DNA of 63,880 bases, filler included, from Folioceros fuciformis (Eukaryota), in assembly GCA_049999805.1 (NCBI GenBank). It is 9 parts of 9 records of this genome, joined end to end, with 100 filler letters (N's around TTAATTAATTAA, not from the genome) between each part and the next. Parts side by side here need not be neighbours in the genome. Positions count along the whole stretch, not along the records: positions 7,577 to 20,624 come from JBNGIO010002649.1; 8 more parts are not named here. One strand, 5' to 3'. Below, one piece after another: positions 1 through 63,880 of this stretch. Each line of letters opens with the position of its first letter. The first letter of the stretch is position 1. Both the position numbers and the translations under genes were made by a program. The notes below the pieces were generated by a model. That model was not told the DNA's origin, did not search any database, and worked only from the letters and a program-made list of their open reading frames with translations.

Positions 1-3000
1 GGTGCAACAACGCACATATGTTTTGACAGCAATGCCTTTGCAACTTATCAGCCAGTAACAGATCAGTTTGTTTACCTGGGTGATAATAGATTCCTTGGAA
101 GAGGAACAGTAAACCTTAAAGTTCCTTCAGGCATTACTCTGTTGCTCACAGATGTATATTTCGTACTTGAGATGACAAGGAATCTTATATCTGTTAGAAA
201 GTTAAACATGGATAACAATACACACATCCTGTTTACTCCTACAAAATGTAAGATTATAGATGCCATTGATCCTCATAAGATCTTGGCATATGGATCATCT
301 GACAGTGATCTTTTTCGTCTTCACACCAATAATGGTCCTGCACAAACTCACTTAGCTTCACAGGCTATTATGCTTCTGCAAAGCAAATTGAAAAGGGGAA
401 GTTATGGCATGCCCGTTTAGGTCATCCACATAGTTCCAAGTTATAGCAGTTGGCTACAAGTGACTTGTATCATGATGGCCAAATTGGTTCCTTGCCTCCC
501 TTACCTCTCTGTGAAGCATGTGTACTTTCCAAGTGCCATCAGGCTGCCTTCAAGAATAAGACTCCACATCGAGCTTCTAAAGTGCTTGAATTGGTCCATA
601 CTAATATTTGTGTGGACCCCTCTCACAGCCCTCTATTGGTGGACCCCTCTCTATTCAAGGAATATATAAAGTATGTAGAGAGATGGACTGGACAACAATT
701 AAAAACACTTCGCTCAGACAATGGGAGCGAATACACTTCAAATGAGTTTCAAACATTTTGTGCAAATGAAGGGATTGGCAGACAATTTACCGTTGTTTAC
801 ATGCCACAACAGAATGGTGTTGCAAAATGCCTCAACCTCACTCTTTAGGAGATGGTTTCTTCACTACTGCATCATGTAGCTTTACCCCTACCATATTGGG
901 CCGAAGTCCTTATGACATCTGTTGACCTGTTCAACAAATTGCCAACTACTGCTATTGAAGGGCAGACCCCATATGAAGCATTTCTTTGCAGAAAACCTTC
1001 TATTCAACATCTTCGTACCTTTGGGTGTATTGCTTATGCCTTCATTCCTAAGGAGAAGAAAAAGAAGTAATCTGCAAAGGCCAGAAGACTTCTTATGATT
1101 GGCACACACAGGGGATAAAAGCTTACAAACTCTATGACATCTCTCGTGACAAAGTGATCTACTCACGAAGTGTTACATTTGATGAGGGAAAATTTCTACC
1201 TTCAGTGGGAGCTTCTCCCACTCAGGAGGCCGATGATACATCTTTCCCTTTCCCTGATGTAACCTTGTTTGATGATTCTCCTCATGAGGATGTTGCTCCT
1301 GCAAGCGGGGAAGATCAACAAGGTCAAGAAGTGCATCAACAGGAAGAGTTAGTAGTGGATGCAGAAGACAATCATAACTTTGATGATCTGCAGCAACAAC
1401 CTCCTCATGACGAGCAACTCCCTGTCTTGACCCCACAGCCAATACGCCGTTATCCTACCAGAGAATGTCGAGCACCTGATTATTATCAAGCTCCTAACTT
1501 TAGACCTATCTCTTCCTATGCTCAAGCACACTGTCTTACTTTCCTGGACCCACTTGACCCTCAGTCTCTACATGAAGCTTTAAGTCGACCTGATCATAAG
1601 GAATGGGAGAAAGCCATTCAATTGGAATACGATTCCTTAATTAAAAATGGTACCTGGGAGATAGCTAAACTTCCTTCTGACAGAGAACTGGTATCCTGCA
1701 AGTGGGTATTTAAATTGAAAGTAAAGGCTGATAGTACCTTCGATAGGTACAAAGCCAGGCTTGTTGCAAGAGGCTTCTCTCAAATTCATGGCCTTGATTA
1801 CTTTGAAACCATTGCTCCAATTGTCAAACCTGCTACACTGCAAACCATGTGTGCAATTTCAGCTCACAGAGACAACAAATTGCAGATGTTTGATGTCAAA
1901 ACAGCATTCTTAAATGGGAAGATAGATACAGAGATCTATATGCAGCAACCCCCTAGCTATGAGATTCAAGGCAAGGAGGAATATGCCTGCAAACTTAAGA
2001 AGTGTCTTTATGGACTGAAACAGTCTGCCATGAAATGGAATGAAGAATTGGACAAGGAACTTCTAGCTTTAGGCTTTACAAAAAGTAAAGTTGATGGTAG
2101 TTTATACTTATACAAAAGCAGAGGTAATATGCTACTTAGCTGTATATGTTGACGATCTTATACTCTCCAGCAATACTCAGTTGTATATTGATAAGATCAC
2201 TGATCTGCTAGCCACAAAATTCAAAATGTCAAATCTTGGTCCACTTCAGAGTTGCCTAGGTAGATTGCCTAGGTAGGATCTATATTCAAAGGAATATACG
2301 AACTAGGGTTATTACTCTAACTCAACCAAGATACTTACTTGACTGTGCTGAACAATTCGGCCTCAAAGATGCTAAAGTAGTGGCTACACCCCTCCCAAGT
2401 GGCTTAAAGCTTAGCAAGAGCATGTCACCTATCACACAAAGTGACAAGGATCAGATGGTCAACGTTCCCTACAAACAAGCAGTTGGTAAACTCATTTACG
2501 CTGCTAACACAACCAGACCTGAAGTCGCCTATGCAACTAGTGTGATGTCGCAATATCTCAAGAACCTTGGACAGGAACACTAGCGTTGTGTTAAACGAGT
2601 ACTTCGGTATCTGAAGGGAACAACAAAAAAAGTCATACAATACTCTTACCAATCAGGGGTTCCTCTTGACTTGAAGGTTTATACAGACTGTGTCTAAGCT
2701 GAAGATCTGGACACCAGAAAGTCCGTATCTGGATATTGTGTTTGTATCGCTGGAGGACCCATATGCTGGTCCAGTAAAAAGCAGCCAACAATGGCGCTGT
2801 CCAGCACTGAAGCTGAATATCGGGTTCTGACAGCAGCAGCTAAGGAAATAGTCTGGTGCAAGCTTCTATTTTCAGAAATGGGGATCGACATTCCAACTTG
2901 CACAACTATACACACAGACAACCAAGGCTCGATCGCTCTTGCTAAGAACCCAGTCTTCCACTCAAGGACGAAACACGTGGAAGTTGAATACCACTACATT

Positions 3001-3130
3001 TGTGAGTTAGTATCTACAAGAACAATCAAACTCCAATATATTTCCACACAAGACAACCCAGTAGATTTTTAACTAAAGCTCTTGGACAAGAGCTACATGA
3101 AAAACACGTAAAGGGTCTTGGACTAGGGGA
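1..3130 (+). mobile_element. Degenerate Ty1/copia pol (protease end, GAG-pre-integrase, integrase, RT, RNase H)
   Basis: Fragmented ORFs in copia order: GATTHICF, WHARLGHP/CEAC, LRSDNGSEY, WVFKLK...YKARLVARGF, DVKTAFLNG, YVDDLI, ALSSTEAEY, RTKHVEVEYH. Many stops and frameshifts. Confidence 0.95.
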
Positions 3131-3720
3131 GTCAGAGACTTTCCTAGCTGATCCAACCTAAACTATGCTACTTACAAGACCCGCGTAAGTGTCCCTGTCA
3201 TATTGACTGTCAGACACATACACTGCTGCTGAGGCTTTCTTTGGGTTGTCAGAGTCATTATCAGTACTGGAGGATAGCTGTATGTAGTCCTCACTGAGCA
3301 CTCTGTCTTCCATGATCTTGTGCACAGAACCTGCTGTGTGAGTTACATGTCGACAGCAAACGATTTTCAGAACCAATGGGAGTAGAGAGCGGGAAAGACA
3401 CGTGGAAGGTTGGACTTACGGTAGTAGCTGATAACATGGCCTGGAAACTCGTCACTCTCACAGACCCTAATCCTCTCCATCACAATCGTGGACAAAGTGC
3501 ACCTATACCAAAGGGGAGAGTTTGGCTTCGCAACAGTCCCCAAATGATTCAGGTATCCTTCTTAAGGCTACCCCTTGGGAACCTGAGGGAAACAAGAGGC
3601 CTTCCCTCGCCTTCCTCCCACATCGCGACTGAACCTGAGTCAGTAAAAACAGGTAGCTTATGTTGAGTCAGTCGCTTGCTTGCAGCTCTATGTCCTGCAA
3701 ATGATGGAGGACGTGCGCGG

Positions 3721-3933
3721 TGTGAACCTCCGTTTGGGGTAGTAGTTTGTTTTGGTTGAAAAAGGGTTAATAGTGGTATGGTTTGGTTTTCTTTTTCAAC
3801 TTATTTTCCCTAATTTTCCTTGATTTTCTGGTCATTTTTCCTATTTTTCTTTGTGCTAATTAGGTTAATTGACTAGGAAATAGTTGGTTTGGTTATAAGA
3901 GTGGGTATAGGTTTGGTCCTAGACCTGGGAAGG
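3721..3933. mobile_element. Terminus of a repeated LTR-like element (TGTGAACCTCC... family), cut by assembly gap
   Basis: Starts TGTGAACCTCC. Its reverse complement recurs at 7577-7657 and 62871-62916, both ending ...GGAGGTTCACA next to unrelated flanks. Confidence 0.75.
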
Positions 3934-4033
3934 NNNNNNNNNNNNNNNNNNNNNNNNNNNNNNNNNNNNNNNNNNNNTTAATTAATTAANNNNNNNNNNN
4001 NNNNNNNNNNNNNNNNNNNNNNNNNNNNNNNNN
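3934..4033. other. Artificial contig linker (N44-TTAATTAATTAA-N44); also at 7477-7576, 20625-20724, 39917-40016, 46193-46292, 58859-58958, 60426-60525, 62771-62870
   Basis: Identical 100-bp N-padded spacer with stops in all six frames, repeated eight times. Confidence 0.98.
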
Positions 4034-7000
4034 CTATCAAATTGACAAACTCACCAGTACTAATTATCATATTTGGAGTGTCAAATCAAGAATGTTATGA
4101 CTAAGGAATGATTTGTGGAAGGTGGTTATGGAACCGATGTCAAACCTGCAGCAGGCCATGCTGATGAACCTGCTTGGTTACAACGCGATTCTAAAGCACT
4201 TTCCGATCTGATTCTCCATGTTGGAGATCGTCAAATACCCTTTCTTAGTAAGTGGACAACCTCCAAGGAAGTTTGGGACAAGCTGGCTACCACCTATCAA
4301 GCCGTCAGCATGGCTTCCAAACTTCATCTACTAGACAAACTTGCAGCCACCCGCTTGCAAGAAGGGGACTCTTCCCTTGACTTCTTGGAGACTTGGCAAG
4401 GTGTTTTGGATGAGGCCCTTTCCACCGGGCTGAAGATAGATGATGAAGAACAAGTCATGCACTTGTTGCGGTCTCTGCCACCCTCGTGGCAACCCTTCGT
4501 ATCCACTCAATCTAGCATGTATACACCTGCCAATACATTAACATTGACAGTATTAATCTCGAAGATTATGCATAATGCAGTCCTTAGGTCAAATCCTACT
4601 CAATCTTCTAAGGGTTCTACTGCTCTCTTTGCTGGGAGTTCTAAGCATTGGAAGAAGTCCTCTGGTAGACCACCGTCTGCCTCTAAGTTTCCTCCATCCA
4701 ATCCTGCTCACAAGGACAAAACTTGCCATTATTGTCAAAAGAAAGGCCATATTGCTCCTGATTGTAGGAAGAAGAAACAGGACAAATCGTCTGGCGTTTC
4801 ATCCTCAAACTCTCAAGCAAACCTTGCTCACTCAGCTCCTATCCATCTGTTCTCTATCACCTCTACAAGTGATGAATATCTGCAGGACACATGGTATCTC
4901 AATACTGGTGCCACGGAGCACATGACTCCTAAAAGGGAGTGGTTTCTTACTTATAAACCTCTCTCCCAACCTCGTTAAGTCTTCATGGGTGATAACACTT
5001 CTTACGTGGCTGCTGGTGTAGGCTCTGTTCAAATAGAGCTTCCTACTCCCCACCATCATATCATTATTGTTGATAATGTGCTTCATGTACCTGGTCTTGC
5101 TAAGAACCTCATCTCTGTACATGAGGCTACAAAGATTAGCGGGAGCAGTATGCAATTTTTTCATAATCGTTGCAAAGTTATTTCTCTTACAACCTCTGGT
5201 CAGCAACTCACCTTTGATTGTCCCCAATCTGGAAGGTTGTATCCCCTTGGTAGAGGTCTCCCCGTTGCTAAAGGGTCAGGCTCTGCTGTTAGCCTTATAG
5301 TCTCTACAGCTCTTGCCCAAGCAACCACCACTTTGTGGCACCATCGGTTCGCTCACTTGAATCTTAATTCTATCAAACAAATGCAAAGATTAGACATGGT
5401 TGTCGGTCTTCCTCACAGGTTGACAGATCTTCCTCTTTGTGAAGGCTGCCTTAAAGGGAAGCAACGTGTCCATAAGTTCTCAGCTTCCACTAGTAAAAGT
5501 ACAGCCTTGTTAGAATTAATTCATGCTGATCTTTGTGGTCCGATGCACACCCAATCCTTGGCCGGCAAATTATACATGTTTGTCCTTCTAGATGATTTCA
5601 GTCACCTCACTAGTGTATATTTTCTGCGGCACAAGCCCGAAACCTTGCATTATTTTCAGCAATTCAAGGCACTAGTGGAAAATAAGCTCAACCACAAAAT
5701 CAAGATTTTCAGAGCTGATGGGGTTGGTGAGTTTACATCAAGGAATTTTCGGAGCTTCCTCTCTTCAGCTGGGATACAACTCCAACATACCACCCCTTAC
5801 ACTTCTCAACAGAATGGCAACGCTGAAAAGAGGAACCAAGACTTGCTGAATTCTGGTCGTAGTATGCTATAGGCTGCAAATCTCCCTCATTTCCTCTGGG
5901 CAGATGCTGTGGCTACAGCATGTTATGTTCAAAATAGATGCAGCACATTTGCATTGCAGGGCAAAACTCCATTTGAAATCTGGACAGGCCATAAACCCAC
6001 TTTGAAGCATCTTAGAGTTTTTGGTTGTCTGGCTTACCAACATGTTCCAGATGAACAACGGAAGAAGCTTGATCCCAAGTCCAAGCAACTTACCTTTATT
6101 GGTTACGGTGAGCTCCATGGTGTGAAGGGTTACCGGTTACTGGATCGACAAACTCGGCGTGTCACTCTCAACCGTAGTGTGCGCTTTGATGAAGATTCAG
6201 TCCTCACTTCTAACAAGGAAGCCCCTTATCACTCCGAGGCCTCTCCTATTGTTGATCCCTCACATGGCGTGTTGGCTTCTTTCGATGATGATGACGATAC
6301 CACACCGTCCTCACCTATACCAGCTCCACTAGCTACGGAACAGGCCATTGTTCCTAATGCTCCTGCCCCACCTCTTGGCTATCCACCCACACCACTTGTG
6401 GCAACGTCGAAGCAGAGACCATGGTTCTCACCGTATCAGCAGGCTGCACTTCACTTACCTTTACCATCAGGTTCCGATGTTTTTCTTGAGGAAGACTTTA
6501 AGGATGCACCATCTTTGCACTCTGACCCTAGAGAAGGCTGAGGGGCGGACACTAACCAAGATCTAATTGATCAATCTATATCACCTGGTTCAGCTTAGCC
6601 TCCACAATTGTCAACTTCAGATGCATCTACGGAGGGAGTCTCTGAACCCATACCTTCTCTTAGTAGACACTCATCTAGATCCAATCGTGGCATCCCTACT
6701 GTCAAATTTCATGACTTAACTTTTACACCTTCTTGAGGATTGATGGCACATGCTCTCTTAACTCAAGCTGGAGGCCCATCCACTGTGCATGAAGCTTTTG
6801 CAGGTACTGAAGCCCCACACTGGAAGGCAGCCATAGACGATGAGTACAACTCACTGCTGCTCAACAAGACATGGGTACTTGTAGACCTGCCATCTGGAAA
6901 GCACGTCATCAGCTGCAAATGGGTCTTGAAAAAGAAATACAAAGCAGATGGCTCACTGGCTCGGTACAAAGCACGTCTAGTTGCTTGAGGGTACACCCAA

Positions 7001-7098
7001 CGTGAAGGCCTGGATTATACTGAAACATTCAGTCCTGTGGTAAAACTAACCTCACTAAGAGTCATACTTGCCTTGGCTGCCCTTCATAATTTGCATGT
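4034..7098 (+). mobile_element. Degenerate Ty1/copia gag-pol, interrupted in RT
   Basis: UBN2-type gag (LLRSLPPSW), zinc knuckle CHYCQKKGHIAPDC, protease WYLNTGATEHM, WHHRFAH/CEGC, integrase HADLCGP...RADGVGEF, RT start WVLKKKY...YKARLVA. In-frame stops at 4976, 5870 and 6986. Confidence 0.95.
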
Positions 7099-7476
7099 TG
7101 TGAATGAAAAAAACTTTCGGAATCCCCATTTTGAGCGACGGAATGAGTAGGTTGTGATTCTTTTTGTGAAGGGACAGGCGAATCGGCTTAGTAAGCGAGT
7201 AAGACCAGGGTGTTTATACCCAAAGTTCACCTTGGGCTTCGGGGTTTGGGGGTGTACTGGAGATCGGGACAAGGAGGAAGGAGGAAGCAGCGAGTGCCTC
7301 CCTGACCCTCAAGTCCTTGAGAACATTCAGGTAGGCCAAAGTAAGGGCCGAGACGACGGGGCGACGGTAGCCGGCAGGGCAACCGTCGCCGGAGGAACGA
7401 CTGGTGGTAGCCCGATGGGCGGAGAAAGCAGGCAGGGTATAAAAACCCTAGAGAAAGGGGAGCTTTGTCCAGTATC
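7099..7476. mobile_element. LTR-like insertion beginning TGTGAATG into the copia RT, cut by gap
   Basis: Copia RT homology stops abruptly at 7098. The new sequence starts TGTGAA, the inverse of the TTCACA terminus of the repeated element. TATA-like GTATAAAAA near 7437. Confidence 0.6.
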
Positions 7477-7576
7477 NNNNNNNNNNNNNNNNNNNNNNNN
7501 NNNNNNNNNNNNNNNNNNNNTTAATTAATTAANNNNNNNNNNNNNNNNNNNNNNNNNNNNNNNNNNNNNNNNNNNN

Positions 7577-7657
7577 TGAAAAAGAAAACCAAACCATACC
7601 ACTATTAACCCTCTTTCAACCAAAACAAACTACTACCCCAAACTTTGGAGGTTCACA
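7577..7657. mobile_element. LTR-like element terminus (...GGAGGTTCACA)
   Basis: Near-identical to 62871-62916 and to the reverse complement of 3721-3800. Confidence 0.75.
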
Positions 7658-8490
7658 CAAGTCTTCACGGTCTTGTTAGAACACATTTTGGCCAGGTAGC
7701 TACGGATGAAATCAGCCTGTTTGGTTAGTGGTGATCATTGACACTGACGGATTCACTAGTAAATCCCAATGTGCAGGTGGGAAGGCACACCGGTTCGACT
7801 CGCAATACTCCGGTGACAGAAGGCACTTCAAAATGTAGGAGTTGTGCGCCTAGAGCTTCTGTAGCGGCTCAAAATGAGCCACCATCTATAGGGGAGCCGC
7901 GGAACTTTTGTCATTCGCTTTAGCCAAGGTGGATTGTGGAACACAGAAAGATGTAGTGGTAGATGATGAGGACCAAGCTGCTTGCTGACCTGATTGCCAC
8001 GCAAAAGGCCCCATACATAACATTACACCACTGTTATTAGCTGCAACAACCAAGCTGCCATCCCACATCACTGTTAAGGACTTGACAGTAGTGTCCACAA
8101 CACTTCAGTACCTTGTAAACACCGACCGTTGGTCACATAAACCCAGCCAACAAACTAGATTGTTGAATGCCGATGAACTTAGAGAAAGGATCCCCTCAAA
8201 ACGCACCGGTTGGAAGCTGCAAGAGTTGGCTGTAAGATCCCGACTTCTAATAGCCCCATTCTGATCTCCATAAATCAACTCTTGCTACAGAAACGCCATC
8301 TATCGGATGATTCAAAAGGATAATACATCCAAAGAAACAAGAGAGTGCAGTGCGCTGCATCGCCAAGGTGATGCTGGGATGGAAAGTGTTAGGAGAGACG
8401 TGTCTTATGACTCATGGAAATGGTACCTGGTTAGGGCGAAGCACAACCGTGTTAACACCACTCGGCTCTCATACTCTCTTTGACATCTTG
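7658..8490 (-). pseudogene. LST8: Partial genomic duplicate of LST8 (internal exons plus introns)
   Basis: Collinear with ~17650-18475 including introns. Encodes [18 protein letters not shown]. Has a +1 frameshift (GGTGTAATG vs GGTGTATGC) and an insertion near 8100. Both ends are missing. Confidence 0.9.
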
Positions 8491-8694
8491 TTAAACTTTC
8501 CCTTTCACGTGAGACATGGTTTACTTTTGTGGTTTATTTATTTTAAACAAAACTCACTTATGTGCTCTAGTACAGTTTTGAACCTCATTTTCGTCCCTGG
8601 GTACAATACATGAGTAATTATAGCAATCAAAACCCAATTCCATGGCATAACTAGTAGTACTCTTGTCATTTGTTGTCCGAAACATTTATCTAAC

Positions 8695-8798
8695 ATAACG
8701 AGTAGCGTTACTCTTGAAAGGATCTTCTCCATAACGAGTAGTGTCACTCTGAAAGGATCTTCTCCATAATGAGTGGTGTTACTCTGAAAGGATCTTCT
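8695..8798. repeat. 3 x ~35-bp tandem repeat (ATAACGAGTAGYGTYACTCTGAAAGGATCTTCTCC)
   Basis: Three adjacent near-identical units with no spacers. Confidence 0.85.
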
Positions 8799-8919
8799 TC
8801 GTCGTTCTCTAAAGGGCACTTGTCAATGGATTATGTAGGATTGTTGGAAAGTGCAAGCCTTGCGGCTTTTATGGTAGGCACTTGTGGTAAGGTTGGCCAA
8901 TGCGGTTTGTAGGACGGTG

Positions 8920-9570
8920 AAAAGTGCAAGTAGGCACTAGTGGTAGGTAGTAGGCCCTTCGTCATTTCATGCCACGATATCCTCGAGGTGATAGGATAGC
9001 AACAAGTACAGGTCTAGGAACTTCATCGGCACTAGTGGTAGATAGCCCCTTTGACATTTCACGCCACAACATCTTCGGAGCGACAAACATATGACATGTG
9101 CAAGTCTTGGACCATCATGGGTAGGTACCGATGGTAGGTATGCCCCTTGTCATTTCCAACCATGACATCCTCGGAGTCATAGGATGGCAACAAGTGTAGC
9201 CCTGGCAACTTCATTAGTCGGTGTTGGTGGTAGGTAGCCCCTTGATTCATCGTTTTACACCACAACATGCTCCGAGTGTTCGGAGGGCGATAAGTGCAAG
9301 TGTGGCAGCTTCATCGGGAGGAACATGTGGTAGATGGGCCATTCGCCACTTTACACCACGACATCCTCGCAACAATAATTAGACGACAAGTGTAAGTTTG
9401 GCAACTTCACTGGTAGGCACTAGTGGTATGTGGTCCCCTTTGTCATTTCACACGACAATATCCTGTGAGTGATGAGGCATCGATAATTGCTAGTCTAGCA
9501 CCTCCATAGGCAACGATGGTAGATGGGCCATTCATCATTTCACACCACGACATCCACGGAGTGATAGCAA
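8920..9570. repeat. Degenerate ~95-100-bp tandem array (~6-7 units), probably TE-internal
   Basis: Recurring blocks AAGTGYAAG...GGCACTAGTGGTAGRT...CCC...TCATTTCACRCCACRACATCCT. Confidence 0.7.
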
Positions 9571-9950
9571 GGTATGAGAATAATGTCCGTGGAAGATAAT
9601 CTCCCTTTGGCCCTCTTCAAGTTGTTTCTCACTCTCTTTTTTAGGGTAGATAGGATCTCCTATCTCTTTTCAGTAAAATATGTAAGTCTAAGGGTCAAAG
9701 TTAGATCTTAGGAATTATATTATTAAAGCAATAGCTATAAATATGAGTGATAAAGCAAAAAATTAAAAAAAGAACAAGAAGAAAACATTGCAAGTTGAAA
9801 AGTGGAACTAATTTGCTAATTTATCTTAAATTGCCTAAACTTTTAAACCTAAAAACTTAATTTTAGATATATATTACTATGACATATTTTGATTTCGTCT
9901 AAAGGTACACCAAATGTTGATTTGAAATCATTTGATTATAATATGTGAAC

Positions 9951-10545
9951 CTAGTGAATTGGTTCAACATCAAATTGAGAAAAATCAAAATCACAAGTAT
10001 CAAAAGCATTTGGAGGATCTATAAAATGACTGTTTAAAATTGTTCTTGAAATTGTTTTATAAAAAGCTTCCGTAGGATGAAGACCATCCCAATTTAAGTA
10101 TTGATTTGGATTGTCGCACATTGTTGCATTTGGTGAACTACACATTGCGTTCGGATTAAAGTTATATTTTCCTTCTCCTCCACAACATGAAGAGTTTTGA
10201 GGTAAGAATGTAAGAAACTCTGCTGAACACCCAATGGGAGGCACATTAAAAACCAAAAAAATTCTAGCTCTTATATCACATAAGTCTCTCAAGCGTAGTA
10301 CAATTACTTCAACCACAGTAGGCACCATCATCACTAATTGTTCTGCTGAGTAATTATGAACAGCTATCGCTACGTTATAATCGTTGGCACCCATACTAAC
10401 AACATATAATCCCTTGGAAAAATGTGATTCATCTAGTACGTATCCACTCCACATTGATCCATAATTTGATTGACTTTGTGGGTCGACATAGAATTGCTTA
10501 AACTAATTCATTTGTTGGCAGAGATGAAAAGGAATATTACTCGCT
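9951..10545 (-). pseudogene. GDSL/SGNH esterase-lipase C-terminal fragment, intronless, internally deleted
   Basis: Motifs KGLYVVSMGANDY, ARIFLVFNVPPIGC, CCGGEGKYNFN, QYLNWDGLHPTEA (DxxH). The upstream part (IPFHLCQQMN*FKQF) has a stop. The GDSL block and the block between PPIGC and CCG are missing. Confidence 0.8.
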
Positions 10546-11189
10546 ATAAGGCGAGTAATATTAAAATTATTACTACTCGTTAAAATTATTAAAATAATTT
10601 TAAGTAATATTAATTTTATTACTCCGCTCGAAGGCACGACACCAAGTCACTTGTTGTCAAAAGGCCACGAGACCAAATAATGCCTCTTGCAAGAGGATGA
10701 ACCAATGTGCATCGGAACAAAGCTTATCTCGACATAACCCTCTCTTTGTGTACCCTAGGGCCCTATGGATTTACCAAGGCACATCAAGGACAAAACTTAT
10801 TTTGACGAACAATCTCTTTGTGAACACATCTCTATGCTTTTGACGAGCAATCTTATCGATTACACATCCCTATGCTTTAGGCACATCGGGGACAAAGCTT
10901 CTTGTGAGAGAATAATCCCTCCTTGTAAAGAGCCCTACCACTTTATGTGCACTTAACACAAGGCTTATTTTGATGAAACCTCCCTTCTTGTACATGGCCC
11001 TATTTGTTTCTTTGCACACACATGGGGAACAAAGCATATTTTGATGGAACCCTCGTTTTACGTGCACACGGGGAAAAAGCTTATTCTGTTGGAAGCTAGA
11101 ACCTCTTATACACAACGCTATGGCTTTTCTAGGGTCGTGCTCTCTATATTGTTCCAATTTCAAATGGCTTTGCACAACATGTTCTATTA

Positions 11190-11262
11190 GATATATGTAT
11201 ATGTATACATATATATATATAATGTATATGTGTACGTATATGTATATATATATACGTATATG
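11190..11262. repeat. Imperfect (TA/TG)n microsatellite upstream of the SET gene
   Basis: Direct reading: atatatgtatatgtatacatatatatat... Confidence 0.9.
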
Positions 11263-11427
11263 TAGAGAGAGATGGAAATATCACTAAAAAGTCCTCTAAA
11301 TTCTGGGAAAGTATGTCCGATGACGGGATGGGCCGTGCTGTGGCCGGTCCATGGAGGTGAGACTCCTTTCAACTTCCCCTTGATCCGGACAACCGCGTAT
11401 CGCTTTTTGTTGTAGCCAGCAGGGCGG

Positions 11428-14400
11428 ATGGCTATGGCAGGTTCGTCTGGGCCGCCGCGGCCATTCTTCTTCTTGTTTTCCTTGTTGCTGCTTCTCCTGC
11501 GTCCGCTGGCATCTGCGTCCGCTTCCCTTTGCACCGCTCCGCGTCCGGTAACGAACCTGCCGGAATCACCTCCTGCGTTGATCCGAGGATGAAAGTTGCT
11601 GCCATGTTTGCATTGGCGTGATGTTGCTGGCGTGTTTTGATGGAGCTCGAGCGATTTATTTTTTGAGAGTCGGTTTGCTGTTTTTTTGGAGTGCGTTTAG
11701 CGTTTGCAGAGGGGATGTGTTGTGTCTACTGTCCCTACCAAGCGTGGATGTAATTGAGGGTTGAACAGATCCAAGCGGCAGCAAATGTAGATCGATCTCC
11801 GCAGAATTGTTCGTTCCTGCATCCAGTACCCATTTCCACCCAGTTCGCACTGAGTTCAGATTCCACCGCAGGAGGACTATTCCCACCGTGGAGAATCTGC
11901 TAAGAAATGGTATCTGGAGAGGACAAAGCGTCGAACGCTTGGGAATTGGGGGTTAAGGAGCTGGTCAAACCTCAACAAAATCAAGCTGGCCCCCTCCGCA
12001 ATCGGGGGAGACTCGTCTGCGGAGGAGGTCAGCTACAGCTGATTTTAATGATCTCTTGGAGGCAAAGTGCTGAATCGTGCCCAAGATTTTGGACGTGACG
12101 TCCCTCCTTGAGTTGCAGTTTGTTCAATGGTCTCACAGAAGAACAGGAGGAGACAATGGCGCACCTCGGAAGTTCTTTCTCCGTTCAATCGAGAGTCCTT
12201 GGTGCCCTCCTGGAGGACTACGAAAGGACAGCTGTTGTCACTTGGGCTGTTTCGCTGCGGAAGACATGGAGAAGGAAGAGACAATCGCGGAGTTTCCCGT
12301 CCGTCATGGCTTTAATTCCTTGGGAGCAAGTAATCAGTGGGTGCTTTTCTTTCCGCGTTGTCTGATACCATCGTTGCGATGCAGCTGGCATCCTGTATCT
12401 CTGACGTCCTGGAAGTCGAGGACCCTAGTTCACTCGTGGAAACACCGTGGGAAATACGGCTCGCGACAAAGCTGCTGCGCGAACGGTATTGTAATGTCCC
12501 AGAGTTGCCGCCCAACATTCCTTACCTCCCTGTTTGATTGTTGCAAGACGCACATCTGGCTCGTAAACGTGCATGCAGTGCTAGAGAATCATCTCAATGG
12601 GCTCCATTTATCAAGTTATTGCCAAGCTATCTCCCTCTCCCTTTGTTTTTCTCATCTCTGGTACGGGATTCTGGCAGACCTGAAACTTAGCGTAGAAGTA
12701 GCCAGTCTAATGTTCTGCCATGGTTTTGACTTTCTACGGAACAAATGCTGCCAGGAGTTGAACAACATCGAAGATCCATATGTAATTGAGGAGGTGCATG
12801 CGATGAGAAAGTTTGCGCAGTCTGCATACCAAGTGTTGGATGAAGATGACATACCAGGGGTGAAGTTTAATGAATTTGGTATGCTGTGTGCGTATTTCTC
12901 TCTTAAGGTGTAGTCTTTAAAGAGTTTTTGGAATACTCTGTCACGGTAGCGTGTGTGCTGCGTGTTGTTACTAGTTCTTGGTTGACGACGCTTGCATCAA
13001 CTACTGTGTTGAAGTCCCCATTTCCATGTGTTCCAGTGTGGGCACTCTCTGTTGTCTACAGCCTGGCATGCAAGGTGGAAACAGCTCATAGACCTGTGCA
13101 TCTTATCCTACCATTTCTTAGCTCCCCTGGTGGTGAAGCTCAAGGTGTCGTCTGCAGTGTCTTTCGATTCTTCATTGATTACTCCTTATGTTGAAGACTT
13201 GTGCGATCATCCAAACACTCAACCGCCTCTCCTTCATATCTATGCAGTCATTCCTGATTATGTTTTTGGCAAGGTCCTTCTCAGGACAAATGGAGGAGTA
13301 GAGGAAGGAATGCTCCTATCCCTGAGCAACTCCATGAGATCCACAGCGGCCGAGCTAGTCTTCCGAGGTGTGCTTCTCTGGTGATGTAGATTGTGACAAA
13401 GGCATCTCTCCGTTGGAAGCTGTGTTTGGTTGTCTGAACATTGGGCTTCTGGCAGGGTCTGTACCAAAAGACAACCCACACAATGAAATATGTATTTTTC
13501 AGGACTTGAAGGTAACGTCTGTAAGCCCTTGCTTTCTGCCGGGGAGCCATCTGTTTGCTTCTTCTCCATGCAAGTTTCTCTCTGTCCTTCACTTTTGCAG
13601 GAACTGGTGGATTGGTACGTTGAAAGCGATGACAGCCTGAACAGCAATAAGCACTTGACCCTCACAGTAGTTCAAGATGTGATTGGGGCAATGAAATCAG
13701 AGTTTCAGGTGAACATGACGCGAACTGTGCCAATGCATGGCTTTGCCTTCAGAGCAGATGGCGCTGTCAATCCTCATATGCTATGTACATTCGCAGCTTT
13801 ATCTTTTGCCAAAAATATAATCGATCTTTCAAGTGAGAGCCAGGTTGGCTTTGATGGGGTGGCAATTGGTGACTTAGCTGTCAGAGAAGGCATAGAATGG
13901 AACTCAAGACTTCAGGAGTTGACAAAAGCGTGTGTAGCTCTCAGTACCAGCATACCTCAAGGCTGCCACCGCCTTCCATCACAGGATAGACATGTACAAG
14001 ATGCTCTTCTGTTTGCCATGGGAGCTATTCGCGGTCGTCTTCAATTTTTGCTGCACTCCTACCCAACCAGCCTGGGAGAGGACTATCTCATGCTTGCAGC
14101 AGCGTCATGGGAAGGTTATGCAGGGATCGGAACATCTCAAGCTTGTCCAACGTGCAGATGGCAGATTGAGCGGCTTGGTCAAAATGACTACCTGGCAGTG
14201 AACTTTCGGACTACCAAAAAGCTTCTGTTGCAGCAGATGATTTCCCAGCTTTCCTGCGGCTCAAGGGTTTCTGAGGACACTGAGCTTTTATCTCTTTTCG
14301 ATGGCGTTGAGACACAAAGCCAAAATGTTCAAGAGGTACGCAGAAAGTCTTGAGATACTGTCCAGTTGTGCTGCTCTGTCATACTAACAAGTTCTTCGAT

Positions 14401-16684
14401 CAAGATTAATGTACATCCAGGGGTCTGGACCGAGCTGAAAGGGAATTTATTAGTCTCTTCCATTTTGAACAGTTCTTGAGCTGGTGTGAAGAACAGAATT
14501 TTACAATATCGGGAAAGCTGGCCATTGTGGACATCAATGTGGAGGGAAAGCGAGAGGGAATTACTGATGAAAACAGGAGAGTGCGAGGAGTTGTTGCTGT
14601 TGAGGATATCTCACATGGTGACACATTATCGTCTTTACCTGTGAGCCATCATTTTATTTGCTTTGCCGGATAGGCAGAGTGAGCTAAGATGTCTGGTTAG
14701 GGGCGCTGCTTCAATACAGAACAGCTGCCTCTGACGTCTCTGCTGAGTCTCGTTATCGCGGATAGCTCTCAATCTCTCTCATGTGGCAGCTGAACATGGG
14801 GCTCTATGACAAGGAGTCAATGCATTTGTTGGATGGTTGGGATCGGGCGGCAGCTCGACTACTTCAAGAAAGGTCGTCTTCCAGTGACCCGTAACCGTTT
14901 TAAGGGCTGGTGACTTTATGAGTGCTCGAACCGGGTGTTAACTGTGGTTGCCATGTGCTTCAGGGCTCTAGGCGAGTCCTCAAGATGGGCTCCTTACATC
15001 AGAGCTCTACCATCAAGAGTGCCGACACCGATCAACTTGAAATCAAATGTAGCAATTGCGTATGCTTGAATTAGAGTGTTATGAGATCTCTTCATTGTTC
15101 TCACGACACGACCTGGTGTGCTTTTCATGTTTCAGGAACTAGATGAAGTGCAATGGTGGCCACTCTTACGAGAACTTGTGCAGGTTCGTAAGTCGATCAA
15201 GGAGAGCTATGCTCTGCTCGACGATGAAGTAACTGCATGGTCGACTTTCGAGGAGTTTCGTAAGCAATTTTGACGTACTTGTTACTCTCAGTTCAGTAAC
15301 CGGTGGCAGTTTCTATCGGCTACTGAAGCGTCCCCATGTAATGCACTGTTGTTGTAGGGTGGGCTGCAACAATTGTTCACAGTCGTGCGTTCACACTCCC
15401 CGTCACTGATGATGAGGAGTATGCCCCCTACGTGCTAATGCCATTCATGGACATGATCAACCATCATTATCACTACCAGGTCCGGGTCTTGAATTTGTTC
15501 CAAGACGTGCCACCGCAACGTAAAACATCAAACTGAGGCTAATTTGAGAGGTTTGCAGGCGGACTGGTCGTCTGAACCGGCTTGGCATGGTAAGCTCGAT
15601 ATAGTTGCCAGACGACCTTTGAGAAAGGGAGAGCAGCTTTTTGCGTCGTTTGGACCAAGATCAAATGACAATCTGTTTCTCTACTACGGTAACTGATACT
15701 CGTGTTTGCACCACGTCGTTCACGCGGTAGAGGAAATGATTAGTCAGTACATCCTCTGGGTTTTTGCTTTTCCAGGCTTTGTGCTTGAAGATAATCCTTG
15801 GGACACGGCTCAAATTTTCCCATCTTTTGAGGTTGGTACAACGTGACATCAGACAAGATGAGAAGAGGCCAGCTCGGTCCTTGAGAAGAGGCCAGCTCGG
15901 TCCTTGGTAGTTAGAGGCTGGTCGGTCTGCTCCTTGAGGGTCTGAAAAGGGAAAGCACTGCCGTGTCTTGCAGGAGAGCGTAAGATGGTTTTTGCAGCTT
16001 TGGAGTACTAGTTGCGGACAAGCGCTCAAGAGCCAACCCGCATCGACGACATGCAGTGGGCAACAATGGCATACAATCTGGTCAAAAGTGAGTCAAACTG
16101 TGGGTAAAATCGGTGACGGTTCTTCAGGACAGAGCAAGGAATGGGTGCACCTTATCAATCATTGGGCGGATTTTGGATTCCAATTTCTGCCATACAGTCC
16201 GTCTCCATCGATCTACACCAGGGGTGTTACAGATCCCAGTCTCCTGGGTGCACTCACAGCTGTGGCGGAGGCCACCTTTACTCCGACGGTTGTTGAGGAT
16301 TACCCCTTGGGAAATATTTCGACGGCCTTGAGAACCTTCTTCAGCTGCCTCAGGGAGAACAAGCGTGTGCGGAGTGTAGCGGAATGGAAACGTTGCACAG
16401 TCCAGTTAGTTCCAGTGTTTTCATCATGTGACCCTACTCAAAGGTTCAAGCTCATCGCAGAGACATCAATCGCTGCTCGGTGTTTTCAGGTACTCCAGTC
16501 CATGCCCACGACGATAGAGGAAGATGAACGACTATTGGAGGGAGAATGTGCGTCGGGCTTGGATTGTGAGAGCTCACATGCCAAACTACTTCAACTGACA
16601 ACGAGGTATAGATACATGAAGAAACTGCTCCTGCAGGGGAACATCAACAAGCTGCTTGGTGTCTCGCGAGGCAACCTGGTATAG
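11428..16684 (+). CDS. Multi-exon LSMT/SETD3-like protein with predicted signal peptide and two tandem SET + Rubisco-substrate-binding modules
   Basis: Exon 1 (11428-11547, MAMAGSSGPPRPFFFLFSLLLLLLRPLASASAS...) can splice in frame to 11872-12027 and then 12119. Module 1: FVQW...AAEDMEKEETIAEFP, LATKLLRER, SQWAPFIKLLP, WALSVVYS, YPTSLGEDY, RTTKKLLL. Module 2 from 14473: FLSW...RGVVAVEDI, SRWAPYIRALP, HSRAF, PFMDMINH, GEQLFASFGPRSNDNLFLYYGF, MPTTIEEDE, YRYMKKLLL. Some exon boundaries are inferred. Confidence 0.8.
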
Positions 16685-17222
16685 CTGAAGCTGAAGTCTC
16701 TGGGATGGCAGGCTTCTTTCTTTGGATGCTAACAACCAACCACCGTTGTCAGTGGAACTAGTTTTTATTTCGTGAGCGAGATCAAACCAATTCAACTCAT
16801 TCTGCGACATTGCAGTATTGTTTTTGCGTAGAATGGGACATCATTCAATACAGACGAAGAACCTTGTAAGATGTCGCAAACCAGAGTCAGAGCGAAGACA
16901 AGGCACAGCCTGAAGCAGAAGCAGAAGCGCGAACCGAGACAGGCACAGCCTGACGCAAAAGCGAGCGCCAAGACAGGCTCAGCCTGACGCAGAAGAGATC
17001 AAACAGGAAGAGAAAGAACCTAAGGCGGTGCAGACACCTGCACCCCGTACTCCGACATTGCAGTAATGCAGTGTAGAGATAATCAGTCCCCTCTTTACAA
17101 AGCAGCTCGGCAGAGTGTTCATTATGAAAGTGCAAGTTCCGGCTAAGGACCATCTCAAGAACGAGGACTCTCACGCAACCCGCTGAGAGCACTCCTGTAC
17201 AAAATCCTACGTGATAAGCAAG

Positions 17223-19167
17223 CTATCCAGAGGGTGGTTCCGTGCCATCGTGGAGAGCACAACAGACTGTTGCCTTGAGATGACCGTGATAGGTCCGTAT
17301 AGCCTCCCCTGTTTGTATCTCCCACAGCCTGGCCGTTGCGTCAGATGACGCTGATGACAAAACAGCAAAGAAAAAATAAGTCAAGACTGCTAGAGAATTG
17401 ACCTTTGCAAAATTGGTCGATTGGAGTCTCCTTTCAGGACGACGTAGATACGTACCTGTGACAAGGAAAGCGCCATCGACCGAGAACACACAATCCCAGA
17501 CCCACCTTTGATGACCTGCAAATAGAGCTAGATAAAGGATCAGACCGTTGAGAAATTGTGCAAGCCGTTGCCTACGCGCTCATGGAAAAGCCCCAAACCA
17601 GACAAATTACCTTCTAGGGTGCGCTCGAGTTTGAACCCTTCAACATTCCAAATCTTCACGGTCTTGTCAGAAGATGTTGTAGCTAGGTAGCTACGGATGA
17701 AACCAGCCAGTTTGGTTAGTGGTGATCATCAACACTGACGGATTCACCGCTAAATCTCGAAATGCAGGTAGGAAGGCACACCGGTTTGACTCGCAGTACT
17801 CCGGTGACAGGAGACACTTCAGAATGTAGGAGTTGTGCGCCTGGAGCTTCTGTAGCGGCTCAAAATGAGTCATCATCTACAGGGGAGCCGTGCAACTTTT
17901 GTCATTCACTTTAGTCAGGGTGTATTCTGGAAGACAGAAAGATGCAGTGGTAGATGACGAAAACCAGGCTACTTGCTCACCTGATTGCCACGCAGAAGGC
18001 TCCATACATAGCATACACCACTGTTATTAGCTGCAACAACCAAGCTGCCATCCCACATCACTGTTAAGGACCTGACAGCAGTGTCCACCTCTGGTACCTG
18101 GTAGACACAGACCGTTGGTCACATTAACCCAGCCAGCAAACAAGATTGTTGAATGCCAATGAACTCAGAGAAGGGATCCCCTCTAAACCCACCAACTCGA
18201 AGCTGCAAGAGTTGGCTGTAAGATCCCAAACTCTAATATTCCCATTTTGATCTCCAGAAATCAACTCTTGCTGCAGAAACGACATCTATCGGATTATTCA
18301 AAAAGATAATACATCCAAAGAAACGTAAGAGCAGTGCGCGCCATCGCCAAGGTGATGCTAGAATGGAAAATGCTGGGAAGACGTGTCTTAAGACTCATGG
18401 ATATTGTACCTGATTAGGGTGAAGCACAACCGTATTAACAGCCGCTCGGCTCTCGTACTCTCTTTGACATCCTGGGGCACTGAAGATATCCCACAGGAGT
18501 CCTATAAGGGATTGACAGACAAGGCGAAAACACCACCTATCCAACCAACCAGTACAAACAGATCAACCGAAACAACAATGCGACTCAAGGTACCGGAGAT
18601 CCCAGATTTTGACGGTGCCATCCTCTGACCCGGAGTACATCCATTTCCCATCGCACTGGAACCCCACAGCTGTAACGTTGTTGGAGTGCTCGTAGGTTAA
18701 GACCTAAAGAGCAGTTTTCCAGGGCGGCAGAAAAACGTAAACGAGAGACCAGCTGGGATACCAACATTGTGTACCAATTGCAAATGCGCAGTTCAGCTCA
18801 TGGGAGACCACCGGTATATCCCGCAGCTACAAACAGCCTAAGGAAGCAATCATACTGGACGGAAATTCGCTAACTCACCGGAGGAAGCAAATTCGAGTTC
18901 ACCTCGTATAGGCGAATGTGTGGGTTGCCAGCAGCTGCTAGAAACTGCTTGTTAGGCGTGATTTCAAGCTTGTTCACTTGCTGCATGCAGAAAAACCGCT
19001 TTGCAAGCGTGAGCGCAAGCTCAAGATCGAGCACGTCCTGCAGCAGTGAGAACACGTACAGAGTCGGGGTATTGCAGGGTTTTGTAGTTGCGCCCGCTGG
19101 TGGCCTCCCAAAACCGAATGGTGTGGTCATAACCAGCTGTGGCCAGCACCACAGAAGGTTGCGGCAT
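17223..19167 (-). CDS. LST8: Target of rapamycin complex subunit LST8 (WD40), multi-exon
   Basis: Exons translate as [117 protein letters not shown]. These match the plant LST8 sequence as I recall it. Confidence 0.95.
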
Positions 19168-20089
19168 CTCCTCCTTACCGTCCTGTCTGCCTCATTCCAT
19201 AGGCAAGTCCCCGCTGCAGCAATGAGCTTGTCTTCAAGCACGGACAGGAGGCTTCATTGAAAATTTGAGCCAAGAGTTCCAGTTTGAGATGAGTGACCAC
19301 AGGACATCTGACAGTCAGACGAACTTGCCCGTCGAGCCTGTTGCGGCGTCATCGGTAGGTTTAACAAATGGAGAAACATGTTGACTGCCACACCTCATGT
19401 TTTCCATTCCACGTGCGAATTCCAGGCGTTGGAATCCGGTACTGTATTATCTTATGGGCAGGACTTATGATGAGTGTGCAAACATGATGACTTATTTGAT
19501 ATTTATCTTTTATCAAGATAACATTTGACTCTGCTTAATACAGATTATTATCTATCAAATAAAATCAAAGCACGTGCAATTATTAAAAAAACTAATCTCA
19601 AAAAACATTTCTCATGAATCAAGCTAAGAAATACTAAGGTCTTATGTGTAAAGGATGCTAACTTGCCTAGCCTAAGTTGGAAAAAGTGAAGCCTTCAATC
19701 TTAATTAATACCTAGAGAGTTTCGTAGGACTTTGTATTACAAAAAGTAAAACTATAAATATATTCATAAAGTAATGGCACAAGTGAAATAAGGTGAAAAT
19801 TAATAGTAGAAAGGTGAAAGCTAAATCTAGAGTTATCTTGATGAAGAAGCAAGTATGCTTTTTGCTGCCTTTGGAAACAAGATGTGTGCTCCAGGCAAAA
19901 CCTCCTAAGAAGGATGGAGTTGTAATGACCACTAGTATTCTGAGCTGAGTGGTGTGTATCATTCCCAACTTTAGCAGTGGCTTAGCTGTGGAGTATAAAT
20001 AGGCCAGTGTTAAGGTCTTGAGGACTTACACTAATACACGGAGAGAGAGAGAGGCAGATAGTGAGAAGTCTAGCCTTGAGACATAGTTG

Positions 20090-20624
20090 TTGAGACATAA
20101 TTTCCTCTGGAGTCGACATTGGGTATCTGTCCATAAACGTCACTTCATTAAGCGGCTTGTAATCACCGCACATTCTCTTTTCTGTCTAATTGCCATGCAC
20201 ATCTTTCTTTGGCGAAAGTACCGTAGCTGCTGCATACTCTGACTCCGAAGCCCTTATCAATCCAACTTCCAACAATTCTTAACACTTCTTATCCACAATC
20301 TCATTCTCTAGTTTACTCAAACAATATGGCCTTCTAAAAACCAGATCATAAGTTTTAAACTGAACCTTAAACTTAAACATCTTGTGCTTGCCCAATTCCT
20401 TATTGGAAGAAGCAAATACCTACCTGCTACTTCGCATTTGTATCAAAACCCATCGCTCTCTCTCTCCATGGGAGACGGTGCATCCCACACATTCCTCTTC
20501 GTATCAAATATCATCCCAGGTCCATCCCCCTTAAATGCATTGGCACCTTTAAAACTAACAAACGTTGGTAACACCCTCCTAAGCTCACCCTTTTTATTTA
20601 CATAATAAAAGGGTTGTCCATCAT
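20090..20624 (-). mobile_element. Ty3/gypsy reverse transcriptase fragment
   Basis: Reads ...KKDVHGN*TEKRMCGDYKPLNEVTFMDRYPMSTPEEI, the gypsy KKD-RMCxDYRxLN-DxYPxP motif, with stops. Confidence 0.75.
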
Positions 20625-20724
20625 NNNNNNNNNNNNNNNNNNNNNNNNNNNNNNNNNNNNNNNNNNNNTTAATTAATTAANNNNNNNNNNNNNNNNNNNN
20701 NNNNNNNNNNNNNNNNNNNNNNNN

Positions 20725-22032
20725 CCAAGAAAGGTTATAGCTGAAATGTTGAGTTGCGCCAGAGTTAAGATAAAGACTCTCATCCTTCTTTGATGAGTTG
20801 GCATGATCCGCATTGATAAAGCACATAAATGTGTGTTCTTGTTGAGTCTTATCACTGACTTGATTAGCTTGAGATGATTTCTCCTTCTTCAAGTCTACCA
20901 ACCTGGTTTTACATTCCTTTGCATGATGACCTGGCTTCTTGCAATAATAGCAGGATCCTTTCACCTTATTGTTTGTGCTTGTATCCTTCGTCTTGTCTGT
21001 AGATTTGGGTTGCGTGCCCTTATGGTGGGGTGCACTCTTCTTAGAGAAGAATAATGAGGCTTTGACCCCTTGTGCCTGGGAAGCATTATGGAGTTCCTCT
21101 TGCAAGAGGAATGCAACCACCTCGTCGAATGTTGGTTCATAAGCTTTGAGTTCATAGCTATAGATGACCTAAGCTTTGAGTTCATAGCTATAGATGACCT
21201 GTAGGATACCAGAAAGTGTTTGTACAATTGTGGCAGGCTATACAACAGCGTTGTGATCATCTTGCCTTCTGAGGGTTCAATGTTTGCCTCTCTCATTTTG
21301 TTTACTAAGCTTTCTAGCTTGTTGACATGGTCTTGAATACTGTCACCTTCAACCATCTTGAATGAGGAGAGTTTACATTTGAGCAACATATTATTTGCCA
21401 AGCTCTTGCGTTCATAGGTGTCATACAATGTTTCCGATGCTTCACGCGAAGTCTGACAGTTACTCATTTTAGGGAATATGCTATCTGCTAGGTATAAGAT
21501 TATATTGGCCAAAGCCCTATCGTTGTTTCCATATCCTTTGGTGTATGATTTGCTGGAAGTCCATCTTGAACATACTTCCACAATCCTTTGCCAATAATAA
21601 GAGCCTTAAACTTCATCTTCCATGATGTGAAGTTCTTGCTATCAAACTTCTCTACAAGACACGTAGTATCCATGCTCGCGTTATAAGCGAATAAATAGGA
21701 TAACTTCCTCGCACCAATAACTATCACTAAGCTTCACACTTGCACAAGCAAACACCTAGTCTGCGAAGCCACACTATGCAGGAGAAGCAAGGAAAGATAG
21801 TTCTACACAAGGTCATGTCGAGTATTCTACGCATCTACTGAACTTATGTACTTGGGCTCTAATACCATGCTAAAAACAATGAGTCCCGAGATCAATCTCT
21901 GGTTTAGTACATTCAGATTGATAGCATATACATACATATATAGCCTTCAAGCATGACAATACCCTCGTTGTGGATAAACTTACAGCATTCTAGTCTAGAT
22001 GTGTTGCTACAAAACCCTATGGATTTCTAACA
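20725..22032 (-). mobile_element. 5' end of a Ty1/copia element: 165-bp 5' LTR (21868-22032), PBS, degenerate gag/protease
   Basis: On the minus strand the LTR reads TGTTAGAAA...TTTTTAGCA, followed directly by PBS TGGTATTAGAGC (21856-21867, one mismatch to tRNA-iMet). Gag motifs NFTSWKMKF, LLYSLP, CYYCKKPGHHAKEC, LYLNSGATQH. Confidence 0.9.
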
Positions 22033-23033
22033 CAAAGAGCAATCGGATCTCTCATGTCAACGATGTGAGGATGCTTGCTGACATGACCCCGTCAACGCAC
22101 TTTCGATGTCAAGTGCCCTTTACCTTGAAGAATTTGGGTCCGAGTCCACACTTATACCCAAATTCTATGAAACATGCTGCCCAACTCTAGGTAATGCCAG
22201 GGATATGCCTAACACTGGGAGAGAAGGGAGGGTGGTTGAGGAGCACGGACATCGCAGTGCTGCAGGTGACCCAATTGCAAGGACCACATGAGGATGTGGT
22301 TTCGGTTTCGGTTTCGGGCGGCACCCGGAACGGAGTATGTGGGAAGTGTGGTGGGGAGCATTTCCGTGAGCGATTGGCAAGGGGCTGGGTTCCGGGTTAG
22401 TGTCAAGCATCAGGCCACGATCGGTGCATGAAGTTCTGCAAAAGAACCATCACAGATAGTTTCCGACAAGTTGTCACTTATATCTCCTGACTTCTGCTCC
22501 TGGAAAGGCTGGAATGCGTCTCATCATTTACAGCAGCACTAGCTCCTACCATTCAACACAACTACCCAAAACATATCGCCTTTCGGTGCTTTACCTTTCC
22601 CGGTACGCACCATCTACTTGCAGGCGAGAAATTTTGTTGCCTCACACTTTCTGTATCGTGACTCCCTCGTCAGTTCAGAGAGGCACCGCCGATACATGAA
22701 CACTGCGAATGATCTGTCGTGCAAGACTATTCCGTGACGGGATTGTTCAGTCATGAAATATCTCATACTTCTATTGAAAAAATACAAAACTCCTTTGATG
22801 GAGATAACACATCTGTCTTCACACCGCCTACCAACGCTTTGGCGCGGTAGATACCACAAACACCTTAGGATGAAGGGAAGCTTCTAAATTACTGATAGCC
22901 AAATGCATGTCACAGCTTGTGTATATATCTTTTATGCAAATCCAGAGAATGCACACACTTCTCTTCGAGAAGAATTTAACTCCAGATACCTTATTAGATG
23001 GAGCAACATGATCTCCTGAAATTTGAGAGTTGT

Positions 23034-24406
23034 TCAGCGCCGGCAGACGAGCCCAGATCCTCCAGAGCAGGTAGTTTGAGGGAAATCAAACAGAACCTCA
23101 TTGGTTCTCTGGCCCCGGAAAGCGGCAACCTTGCAGTCGGCCGCCATAAGAGACGAGGAGGCGAAGTCCGCCTCCCCGCCCATGACCAGTGAGTTCTGTC
23201 CGGCCTTCTTCTCCTGATGCTTGAAACCGGGTGCGTAGGTCTGACCAAGAACACCGGCCACGGTGGGTGTGAGGGCCTTGAACTGGAAGTTCGCCTCGAG
23301 GTGGGCAAAGCAATTGTCGGCTGTGATGCCATATTGGTGCTTGAGATTTTCTTCCTCTGTCACCGGCACCACAACCACCGTGAGTGAGAACTGATTCTCC
23401 ACCTCCACTTGCACGGCATTCCGGTCCTCGGTCCTGGTAATAGTCACTCCGGCGTAGGGGTAAGCCCAGACCGAATCCTGACTTTCGGCCAAGACGACGG
23501 GGCTGGAGTCGAAGGCCATCACCAAGTTGTCAACAGACTCATCGAAGGTCGCGACCTACATTGCCGGACGCCTTCGGTCAGGAATTCCATTTAGAAGTAC
23601 GCGTGAATGTACAAGAACTTGATCGCAGCGGAGACACGTGTACATGAGAGCTAGGAAAGGGACGCGGGCAACGATGCACAGATAATGGAAAACGAGCACG
23701 AAAGATCATGTAGAAGAAGGCAAGACCCGGGGGAGCACAAGCCAGACAGTATAGGCAGACAGCCCCAGAGAAGGGCAATGAAACAGAAGAAAGCGAGGAC
23801 AGAGCAGTGGACGACGGACACATGCGGAAGTAACAACAGGACAATGGCGGACGTAAGCGGAGACAGGCAACCAAAAGAAGCGAGCAGTTGCATCTTTCAC
23901 CTTCTTGGCGCCAACGTACAACTGGTGATCCCCGAACAGAATCCCCAGAGACTGCACCCAGGTGAAGTCACGGGACATGTGGGCGGCCCGGCGTCCGATG
24001 AAGTGTGCGTTAACATGGAGGTTGGAGTCGGCAACGATGCAGAAGTCGGCATCCTTCCGACCGTGGAAGTAGAACTGCTGCCCGTCGTTGCCTACAAACA
24101 CGGGGTCGTCCTTCACGCATCCCGGGTGCCATTTCTTGCACGGATAAGGGTGGCGATGCCCATGCTTGGGATACCCGTTGCCTGAACAATGAGCAACCGC
24201 AAGTCCGTGAACAGTCACATTGTGCTCCACCGGGCAAGCATACAGTCCGAGGCGGCCTCGGCGGGAAGTCCTCGACCGCAGACCCGCCACACCTCATGCA
24301 TCTCAGGGCCAAGCACAATCCACTCGGACGAACACTCGTACTCACCGTCAACGGTCGAAGCCGCGAGGACCAGGAGGGCCACAGCGAGGGGGAGGGTCAC
24401 GGCCAT
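23034..24406 (-). CDS. Secreted Root_cap-family protein, copy 1 (exons 24346-24406, 23901-24181, 23034-23555; 287 aa)
   Basis: Signal peptide MAVTLPLAVALLVLAASTVDG; DDPVFVGNDGQQFYFHG...SRDFTWVQSLGILFG; DNCFAHLEANFQF...GVLGQTY; C-terminal GLVCRR. GT-AG introns with consistent phases. Confidence 0.9.
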
Positions 24407-25564
24407 GTTCGTGGTCGGTGGCTGGAGGTTCCTGTCAACTCCTGTCACTCACAGGTCTACCGAGCTTCGCTTCGACTGGGAGTATGAAAGGCCACGAGGA
24501 GGGTCTATATCCTTGCACCAAGAGGGAGAACTGCATTAAAGTGGAGGGAGAGTGGGAAAGTTGCGCGAACCCCTCAAGCTGCGCGCCTGGCTCCGCACAG
24601 GATTCCAGCTGTCGAAACCTTGCTTAAAAATAGAAACATAATGAGGGCCCTGTGGGCTCTTCTGACCCTGCCCCCCTGCAAAGAGGAGAGGAGTCGGGCC
24701 TCCTTGACCCGTTCAGAGCGCTGCTCTGTTGCCAGGAGCGCTGGCCCGTGGAATGCGCTTGCGCGCACACATCTCACTCGTCTGATTGTCACTGTCATCA
24801 TGCCATCGGGGAAACCACAGGGCCAAAGATTTTCGTTTTCGTGGAATGAACGAAACACCAGCCCGTCCGCCTGCACCCATGATGTTCAGTGGCCAGGAGA
24901 ACGTGGCTTGAACATGAATTTGCAGGAACCAGATCGGACCCCGTTGTGAGGCGCGAACGCAGGAAGAACATACAATAAAAAATGAATTTTCTTCGGGATT
25001 GTATCCAACCCGTCGATATCTTTGTGGGAGAGTGGGATGGGATGGCATGGGCTGAGCTGGTCTGCTACTGCAGCAGCTGAAGACAGGTTGAAAAGGAGCC
25101 CCCGAGCGTCTACTGGAGGAGGAGAAAGTGCCGACATTTGTGAGCCCTACAAATCATATAACAGCTGTATGGTGGAGTCATTTGCAGCTTGCTTACAGTA
25201 AGAGCATTCATTGCCTGTCGTGCGTGGTTGACTTGTTGCATGCCACGCATGAGTCTCTTTTATAAAGCCTGCAGCCTTCTGCAAGTAGTCATCCACCCAA
25301 GACGGGGATGTCCTCTCCCGTGGTCTCCCGACCGTGGTGGAGGTTGACACTGGAGACCACCATGCAGGCCAGTTCAGATCCCATGCCCATCAATCCCAGC
25401 TTGAATTAGTAGTGTCGGATCCTCGTCAAAGTGGTCTATTAGTCTACTGCGTCCACTTTGAAGGACCAGGACTTAACGCCGCCATTCCCATGACCCAAGA
25501 TGAACTTCCGGGCAAAGTGCAGCACATCCTCCAAAACATGTATGAGGATTCCATTGCACATGGC

Positions 25565-25722
25565 CATGTCACGCATGGCACATTGCCCAGACCCATGTCC
25601 ATGTCACGCATGGCACATTTCCCAGACCCATGTCCATGTCACGCATGGCACATTGCCCAGACCCATGTCCATGTCACGCATGGCACGTTGCCCAGACCCA
25701 TGTCCATGTCACGCATGGCACA
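25565..25722. repeat. ~4.5 x 35-bp tandem repeat (CATGTCACGCATGGCACATTGCCCAGACCCATGTC)
   Basis: Units start at 25565, 25600, 25635, 25670 and 25705 with 0-1 mismatch. Confidence 0.95.
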
Positions 25723-27169
25723 TGGAGGCACATGCACCATGGAATATGCCGGTGACCGCACGTGCTGCTTCTTCCTCCCATCTGCGGAGCGGGTGATGGG
25801 CGTCGTATGCAGACGTTGCTGAACTCAGGATCCATCGTCCTGTCCACGCCACGATAAGGGTTTGGGAGTGCTGCTTTCCTCGGGGCGGAACCTGGTTGTG
25901 TTTCGACTGTCTGGACTGTACTGGCTGCCTGCACCAGCCTGGATCCCGATGCAGCGCAGTGTTCAGTTTTGGGTTTCACAGCTCCTGCCTGTGAAGGATG
26001 CGGTTTCCGAGTCCTTGGATGCTGAGATGATTCTACTTGGCCCACGCGAATCCCTTTGTTCGGAGGTCTTGGGTGTGTGCGCGTACTTGAGCCCTGTTCG
26101 GGATTACGATCAGGACCTTTTCCCGGTGGTGGGGAAAGGGGCAGACTCTTTGGACGTCGCAGCGTTGAATAATCTTTGTCTGTGACTGCTGCAACACCAG
26201 CAGGAGCAGGTTTTGGATGATGTGCTGCAGGAACAATTGGGAGGCGTGCTGTACCTCCGGGCTCCCTATTAAGCTTCACCACCACTGCCGCAACTGTTGT
26301 GCGGCACGTTTCCTCACTTTCCTGTGCTGCCGCTAGGCTTCGGTCGATTGCACTACGTCTGTTCAGGGCATTAAGATCCTTCCACCGGGATCCTTCCTTG
26401 CACGCTGAGATCTCCTCTGCCGCAGCGAGATACAGGTCGGTTGAGCTCGCTCTGGCCTCACGGCCTTTGCTTTTGCTGACTTGCCGGGAGCGGATGAATG
26501 CGCCATCTTCACCTGCTGTACAGCCAATGCTTCTGTTGCTCCATTTCGATTGGTATGCACGATTATAAGGTAGTGTCCTAACCTGCCGGGGTCGAGCAGC
26601 CCTCCACTCGAGCGCATGGCGTTGACCTTTCAGTGGTTGCGGAATCTCTCCCACTGAAATGGTTCACCTGGTGACCATCTCACCAGCGAAGTTCGTGCAA
26701 TCCAAGTTCCGGTGAGGACAGGAATAGAGCAGATTGTCACAGCTGGTTTCGCCTTGTCTCTCGAGAGTTCTTAAGCAGATAGTATCATTGTCACCAATGT
26801 CTCTGCGTCTCCGAGAGCACTTGAAGCAAGAAACAGGCTCAATGCTTAGACGTGGTAAAAAGGCTTGGAATATCACTGCGGTTGAATGTTGGATCTCAAA
26901 GTAGTCCACTAGAGGGCGTAGGCTCTACCCAACAAACCATTGGACACCTTCGCCATCACCGTCGGGCCCTCCAAAGTCTGTAGTAACAATGAAGGGGACA
27001 CAACCACCAGATTCTTGTGTCGGGGCTACGGTACGTGACTAAAAGTCTTACGTATAATACACACGCTGGCAGAATGTATGGAAAGGAATGTACGTAACCG
27101 ATGGTACACAAGTACGAAAGTCATCACCATCACTCAGACCCTCCACGTAAAATGTGCGTGGTCCTCACA

Positions 27170-27548
27170 AAAGATTTTAGCTAATGCTTCCAATGGAGAC
27201 CATCTGCATTGCCAAGCTAAGGTGATAGTCGACGATGCGGTAGGAGAATCAACGGAGGAGACATGTATGAGGAAAGTTGACAGCTACACCTTCATGAGTT
27301 TATTCCCGACCTCTGTTGTGATAATGTACACCTTTAGGTACCTCTGCACACCTTTGCCGCAAAAGGTTTCAGCTAATGCTTCCAATAGAGACCATCTGCG
27401 CTGCCAAGCTAAGGTGATAGACGACGATGCGGTAGGAGAATCACCGGAGGAGACATGTGCAAGGAAAGCTGAAAGCTCCTCCTTCATGAGTTTATTCCCT
27501 ACCTCTGTTGTGATACAGTACACCTTAAGGTACCTCTGCACACCTTTG
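27170..27548. repeat. 192-bp direct tandem duplication
   Basis: AGCTAATGCTTCCAAT at 27179 and 27371, with collinear sequence thereafter. Confidence 0.9.
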
Positions 27549-28774
27549 GGCACCCGTGGTATGGGAACCCCATCGACATCAGGAAAGCTTACGCCTCGGG
27601 TCTAACATCAGCTTGAGCAGCGTGTGTCAAAGAAGCAGTGCTATCTCATGAAATAACCTGCGTCGGTTGGGTAGCCTATTCTACTAAGATGTCAAATCCC
27701 CCAGGATCTGCCCAAGGACCATAATCTGGACACAAGTTAACAGGCATGGAGCCAGAGACCTGATTCCGGATATTGGAGCTGGGGAATCCTTCCCTTCCCC
27801 GCTAAACCATCCAAAATAGACCTGCTGCTACCCATGTTCACGAGACAAACGACTATGTAGCAAGGAGCATTACCTCACGAGATACAAGAAACGCTCATTC
27901 CTCAGCCTTACCAAAGTTTGCCTTTAAATTCTGCCATGATGGATATCCCTCTTCTTTTTCAGATGCCACTGCCCCACTGGTACCGATCAACAAAGGAAAT
28001 GCTTATGTAAACAGCCAGTACGATACGCAGCCACTTTACTCTGCTCTAAGTTATCCTCAGTACCCAAAGATCCCTCCACCGCCAACATCATCCTACTTTC
28101 AGACATCAGGAATTCGCCTCTACTCTGGTAACTATCCAGCAAACAGCCAAGGCTGATCGGGTGAAAAGCGTCCACCTGGAGAAGGATAAGAAGAACTTCA
28201 GCTGCACCCCGCAAAGACTGATACACATTTGCACTATCTTTTCTACTAGGGACAATACTTGCAACCTGGTGTCCCTAACGTCCATTTCCAGATTCAGCAG
28301 CAACAGGTATCGAAATCCTCATTTTAAGTGTGTCAGTAAGTTTAGGATGAGCACACGTTGGGTTGGGTCTACTCAAACTCTCAGATCCAACTCTAACCAG
28401 CTACACGGGCAGATGACGCACGGAACAAAGCATTCTCATCTTTGTAACGTTGTAAACAGTCGCCGACGGAAGGCCTGTTCGGCGCTTCTGTTGAGTATCC
28501 TTCACCACTTCAAACCGACTGTTATTACGGTGAGGACGGTCCATACCAAAAGCCCCACTAGGTGCCGCAACGACATACAAATCCTATCAGCACTCGGAGT
28601 TCAATTCCGACAATGATCTACCTCCCTATCGGAGAGGGGCCAGGGCCGGCATTGCTCCGACCAGTAACACAGACTGATTATCTGCTCACCAATTTATGAA
28701 CGCACACCCAACTTGTAAGGCCGCATGCATCACTTTGTGATGCAAGACCTACAAGAGGAAAAGGCTTGATCCGT

Positions 28775-29876
28775 TCAGCGACGACAGACGAGGCCAGCGC
28801 CACCGGTGCAGGTGGTTTCAGGGAAATCAACGATGGAAACCTCCTGGGAAATCTGTCCTCGGAAGTGGGCAACCTTGCAATCGGCAGACATGAGAGCAGA
28901 AGAGAGGAAGGGGCTCTCTTCCGAAATCACCGGCATGCTCTGGTCGGCCTGCTTCTCGAGGTGCTTGAACCCGGGAGCGTAGGTCTGGCCCAGGACCCCA
29001 GACACGGAAGGCGTGAGCGCCTTGAAATGGAAGTTCAGCTCGAGGTGAGCAAAGCAGTTGTCGGGGGTGATGCCGTAGCGGTGGCGGATGTTCTCAGACT
29101 CCGTGACGGGCACGACAAGCACAAACAGGGAAAACTGGTCATCCACATCAATGATGACGCCATTGTGGTTTTGCGACCTGGTGACGGTCAACCCGGCATG
29201 GGGAGCACTCCAAGAAGCGTCCTTCTCGGTCGGCAGAAGGACCGGAGTTGAGTCCAGGGACATCACCAGGTAGTCCACGGAGTTGTCGAAGGTCGCCACC
29301 TGCAACATAATGGATGCAAGTGTTTCAGATCGGATCAGGAGACTGGCCATGGGGGATTGGGGAACGAGCTAACATGTGAACTTACCTTGCTAGCGCCGAC
29401 ATAGAACTGGTGGTCGCCGAAGAGAATTCCAAGTGACTGCACCCAGGTGAAGTCGCGAGACATGTGGTCGGCCCGGCGGCCAATGAAGTGCGCGTTCACG
29501 TGCAGGTTGGAGTCGGAGACGATGCAGAAGTCGGCGTCCTTGTGGCCGTGGAAGTAGAACTGCTGACCATCGCTGCCCACGAACACGGGGTCGTCCTTGA
29601 TGCAGCCCGGGTAGTAGCCCTGGCTGCAGGGCCTAGGCTTCCACAGAGCACCTGCAATCACACGGCAGCCGGCATTCAGGAACGGAACAAGACTGTAATC
29701 CGAGCGGGCGCCTTACACAACAATCGTCCGTTCACCACAAATGGTCGACAAAGATGATCCCAGAAGGAACTGCGCCGGCGCACAAAACCCGAATCACAGA
29801 GCCGCTAATCACCTTCCACATTGTTGACAACAGACAAAGCCAATACCGCCACAATCACAGCTGAGAGCACCGCCAT
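28775..29876 (-). CDS. Secreted Root_cap-family protein, copy 2 (exons 29813-29876, 29386-29651, 28775-29299; 284 aa)
   Basis: Signal peptide MAVLSAVIVAVLALSVVNNVEG; ALWKPRPCSQGYYPGCIKDDPVF...; same exon phases as copy 1. Confidence 0.9.
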
Positions 29877-32800
29877 TACTGCTTGACTCCCAGCGCTTGC
29901 TTTCCTCATAGACAATATCAGATCGCAGAAAGGCTACGTAAACCGTTAGGAGCATACCGTGTTTTATAGTCGCTCGTCGCTTGACCTTTGGAGAGTCCAG
30001 ACAACACCGGGTTGCGTGACGACAATCCAGCATGGCAAGCTCGCACATGTCTCGAGCGCATTCCCATGCGCAAGTCTCGATACGGTCTCCGTTTCCATTG
30101 GTTAGTCATTTCTATTTCCAGCCGATCCGGGGTGCATCTCTGTAGTGTAATCAGCCATCCAGCATTGTTTTTCTGGCCGCTGGAACCCTCTGGAATTTTA
30201 CATTTCTTTAAGAGCGGCCAGGACGAGCCAGAGTTGTGCAGGTAGGGTGGGCATATCCCCAATAATGGCTGCGTGCAGTTACTATCGGGTACAACACATT
30301 ACTCTCGCTCCCTGCTCTCAAACTTCACCAGGTTGACCCGATCTTCCTTCACTCAATCTCCTCTAAACAATACTCTACTGTAGCATTACGGTGACAGGAC
30401 AGCAGGCTTTCTGGCTGGCATCCAAGGCTGGCGTCCGTGCGCGATCTCACACGTGTCAGCCAGCTACGCTGGCAGCCCATGAACGCACAACGGACCAGTG
30501 CACAAGTCCGCCATCAGATTCCTCTGCACCCTGCGATAGTGCCTCACCTATCGTTTGCCCACTTTGGACCATGGACGCTTCACGATTTGCGTCGGTGCAG
30601 GTAGCGGGGAGAATGTTTCCTGGCCCACCGTCTCCATCTAGACCCTCGAAGCAGGTACCAGGGCTCGTGGGCAATAGGACTTCCTCATAACGATTTTGTT
30701 AACTTTCAACCCGGAACACCCGCTGCGCACCATATTCACACGTTTCTGTCTTGTTGTGCTTTTACAGCCACAAATGCCTCAAGAGAGTGGGTTGAACGTA
30801 CCCGGACTTGGCGCTCCGCTCCTGATTTTTCTAATGAAGTTTCTGCGATACATTTTTATTCACGGATTGACTCGCCTTATTATTTTATAGAATAGACAAA
30901 TAATGTTGCAGTTATGGCAAGAAGGGTTTGGAGTTATACATCGTACACATACTTTTTCTCAATGGAAAATCTTCCAGGAAGACAGGAAGGAACATATATA
31001 ATATTATTATTTTATTAAATATCCTTATAATTTAAACATTGTCCTTGGGAGGATTAAGTCAATTGCAAAGCTTGTTGACTTCCACAGGTGCATGCTCAAG
31101 CCGGGTTTACACTAGGGTGGTCATGACCACGTGTCAGGAAATGTGGTGCATGTATACCCATGCACACTGCGCAATCATGCCATGGTGACATGACAACTGC
31201 TCTCACTTATGAAACTTGTGGGATTGGGTGGTGTATGTAAACCCCTTGTACACTGCACGATCATACCATGGTGACATTGCAACTTCTGAAACTTGTCACT
31301 AGCTACCGAAACACCCGAGACCAAACAACTCCCATGCAATTGTGTGTGGACCCGTGGCATAGTTAACAATGTTATTACGGTTTGTGATTTACTAAGCACA
31401 GTCCGTTTCAATACCCGTTCACATGCAATTCATTTTATTACTTCAGCAGCCCGTGAAACATAGTTCTTCCTCATACCAACTTCATGGACTTCATTTTTCT
31501 TAAGCAAGTTTCCCACTCGTCTTCCACAAAGCTCCGCTATGCACTTGGTTTTGCTTAACCGAGAAAGATTTGGATCCGTTTATGCGTCAGCCTCTTGAAA
31601 CAATGTTTGTCAGGCTATGCTAATTAATTAGGCTAGCTAATTAATTAACCTATGTAATTATGGTGATTATTAGATAATTAACCAGAATTAGCCAAGCATA
31701 ACACGTGTGGGTTTGTTTATGGCTCGGGAGCGAGGCGTGAAGGGCAAACATGTGATGCTGGATGATGGCGAACGTGAGTGATGGGGCAGCTCAGGCATCA
31801 TTGTGCAAGATGGCCCTGAGGTTGCGAGTGTGGGCGGCATGGCGCCAACGGTGTGGAGTGAGACTGCGGGCAACGGCCAAGAGCAAGAGTGGCACAGATG
31901 AGTACCGCACTGCGAGGCTTAGCTAGGTAGTTGTTAGAAGTTCTCAAGTGGTAGCTTGCTACGTCGCGCAGCTTGGACCTTCCCATGTAGTTGGCTAGGG
32001 GACATGTGATATGCTTTGTAACTTCTCATGATTTGGTTTGCTAGGGAGGTGTGTCTAAGGGTGAACCTGATTGCAAGAACAAGGTTGGTGGACTGCAGCC
32101 GAGAGAAGGGGGCTCCCATTGTGAGCCCAACACGGGGCTCACCCGTAAACTTGAGCTGGTTCTCTGAATTCTGGGGGAATCAAATTGAAGGGCTTCGCGT
32201 GGCTTTCATGTTGACTGTCCAGGGTGGAAGCTCCCTTCGTGGCTTGTACTAGGGGGATCGCTGTTTGTGGGTGATGCCAAGACGAGGTTGCAGTGCTAAG
32301 GGCATGGCGATTCCTTTGCGAACCCTCACCTGGTGTTTCCTAGCTGCAGGGTTGAACGGCACAAGGTGCTAAGCGAAATTACAAAGCCGGGCTCACCCGA
32401 ATCATAGATTGTCGAGGTGTTAGGTTCAAGTTGTATGGGGTAGCGGACCAAGCTCTAGAGCTTGTGCATGGAATCAATGCGGCGTGGGCTGTGAACCTGG
32501 GGCATCGCAAAGACTCATCGAGCTGGGGCTGCTGGTCGCCTTGCGCGTGCGACGATGTGGTGTGAGTGCAAGCTAGGTTCAACGCTAAGTGTCCGAGCTG
32601 GGCAAGCTGCCACAACCTTCCACTGAGGATTTGCAGACTTTGGGCTCTCGTGACGGTGCGGCAAACGGAGTGATTCAGGTCGTGATTGCTGGAGACAAGC
32701 GTGGATTTGAGGGTCTGCTGGTGTTTCGAGTTGGCTGATCTAGCTGGGCTTTGCCCATGGGTGTTGTGAAACTGGGATTGCGCTACGATAGTTCACTGTG

Positions 32801-33379
32801 TGCGATTTTGCCCAAACATTGGTTTTGAGTAAACGAGATACATCAGCGCTCCTTGCAGCGCAAAAGTATTGCTCTCGTGTAGTCTTGATAAGGACTTACC
32901 AGGAACACGTTCTGCCGTTGCTCATTTTCTCATTTTCCTTACAGTCATGTTCATAGCAACCTTCTCAAAGAGTGTGAGATTAGGTTTTTCGTTCGCATAC
33001 AATTTTGGTTGCCTAATGTCAAGGGCACTTTTAGCTAACACTCTTTTAACATGACATGTTCTACTACGTAAGTGGTGGTTTTAACAGTCTAGATGAATGG
33101 CAAGTGAGCGGCATGTCACAAGGCTCAAGTGAGTAGCTTTTCACCTACAACCAATTTCTCCTTATCGCCTTTCATAGTGCCCATCGTTGGGGCATCTATC
33201 GTTGGCAAAACCTTGCCACCAGTTGCTCTACGGGGTTTGGCAGTGGGCCCTTCCTTGCAGGTACATCCAACACCTCAACCTACAAATCAGCTCCCCAGGA
33301 TGAAGATTGTGTGCAAATCTCTCCAATGCCCATCAAACAACAACGGCATGCAGTGAAGAAAAAACAATTCATGAAGATA

Positions 33380-34010
33380 CAGGAATTTTCGGCTAGAGGC
33401 AAGAAAAGAGATGCGTGGAAAGAGCATCATGTGATAAACCTCATTCACGTAAAAGGTGGGAGATCAAATTTGACAAAACTCCAAAACAAGGTTGGCCTTT
33501 TGCTATAGTTCAAGAATGAATAGCAGCAAATTTCAAGTTCTTGTCTCACAATTTTCCTACCCCTCTAGGATTTAACATTTGGAGTAAGGTAGCTGTAGCA
33601 GTAGTTGCAATTTGCCATGATTTTGATAAGAATTCGAAGGCCACTAGACAAAAATGGAAATTGATCTATGAGGACTACAAGGTGAACAAAGCTTACAATG
33701 CCGTATCAAGCAACAAAAGGTCTAAGAAGTGTGCATGGTTTGATATTGTTCATCTTTATATGCATAACCATATTCACAATCGTGTGTGAGGCTCATGCCT
33801 CTTCACACAAGAGGTCAAGTGTGAACAATTCTACACTAAGTTGGGCTAGCAAAGAGGACATTGTTAAAAGAGAAAGACCTCTTAAGAAAATTCAAGTGAT
33901 GCTATTAGCTTATTGAGCTCCATGCCCAAGAAACTAGAAGCTCTTAAAGAGGAGAAGGTAGCATTACTAGAAACTTTAGTTGCCTCTTTGGCCAAAAGTT
34001 TCAAGAATCA
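33380..34010 (+). pseudogene. Degenerate Myb/SANT (trihelix-type) ORF, possibly a PIF/Harbinger transposon remnant
   Basis: IWSKVAVAV...KATRQKWKLIYEDYK...CAWFDIVH fits the W-x-KW-x-Y/WF pattern of trihelix Myb-like domains. Broken by stops. Confidence 0.5.
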
Positions 34011-34069
34011 GTCTTAGGTCACATTTGAATATAGAGTTTGACTAAAACTTTTAGTGTTGGTAATGATTG

Positions 34070-34790
34070 CTAGAGGCATGTTCTCTAAGAACCAAAACCA
34101 TCATCGTGTAGAGCGGACCAAAACCACCATCGTATAGAGCTTGCAAAGTGCTATACGCAGGTGTATAAATTAGGATTTCTTAGGGTCCAAAAGTCAACTG
34201 ATCTGCACTCAAAGTTTGACTCTCATTTTCGATAAACAAAGTCTCTCTGCAACTTTGAGTGTTCATTGCAATTGCTAGATGTATGTTCTACAAAACTTAA
34301 GATAATCATCGTGTAGAGCTTGCAAATCCCTACATGTGGGTATATAGAGCATGATTTTTTAGGTTCCAAACACCAACTAATTGGCCATTGAAGTTTGCCT
34401 TTCATTTTCAATGCACAAAGTCATGCTGCAACTATCAACGTTTGTAGCAACTTCTACATGCATTTTCTACAAGAACCAAGCCCATAAGCATGTAGAGCTT
34501 AGAAAGCCTACATGTGGGCATATAAAGCATGATTTCTTAGGGTTAAGACGCCAACTAACTAACCATAGAAGTTTGCCCTTCATTTTCAATACACAAAGTC
34601 ATGCTGAAACTATCAACATTCGTAGCAACTTCTCCATGCATTTTCTACAAAAACAAAGCTTACCATTGTGTAAAGCTTAAAAATCCCTACACGTGGGTAT
34701 ATAAAGCATGGTTTCTTTAGGTCTGACTGACAACTCATTTGTCATCAAAGTTTGACTCTTCTTTCCGATAGACAAAGTCATGATGCAACT
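34070..34790. repeat. ~4 x 179-bp degenerate tandem repeat
   Basis: A(G/A)AGCTT anchor at 34136, 34315, 34494 and 34672, with collinear units. Confidence 0.85.
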
Positions 34791-37700
34791 TTCAGTACTC
34801 ACACCACACCACATTACACACACATTAAACACTACATGATGGTGCCGCAGCTCTATAAAGAGTGAAGTGCTTGCTTCCTTCAGATACCACAAAATCTCCT
34901 CCATCTGCATGCACACTTCTCAGAGTTGTAACTTGGCTTCTCAGATCCTTGATTGGGTCACATGATCTTGCACACTACAGTGCATCGCTTTTGTACAATG
35001 GGGACCTTCACCGGTAACCCATCACTCACAAAGTGATTGGCTATTTAATGCTTATGTGAGTCCAACTTTCATCCCAATCTCTATAATTATGCAAGTGACT
35101 TGAGTGCAATTGCTTATTTTTCACTTAGAGCACTTGATTGTGGAAGCCAATGATGCAGTTCAACGCATGGTGGGTTAAGACATTGATTCTATGCGTAGCC
35201 ATAACGAAGATGAAAAGCTCATTATGTGTTTATGTCTTTCTTCAACAATTGCATTGACTTTTGCAATAAATTATCTTCATCCTCAACATCCTCACCTTCT
35301 TTCACATAGACAAGCAAAGCCACTCAATGCTAAGAAAGATGTAAAATAAAGCTCGTTGTGTGTTGAGGTCTTGCTTTAGAAATTGCATTGCCTATTGCGA
35401 TAAATTTTCTTTGGAGTCAATCTAACAGGCTTTCCTTATGTAGCCAAGCAGTAGCCGCTAATCAATGCTAAGAAAGGTGCAGATCAACTCCCATTCTCAG
35501 AGCCAAAAAGTAATTATACAATAGATAGACGTACACCATGCTCATCAACATTATGTTGGATAAGGTGAAGACCTCCTTATTCATAGCGATACTCATCTGC
35601 AATAGAGGAGTTAGGCCTCAAGGAGATGAGTTGGAAAATCGACTCTCTAGAAAGATGTAACAGTGGTTACTATGTGAACGGTGTTAACATGACAAAATCA
35701 CTTGATTTGAGAGTTCCATAAGTGGCCAACGTAATCGTAACCTTAGAAGCAAGATCATGTTCTACCCTTTCAAGTGGATAACGAGCACGTGAGCTATTAG
35801 TACCGAAATCAACATTAAGAGTTGCATGAAGTTTCCTTTCTTCAAGGTTCATGTTCCACAGATTGTCAAGGGAGGTGAGGCCCAAGAACCCTACATTTTT
35901 AGTATGTTGAGATTTGCGAACTTTGGCGACAACTTTTGTTTGCCTACAGTATTTGCATGCTTGTAGGAGAAAAGTTAGAGCAGGAGGAGGATGGCTTCTA
36001 CCTGACCAGTTTTTTCTTTTGAATTTTCATTAAATTAGTTATGAGAAGTAAGCAAAATGTGAGTACCTAGTGGTATAGTGTTGGTTTCACCCAAGTTCGC
36101 AAAGTCTCGGTAGTGACTGATCAATTAGTAAACCACAATTTAATTGATGTAAACAAGCTATACTCAAAGCTAGGGTGGAACTGGTGAGCCTTCATCTCTT
36201 CCACAATTATCTGCCAGTATGTACCCTCTCCACAAGCCGTCCAAGATTGCAATTATTCCTTATTTAGGCTATTTACAAGGCATTGATGAAGGAGATAAAG
36301 CTGCCTTTAATCTTTGTCATTTTCCTTTTAAAAGGCCCTAGAAAGTATACATTAAGTTGAGTATAATTGTCAACAAGTCAAGAATCATCTAACTTTCATA
36401 TCAAGAATTTTTTTGTTGAATTCTACACTAAGTACGATTGTGAGTTTCAAGCAAGTTACAATCTCCCAAGAATCTTGCCCCTAAAGTTCAGGCACTCCAA
36501 AAGTTACTCCAAGGTTGCGAGCCTCCCTATGAAAGGTTGTGCATTCTAGACTTACCACAAAGTTGTGAACTCGAGCTCCATCCACACTACAGAGGTACGA
36601 CATGGCAGCAGAGCTGTGGTTTTGAACGTGTGCCCCCTTTGCCACCATGGTCCATTGTACAAGGTTGCAACACCTCGTTATGATCTCGCTTGTCCCTATT
36701 GCGAGTTCAGGATAGGGCTTAAGGCTACGAGCGAAATGGCCGCATTTCCTCGAGGCCTGGCCTCGGGGCAGATCGATGCCTCGTCCTCGGGGCCGGTCTC
36801 GGCCTCCTGGGTTCGAGGCGACGGGGTCCACGGGGCCCCGACCGGCCAGGCCGCGAGCCAGACCCCGACCCCCGGCGCATGCGGGGCTGGGGGTTAGTAA
36901 TAATTTTTAGGGTTATCACTTATATTTGAATTTTTGAATATCAATAAATTATGGAGGATTGGCATCCTACTTGCTGCGGGATCTTGGGTAGGTGAGAAAG
37001 AAAATATATTCTACAGGGATAATATAATATTCATACAAATAATGTGTTCAATAATAAAACATTCAAGTGAGTTTTTAGCGAAGGTAGACTGGAATGACTC
37101 GGAGTGCTGGGGATGTCTGCCATGTTGAGTATCTCGTCCTTATAAGCTCATGGTATTGAGGTCAGGCTTAGAATATAATCGGACAACATTGTCCTTCCAC
37201 TCGATGTGAGTGGAACCTCTCCACGACAAGTCCGTATTGCCTGGTGCCACACCGGTGGTCGTGTAAACTTTCATGATGTTTCCAGAGTGAAATTTCTGAC
37301 TTGTGGAATCAGAGCCATGCCAAGGTGCCAGACTTCGCATGCGTGATGGCCAAACTGCAGGTAACAATCACTCTGATCTCATGTCCTTAAGGTGCTTTAA
37401 GTTAGGCGTGGAGCTGCCACGGGTTGCCAGCTGCCACGGGTTGCCGGCTGCATGGTTCCCTGAGCATCTCCCCTTTGCAAACGCTTTGTATCGTAAGTGT
37501 CCGGGAAAGGAACTACTGGATCTGGGATCATGGTCTGTTGAAATTTTGCGCAGGCTTTGAACAGAAAGGTGTAAAGCTTGGGCTGATCGACGTCTATGGC
37601 TCTTAGAAGTTCAGAATCCACATGTCACAGCATCAGTGTCTCCGTGTCTGTCCAGCAAAACCTGTTCACTCCATGACCGTACTTCCATGCATTCGATTGG

Positions 37701-38490
37701 ATGAACTTTGCGGATTGGAAGTTGATGTTCTGTAAAACATCAGCTACAATCCTAATGCTCCTGCATGCATGCTGCTCTCTGTTGTCGCAGATAAAATGCT
37801 TACAGTCTTGAGTGTTCAGGTGTTTGGTATCCCGTAAGGTGTTCCCATGGAAGCGTTTCTCAGATCCAGAGGCCTTACAACTCTTGAAATCGTTCAAAGT
37901 GAGTATGTTGAGTCTACCAGGTAAATCTTTCTCGCAAAGGAAGCAGTAAGTGCGGCTCGTGTGTTTGTAAAGCTTACAAGAACAAGAAAGTCCAAAGAAG
38001 CCCATCTGGAACGAGGTGTTGCAAACTTGCCTTCAGTCCCAACATCAACAGGAGATGCTTGCTGCCTTCCATCTTTGCGAGTCTATGGTTTGACAGAACA
38101 TGCTGAAGAATCTGCCCACATAAGCCTCCATCTCTACTAGGTAGAGATGTTTGGTTAGCTCTTGCTGAGGAGATTTCTTCACCATTCGAGTGTTACTATA
38201 TAGCATGGTACAGAGCATACACCCTACCAGGCAACGCAATGACAGACAAATCCTGGTAGCATTCGGAGTGGAATTCCGTGTATGGTTTGGTGTCTGTCCT
38301 TGGCAAGGAGAGAGACCTGCCTCTGTTTGTGAGACGAAGGGAGACAACAGGGACAGTACGACTCCAACTATGGCGCAGACTACTGCCCTGACTCACCAAT
38401 TTATGGACGCACCGGACTCTACAAGTTTGCACCACAAGCTTTAATCGTAATGAAGACCGAGTCTCGAATCCGCACAATTTGAAATCAGCT

Positions 38491-39633
38491 TCAACGACGG
38501 CACACGAGACCGGACCCACCGGTGCAGGTGGTCTGAGGGAACTCGACGATGGTGACCTCGTTTGAAATCTGGCCTCGGAAGTTGGCAACCTTGCAATCGG
38601 CGGACATCAGAGAAGAAGAGAGGAAGGGGCTCTCTTCGGAAATCACCGGCATGCTCTGGTCGGCCTGCTTCTCGAGGTGCTGGAACCCGGGAGCGTAGGT
38701 CTGGCCCAGGACCCCAGACACGGAAGGCGTGAGCGCCTTGAAATGGAAGTTCAGCTCGAGGTGGGCGAAGCAGGTGTCGGGGGTGATGCCGTAGCGGTGG
38801 CGGATGTTCTCAGACTCCGTGACGGGCACGATGAGCACAGAGAGGGAGAACTGGTCGTCCACATCGATAACGACACCGTTGTGGTTCTGCGACCTGGTTA
38901 CGGTCAGCCCGGCGTAGGGCGCACTCCAGGAAGCGTCCTTCACGGTCGGCAGGATGATTGGGGTCGTGTCCAGGGACATCACCAGGTAGTCCACGGAGTT
39001 GTCGAAGGTGGCCACCTGCAACATTGTCGACGCACGCGTCTCAGATCAATTCTCTGGGCGGTGTCACTGTATCCAGAGATCGGCATTGTGGTTGCGTGAC
39101 CTCACCTTGCTGGCGCCGACGTAGAACTGGTGGTCGCCGAAGAGAATTCCGAGCGACTGCACCCAGGTGAAGTCGCGGGACATGTAGTCGGCCCTGCGGC
39201 CGATGAAGTGGGCGTTCACGTGCAGGTTGGAATCGGAGACGATGCAAAAATCGGCGTCCTTGTGGCCGTGGAAGTAGAACTGCTGCCCGTCGCTGCCGAC
39301 AAACACGGGGTCGTCCTTGATGCAGCCCGGGTAAAAGCCTTCGCTGCAGGGTTTGTGCCGGTACGGGGGCCAGGGCCTCCTATTGTATGCTGCAACGCGA
39401 AGCACACAGAGATTCCAATCAATCAAAAACGTTAGCGCAGCATCCACGTTGCCGGACCGGGTGCAGCATACAAGGTCTCCTTATCTGTACAGAAGATGAG
39501 CTGAAAAAATCTAGAACTAGCAGCTACTGTGGCTCGCAAAACCCATCTCGCAGAATCTATAATCACCTTGCGCATCCACGCTTGGCGCATACAGCGTCAA
39601 CACCGCCACAATCACAGCTGCAAGCACCGCCAT
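38491..39633 (-). CDS. Secreted Root_cap-family protein, copy 3 (exons 39567-39633, 39106-39389, 38491-39015; 291 aa)
   Basis: Signal peptide MAVLAAVIVAVLTLYAPSVDA; YNRRPWPPYRHKPCSEGFYPGCIKDDPVF...; closest to copy 2, including the 3' flank. Confidence 0.9.
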
Positions 39634-40521
39634 TCCTGCTGCACTTCCAGACCTTCCTTCACTCGAAGACGATATCGAGTTGCAGGAAGGGAAGGAAGAC
39701 AGTGGGTGCTCCACCTGCCAGAAGCACCCCTCTCTTTACTTTATACTCTCCTGCACTCCCACATAGTCCCCGGGCTTACGTAATCACAAACCAACATGAC
39801 CACCACGACCATCCCTCGGCCCACGAGCCCCATGCTTAGCTAACTAGCTCTCGACTGACGGCCCTGTAGAATCCCTCCCTCGCACTTGTCAAACAGGAGG
39901 TGCTCCTCCCAGCACCNNNNNNNNNNNNNNNNNNNNNNNNNNNNNNNNNNNNNNNNNNNNTTAATTAATTAANNNNNNNNNNNNNNNNNNNNNNNNNNNN
40001 NNNNNNNNNNNNNNNNCTGAAGAGAACCATGGAAGATTGCTGGAGGAGATTTGTTGAGAAATCGTTGAGAAATCGTTGAGAAATTGCTGAGTGATTGTTT
40101 GCTGAGGTTTGGACGAGATTGTTGGGGATTTTCTTTAGGAATCCCTGGATGTTTGTGGAGGACTGTGGAAGGCTACTGATGTTGCTGTAAGATTGCTGGA
40201 AACATTGTTGAAGAGCTGAAGAAAACGGCTGAGAAGATTGCAGGAGAATGGAGGAAGAACGCTGAAGATTGGATGCGAAATCTGGAGAGTTGCTGCGAGA
40301 TTTCGAGGTGTTTGTGAGCGGCTATGGAAGCCTATGGAAACCCATGAGAGATTGTGAGGGATTGTGAGGAGTTGTGAAGGATTTGTTGGAGATTGGTGGG
40401 CATTGCTGAAGATTGAAGCCCTTGGGGGTAGGCCTGTGAGAATAATTGTGATCCAGAGCTCTTATGTGTGTTTTGTATGTGTGTGGAGTGTTACATGAGT
40501 GAGTGGGGAGGTGTGGCTGAT

Positions 40522-43500
40522 CCAAAGAGATTTGCATAGAAGTGTGTCTTTACTGCCGGCGGGCACCTTTAAATGCACCCGCCCATAAAACGGTTATTGT
40601 TCATGTCCCGTGAAATCTGTTCATGTCCCGTGAAGTCTGAACATGTACAAATTACTAATATATTGTGAATAACTATAGCTAGGATATACCTATTTATATA
40701 TACACTATAATTTTTCCACTCCCACTTAGACTAGCTATGGTTATTTATCTATCTACTCTTCAAATTCCTTTCATCTCGAGCTCGCTGTCCGGCACTTCAC
40801 TTCACGCGCTATCGATCACTCTTACGCTCATGGCTCTTTGGCTCCCTCTCGTCGTTCACACCTGCAATCGAGGTACCCGGCTTCGCAGACTGATTCCGTC
40901 CGTCTTGTGGCACACGTTTGATTTGAAACTTGCCATGTGCAGGCTCTGTGTCGACACTCTGTTCTGGCGGTGAAGATCCTGATGATGTCGCCAACCCTAA
41001 AACACTCATGAGCCTCAAATGCTTCTCCTTGGGCAGAGCCTTGGTCAGTAGGTCTGTCGCGTTCTGTTCAATTGGCACATATTCAAGGCTGATTACGTTG
41101 TCCTCAAGCGCCTTTCGAACAAAATGTTGTTTAACCTCAAAGTGTCGTGTCCTAGCATGCGCGATTGGATTTCTCGCTATGGCAATCGCGGACTGGTTGT
41201 CGCACCACATATTCGCAGGCTCAGCCTGTTTGTATCCAAGTGATTTAAGCAAAATTCTCATGTGCATAACCTCTTGCGTGGCTGAAGTGGCAGCAGCATA
41301 CTCTGCTTCTGTTGAGGAGAGCGCAACTATGGACTGTTTCTTCGAAGACCAGCTAACAAGGCACCCTCCGACTTTTACACAGTAAGCTGACACAGATTTC
41401 CTCGAATCTCGGTCTGCTGCCCAATCTGAATATGACATGCACGTTATCCTCATTTTCTGTTGTTCTCCAATCTTTTCATACAACAAACCTATGTCTGACG
41501 TGCCCTTTAAATACCTCAGGATGCGTTTTGCTGTGGACCAGTGCTGCAAACCTGGATTGGATAGAAACTGAGATACAACCGAAGTTGCATATGATATATC
41601 AGGCCTGGTCCAATTACTCAGCCAGAGCAAGCAGCCAACAAGCATGCATCTCGCATCTCTTCTATCTCAGACTCAGTCTTAGGGCTCATTTCTTGTGTCA
41701 AGATTGCTCCCACTGCTGCCGGCGTCGCTGCTGGCTTGACTTGAGCCATGTTGAATTTTTCTAACAGCCTGTCCACGTAATGTCTCTGATGTAGCCTTAC
41801 GCTACCCGACCCAGGATTGACAAAAACCTGAACGCCCAAAAAAAAGGTGCAGGCGCCCAGATCTGACATACTGAATTCAGAGGACAAGATGTTCTTTACT
41901 TCATCAACCATGCTCATCGACGATCCTACTATCAACGTGTCATCCACGTAAACCACAAGATAAGCTATCTGTCCATCCTTTTCATATATGTATACGCTGC
42001 CATCTGCATTAGACAGCCTGAAGCCTGCTTTGATTAAAAACTTGTGCAGCCTCCTGTTCCAACCTCTAGGTGACTGCTTGAGCCCATACTGCGTTTTCCG
42101 TAACCTACACACCTTGTTCGGATGCTTGGGATCTATGTAGCCCTCTGGTTGTTCCATGTAAACCTCCTCTTCTAGAATCCCGTTCAGAAAAGCCGTCTGT
42201 ACATCCATCTGGTGCACGAGGAATCCTTCTTGTGCAGCTATGGCAAACAAAGTTCTAACCGACGACGACCTGACTATTGGGGAGAAAGTCTCGTTGTAGT
42301 CGATCCCTTCTCTCTGAGTGAAGCCTCAAACGACCAGCCTTGCTTTGAATCTAGCAGTAGATCCATCGGGATTCAGCTTCCTTTTGAAGACCCATCGATT
42401 TGTGATTGCTGTTTTGCCTGCTGGTAAGTCCTGCAACTCCCAAGTTCCATTTTGTATTAAGGATTCGTACTCAGACTTTACAGCTGCCTGCCATTTTTCT
42501 TTGTCTACAGAGTTTAAGGCTTCTTGATAAGACGAAGGCTCTCCCAGATTGGGGGCCGCTAAATATGCATGATGCATGGACTGATCCGTGCTCAGGTTTG
42601 CCTCCCATCCATACGGCAACTGTGACCATTCCAAGGGGGACGACGTATGCCTTCTAGACGACCTACGCACCTCTACCTCGGGTTCAACCGAAGACATAGC
42701 CGTGCCAGATTCAACTGTGCCATTACTGAAGACTTCCAGTTCTTCCTGATGTGGCTCCAAAGCTTCTGATGCTTCATCTCCTCCGCTCACGGCTTCTGGC
42801 ACATGAATTGGCCCTGGTCCTTGCACGGCCTACTGCTGCTGATTGTTTTGTTGTGCATCTTCATGCGAGTACTGGTCTATCTGGAATGTCGACGTTTCCA
42901 AATCAGGTACATTGGCCAAGAGGTCGTTTCCGGCTTGTGGATCATTATTGGCATCTGTAGACTTAGTCAGGTCATTGTGTGTTGTTAGCACAGCATGCTC
43001 ATCAAATTTCCCGAAATGAGCGTGAGTAACTCTTCCTTTGTTTGGGTCATAGACCTTGTACCCTTTTATTCCTTCTGAGTAGCCTAGAAACAGCATAGCC
43101 TTGGCCTTAAATTCCAGTTTGGTTCTGACTTCCTTTGGAATGTGGATGAACACTTTGCAACCGAATATTCTAAAATGAGAAATATCTGGTTTGAAGCCTG
43201 TCCAGCGCTCAAAAGGGGTCGCCCCTAGGAAGGACGAAGTTGGAAGCCGATTTTGGATATATGAGGCAGTATGGACAGCCTCCGCCCAGTATCTTCTGGG
43301 AAGACCTGCCTGGAATAGCATGGCCTTTGCACATTCTTGAAGATAACGATTTTTCGATTCCGCCAAAGGGTTTTGGCTTGAACTATAGAGCACTGTTAAT
43401 TGCCGAGCTATGCCCAGTGACTAGCAGTACTGGTGAAATTCGAGGCCAGTAAACTCACCTCCGTTATCACTTCTGAGAACTTTCAATTTTCTGCCTGTGT

Positions 43501-46192
43501 GCCTTTGTGAGTATTCGACGTACTGCATGAACTTATCCAAGGCCTCTGATTTGTGCTGCAGGAAATAGGTTACTATAAACCTGCTGAAGTCGTCCACTAT
43601 CACCATGAAGTATAAGGCACCTCCAAGTGACTTCGTGGACATCGGTCCACACAGATCAGTGTGGACCACATCTAGTAAATCTTTCGCACGATTATGTTCA
43701 AGATTTTTCTTTGGATTTTTCTTAGGCATTTTTGCATAAATGCATGCTTCACAAATAACCTCTGTTTCATCACCCTTCCAGTCTATCTTATTCCGATACA
43801 GGTTCTGTTCTGGCATGCTTTTCATCTTAATGTAATTTGGGTGCCCTAATTTGCAGTGCCACAGCAACTGCTCGCTATTAGCACCAAGCGCCTTGGCCAG
43901 CATAGCTGTCGGTATGTCGCCTCTACCATCTGGTTCTCCAAGGTGAGTTCGACAATCCAGTTTATACAGGTCATTCTCTAACACCCCGGTAGCCAAGGGT
44001 TCATAGCTGACGATATCTATTAGCTCACACAATGCTTCGTCAAACATGATATTCAGTCTCCACTCTCTGCAAAGGTGTCTCACAGATAAAAGATTTTTGG
44101 CCATCTGCGGAACGTGAAGCACATGGTGAAGTTCTCTAACGATTCCACCGCTCAATACTATTCTCACACTCCCTGTTCCAGCAATGTTCAGGCCACTTTC
44201 ATCCCCCATGAGTACATACTGTCCAGGTGGACGTGACTGATATTTATAAAAGCTGTCTCGGGTGTAGCATATGTGTGCCGAGGCACCAGAGTCAATGAAC
44301 CAGGTACGTTCATCCGATTTCGCATGTGCCAGATAAACTGCAAGAATAATGTTCGCATTTGACGTCTTTTGTCTGCTTGTAACATTTGCCTCGGGTGAAA
44401 CTCTGCGAGGCTCACCGGCTCTTTTCTTTTTGCAGTCGGCTTCTATGTGTCCCATAAGCTTGCACCAATTACATGTCAAGCGTTTGTGGTTAGGATTCGA
44501 AAAAAGTTCTACCTCTCACTGGCTTGGGCCTTCCCTGCCATGACTGTCTATTGGTGAATCGACCACCACGTCCACCACAAGCTCCTCCACCGGCATACAA
44601 GACCCTGTTGTGTGAGCTTTGTCCTCTGTTTGAGTTCATTGACGCTTCTTCCTCCAACAACGCCCCTATAGTGTTTGATAGGGAAACAGCGTTTGCTGTT
44701 GCTGTTCGAAGATTACTACTTTGTGTACTGACAAAAACACGGTTACTCTCAGGTAGTGACATCAGTAGGGCCACCGAGGCCTGCAGTTCTGAAACCTTTG
44801 TTCCTGCTGCCGCTAATTTTTGCCTCAGGTGTCTAAAATGCATAACATGTTCCTCCACACTCTCTGACTCTCGCATTTTACAGTTCCAAAAAGAACGCGT
44901 GGCATGAACCAGCGAGGACTGGTTAGTTGTGGCGAACATCTGCGATAACGCAGTCCATGCAAGATGAGCCGAGGTGGCATCTTCGATGTGATGAATCATC
45001 GTGTTGTCGATGGTAAGCTCCAATATTGCGCGTGCTCTTAGGTCTTTCTTAACCCACGCAGTTATGTCTGGTGCAGGTGCGTTTGCCCCTGGATGTGCCA
45101 TAGTACCATCGACAATGTCCCATAGTTCTTCTATTTGGAGCAATGTCTTGACTCTGTGTGCCTAGACATCGTAGTTGGATCCTGAGAAGCAATCCTTATC
45201 TTTAAAGTCCAGTTTCATGGCGTTGGCCATTTGCGCTGGATTTCTCCTTTGATATGCAGAGGTTTGCTGCAACCAGTTTGGAATGTTGCCCTGAAACCAC
45301 TGCCTCGAACTGCTGGAAGTCGGAGAGCCGGATCTGTGCCTCTATCCCGGTTGATGTACGGGTCCAGGTGAGCGACCACGTCGCCCTCTGTTACTTAATT
45401 TATCCTCAGAAGCTGATCTGTGGATGGGCATTCCTTTGCCCCCACTTCAGACACTTGTGTTTTCAAATTACCTTGTGCAGATACATCAAAATTAAGAATG
45501 GCATCTAATATAATCTAGAGTCTTATGAATATTCTGTCCTTAGTATGCTCGAACAAGGTTATATGCTCATATATTTCCTTAAAGAGAGGCCGCAACTGAG
45601 ATAACAACTATGAATTACTCAAGGAAAACGGACGCTCAAAAGGACTGCGAGGAAATGAGTGCTGAACGTGGTTGTGGCGTGCACATTCTTTCAGGCTCCT
45701 AAGGCTTGATCCTAGGCGTGAAAACAATGAATGAATATAAGCGTCGTCATCCTCAGCCCACGATCTTCTATGGAGCGTGTTGCGCCGCGGCATCTTTGAT
45801 TACAGGGATTACATGAGCATTCTGATGTTAGCACTCAGATTTGTGGCGTCTCGATCTGCGCTGATTGCTTCTTTCTTTTGCACTAGGGTTTTCTGACAGA
45901 TTTGTGCAGGCAAATTCCCAGCATGTGAATTCTCACTGCGCGACTCTAAGATGAGATCATGCTATGAGATTTGCATGCTTGGGGTTCGCGAGAAGGATCT
46001 CCTAACCTTGCTCTGATACCAAAGAGATTTGCATAGAAGTGTGTCTTTACTGCCGGCGGGCACCTTTAAATGCACCCGCCCATAAAACGGTTATTGTTCA
46101 TGTCCCGTGAAATCTGTTCATGTCCCGTGAAGTCTGAACATGTACATTACTAATATATTGTGAATAACTATAGCTAGGATATACCTATTTAT
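40522..46192 (-). mobile_element. Near-complete Ty1/copia element with short LTRs (3' LTR ~40524-40710; 5' LTR 46022->46192), PBS and PPT; gag-pol disrupted
   Basis: PBS TGGTATCAGAGC (46010-46021), PPT AAGTGGGAGTGGAAAAA (40711-40727), gag LLMSLPES, CNWCKLMGHIEADC, WFIDSGASAH, HTDLCGP, RSDNGGEF, YVDDTL, ALSSTEAEY. Multiple frameshifts and stops. Confidence 0.95.
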
Positions 46193-46292
46193 NNNNNNNN
46201 NNNNNNNNNNNNNNNNNNNNNNNNNNNNNNNNNNNNTTAATTAATTAANNNNNNNNNNNNNNNNNNNNNNNNNNNNNNNNNNNNNNNNNNNN

Positions 46293-49200
46293 CTCCCCAT
46301 GCTACCCTCCTCCCAAAACGTATTAACCGCCTCCATGAACAACGGCTACATAAAATCCCATCCCCAGAGCAGGAACTCAGGAGGGATACCATCGTGCCCT
46401 GGGGACTTATCCCTCGGCATCCCCTTCAGGGCATAGAACACCTCATCAGCAGATATCGGCTTATCCAGAGCCCTGCGTTGGTCCTCAGAAACCTTAGCCA
46501 AAAGTGCACCATATGAAGAGGACCAAAGCCATTCTCACCCTGCCAGCTTCCCAACACTAGAGAAAATGCTAACAAAGAAGAGGGTAATGAGATTTTTTAA
46601 ACCTTCAAGCGATTCTTGCACCAGGCCACGTGCGTCCCGGAGGGCAAGGATTCGAGTCCTATGCCAATTAGAGGCCACCTTTCCAAAGAAGAATTTAGAG
46701 GGGCCATCCCCCTCCCTCACCATTTAATTTTAGCCCGCTTAAACCAGCCTCTGGCCCTGTCTTCTTCCAGCTTGGCCAAGGCGCATTGCGGCTTCATTTT
46801 ACGGGCCACTTCCGCATCAGTGAAATCCCAACTCTCGCAGCTCCTTTGGAGCCAGCCCAATTCCTCCCTCAAAAAAACATTGTTGCTGACGTTGATCTCT
46901 TGCTCGTTGCACCCCTCGCCTCCTCAGATACCTAGTCGCCTCAGTGTTAGCACGCATCAGTTTGATCGCCGCATTTTCTTCCCCCTGCTCCACTCCCTGC
47001 CAGATGTTTTTGATGTCTTCAAAGACACCTTTGTCCTTCAGTAAGGAGGCGTTCATCCAAAAATTTTGCAAATGCCTCCTTGGGCGCTCTGACTTAGGAG
47101 CGAGCCTCAAGTGCAAACTAATAGGGTGGTGGTCCGAAAGAATCGTACCAGCGAGAATGTTGTACAACTGTACGAAGGCCAGCCACCCTACAGGTAAATA
47201 AAACTTGTCCAACCTGCGCGCTCCCAAGTTCTATTGTTGTTAGTTAGACCAACTGAACATCAAGGACTGTGGTTGGCGATGTCCGGGAGGGCCACCCAGG
47301 GATCCTGCACCGCCAAGATCGTATCTCTCAGCTCCTACCAAGACATAGGCACCGCCCGAACATTACCTGGGCTATCCCCACGGATGTCCTCTTGGCGTTC
47401 AACAAAGTTGAAATCGCCAGCCAGCATCCACGGAATCTGCTCATCAAGCTGTTCACCCAACCTACTCTAGAGGATACTCTTGTCCACGGCAGCATTGGGC
47501 ACATAAATATTACATATTCCAACCGGACCTTGAGGTGTTTGTAGCACCATCCACACAAACCTCCCATCCTCATCTTGTCCTGATTCCAGGATATCATGGG
47601 TTTGCTCTGGGTGAACTGTCATGGAAACACCTCCACGGGTTGCTAAAACTCGTTGAGAAGAGATTTGTCCATCTCTTGTATCCCCCGCTCTAGCTACTGC
47701 CCATTCAGTTCTCCCAGGAAGAAAGATTTTCTTCACTTTTTGGATGTGCTCCAAGGACAGTTTATGCTCTTGCAAGCACACCACATCCCAACTAACTTCC
47801 TCTTCTAGCAGCTTCTTAAGTCTTCTACACTTCGACGCTGTCTTCGACCATCCCCCCAGACCCCTGACATTCCAGGAAATGATCCGCAAATGAAACCCCT
47901 TTCGTAGTTTTTCAAAGTGTTGATACTCATTTAACGGGACTTGCTTGAGAGATTCCGGATAGCAGACGGCTTGGGCATCCTAGCCCCAATCACTGACTTA
48001 GGCCGCGCCAGATGGTCCTTAGCTTTTAGCTCAAGGGATAATCTTTGAAGCCTTTCCGACTTGCGAGTCGCAGGGGCGGGCCTCCAATCCTGCCCAGCTA
48101 AGGGCCAATCAACATCACTCGCTGCCGATTGTGGACCCCCAAACCTGCCTTTCGCCCAAGGCGCATCCAAGGACCACCTCCACTCTGGGTTAAGTGGTAA
48201 ATTGGGACTATTGACTTGCTTTAGCCGGATATCAACAAAGAGACGACCCTCCTTCTAGTAGATACCATTGAAAAATTCCACCTCCTTACCCTCCTTGCCT
48301 ACAGGGTTTAGGGTTGACAAGAAGTCAAAAATCTTGCCCTGCCCTGCATGCAACTTATGTAGTGTAACGACAAGAGGTAGTTGTTCCCCCTCGCCTCCTA
48401 TCACGACCTGAAAGGAATAAAGGTCCTGAACCTTTCTCATAACCATTAGGTTGATCGCAAAATGTCGGCCTTTTCTCCTTGATGTGCCTTCCACCTTCCT
48501 AAGTTCCTGACCACTTAACAAGTGGTACACCACCTGCCCTGTAAGAGGGTACCCATCCTGCACCCTCTTAGCCAGCACCAAGTCCTTGTCCAAGGAGTTA
48601 GACGGAGAAGGCCTTCCTTCATCCCCGAAGACAACAGCCTGCACTTCATGCCAGACTGTATCAGCATCCTCATCTTCCTCAGCACAAGGAGTGGAGAAAA
48701 AGTCTTCCTCGGAGGCGAACACCGCGTTGTCTCTCATGATGGGGCTAGCACATTTTGCGGGGCTGTTACATACCACCGCGGGTTTACTGAGACACGCAGA
48801 TTCATTTCCATCCATTCCAGACCCCTGTCCTGCTCCATAATTGTGGTGACGGTGGACTACAAAAGGGGCATTCCCCCCACCAACAGAAATCTTCCCGAGA
48901 AACCTGTGACCTCCCCTTATTCCTTCCAGCACCTTAAGCTTTTTCCCTTCCGAGGAGGAGATGTCCAAAGCCATGCGTTGCATGACTTTGTTCAACGCCT
49001 TCCTTGCCTTGGCCACAACAATCTGATCCTGACGCTTATGGCCTAGAGACAAATCTTCCGAGGCACGAGTCCTCTTCCCCACTACCATCTCCATGGTCCT
49101 CTGCTCGCTTGTGGACAAGATAGACGCTGACACCGCTTCCAGGCAGTGGACTTGAAAGCCGGTTCTGCTCCTGGCTTTACGGATCCATCAAGACCGGGGT

Positions 49201-52200
49201 CCGCCTCAAGCTCGGGAGACTGATGACCAGGAGTTGACAAGTCACGAATTACTGGGCAACCCAGCGCTGAATCAAGAGATTGGGGCCCATGAAAGAGCCT
49301 GGGAAGATTCCCTTCCCACTTCCTCCCCGGCAGCTTGAGCGGAAGCGACAGATCTTGACCCCTGGCTCGAGCCCGCAAAGGCCAACCTATCACAGAACGT
49401 ATGAGAAGGCATTACCGTCAACTCATTTGGGACTGTGCTGGGGCCTGGATTAGTACCTAAGACTGTAATTAGCATGCCCTCGGTCCCAGCGGCAAGAGGG
49501 AAATCACCCAAACTCGCCTTCTCGTCCTGCATCTTCGCTTTTAAGGAATCCAAAGCCGCCTTGTGGAGACCACATGGTAGATAGACCTCTTAGAAAATGG
49601 GTGGTATTTGTTTTTTTTTGGAGTTTTAATAGAATTCCTTGGAGAGGTAATTAGGAAACTATGTTAGATAAGGCTAGATTAAATAGGATGATTAGGAGAT
49701 AGTGGTGGTGCAGTTTAGAAAGTCAACAATCGTCTAGCTAACTCGTGGCCGTGGAAAATGTGAAGTAGGGGGTAGGGTGTGCCCATGGAGAGGGACGCCG
49801 GCGTGTGTGGAGCCCTAAGTCGAGTGTGTGAGGGCAAGTTGTGGCCCCGGGAGCGTGCAAAAGGGGTTGGGCATAGACATGGGGGTGGGGTGCTTAGACT
49901 TGCCATGGCCTTGCCCAGGTGCGCTGAGGGTTGAGGACCCTGAGAGCAGGCAGCTGGACAGGCTAGGGTCAGGGCCAGGCTTGGCTGGATCCTGCCAGAC
50001 GGCTGCAAGAAAGCAGCCCAGTACCGGCTGCAGAGGGGCAGCTTGGTCTGGGTGCAACCAGGCAGCCTGGCCTGGCTATAGGCCGCCAGCCACTGCAGGA
50101 AGGCAGCCTCGCAGTGGCAGTAGGGGCAGGGTGGTGTGTGGTTTTGGCTAGAGGGTAGATTCGATTAAGCAACCAGTGGGTTGGGGGAAGTCCTGGCCGG
50201 AGGGAGTGTCGGATCGGTAGGCTGGCTGCCTACCAGATCCGGAAGGCAAGAGGCCGGTTTGCGGCCTCTGGGGATGGAGGAGCCAGGCGGCGGTGCTGGA
50301 TCTACGGGTGTACGAGGCCGGCAGGCGGGTTGGTCGACCAGATGGGCGGTCTGCCTGGGGGAGCCGGCCAGTCGGGGTGCAGGCGGCCTGGCTGGGTGCT
50401 CGGGGCTGGCGGATGGCGGCCGGTTGCAAGGGGTCCTGGTAGGGGAAAGCCTGGCCGAATCGGCGAGGTGGCCACCAAGAGGCTAGCCTGCTAACCGGGT
50501 TGGCTGATTGGTTGCGGCTGGAGGCGGCCTGGCAGGGCCTTGGAGGACGGCCGCGTCAGCAGCGGCGCGGCTGCAGGTGGGTAGCCGGCGGCAGCAGCCG
50601 GTGGGAGACCTACTGGTTGGCAGGCAAACCTGGCAGACTGGTCGGATCCCGAAGCCAGGCAGCAGCCTGGCTGGCTGTCTTAGCTAGGCAAGACTGTCCA
50701 AGCTGGTCGAGACTGGGGCTGGATCCGGAGGTCAGAATCTGGCTGAGACTGGGGCAGGCAAGCCAGGGGCGGCGCCGAATCCTGGCGGGCTGTGGCTCGC
50801 CGATCCTGGAGCCAGGCAAGCCGCTGGTTGCTGAGGAGCAGGCAGCTAGCCGGGCTAGGCAGTAGGCAAGCAGCCCCGCAGCGGTGGAGGTAGGCCAGAT
50901 GGGGGCAAGGCGCTCCGAGGGGCTGTGGCAAGTCTCCAGGGCAGTCTATGGCAGACCGGTGGCCAGCTGGTGGTCTAGCGGGCTTCTAAGGAGCCTAGCC
51001 AACAGCCCAATGTTCTAGGCAGCCCAGCAGCGTTAGCTGCGCTAGGCAGCCAGGCCGGGCAGGCTGGCTGGCTAGCCGGATCTGGAAGGCAGACAGCCAG
51101 ATAGGCTGCTGGAGCGTTGGCTGGAGCATGGCTAGGCTGCCAGATCCACGCAGATACTAGTTGGATGGCCAAACAACCCAACCCGGCTTGGGCAGTAGGA
51201 GGTCGGCGGAGCTAGGCCAAAGCCAGGAAGGCTGGCGGCTGGCGGGCTGGCCAGATTCGGACCAGCAGCGAAGGTAGGCCAGGTGGGTGTGGTCGGCCTG
51301 GCGGGATGCTGGAGGCGGGCTGTCGGCACGGCGCTCCAGGCATGGCAGGCCGGGGTAGGGCTGAGGCAGGCCGCGTGGCAGCGGGTTAACCGGATCCGCA
51401 GGGGTAGCAGGCTGGGAGCCTGATATGGGCTACGGCGGGTGGCCAGCGGGCTTAGGCGGCCCCTTGGCTAGATCAGATGGCAGGTGGCTGCGGCTAGTCG
51501 GGTTGGGTTCAAGCAGCCGTTGGGCGGCTGGGGGAAGTCCAGGCCGGGGGGGGAATCCTAGCAGGTGGCTGTTGAGGAGCGGGCAGCCCAGCCCGGCCAG
51601 GCAAGGCTGCTAGAGTCCGGGTCGTAGGTGGCCGGATCCAGGCAAACAGGGGGTCGCGCATCCATGCTGGTGCAAGCGAATTGAAACTAGACAAGCAGCT
51701 TGCTGCAGGGGGTAGGATGCGGTGGAGGCAAGTAGGCTGGTCGAGGCCGGGTAGAGCAAGCCGGCTTGCGGGCAGCCTGGTTGGTCGACAAGTAGACCGG
51801 CTGCAGGGGAATTCAGCCAGATAGCCGGGCCGATCCGGCTGGCTGGCAGGCGAATCCAAGCCTGGCCGGATCGCTAAGGCTGGATGGGGCCGGGATAACA
51901 GGATCCAAGCAACCAAGGCAGGCTGGCCTGGATCAGGATCTAAGCAGACGGCTGCTAAGCAGGCGGACTGGATCCAAGTGGTTGGCTAGCCTAAGGAGAT
52001 GGCAAGGCGGTTGCGGCGCAGCCAAGCTGCAGGATGGCTAGGCAGCCGGGCAAGGCTGCCGGGTCCTAGGAGGCGGGGCTAGAAGTTGGGGATTCAGGGA
52101 CAAGGTGGAGGGGAAGCAGCTCGAGTCATGCTTCAAGCAGGGAGGCTACGGTGGTGTGGACAAAGGTCGGGGGCGCAACCCACCAGGTGAATTCGGAAAG

Positions 52201-54746
52201 CGGAAAGCCTAGTACAGGCGTGTTGCTAGCGGGTGGGAAGCCCAGTGATAGTTATGTTGACGGAGATGGTGGATTGTCGCTTCGAGTGCCAAGCTTACAA
52301 GGTGCCCACTCAGGGGCACTAGATGAGTAGCTCTGCTGGGTCATGGGCCTTGGCCAGCAGAATGGAGGGAAGGATCTGAAGACGGTGGGGTCTGTAAAGG
52401 ATTGCAGATGATCTAAGGGAAAGGAGAGGATCAAAGAGGGGAAGAGAGTGTCGAGAGGCACTCATGATTTTTGGTAGTTTTGAGAGGTTGAATATTTTTT
52501 ATAAGAGCAACCAGGGGCACAAGTTGGGGTTAGGGTTAGGTCAAAGTAAGGCTAGGTCGGAGTTTAGGGTTTTGACAAGTGGAGGGTTCTGTCGGAGGCG
52601 TGTTGACCTAGTTAGGCAGTGATAGGGGTTCCTGACCAAGGGGGTATAAGAGACCAGGCTTGTCATTGAGGGGGAGGCTTTCTTGGTGAGAGCTCCCTTG
52701 ACCTTGTGTGCAGGCTGCTAGGTTAGAGGGTTAATCCAGTGTGCATATGCACCCCGGCCTTGATTCCCCATGCCACTAGGGGAACGTGGCGGCTCCCAAA
52801 ATCGCTGAGATCCGGGTGGCCAGATCCGCAGGGGCTAACCTTTCTTGCAGGCTGGTTGGGTGGTTGGGGTACCTTGACGTCCCTAAGGGGTTTCCAAGGC
52901 GATGGACTGCAGGGCTATGAGCCAAGGAGGCTATCCAGCCTGGGTCTGCACATCCCTGCCTCAAGGACTGCAAGTGAGGGGCTGTTGTGTTCCAAATATC
53001 CAGGGGTGAGACGTGAGGGTGAAGGGCTGAAGAGTTGAAGTGCTGGAGTAGAGACTTGAGGTGCTAGAGTTTGGAGTGGTTGTGCTGAGGTGAGGAGCTT
53101 AGGTGCTAAAGTTCTCAATCAGCTGCTGAGGTGGCTGGCACTTAGGGCTGAGAGTGGAGGTCGAGGCCAGGGCTAGGGCCTCCTCCCAGCTGCTGAGGGG
53201 GCTGAAACCCGGAGCTGGAAGTGGGAGGTGAAGATAATGCTGAGTCCTCATTCAACCAAGGTTGTGGTTGGTGTCGAAGACAAGGTTCTGGTCTTTTTGC
53301 TGTAGGGTGGTTAGGTCTAGGAGCCGGCTGATAGATAGGATTAGATCTGGGCAGTGTGGGCGAGATTGTGGGGGACCTTGACACTAGTTCACTCCCTTGG
53401 GAGCGAATCCTAGTACTACGACGATAATAAGGGGGAAGTGTGGCCCTTGGTGGTTCTTGGGTGCAAGTTCCACACCACACGCCTCCTGGTTTTGGGACCG
53501 GTTGGCATGCTGGATCCCTAGTCCAGCTGCCTCACTCTCCTCAGGTATCTCTTCCCTCCATTTGAACGCAGAGGGAGGTTGGTGCTGCACCTCCCCACAC
53601 CTCAAGTATTCCTCCACCAGAGAGTTCCTACTGTCGCGAGATAGTGGTTGGTAGCTGTCAGATGCCTCAGAGGAAAACAGCTGCTGCCATACACTTGGAG
53701 CGCTCACCAGGCTGCACCACCGATCCTTAGAGCTAGTATCGTGTACAGGCGGCACCACTGACACTTTCTCCTCCTCCCCACCCAACTGCTGGGACAGGAG
53801 CCTGAAAACCACATCTAGGAGACCAGGATGCTGAGTCTTTATGACCTGGGCCTTGGCCAGGAGGTTCTCCACAGCCAAGGGCCCGGATATGTTCCCCCCC
53901 ACCGGTGACATCTTGCTGCCTCTTGCCTGAGTAGCCCGTCCCTTTGCGACTGAGTGACCCTAATCACCTACATTCTGCCTGCCCGTCTCCACATGTCCCA
54001 TCGTTAGCCCATCTACCGAAAATTCCACCTGCCAATCCACGACCTCCTTCCCAGGGTCAAACCCACGGGGTGCCTTCTGGCGGGTAGCAGGAACCCAAGG
54101 AGCCGAACTCACTTCTCCCTCTTGGACAGCCACCGCCTGGAGAATTCCGTCAATGAGAGCCGACAACGCACTCACCTCGCCCAGGTCTCCCTGTCGACAT
54201 TCGACCACACCACTCGGACGCCTCATGAAGTCAGCTTTGTCTTCGGCCACTTCCCTAAAATTCTCGTGATCACCCGTCGACGGGTTGCGGCCCAGCCCTC
54301 GGGACACCCTCCACCCCAACCTAGCCTGCACGTGTGACCAAGTTGGAGCAATTCTTCTGAGCCTTGATAGAAGGGAGTGATGGTTCTGCTTGCACCGACA
54401 CCAAGGCCCCCCCGTTAGGCTGGACCACCGCCTCGACAGCCATTCTTGCAACCATGACCTCGTCCTCCCAAGCCATCTCGACGGGAGGTTCTTGCACCTC
54501 TTCCCCACATCCCCCAACGCCGGTTCCTGGAGAAACCTCACCAGATCGCTCCCTCAAAAGCGAGTCATCCAGATCCCCGGGAGGGTCTTGTTGAATCAGC
54601 CGGCTAGGCAGGCTATCTAGCCCATCCACACACTTCCTCCCCAAGGCTTTGCCACCCTCCGTGCCTTGTTCTTCTTGCTTTGAATCCGAGCGCAGTGACG
54701 AAGGAGAGACAGCCTCTACGCCATGTGTGCCAACACCGTGGGAGGG
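46293..54746 (-). mobile_element. Degenerate L1-type LINE (ORF1 remnant ~47931-54746, interrupted by a solo LTR; ORF2 APE endonuclease and start of RT 46293-47930)
   Basis: IISWNVRGLG, VCLQEHK, ICNIYVPN, RLDKFY, LSDHHPI, EGDGPSKFFF, DKSPGHDGIPPEF. The ORF1 frame is restored when 49562-53479 plus one TSD copy is removed. Confidence 0.9.
49562..53479. mobile_element. 3.9-kb GC-rich solo LTR with 5-bp TSD CGCCT
   Basis: Termini TGTGG...CCACA; CGCCT at 49557-49561 and 53480-53484. No recognisable coding domain. Confidence 0.85.
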
Positions 54747-57700
54747 CGTGGAATGGATCTTGCCCCCAAGAACCACCAAGGGCCACACTTCCCCCTTAAT
54801 ATCGTCGTAGTACTAGGGTTTGCTCCCAAGGGAGAGAACTAGTGTCAAGGTTCCCCACAATCTTCCCCACATTGCCAAATCTAACCCTATCTGTCATCCG
54901 GCTCCTAGACCTAACCACGCTACAGCAAAAAGATCAGAACCCCAGTTGAATGAGGGTTCAGCATCATCCTCAGCCCTCACTTCTAGCTCCTGGTATTAGC
55001 CACCTCAGCAGCTGAGAGGGGGCCCTAGCCCCGGCCTTGACCTCCACTCTCAGCCCTAAATGCCAGCCACTTCAGCAGCTGATTGAGAGCTTCAGTACCA
55101 GCACAACAACTCCAAACTCCAGAATCTCAAGTCTCTACTCCAGCACTTGAAGTCCCTACCCCAGCACTTCTCCACCACTTCAAATCTCTGCCCAGCACTT
55201 CAGCTCTTCAACCCTTCGCCTCCACGTCTCACTCCTGGATTTTGGAACACAGTAGCCCCCCACTTGCAGTCCTTGGGGCCGGGATGTGCAGACCCAGGCT
55301 CGATAGCCTCCTCGGCTCACAGCCCTGCAATCTGTCTCCTTGGAAAATCCTTAGGGATGTCAAGGTACCCCAACCACCCAACCAGCCTGCAAGAAAGATT
55401 AGCCCCTGCGGATCTGGCCACCCATATCTCAGCAATTTTGGGAGCCGCCACGTTCCCCTAGTGGCATGGGGAATCAAGGCCGAGGTGCATCTGCACACTG
55501 GATTAACCCTCTAACCCAGCAGCTTGCACACAAGGTCAAAGGAGCTCTCACCAAAAAAAACCCCCTACTCAATGACAGGCTTGGCCTCTTATCCCCCCTT
55601 GGCCAGGAACCCCTGTCACTATCTAACCAAGACAACCCACCTCCAACAGAACCCTCCACTTGTCAAAACCCTAAACCTTTCTGACCTAGTCCTAACCTGA
55701 CTCTGACCTAACCCTAACGCCAACTTGTGGCCCTGGTTGCTCTTATCAAAATTAATCAACCTCTCCAAACTACCAAAACTCACGAGTGCCTCTCGACACC
55801 CTTTTCCCCTCTCTGACCCTCTCCTTTCCCTTAGATCATCTGCAATCCTTCAAAGATCCGCCGTCTTCAGACCCTTCCCTCCATTCTGTTGGCGAAGGCC
55901 CATGACCCGGCAGATCTACTCATCTAGTGCCCTGCAGCCCATATTTAGACAACTAACCATCAACCAGGGCCCAGGCACCTTCCCTTGCATCTGCAGTCAG
56001 CCGGGTCCGCCTGAGACCACAGCCCAAATCCCGCTGACTTTCTTGCTTAGGATCCTGTAGCCAGGCCGCAGGTCGCTGCGTGGCTCCCAAATTCAACCCC
56101 CAGCCGTCTCACGAGGGCCACCCTTGCTCCTTGCTTGGTAGGCCTGGCCTCGATCCAGCCAGCTGTTGCTAGGCCAGCCACCTACCGGGATTCAGCCAAC
56201 CCGTCGACCGGTCACAATCCAACCACCCGCATGGCTGCCCGAGGCCCTCATTCCTGCTTGGATTCCACCGGCATGGTTGCCTGAAAACTGCCACCCCGGC
56301 CCGCTCAGCCCCAGCGATCTGGCCAAGCTTAGATTCTCCACCAACCAGCCTGTCTGCTAGACTAATCCTGGCACCCGCTTGCTCGGAGCACCAGTCACCT
56401 AGAGGCCAGTGCTCCCCTCTAATCCCTTGGCCGACCAAATCCGGCCCCAGCCATTTGGAGCCCTTCCTCCCACGCAGTCAGCCTTCAGCGCCAGGCCGCC
56501 TGCACCGAGGCCACACACCGGCCTCTTGCCTTCCGGATCTAGCGAGGCAGCGTGCCTGGCTGCTTGGTTCCTGCAGCCAGTCACTGCCCAGCTTCCCCAG
56601 CTGCCTTGTTGCCTGATCGATCCTGCCCACCACCAGGTTGCACGCCACCCACTCCCGCTGCTAGCTGCCTACAGCCCGATCTGCTGGGCAGGGTGCTGCC
56701 TATCGGTCCCCATACTGACGACCGGGCTGCTTGCCAGCCAACCAGCCCGCCGCCTTAGCCGCTTATCCGTCGTTGCTTCGCTGGATTCGGTATACCTGTG
56801 ACCCGGATTCTACCCGCCTCCTGGATGGAACAGCCTTGCCTGGCTGCCTGCTCCTCAACCAGCCGCTGCTGGGCTAGCCACCTACCAGGATTCCCCTTGG
56901 CTTGGACTTCCCCCTACCAACTGCCTGCCGATTCCAGATCCAGCAGCTGCTAATCCGCCTACCGGCCTGAATTCCTCTAGCCCCCATCGCAGCCGGCCCG
57001 GTGGCCGCGCCTACCTACAGCCCAACTGCTTTGGCCATGATCCAGCCAGCCACCGACTTGCCATGGTGTAGCTAGTCGACCTGGCTGCTGGATCCATCGT
57101 CCCCCCAGCCCTGCCTACAGCCCGCTTGGCTGGCCCCAGATCCCGCTAAGCCACCCGCAAGCTGTTAGGCGAGTACCTGCTCTGGCGACGCCCCCTGCTC
57201 CTCGCCCTGCCGGCAAGGTCTCCTCCAGCCAGCTAGCCTGCACCATGCGGCTGCCTAGTCGGATCCACCTGCAGGATCGCCTGCCGGCCGCTTGCCAGCC
57301 AGCTTGCTGCCGACCAGCCAGGCCAATACCAGGTTGCCTGCTGGTTGCGTGCCTGCAGTCACGACCAGTCCGGCCATCCGCAGCTGCATCCAGCCAGCCA
57401 GCCCCACTGGTGGCACAGCCAGGCCGTCGGTGGCCCAGCCACCCTCCAGACCGCATGCCAGGCCGGCCTATCCTCCTGGATCTGGCCAGGCAGCTACCCA
57501 GCAAATCCGCCTGCAGGCTGCCACAACCGCTGCCTGGCTAGCTCCGGGCTGGCTAGATCCGGCTAGCAAGGAGGACGTGCCCGCCAGCTAGTCCCTACCT
57601 GGCTCTGTCCCGGCCAGTGGATCGCAGGACCGCTGCGACTCGGCCCCCTACTCAACCGCCAAGGCCTGTCTGGGTTCAATTCTCTTGCACCAGCCTGGAT

Positions 57701-58858
57701 GCGCGACCTCCTGCTTGCCTGGGTCCGGCCACCTGCCAGAGGTCTGCTGCCCCTCCGAATCTGACCAAGCCGCAAGTGCCTCCGGAGGCCTGTCACCTGA
57801 TCCACCCCGGAGGCCACCTGATCCCGCTGGCTAGCCGTCTCAGCCATTGCTGCCAGCCGCAAGGCGGCAGCCTGGTTGCCTTGTGATCCGGATCTGCCAG
57901 GCCGCTGCAAGCCGGCCTACCTGCCTGTAGCCTGCCTGGCCTCAGCGGCAGCCGCCGACTACCTGGCTCCAAGATCAATCAACCACTGCCCGCTCCACTG
58001 CCGCTACCAGATCGCCTAGATCCTCCGACGCCAGAGGCCGCAACCCGGCCTCCTGCCTTCCAGATCTGGTAGGCAGCCAGCCGTCAGCGCCAACCAGGCC
58101 GCCCACCGAGGTCACACCCCAGCCTCCTGCCTCCTGCCTCCGGATCCAGTCAGGCAGCCAGCCTGCCCGACTTGGCTACCTGCCGGGTTTGTCTGCTTGG
58201 AGGCAAGTAGCCAGCCTGCCTGGCTGCTTGGGTGCCTGGAGCCAGACACTGCCCGGCTTCCCTGGCCGCTTCTGGCTGCCTGTAGCCCGATCTGTTGGGT
58301 TGGCGGCTATTGGTTGATCGGCCAGAGCCCGAATCACCCCGAAGCCTGCAGCTGCTTGGCCTAGATCCAACGGCCGCTGGGCCTCCTGCCGGCTTCCAAA
58401 TCCACTAGTTGCTGAGCCACCTGTCGGCCACCCGATCCGGCCCTGGTTGCACCCAGCCCGCTGCAGCGCCCCTTGCAGCTCCTCCACATCCGTTCGGCCC
58501 TTTTCCCCCCTCGGCCTGGCTGGCTGGCCCCCTGGGCCGTCACTTGCTTGCCCAGGCCGATTGGCCAGAGGCCGCTAGCCGACCTCTGGCCTCCATATCC
58601 AGCCAGGGAGCCAGCCTACCCGGCCTGGCTGTTTGTCGGATTCGTTCACCTAGAGGCCAAGCTAGCTTGCCAAGCCTGCCAACCAGATGAGCTGCTTGCC
58701 TTCAGATCCTCAGCCCCTCGGCGCACCTGGGTAAGGCCACGGCAAGTCAAGCACGCCACCCACACGCCTATGCCCAACCCCCTTCCGCACGCTCCTAAGG
58801 ACACAACTCGCCCTCACACGCCTGACTTAGGGTTCCACACACATCGGCACCCCTCTCC
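54747..58858. mobile_element. Second LTR of the same family in opposite orientation, truncated by gap
   Basis: 54747-55935 is the reverse complement of ~52290-53479, and 58690-58858 is the reverse complement of ~49787-49955. Confidence 0.85.
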
Positions 58859-58958
58859 NNNNNNNNNNNNNNNNNNNNNNNNNNNNNNNNNNNNNNNNNN
58901 NNTTAATTAATTAANNNNNNNNNNNNNNNNNNNNNNNNNNNNNNNNNNNNNNNNNNNN

Positions 58959-60425
58959 ATGTCAAGAACTACTAGTATCAAGATGTGAGCACCACTACAT
59001 AAGTTTGATAGATACGATGCAAGCGGGTGATCTCCCTCACGTAGACTCCCTCACGTAGACTCCTCACATGACGGATACAATGATAGGAGTAGGTGCTCTC
59101 ACGCGAGCAACTCATACAAGGGAGGAGCGGGTACTCCCACGCGGGGAGCTCACAAAAAGGAGGCTGTCATGCTGTTGCTGTATGAAGAACATAGCACCTA
59201 AGACTTTATGACTGGATACTGACTAGAGCATCCTGGGCATAAGCCTCTATGCTGAAGTGCTTGATGATGCCATGTACATGGCCCATGGATGGCCTGCACA
59301 TGACATGTATGCCTGGGTGTGTGCCATGTATGCATGTGTGCATGTGAAGATGAAGGATGACATGTGGATGCATGTGACATGTCTAGAGGGAGGATGTATA
59401 TATCATGGTGGATGTGAACCATGTGTGTTGGATGCATGTGAGGAGTAGCGCCATGGCACATATGAACCATTGTGGAGATATCCCAAAACAAATATGAAAA
59501 TGACAAAATAAGAATAGGACGAAGTAGGCTATTTAGTTGGTTATTATTTGGTAATAGACCAAAGGCCAAGGAGAAGTAGGATTATAAAGTGCCTACCATC
59601 GATGCGAGGAGGTACTTCATCGAGAGTTCTTGGGGATTTTACCTATATATGTGGGCTACCCAGCCATGGATTCTTGTCTCCTGGAGCTGCTTGTGGTCTA
59701 TTGCATTGCTAGGTTGGGAGAATTTTCCATCTTGATTTTACCTATTCGCGGCCCTGGGCTTGCCCATCTTAGGCTGTTAGAAATACCATTAGTCGGGTAT
59801 TCAGTTCATTGGGTTACCGATTCATAGTTTAAGTTTAATTAAATTAGGTTTAATGGGCAGTTATAACTGCCACCCAAAACTCATGCTATATGTAATCTCT
59901 TTTTAGGTATTGTAATACACAGTTCATTTTTTTTGTTGCTACTCTCTTGTGATCTGCTTCTAGCAATCAGATCCGTCACATGGTATCAGAGCTTGATCAA
60001 CGTTCCCTGCCATTTGGATTCTTATCGGCGCCACGCGCCTGGTCTTCTACGATCAGCCGCGATGGTGCTACACATCAAACACGGCATTTAGGGTGGCAGC
60101 AAGTTGATGAACCAAGAAGATGGCTTGGAAATTTCAGAATGCGATTTGCAGACCTCATTTCAAATGTGCTTGGTGGGTTGAGGAAGTAGCCTTCTGATTT
60201 CCCTGGTATCATGCCTCGTAAGGGAGGCAGTCGGCACCTGTGGTCAGGTGTCACAAGACCAGACAACTTTTTTGAGGAATTTGAAGATCTGTATTTCAAG
60301 AAAGCAACTTCATTAGAAGAAAGGAAATCGCGGCTACAGTTCTTGCAGACCTTTGTGGACTCCCACCCATCCACTCAGCCTGCACCTCCTCAATTGCATC
60401 CACCTGTTAGGGAAACAGACTGTAG
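58959..60425 (+). mobile_element. LTR retrotransposon 5' LTR end, tRNA-iMet PBS and leader
   Basis: ...CCGTCACA (59980) followed directly by TGGTATCAGAGC (59981-59992). TATA-like CCTATATAT at ~59642. Confidence 0.75.
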
Positions 60426-61036
60426 NNNNNNNNNNNNNNNNNNNNNNNNNNNNNNNNNNNNNNNNNNNNTTAATTAATTAANNNNNNNNNNNNNNNNNNN
60501 NNNNNNNNNNNNNNNNNNNNNNNNNATAAGATAAAACATGTAGTCCTAGAAGAGAACTTGGTAATGCATGAAAAAATTGAACTAAATAGATTAATATCCA
60601 TATAGAAACAACATTCATTTCTTTAGGGTTTTGTGAGGTTCTCAAAAGATCCTTCACCCTATGGTTAAAAGCTGCGAGCAATATGTTTAAAAGCTTTCAG
60701 CAATATGGTTCAAAGCTTTGAGCACTATCCTTTGTACTATGGATAAAAGCTTTCCGTTTTCCATCTTTTTGTATGATGTAAAGCGTGGAAGAGACAACAA
60801 CCAATCATATCATGATTTCTTGTTGCACATTGGTATTGTCCAAAATGAGTTCTAAAGAGGGATAAGATTTCGATCTTTTACAAGTTTTGTTGTTAAGATA
60901 AAATTGATATATTTGTTACATTTCAATGATTAGTATAATTTTGATTATTTTGACTTCACACATACAAGCTAAAAGTAATTATTTAGCTCCACAACTTTTA
61001 TCTATATTAACTCAAACTAGTCACGTATATACTCTT

Positions 61037-61129
61037 TCATGCAACTTTGTATGTCTTTCATAGACAACTTTTCTCATTCTCCTCATGCAATTTTGTATGT
61101 CTTTCATAGATAACTTTTCTCATTCTCCT
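61037..61129. repeat. 2 x ~46-bp tandem duplication
   Basis: CATGCAAYTTTGTATGTCTTTCATAGAYAACTTTTCTCATTCTCCT twice. Confidence 0.85.
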
Positions 61130-61477
61130 CGGTATCCTACAGGCCTCTTGCCTCTTGCATTCATGAGCTTTGGATTGGCTGCAAAGCTTTGAGTAGAATG
61201 TGGGATCACAGGTGTTTATAATAAACATTGCCAGACCACTGCTCACGTTCAATACGTTATTTAACGCACCATAATCTGTGCGGTCGAAGTGGGAAGACTA
61301 GCCCACCGAAAGAATAATAAAAACCCGTTCTCCAAAATTGGTGGAAATAAATCTTGCTTCATATAGCTCTGGAGATCCTAAGCTCCCGGCCAAATTGAAG
61401 CACCTCGCGCAACTTGCAAAGGCTCTGCAGAGGCAAGACTGTGTACGATAAAGAGGGCATGCGGGTCGAAAGTGAGC

Positions 61478-62770
61478 TTACTGCAATTGGATCGTCTCTT
61501 CTAGCTCCCGGACCACAGCATCCATGCCAGGTCTTTGGGTGGCGTCAGACTCAACACATCTAAGAGCCAGCGCCGTGTACTTGGACAGAGACTGCTCGTT
61601 ATAATCGATCCTCATTTTCGAGTCAACAATGTCGTTCACTTTGCCTCCATTCAGAGATTGCTTCACCTGCTCAGCGACAGGCACGGTCAATTAGACACTC
61701 AAGGCGTTCCCACTCAAGATGAGGAAATAAGGGTGTGACGAAGCCGGATAGCCTGAACCCACCCAGTCCACAAGTTGCATGTGAGTATCAAAGGGAGGAA
61801 ATTTGGACACAGGTTGCCTTCCACACAAAATTTCGAACAGCACAACCCCAAAACTGTAAACATCGCTGCTCTCGGTCAATTGGTCGATGACAAGAGATCT
61901 GCGACGGAGGTAAAACTGCATTAGAATTACGGTGATCAGAAGGTAAAAAAAACGGGGCGGGCGCAATGGTCATGGAGTGCATTACTTACTCGGGGTCAGC
62001 ATAGCCAAGACGTTGAGTACTGGAAACACTGCCACTGCCACTGAGAAAGGAGATCTCGGGGTCTGTGCTCTTGATCGCTGCATTTGCAATCTTGGCTTCG
62101 AAAAGATCGTTGAGAAGAATACTTGTGCTGCTGATGTCACCGTGAATGACAGCAGGGTTGAACCTGTTATGAAGGTAGTCCAATCCTGCGTGATCATGTA
62201 CATGCCCCATGGCTGGAGTCAGGGTGCGGCAGATAAACCTGCTCCGCCTGACGGCGTTTGTAGACCTTCCCCCAATAACTGGACCAAGATGCACTACCAG
62301 CAACATAAGCACACATGATTCTTGAAAAATAGAGGGCTACCTTTCGCAGCTCCTAACGCCACATTCAGGCGCTCTCTCCAACTTAACACTCTTGAATTGG
62401 CTGAATCTGTGATCATACACGGCACGATGTCAGGTGTCACATGATCAGCTAGACGTTGGGACAAAACAAGTGCAGGACTTTACCATGAAGCAGCCTGTGC
62501 AGTTCCCCTCCATCCATCATCTCATATACAAGGATTTGCCTCGAACCGTCCAGACAGAATCCAACAAGAGGCACGACATTCGGATGCCTAAGCTTCGACA
62601 TAAGATTAATCTGACCATGGGTCGCAATTTGTTAGGATATCAAGAAGGCTAACCATGCCAACTGAAATGACTAGCACGGAAGGATTAGGTAGGTTAGGAC
62701 AAGCACCTTGTTCCTAAACTGGTCGTCAGGTATCAGAGCGAATTCAGACAGAACCTTCACACCAACTTTT
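61478..62770 (-). CDS. Receptor-like kinase (RLK/Pelle) kinase domain, 3' exons only; probable pseudokinase
   Basis: Exons: VGVKVLSE...FRNK, INLMSKLRHPNVVPLVGFC...LVYEMM, LSWRERLNVALGAAK, GLDYLH...IHGDISSTSILL...KIANAA...GYADPE, SDVYSFGVVLFEILCGR, ALRCVE...RPGMDAVV. The 5' end lies beyond the gap, and a further 3' exon is possible. Confidence 0.88.
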
Positions 62771-62870
62771 NNNNNNNNNNNNNNNNNNNNNNNNNNNNNN
62801 NNNNNNNNNNNNNNTTAATTAATTAANNNNNNNNNNNNNNNNNNNNNNNNNNNNNNNNNNNNNNNNNNNN

Positions 62871-62916
62871 TTTTTCAACCAAAACAAACTACTACCCCAA
62901 ACTTTGGAGGTTCACA
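62871..62916. mobile_element. LTR-like element terminus (...GGAGGTTCACA)
   Basis: Near-identical to 7612-7657. Confidence 0.7.
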
Positions 62917-63880
62917 CATAGATATAAGAATATATATATTCTAAGAAGATCTTTCTTGAAATAGTAATCGTGACATTGTAAAACTTGAAGCCAGCTTGAG
63001 AACTTGAACTTGAGTGAGCTAGACAACCAAAAAACACATATAGTATTGCTAATTACGAAACCTTTGATGCAAACAATAGTGCACCTATTAGAGAGTGGGT
63101 AGTAAACATTAGATTAGATTTCTGCAATTATACATGGTAGAGAAGATACTTAAAGAGAGTAGGTGAACAAGGGAAACTTTTTTGAAGAGAATGATGTTTT
63201 TGAGGAGTCCAATCTATCTCGCTTGTGAGGTGCAGAGACTGTGTTTGATTTTAAGACTCTTAGAAAAGAGCAATATAGACAAGAAAGAATTAAGTGCATA
63301 TGATAAGGGATGTACAGTAATGCATATTATGCGACACATAAAGGCATTGATAATTTGACTTTTTTTAAGGCTTTAGGAAGCAATTTTGTACTACTAGACG
63401 TTTTTAATATGGTGCTTATACACACCACTTGAGGCCCACAATTTTGTAGAGTGGACAAAATGAGTAATTTTGTGCGTACTTTTGTCGATGGTTGAAAATG
63501 AGAAATATTGGAAAATTAACAAGAAGGCAATCATACACATGTATGTAATCAAAGATTTTTAGTAAAAAATTCTTGTCATGAAAGTAGCCAGTCGGCAAGA
63601 TTTCGGGAGTCCCGGCAAGGATAGTCTCGCGGATGCATTGTCCTAGCAATCTTGCACTTCTGGAACAACTCGGACAAAAGAAAGTGAGTCATACTTGTGG
63701 GAGTAAGTAAGCGCTGATGGTGCACCTATTGCTTCCAAAGTGCTTTCCTCTATGATGAGAGGGAATAACAAGAGTTGCGATGTAAGCAATTGGGCTAGCA
63801 TAGGGTGCGCACGCTGGTTGGGAGTTCGTCAATCATACCTTCACGACAATCTGAGGGGCACACATAAGAGAACTCTATAT

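Follow-up and report, generated by a model that had tools for sequence, protein, structure and literature searches.

The window, by which we mean the whole stretch of Folioceros fuciformis DNA that was analysed (63,880 nucleotides, filler included), carries on its plus strand a gene of 18 exons that extends from 11428 to 16684 and has a predicted product of 1,086 amino acids. The initial annotation had placed a SET protein here, which stands, but the real gene is larger than was then proposed and encodes two SET modules in tandem. Its main features are the following.

11428..11547, + strand: exon 1, aa 1-40; predicted signal peptide, then the conserved Cys35
11548..11871, + strand: intron 1, 324 nt, GTAACG..CAG, phase 0
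11872..12027, + strand: exon 2, aa 41-92; family-specific N-terminal segment with the [FY]SH motif; joint 12027->12119 in run X1
12119..14335, + strand: module 1, exons 3-10, aa 93-594; degenerate LSMT-like SET core and helical C-domain
14336..14472, + strand: intron 10, GT..AG joint, depth 81.5 in run X1
14473..16684, + strand: module 2, exons 11-18, aa 595-1086, stop 16682-16684; SET and Rubisco-LSMT substrate-binding domains
15649..15651, + strand: codon of Phe819, at the column of the SET catalytic tyrosine (SETD3 Tyr313)

The exon structure was compared with contigs from sequencing run X1, the RNA nature of which was guessed and not recorded, and which covers 0.64 of the sampled words of 11300-16800. 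GT..AG joints in these contigs coincide with at least 13 of the 17 modelled introns (15 of 21 joints listed), which indicates that the run contains spliced molecules. All seven internal joints of module 2 are present, and the introns without a joint among the 15 of 21 listed are numbers 1, 4, 5 and 9. Splicing of intron 10 drops an in-frame stop at 14351-14353 and thereby fuses the two modules. A reading with two genes, the first ending at the stop at 14351, was rejected because RNA contigs splice 14335->14473 and the orthologs are single chains of 960-1,120 aa. A donor for exon 3 at 12341 was also rejected, since the RNA places it at 12299.

Exon 1 ends with CCG|GTAACG in phase 0 and exon 2 opens in frame at 11872, so that the phase-0 donor of the initial annotation does lead in frame to the SET exons, across a GT..AG intron. 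The RNA check that had been proposed for this splice gave a divided answer. The joint 11547->11872 is absent among the run X1 joints listed (15 of 21), whereas one contig starts at 11871, a single base ahead of exon 2, as would be expected where two upstream forms with one common base meet at the acceptor. Among the nine in-frame ATG/donor pairs between 11431 and 11860, a one-base suffix match occurs only at the donor at 11548 (two pairs), and in this indirect way the exon 1-2 joint in Folioceros fits the contig start. The depth of run X1 is about 35 in intron 1 and about 23 in exon 1; the RNA cover of the intron probably stems from an unspliced paralog, which would account for much of it, and from retention. 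A short 5' UTR intron could directly precede the ATG; its possible borders are a strong donor-like GAG|GTGAGA at 11357 and the TAG/CAG acceptors at 11415-11422.

The paralogous copy (L004:556-4319; G000:C6149) is about 88-93% identical to the gene. It has a net indel of -13 nt in exon 1 and +1 insertions in exons 2 and 3, exons 5 and 12-15 were not recovered, and its variants occur in run X1 contigs that are largely unspliced; it looks like a transcribed pseudogene. A third fragment, at a contig end (L003 / L005 end; G000:C260:2592-2668), is 91% identical to part of exon 3. Downstream of the SET gene lies a convergent WD40 gene (17223-19200, minus strand) that from its translation we take to resemble LST8; one X1 contig spans from 15972 to past 17100, and the 3' ends of the two genes may overlap. 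Pfam matches further identify a GDSL lipase-like ORF at 9951-10502 and a copia-type gag ORF at 20961-21605, both on the minus strand of the window.

The leader and its conservation in land plants

Exon 1 translates as quoted in the initial annotation, and the leader features claimed there are present. Arg11 is the single Arg of the n-region, the h-region with its Phe/Leu core covers approximately aa 13-24, and Ala-x-Ala sites occur after aa 30 and after aa 32. The Kyte-Doolittle maximum is 3.08 (12-residue mean, from aa 13), a value that is reached by 4 of the 494 ATG-led open frames of 40 codons on both strands of the window, two of the four being exon 1's own two ATGs. The other two hydrophobic ATG-led N-termini, at 33698 and 42803 (+), are possibly signal peptides of unrelated genes. 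A scan of hydropathy and residue patterns thus finds in exon 1 the basic n-region, the h-region and the small residues at -3/-1 of a signal peptide, and the non-hydrophobic, Ser/Thr/Arg-rich N-terminus of a transit peptide is absent from the exon 1 leader.

The DNA of exon 1 is CT-rich and a second frame is likewise hydrophobic and signal-peptide-like. The window alone is therefore no proof of a signal peptide, and it is conservation in orthologs that carries the claim. The second frame itself was rejected as a coding frame: it has no in-frame ATG unless an extra upstream splice is assumed, its phase is wrong at 11548, and no donor fits the contig start at 11871.

Orthologs were found by using a core exon of 40 aa as query, which matched 16 of 16 candidates; a search for longer proteins with words of exon 10 as query matched none of 5,580 candidates. 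Full-length chains (961-1,107 aa) came from Riccia (2), Marchantia, Calypogeia, Physcomitrium (XP_024402414), Adiantum, Ceratopteris, Pteridium and three further records, and orthologs of Diphasiastrum and M. paleacea were added to the core-exon set. When one Physcomitrium chain is counted, there are 13 full-length orthologs, of which eight, together with two N-terminal fragments, have a hydrophobic leader. The leader that the initial annotation proposed to look for in other plants is thus kept from moss to ferns, in moss, liverworts, a lycophyte and ferns, and three of the eight leader-bearing orthologs sit on transcript-sized records. Each of the eight full-length leaders continues into a C-x-[FA]-P..[FY]SH motif, the halves of which are split between exon 1 and exon 2 in the window gene. 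The other five full-length orthologs (P0007, P0008, P0012, P0013 and P0016, with both Riccia chains among them) and one fragment have no leader as annotated, and these five also lack the first half of the Cys-Pro..SH motif. Since M. paleacea P0173, a member of the 90% cluster of P0012, does have a leader, mis-annotation is likely for Marchantia, the one genus in which it is indicated.

The hydrophobicity of the N-terminus completely separates the 11 intact leaders (the window, eight full-length orthologs and two fragments; 2.25-3.25) from 30 transit-peptide-like neighbours (<=1.88); the rows are related, and hence no p-value was used. Long hydrophobic runs occur in two orthologs (19-mer 2.4-2.6). 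Inside the chains no clear membrane segment was found (best internal 19-mer 1.3-1.8), and a C-terminus of the HDEL/KDEL type was absent in all ten chains checked, which were the window protein, eight orthologs and the algal relative P0020. The listed model of the Marchantia gene Mp8g03600 (P0171) has 793 aa and is without the N-terminal ~300 residues, signal peptide included, and this truncation may explain why the feature was overlooked.

Tandem modules, active sites and relatives

The eight exons of module 1 and the eight of module 2 have pairwise lengths of 180/168, 101/83, 82/85, 124/124, 108/122, 120/130, 56/56 and 735/711, with equal start phases in seven of the eight pairs, and an HMM of module 2 detects module 1 with E values of 1e-20 to 1e-30. 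The SET profile PF00856 and the Rubisco LSMT substrate-binding profile PF09273 both match all 11 orthologs examined at E<0.1, ten of them with a SET score above the Pfam cut-off; the window exons match weakly.

Module 2 has kept the motifs RG (632-633), SRAF, D-x-x-N-H with NH at 782-783, and YG (831-832) in all 13 rows. Module 1 is without SAM-binding motifs: NH occurs in none of the 13 rows, RG is not conserved and YG is lost too, and the Tyr found at its catalytic column in 8 of 13 rows stands in a core from which NH is absent. When the catalytic-Tyr column of module 2 is set by alignment to SETD3 (Tyr313) and SETD6, it holds Phe in 13 of 13 rows (Phe819 in the window), so that module 2 lacks the catalytic Tyr of a canonical SET lysine methyltransferase. 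The same column has Tyr in 120 and Phe in four of 126 other cores, and the four include two Marchantia family members and Spirogloea P0020. Phe759 of module 2, at the column of SETD3 Asn256, is shared with 89 of the 126 LSMT-like cores. The SET2 core has 85 invariant columns out of 259 against 29 out of 260 in the SET1 core, and conservation so far above that of SET1 is what a functional active site would be expected to show. In all 14 rows eight Cys columns are invariant, with Cys266 and Cys531-x-x-Cys534 in module 1. N-glycan sequons account for 102 of 588 Asn in the family and 55 of 521 in the neighbouring clade, in rows that are not independent; the window protein has only three.

The position of the family was examined with a profile search of 1.84 billion representatives, which gave 5,548 matches, of which the best 150 were examined. 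The top non-tandem match among these 150 is Spirogloea P0020, a protein of 583 aa with a leader and one module that is 36% identical to moss module 2. In a tree of 50 rows, module 2 joins P0020 and Mesotaenium P0027, both leader-bearing, with support of 100/99, and this group adjoins a clade of seven rows bearing leaders and HDEL/HEEL termini (88/96). Module 1 forms a long-branched clade without resolved position, another leader-bearing algal clade falls apart from the module 2 and HDEL clades, and a single origin of all leader-bearing SET proteins was not recovered in this tree. In a quick tree of 133 rows, 10 of the 23 rows in two nearby algal clades (named members: Spirogloea, Mesotaenium and Closterium) lie above the leader cut-off, compared with 0 of 43 rows in the transit-peptide-like clade, and four of the 23 have a terminal HDEL/HEEL. 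By its named members the family ranges over Zygnematophyceae, bryophytes, a lycophyte and ferns. No seed plant occurs among the matches listed with species names, and the family is likely absent from angiosperms; matches in the Atlas were generic LSMT-like clusters only. The simplest history would be an algal secretory protein with a single module, followed by tandem duplication in the ancestor of land plants.

Several other proteins with a leader were seen during this search. P0025, P0049, P0038, P0040, P0167 and P0168, of which the last three are from Spirogloea, combine one SET module and a leader with a C-terminal HDEL/HEEL. The four that were checked (P0025, P0049, P0038 and P0040) have kept the catalytic Tyr, and HDEL/HEEL single-module proteins with this Tyr are, judged from their sequences, good candidates for canonical ER-resident lysine methyltransferases. 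Outside the family clades, leader-bearing LSMT-like proteins are P0141 (Gefionella), P0147 and P0155 (Soliformovum). The C-terminus of P0147 is KSEL, and in P0141 the column of the catalytic Tyr is again occupied by Phe. It may be that secretory SET proteins originated more than once.

Probable secretory entry and possible functions

It is very probable that the protein enters the secretory pathway, as the initial annotation had inferred from exon 1, and the conserved leaders of the orthologs as well as the HDEL/HEEL-bearing algal relatives speak for this location. By sequence it belongs to the LSMT-like fold family. With Rubisco/aldolase LSMT, SETD6 and SETD3 it shares a SET core with insert and a helical substrate-binding domain (PF00856 and PF09273) and, in module 2, the RG, SRAF, NH and YG motifs; profile matches to solved structures were obtained for SETD3 (E 1e-19), pea LSMT (8e-12) and SETD6 (3e-10). 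These proteins have either no leader or a transit peptide, whereas the family described here has a signal-peptide-like leader, tandem modules, Phe in place of the catalytic Tyr and many invariant Cys. Another green-lineage LSMT-like protein, pTAC14/PAP7, is the top solved-structure match of single-module P0020 (E 1e-14) and is thought to serve structurally in the plastid RNA polymerase; it differs in being a subunit of that polymerase, with one module and with Tyr kept at the catalytic column.

METTL9 is a protein methyltransferase of the secretory pathway with histidine as acceptor, and neither METTL9 nor the fungal enzyme NHMT is known to have the SET fold. The diatom BacSETs, a subject of Nemoto et al. 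in 2020, reportedly bear ER signal peptides. According to the available parts of the sources, BacSETs are co-expressed with silica-vesicle genes and were proposed to methylate wall proteins or polyamines (bioRxiv 10.1101/2020.11.23.393678; PMC11554505; PMC11151724). They resemble the present family as SET proteins tied to the building of extracellular structure; they are diatom-specific by definition, and an activity is not reported in those parts. NHMT illustrates that protein methylation exists in the fungal ER, but it is described, in the portion of the text at hand, as having a histidine acceptor and seven membrane segments (PMC10349129). For the loss of active-site residues, MLL5, SETD5 and Set3 offer a parallel: the accessible sections report the change of active-site Tyr to Phe, loss of NH and inactivity, and for MLL5 the loss of NH and of active-site tyrosines together with absence of activity (PMC5094779). 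Module 1 is likewise without NH; these are nuclear histone-type SET domains, however, and module 2 retains NH and the other cofactor motifs. A literature search, with subscription journals and supplements outside its scope, gave nothing relevant on a secretory LSMT-like family or its gene names, in agreement with the earlier remark that no described example was recognised. The gene could still be listed in supplementary tables, for instance of SET-family surveys or of moss secretomes; the family is real, conserved and apparently undescribed.

What the protein does after entry is less certain than its location. A role in protein methylation or methyl binding had been suggested before; the SAM motifs of module 2 agree with this, while the catalytic Tyr has been lost, and since module 1 is without cofactor motifs and module 2 has Phe for Tyr, simple lysine methylation is less certain than secretory entry. 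As the best mechanism we tentatively propose a slow, client-specific, SAM-dependent methyltransferase of the ER/Golgi lumen with a dead docking module. The protein would enter the ER in an SRP-dependent manner, its leader being cut off near aa 30-32 or kept as a short signal anchor, and disulfides would form between the invariant cysteines. Module 2 would bind lumenal SAM and methylate an amine of a single secretory client or of a small number of them, and the missing Tyr hydroxyl would slow the reaction; the LSMT-type Phe759 makes lysine the most likely acceptor. Module 1, presumably a duplicate from the land-plant ancestor, would act as a docking site for the client or as the mimic of a dimer partner. 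Without HDEL and without an internal membrane segment, the land-plant form would be expected to move on to the Golgi or wall unless it is held by a partner. We know of no methyl-lysine client in the secretory pathway of these plants. That SAM reaches the plant Golgi lumen is stated in the available part of a preprint (bioRxiv 10.1101/2021.07.06.451061). This tentative mechanism is in line with the leaders, the HDEL relatives, the invariant Cys, the extra sequons and the conserved SET2 core, and by analogy with SETD3 Y313F, for which the accessible text gives remaining activity with a kcat ~36-fold lower and a KM for SAM ~58-fold higher (PMC6400499). Against it are the lack of the catalytic Tyr in every member, the five of 13 orthologs that are leaderless as annotated, the number of only three sequons, the failure to recover a single leader origin, and the exon 1-2 joint that is not among the joints listed (15 of 21). 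The loss of Tyr in MLL5 goes with inactivity and may also count against it, though this parallel is weakened by the additional loss in MLL5 of NH, which module 2 keeps (PMC5094779, in its accessible sections).

It is possible, though somewhat unlikely, that the protein is secretory and not catalytic at all. Both modules would then be pseudo-enzymes, and module 2, located in the ER, Golgi or wall, would bind SAM/SAH or a peptide and function as scaffold, chaperone or sensor, comparable to pTAC14/PAP7. The fixation of Phe, seen in all 13 land-plant rows as well as in Spirogloea, the missing RG, NH and YG of module 1 and the top structural match of P0020 to pTAC14/PAP7 would all suit such a role, and the absence of a retention signal from ten of ten C-termini means that the protein could end up in the wall, a place in which SAM is not likely to occur. 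However, module 2 shows no variation in its remaining cofactor and channel motifs, the conservation of which is twice that of the rest, and the Tyr to Phe change in SETD3 gives a weakened and not a dead enzyme (PMC6400499, as far as the available text goes). A different use of the same substitution is unlikely but can be envisaged, namely that Phe adapts the site to a nucleophile other than lysine in the secretory pathway; this might be histidine, an N-terminal amine, a lipid head group or a sugar hydroxyl like O-3 of arabinogalactan-protein rhamnose. Here the Tyr to Phe change is fixed and not drifting, and SETD3 illustrates that the fold can turn to histidine, but Phe759, which fills the SETD3 Asn256 column as it does in 89 of 126 cores, favours a lysine-type channel. 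To our knowledge there is no O-methylating SET domain. According to the part of a preprint that was available, 3-O-methylrhamnose occurs in algae, bryophytes, ferns and gymnosperms; angiosperms never contain it, and the enzyme that forms it has yet to be identified (bioRxiv 10.1101/2025.03.14.643249). The named range of the family, without a named angiosperm, resembles this distribution; such a range is shared by many traits and is weak evidence, with gymnosperms established on the sugar side only, and the same text proposes DUF579 proteins for rhamnose.

The location itself can be questioned in two ways. The leader might direct the protein to the plastid via the ER or to the vacuole, or serve as an uncleaved anchor with the SET modules in the cytosol, which we regard as very unlikely: there is a large related clade with transit-peptide-like N-termini, the land-plant forms are without HDEL and two orthologs have long hydrophobic runs, but the leaders are short and hydrophobic instead of Ser/Thr- and Arg-rich, and the invariant Cys, extra sequons and HDEL-bearing relatives suit a lumenal fold. 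Alternatively, exon 1 could be pyrimidine-rich untranslated DNA and the protein could start downstream. The two hydrophobic frames, the RNA cover of intron 1, the lack of joint 11547->11872 among the joints listed (15 of 21) and the leader missing in five of 13 orthologs as annotated are compatible with such an artefact, which nevertheless is extremely improbable, as a leader with the same Cys-Pro motif stands at this place in eight orthologs, which represent four plant lineages, exon 2 lacks an in-frame Met, and the contig start fits the donor at 11548 alone.

In its widest form, the interpretation would be that a SET fold entered the secretory lumen before land plants, swapped Tyr for Phe and gained a non-lysine acceptor, the boldest version being that this is the missing 3-O-methylrhamnose enzyme for arabinogalactan proteins of seed-free plants. 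This is decidedly unlikely, but if true it would provide the first O-methylating SET domain. The compartments from which SET methyltransferases are known are the nucleus, the cytosol and the plastid. If a conserved SET family does enter the ER of streptophyte algae and seed-free plants, this would suggest that the plant secretory pathway or wall involves a modification or binding step that has so far been overlooked, one that was present at the move to land and is apparently absent from flowering plants. The fixed Tyr to Phe change in an otherwise highly conserved site is a natural experiment on the ways in which catalysis by SET domains may be altered. Since both Marchantia and Physcomitrium have orthologs, the question is directly testable.
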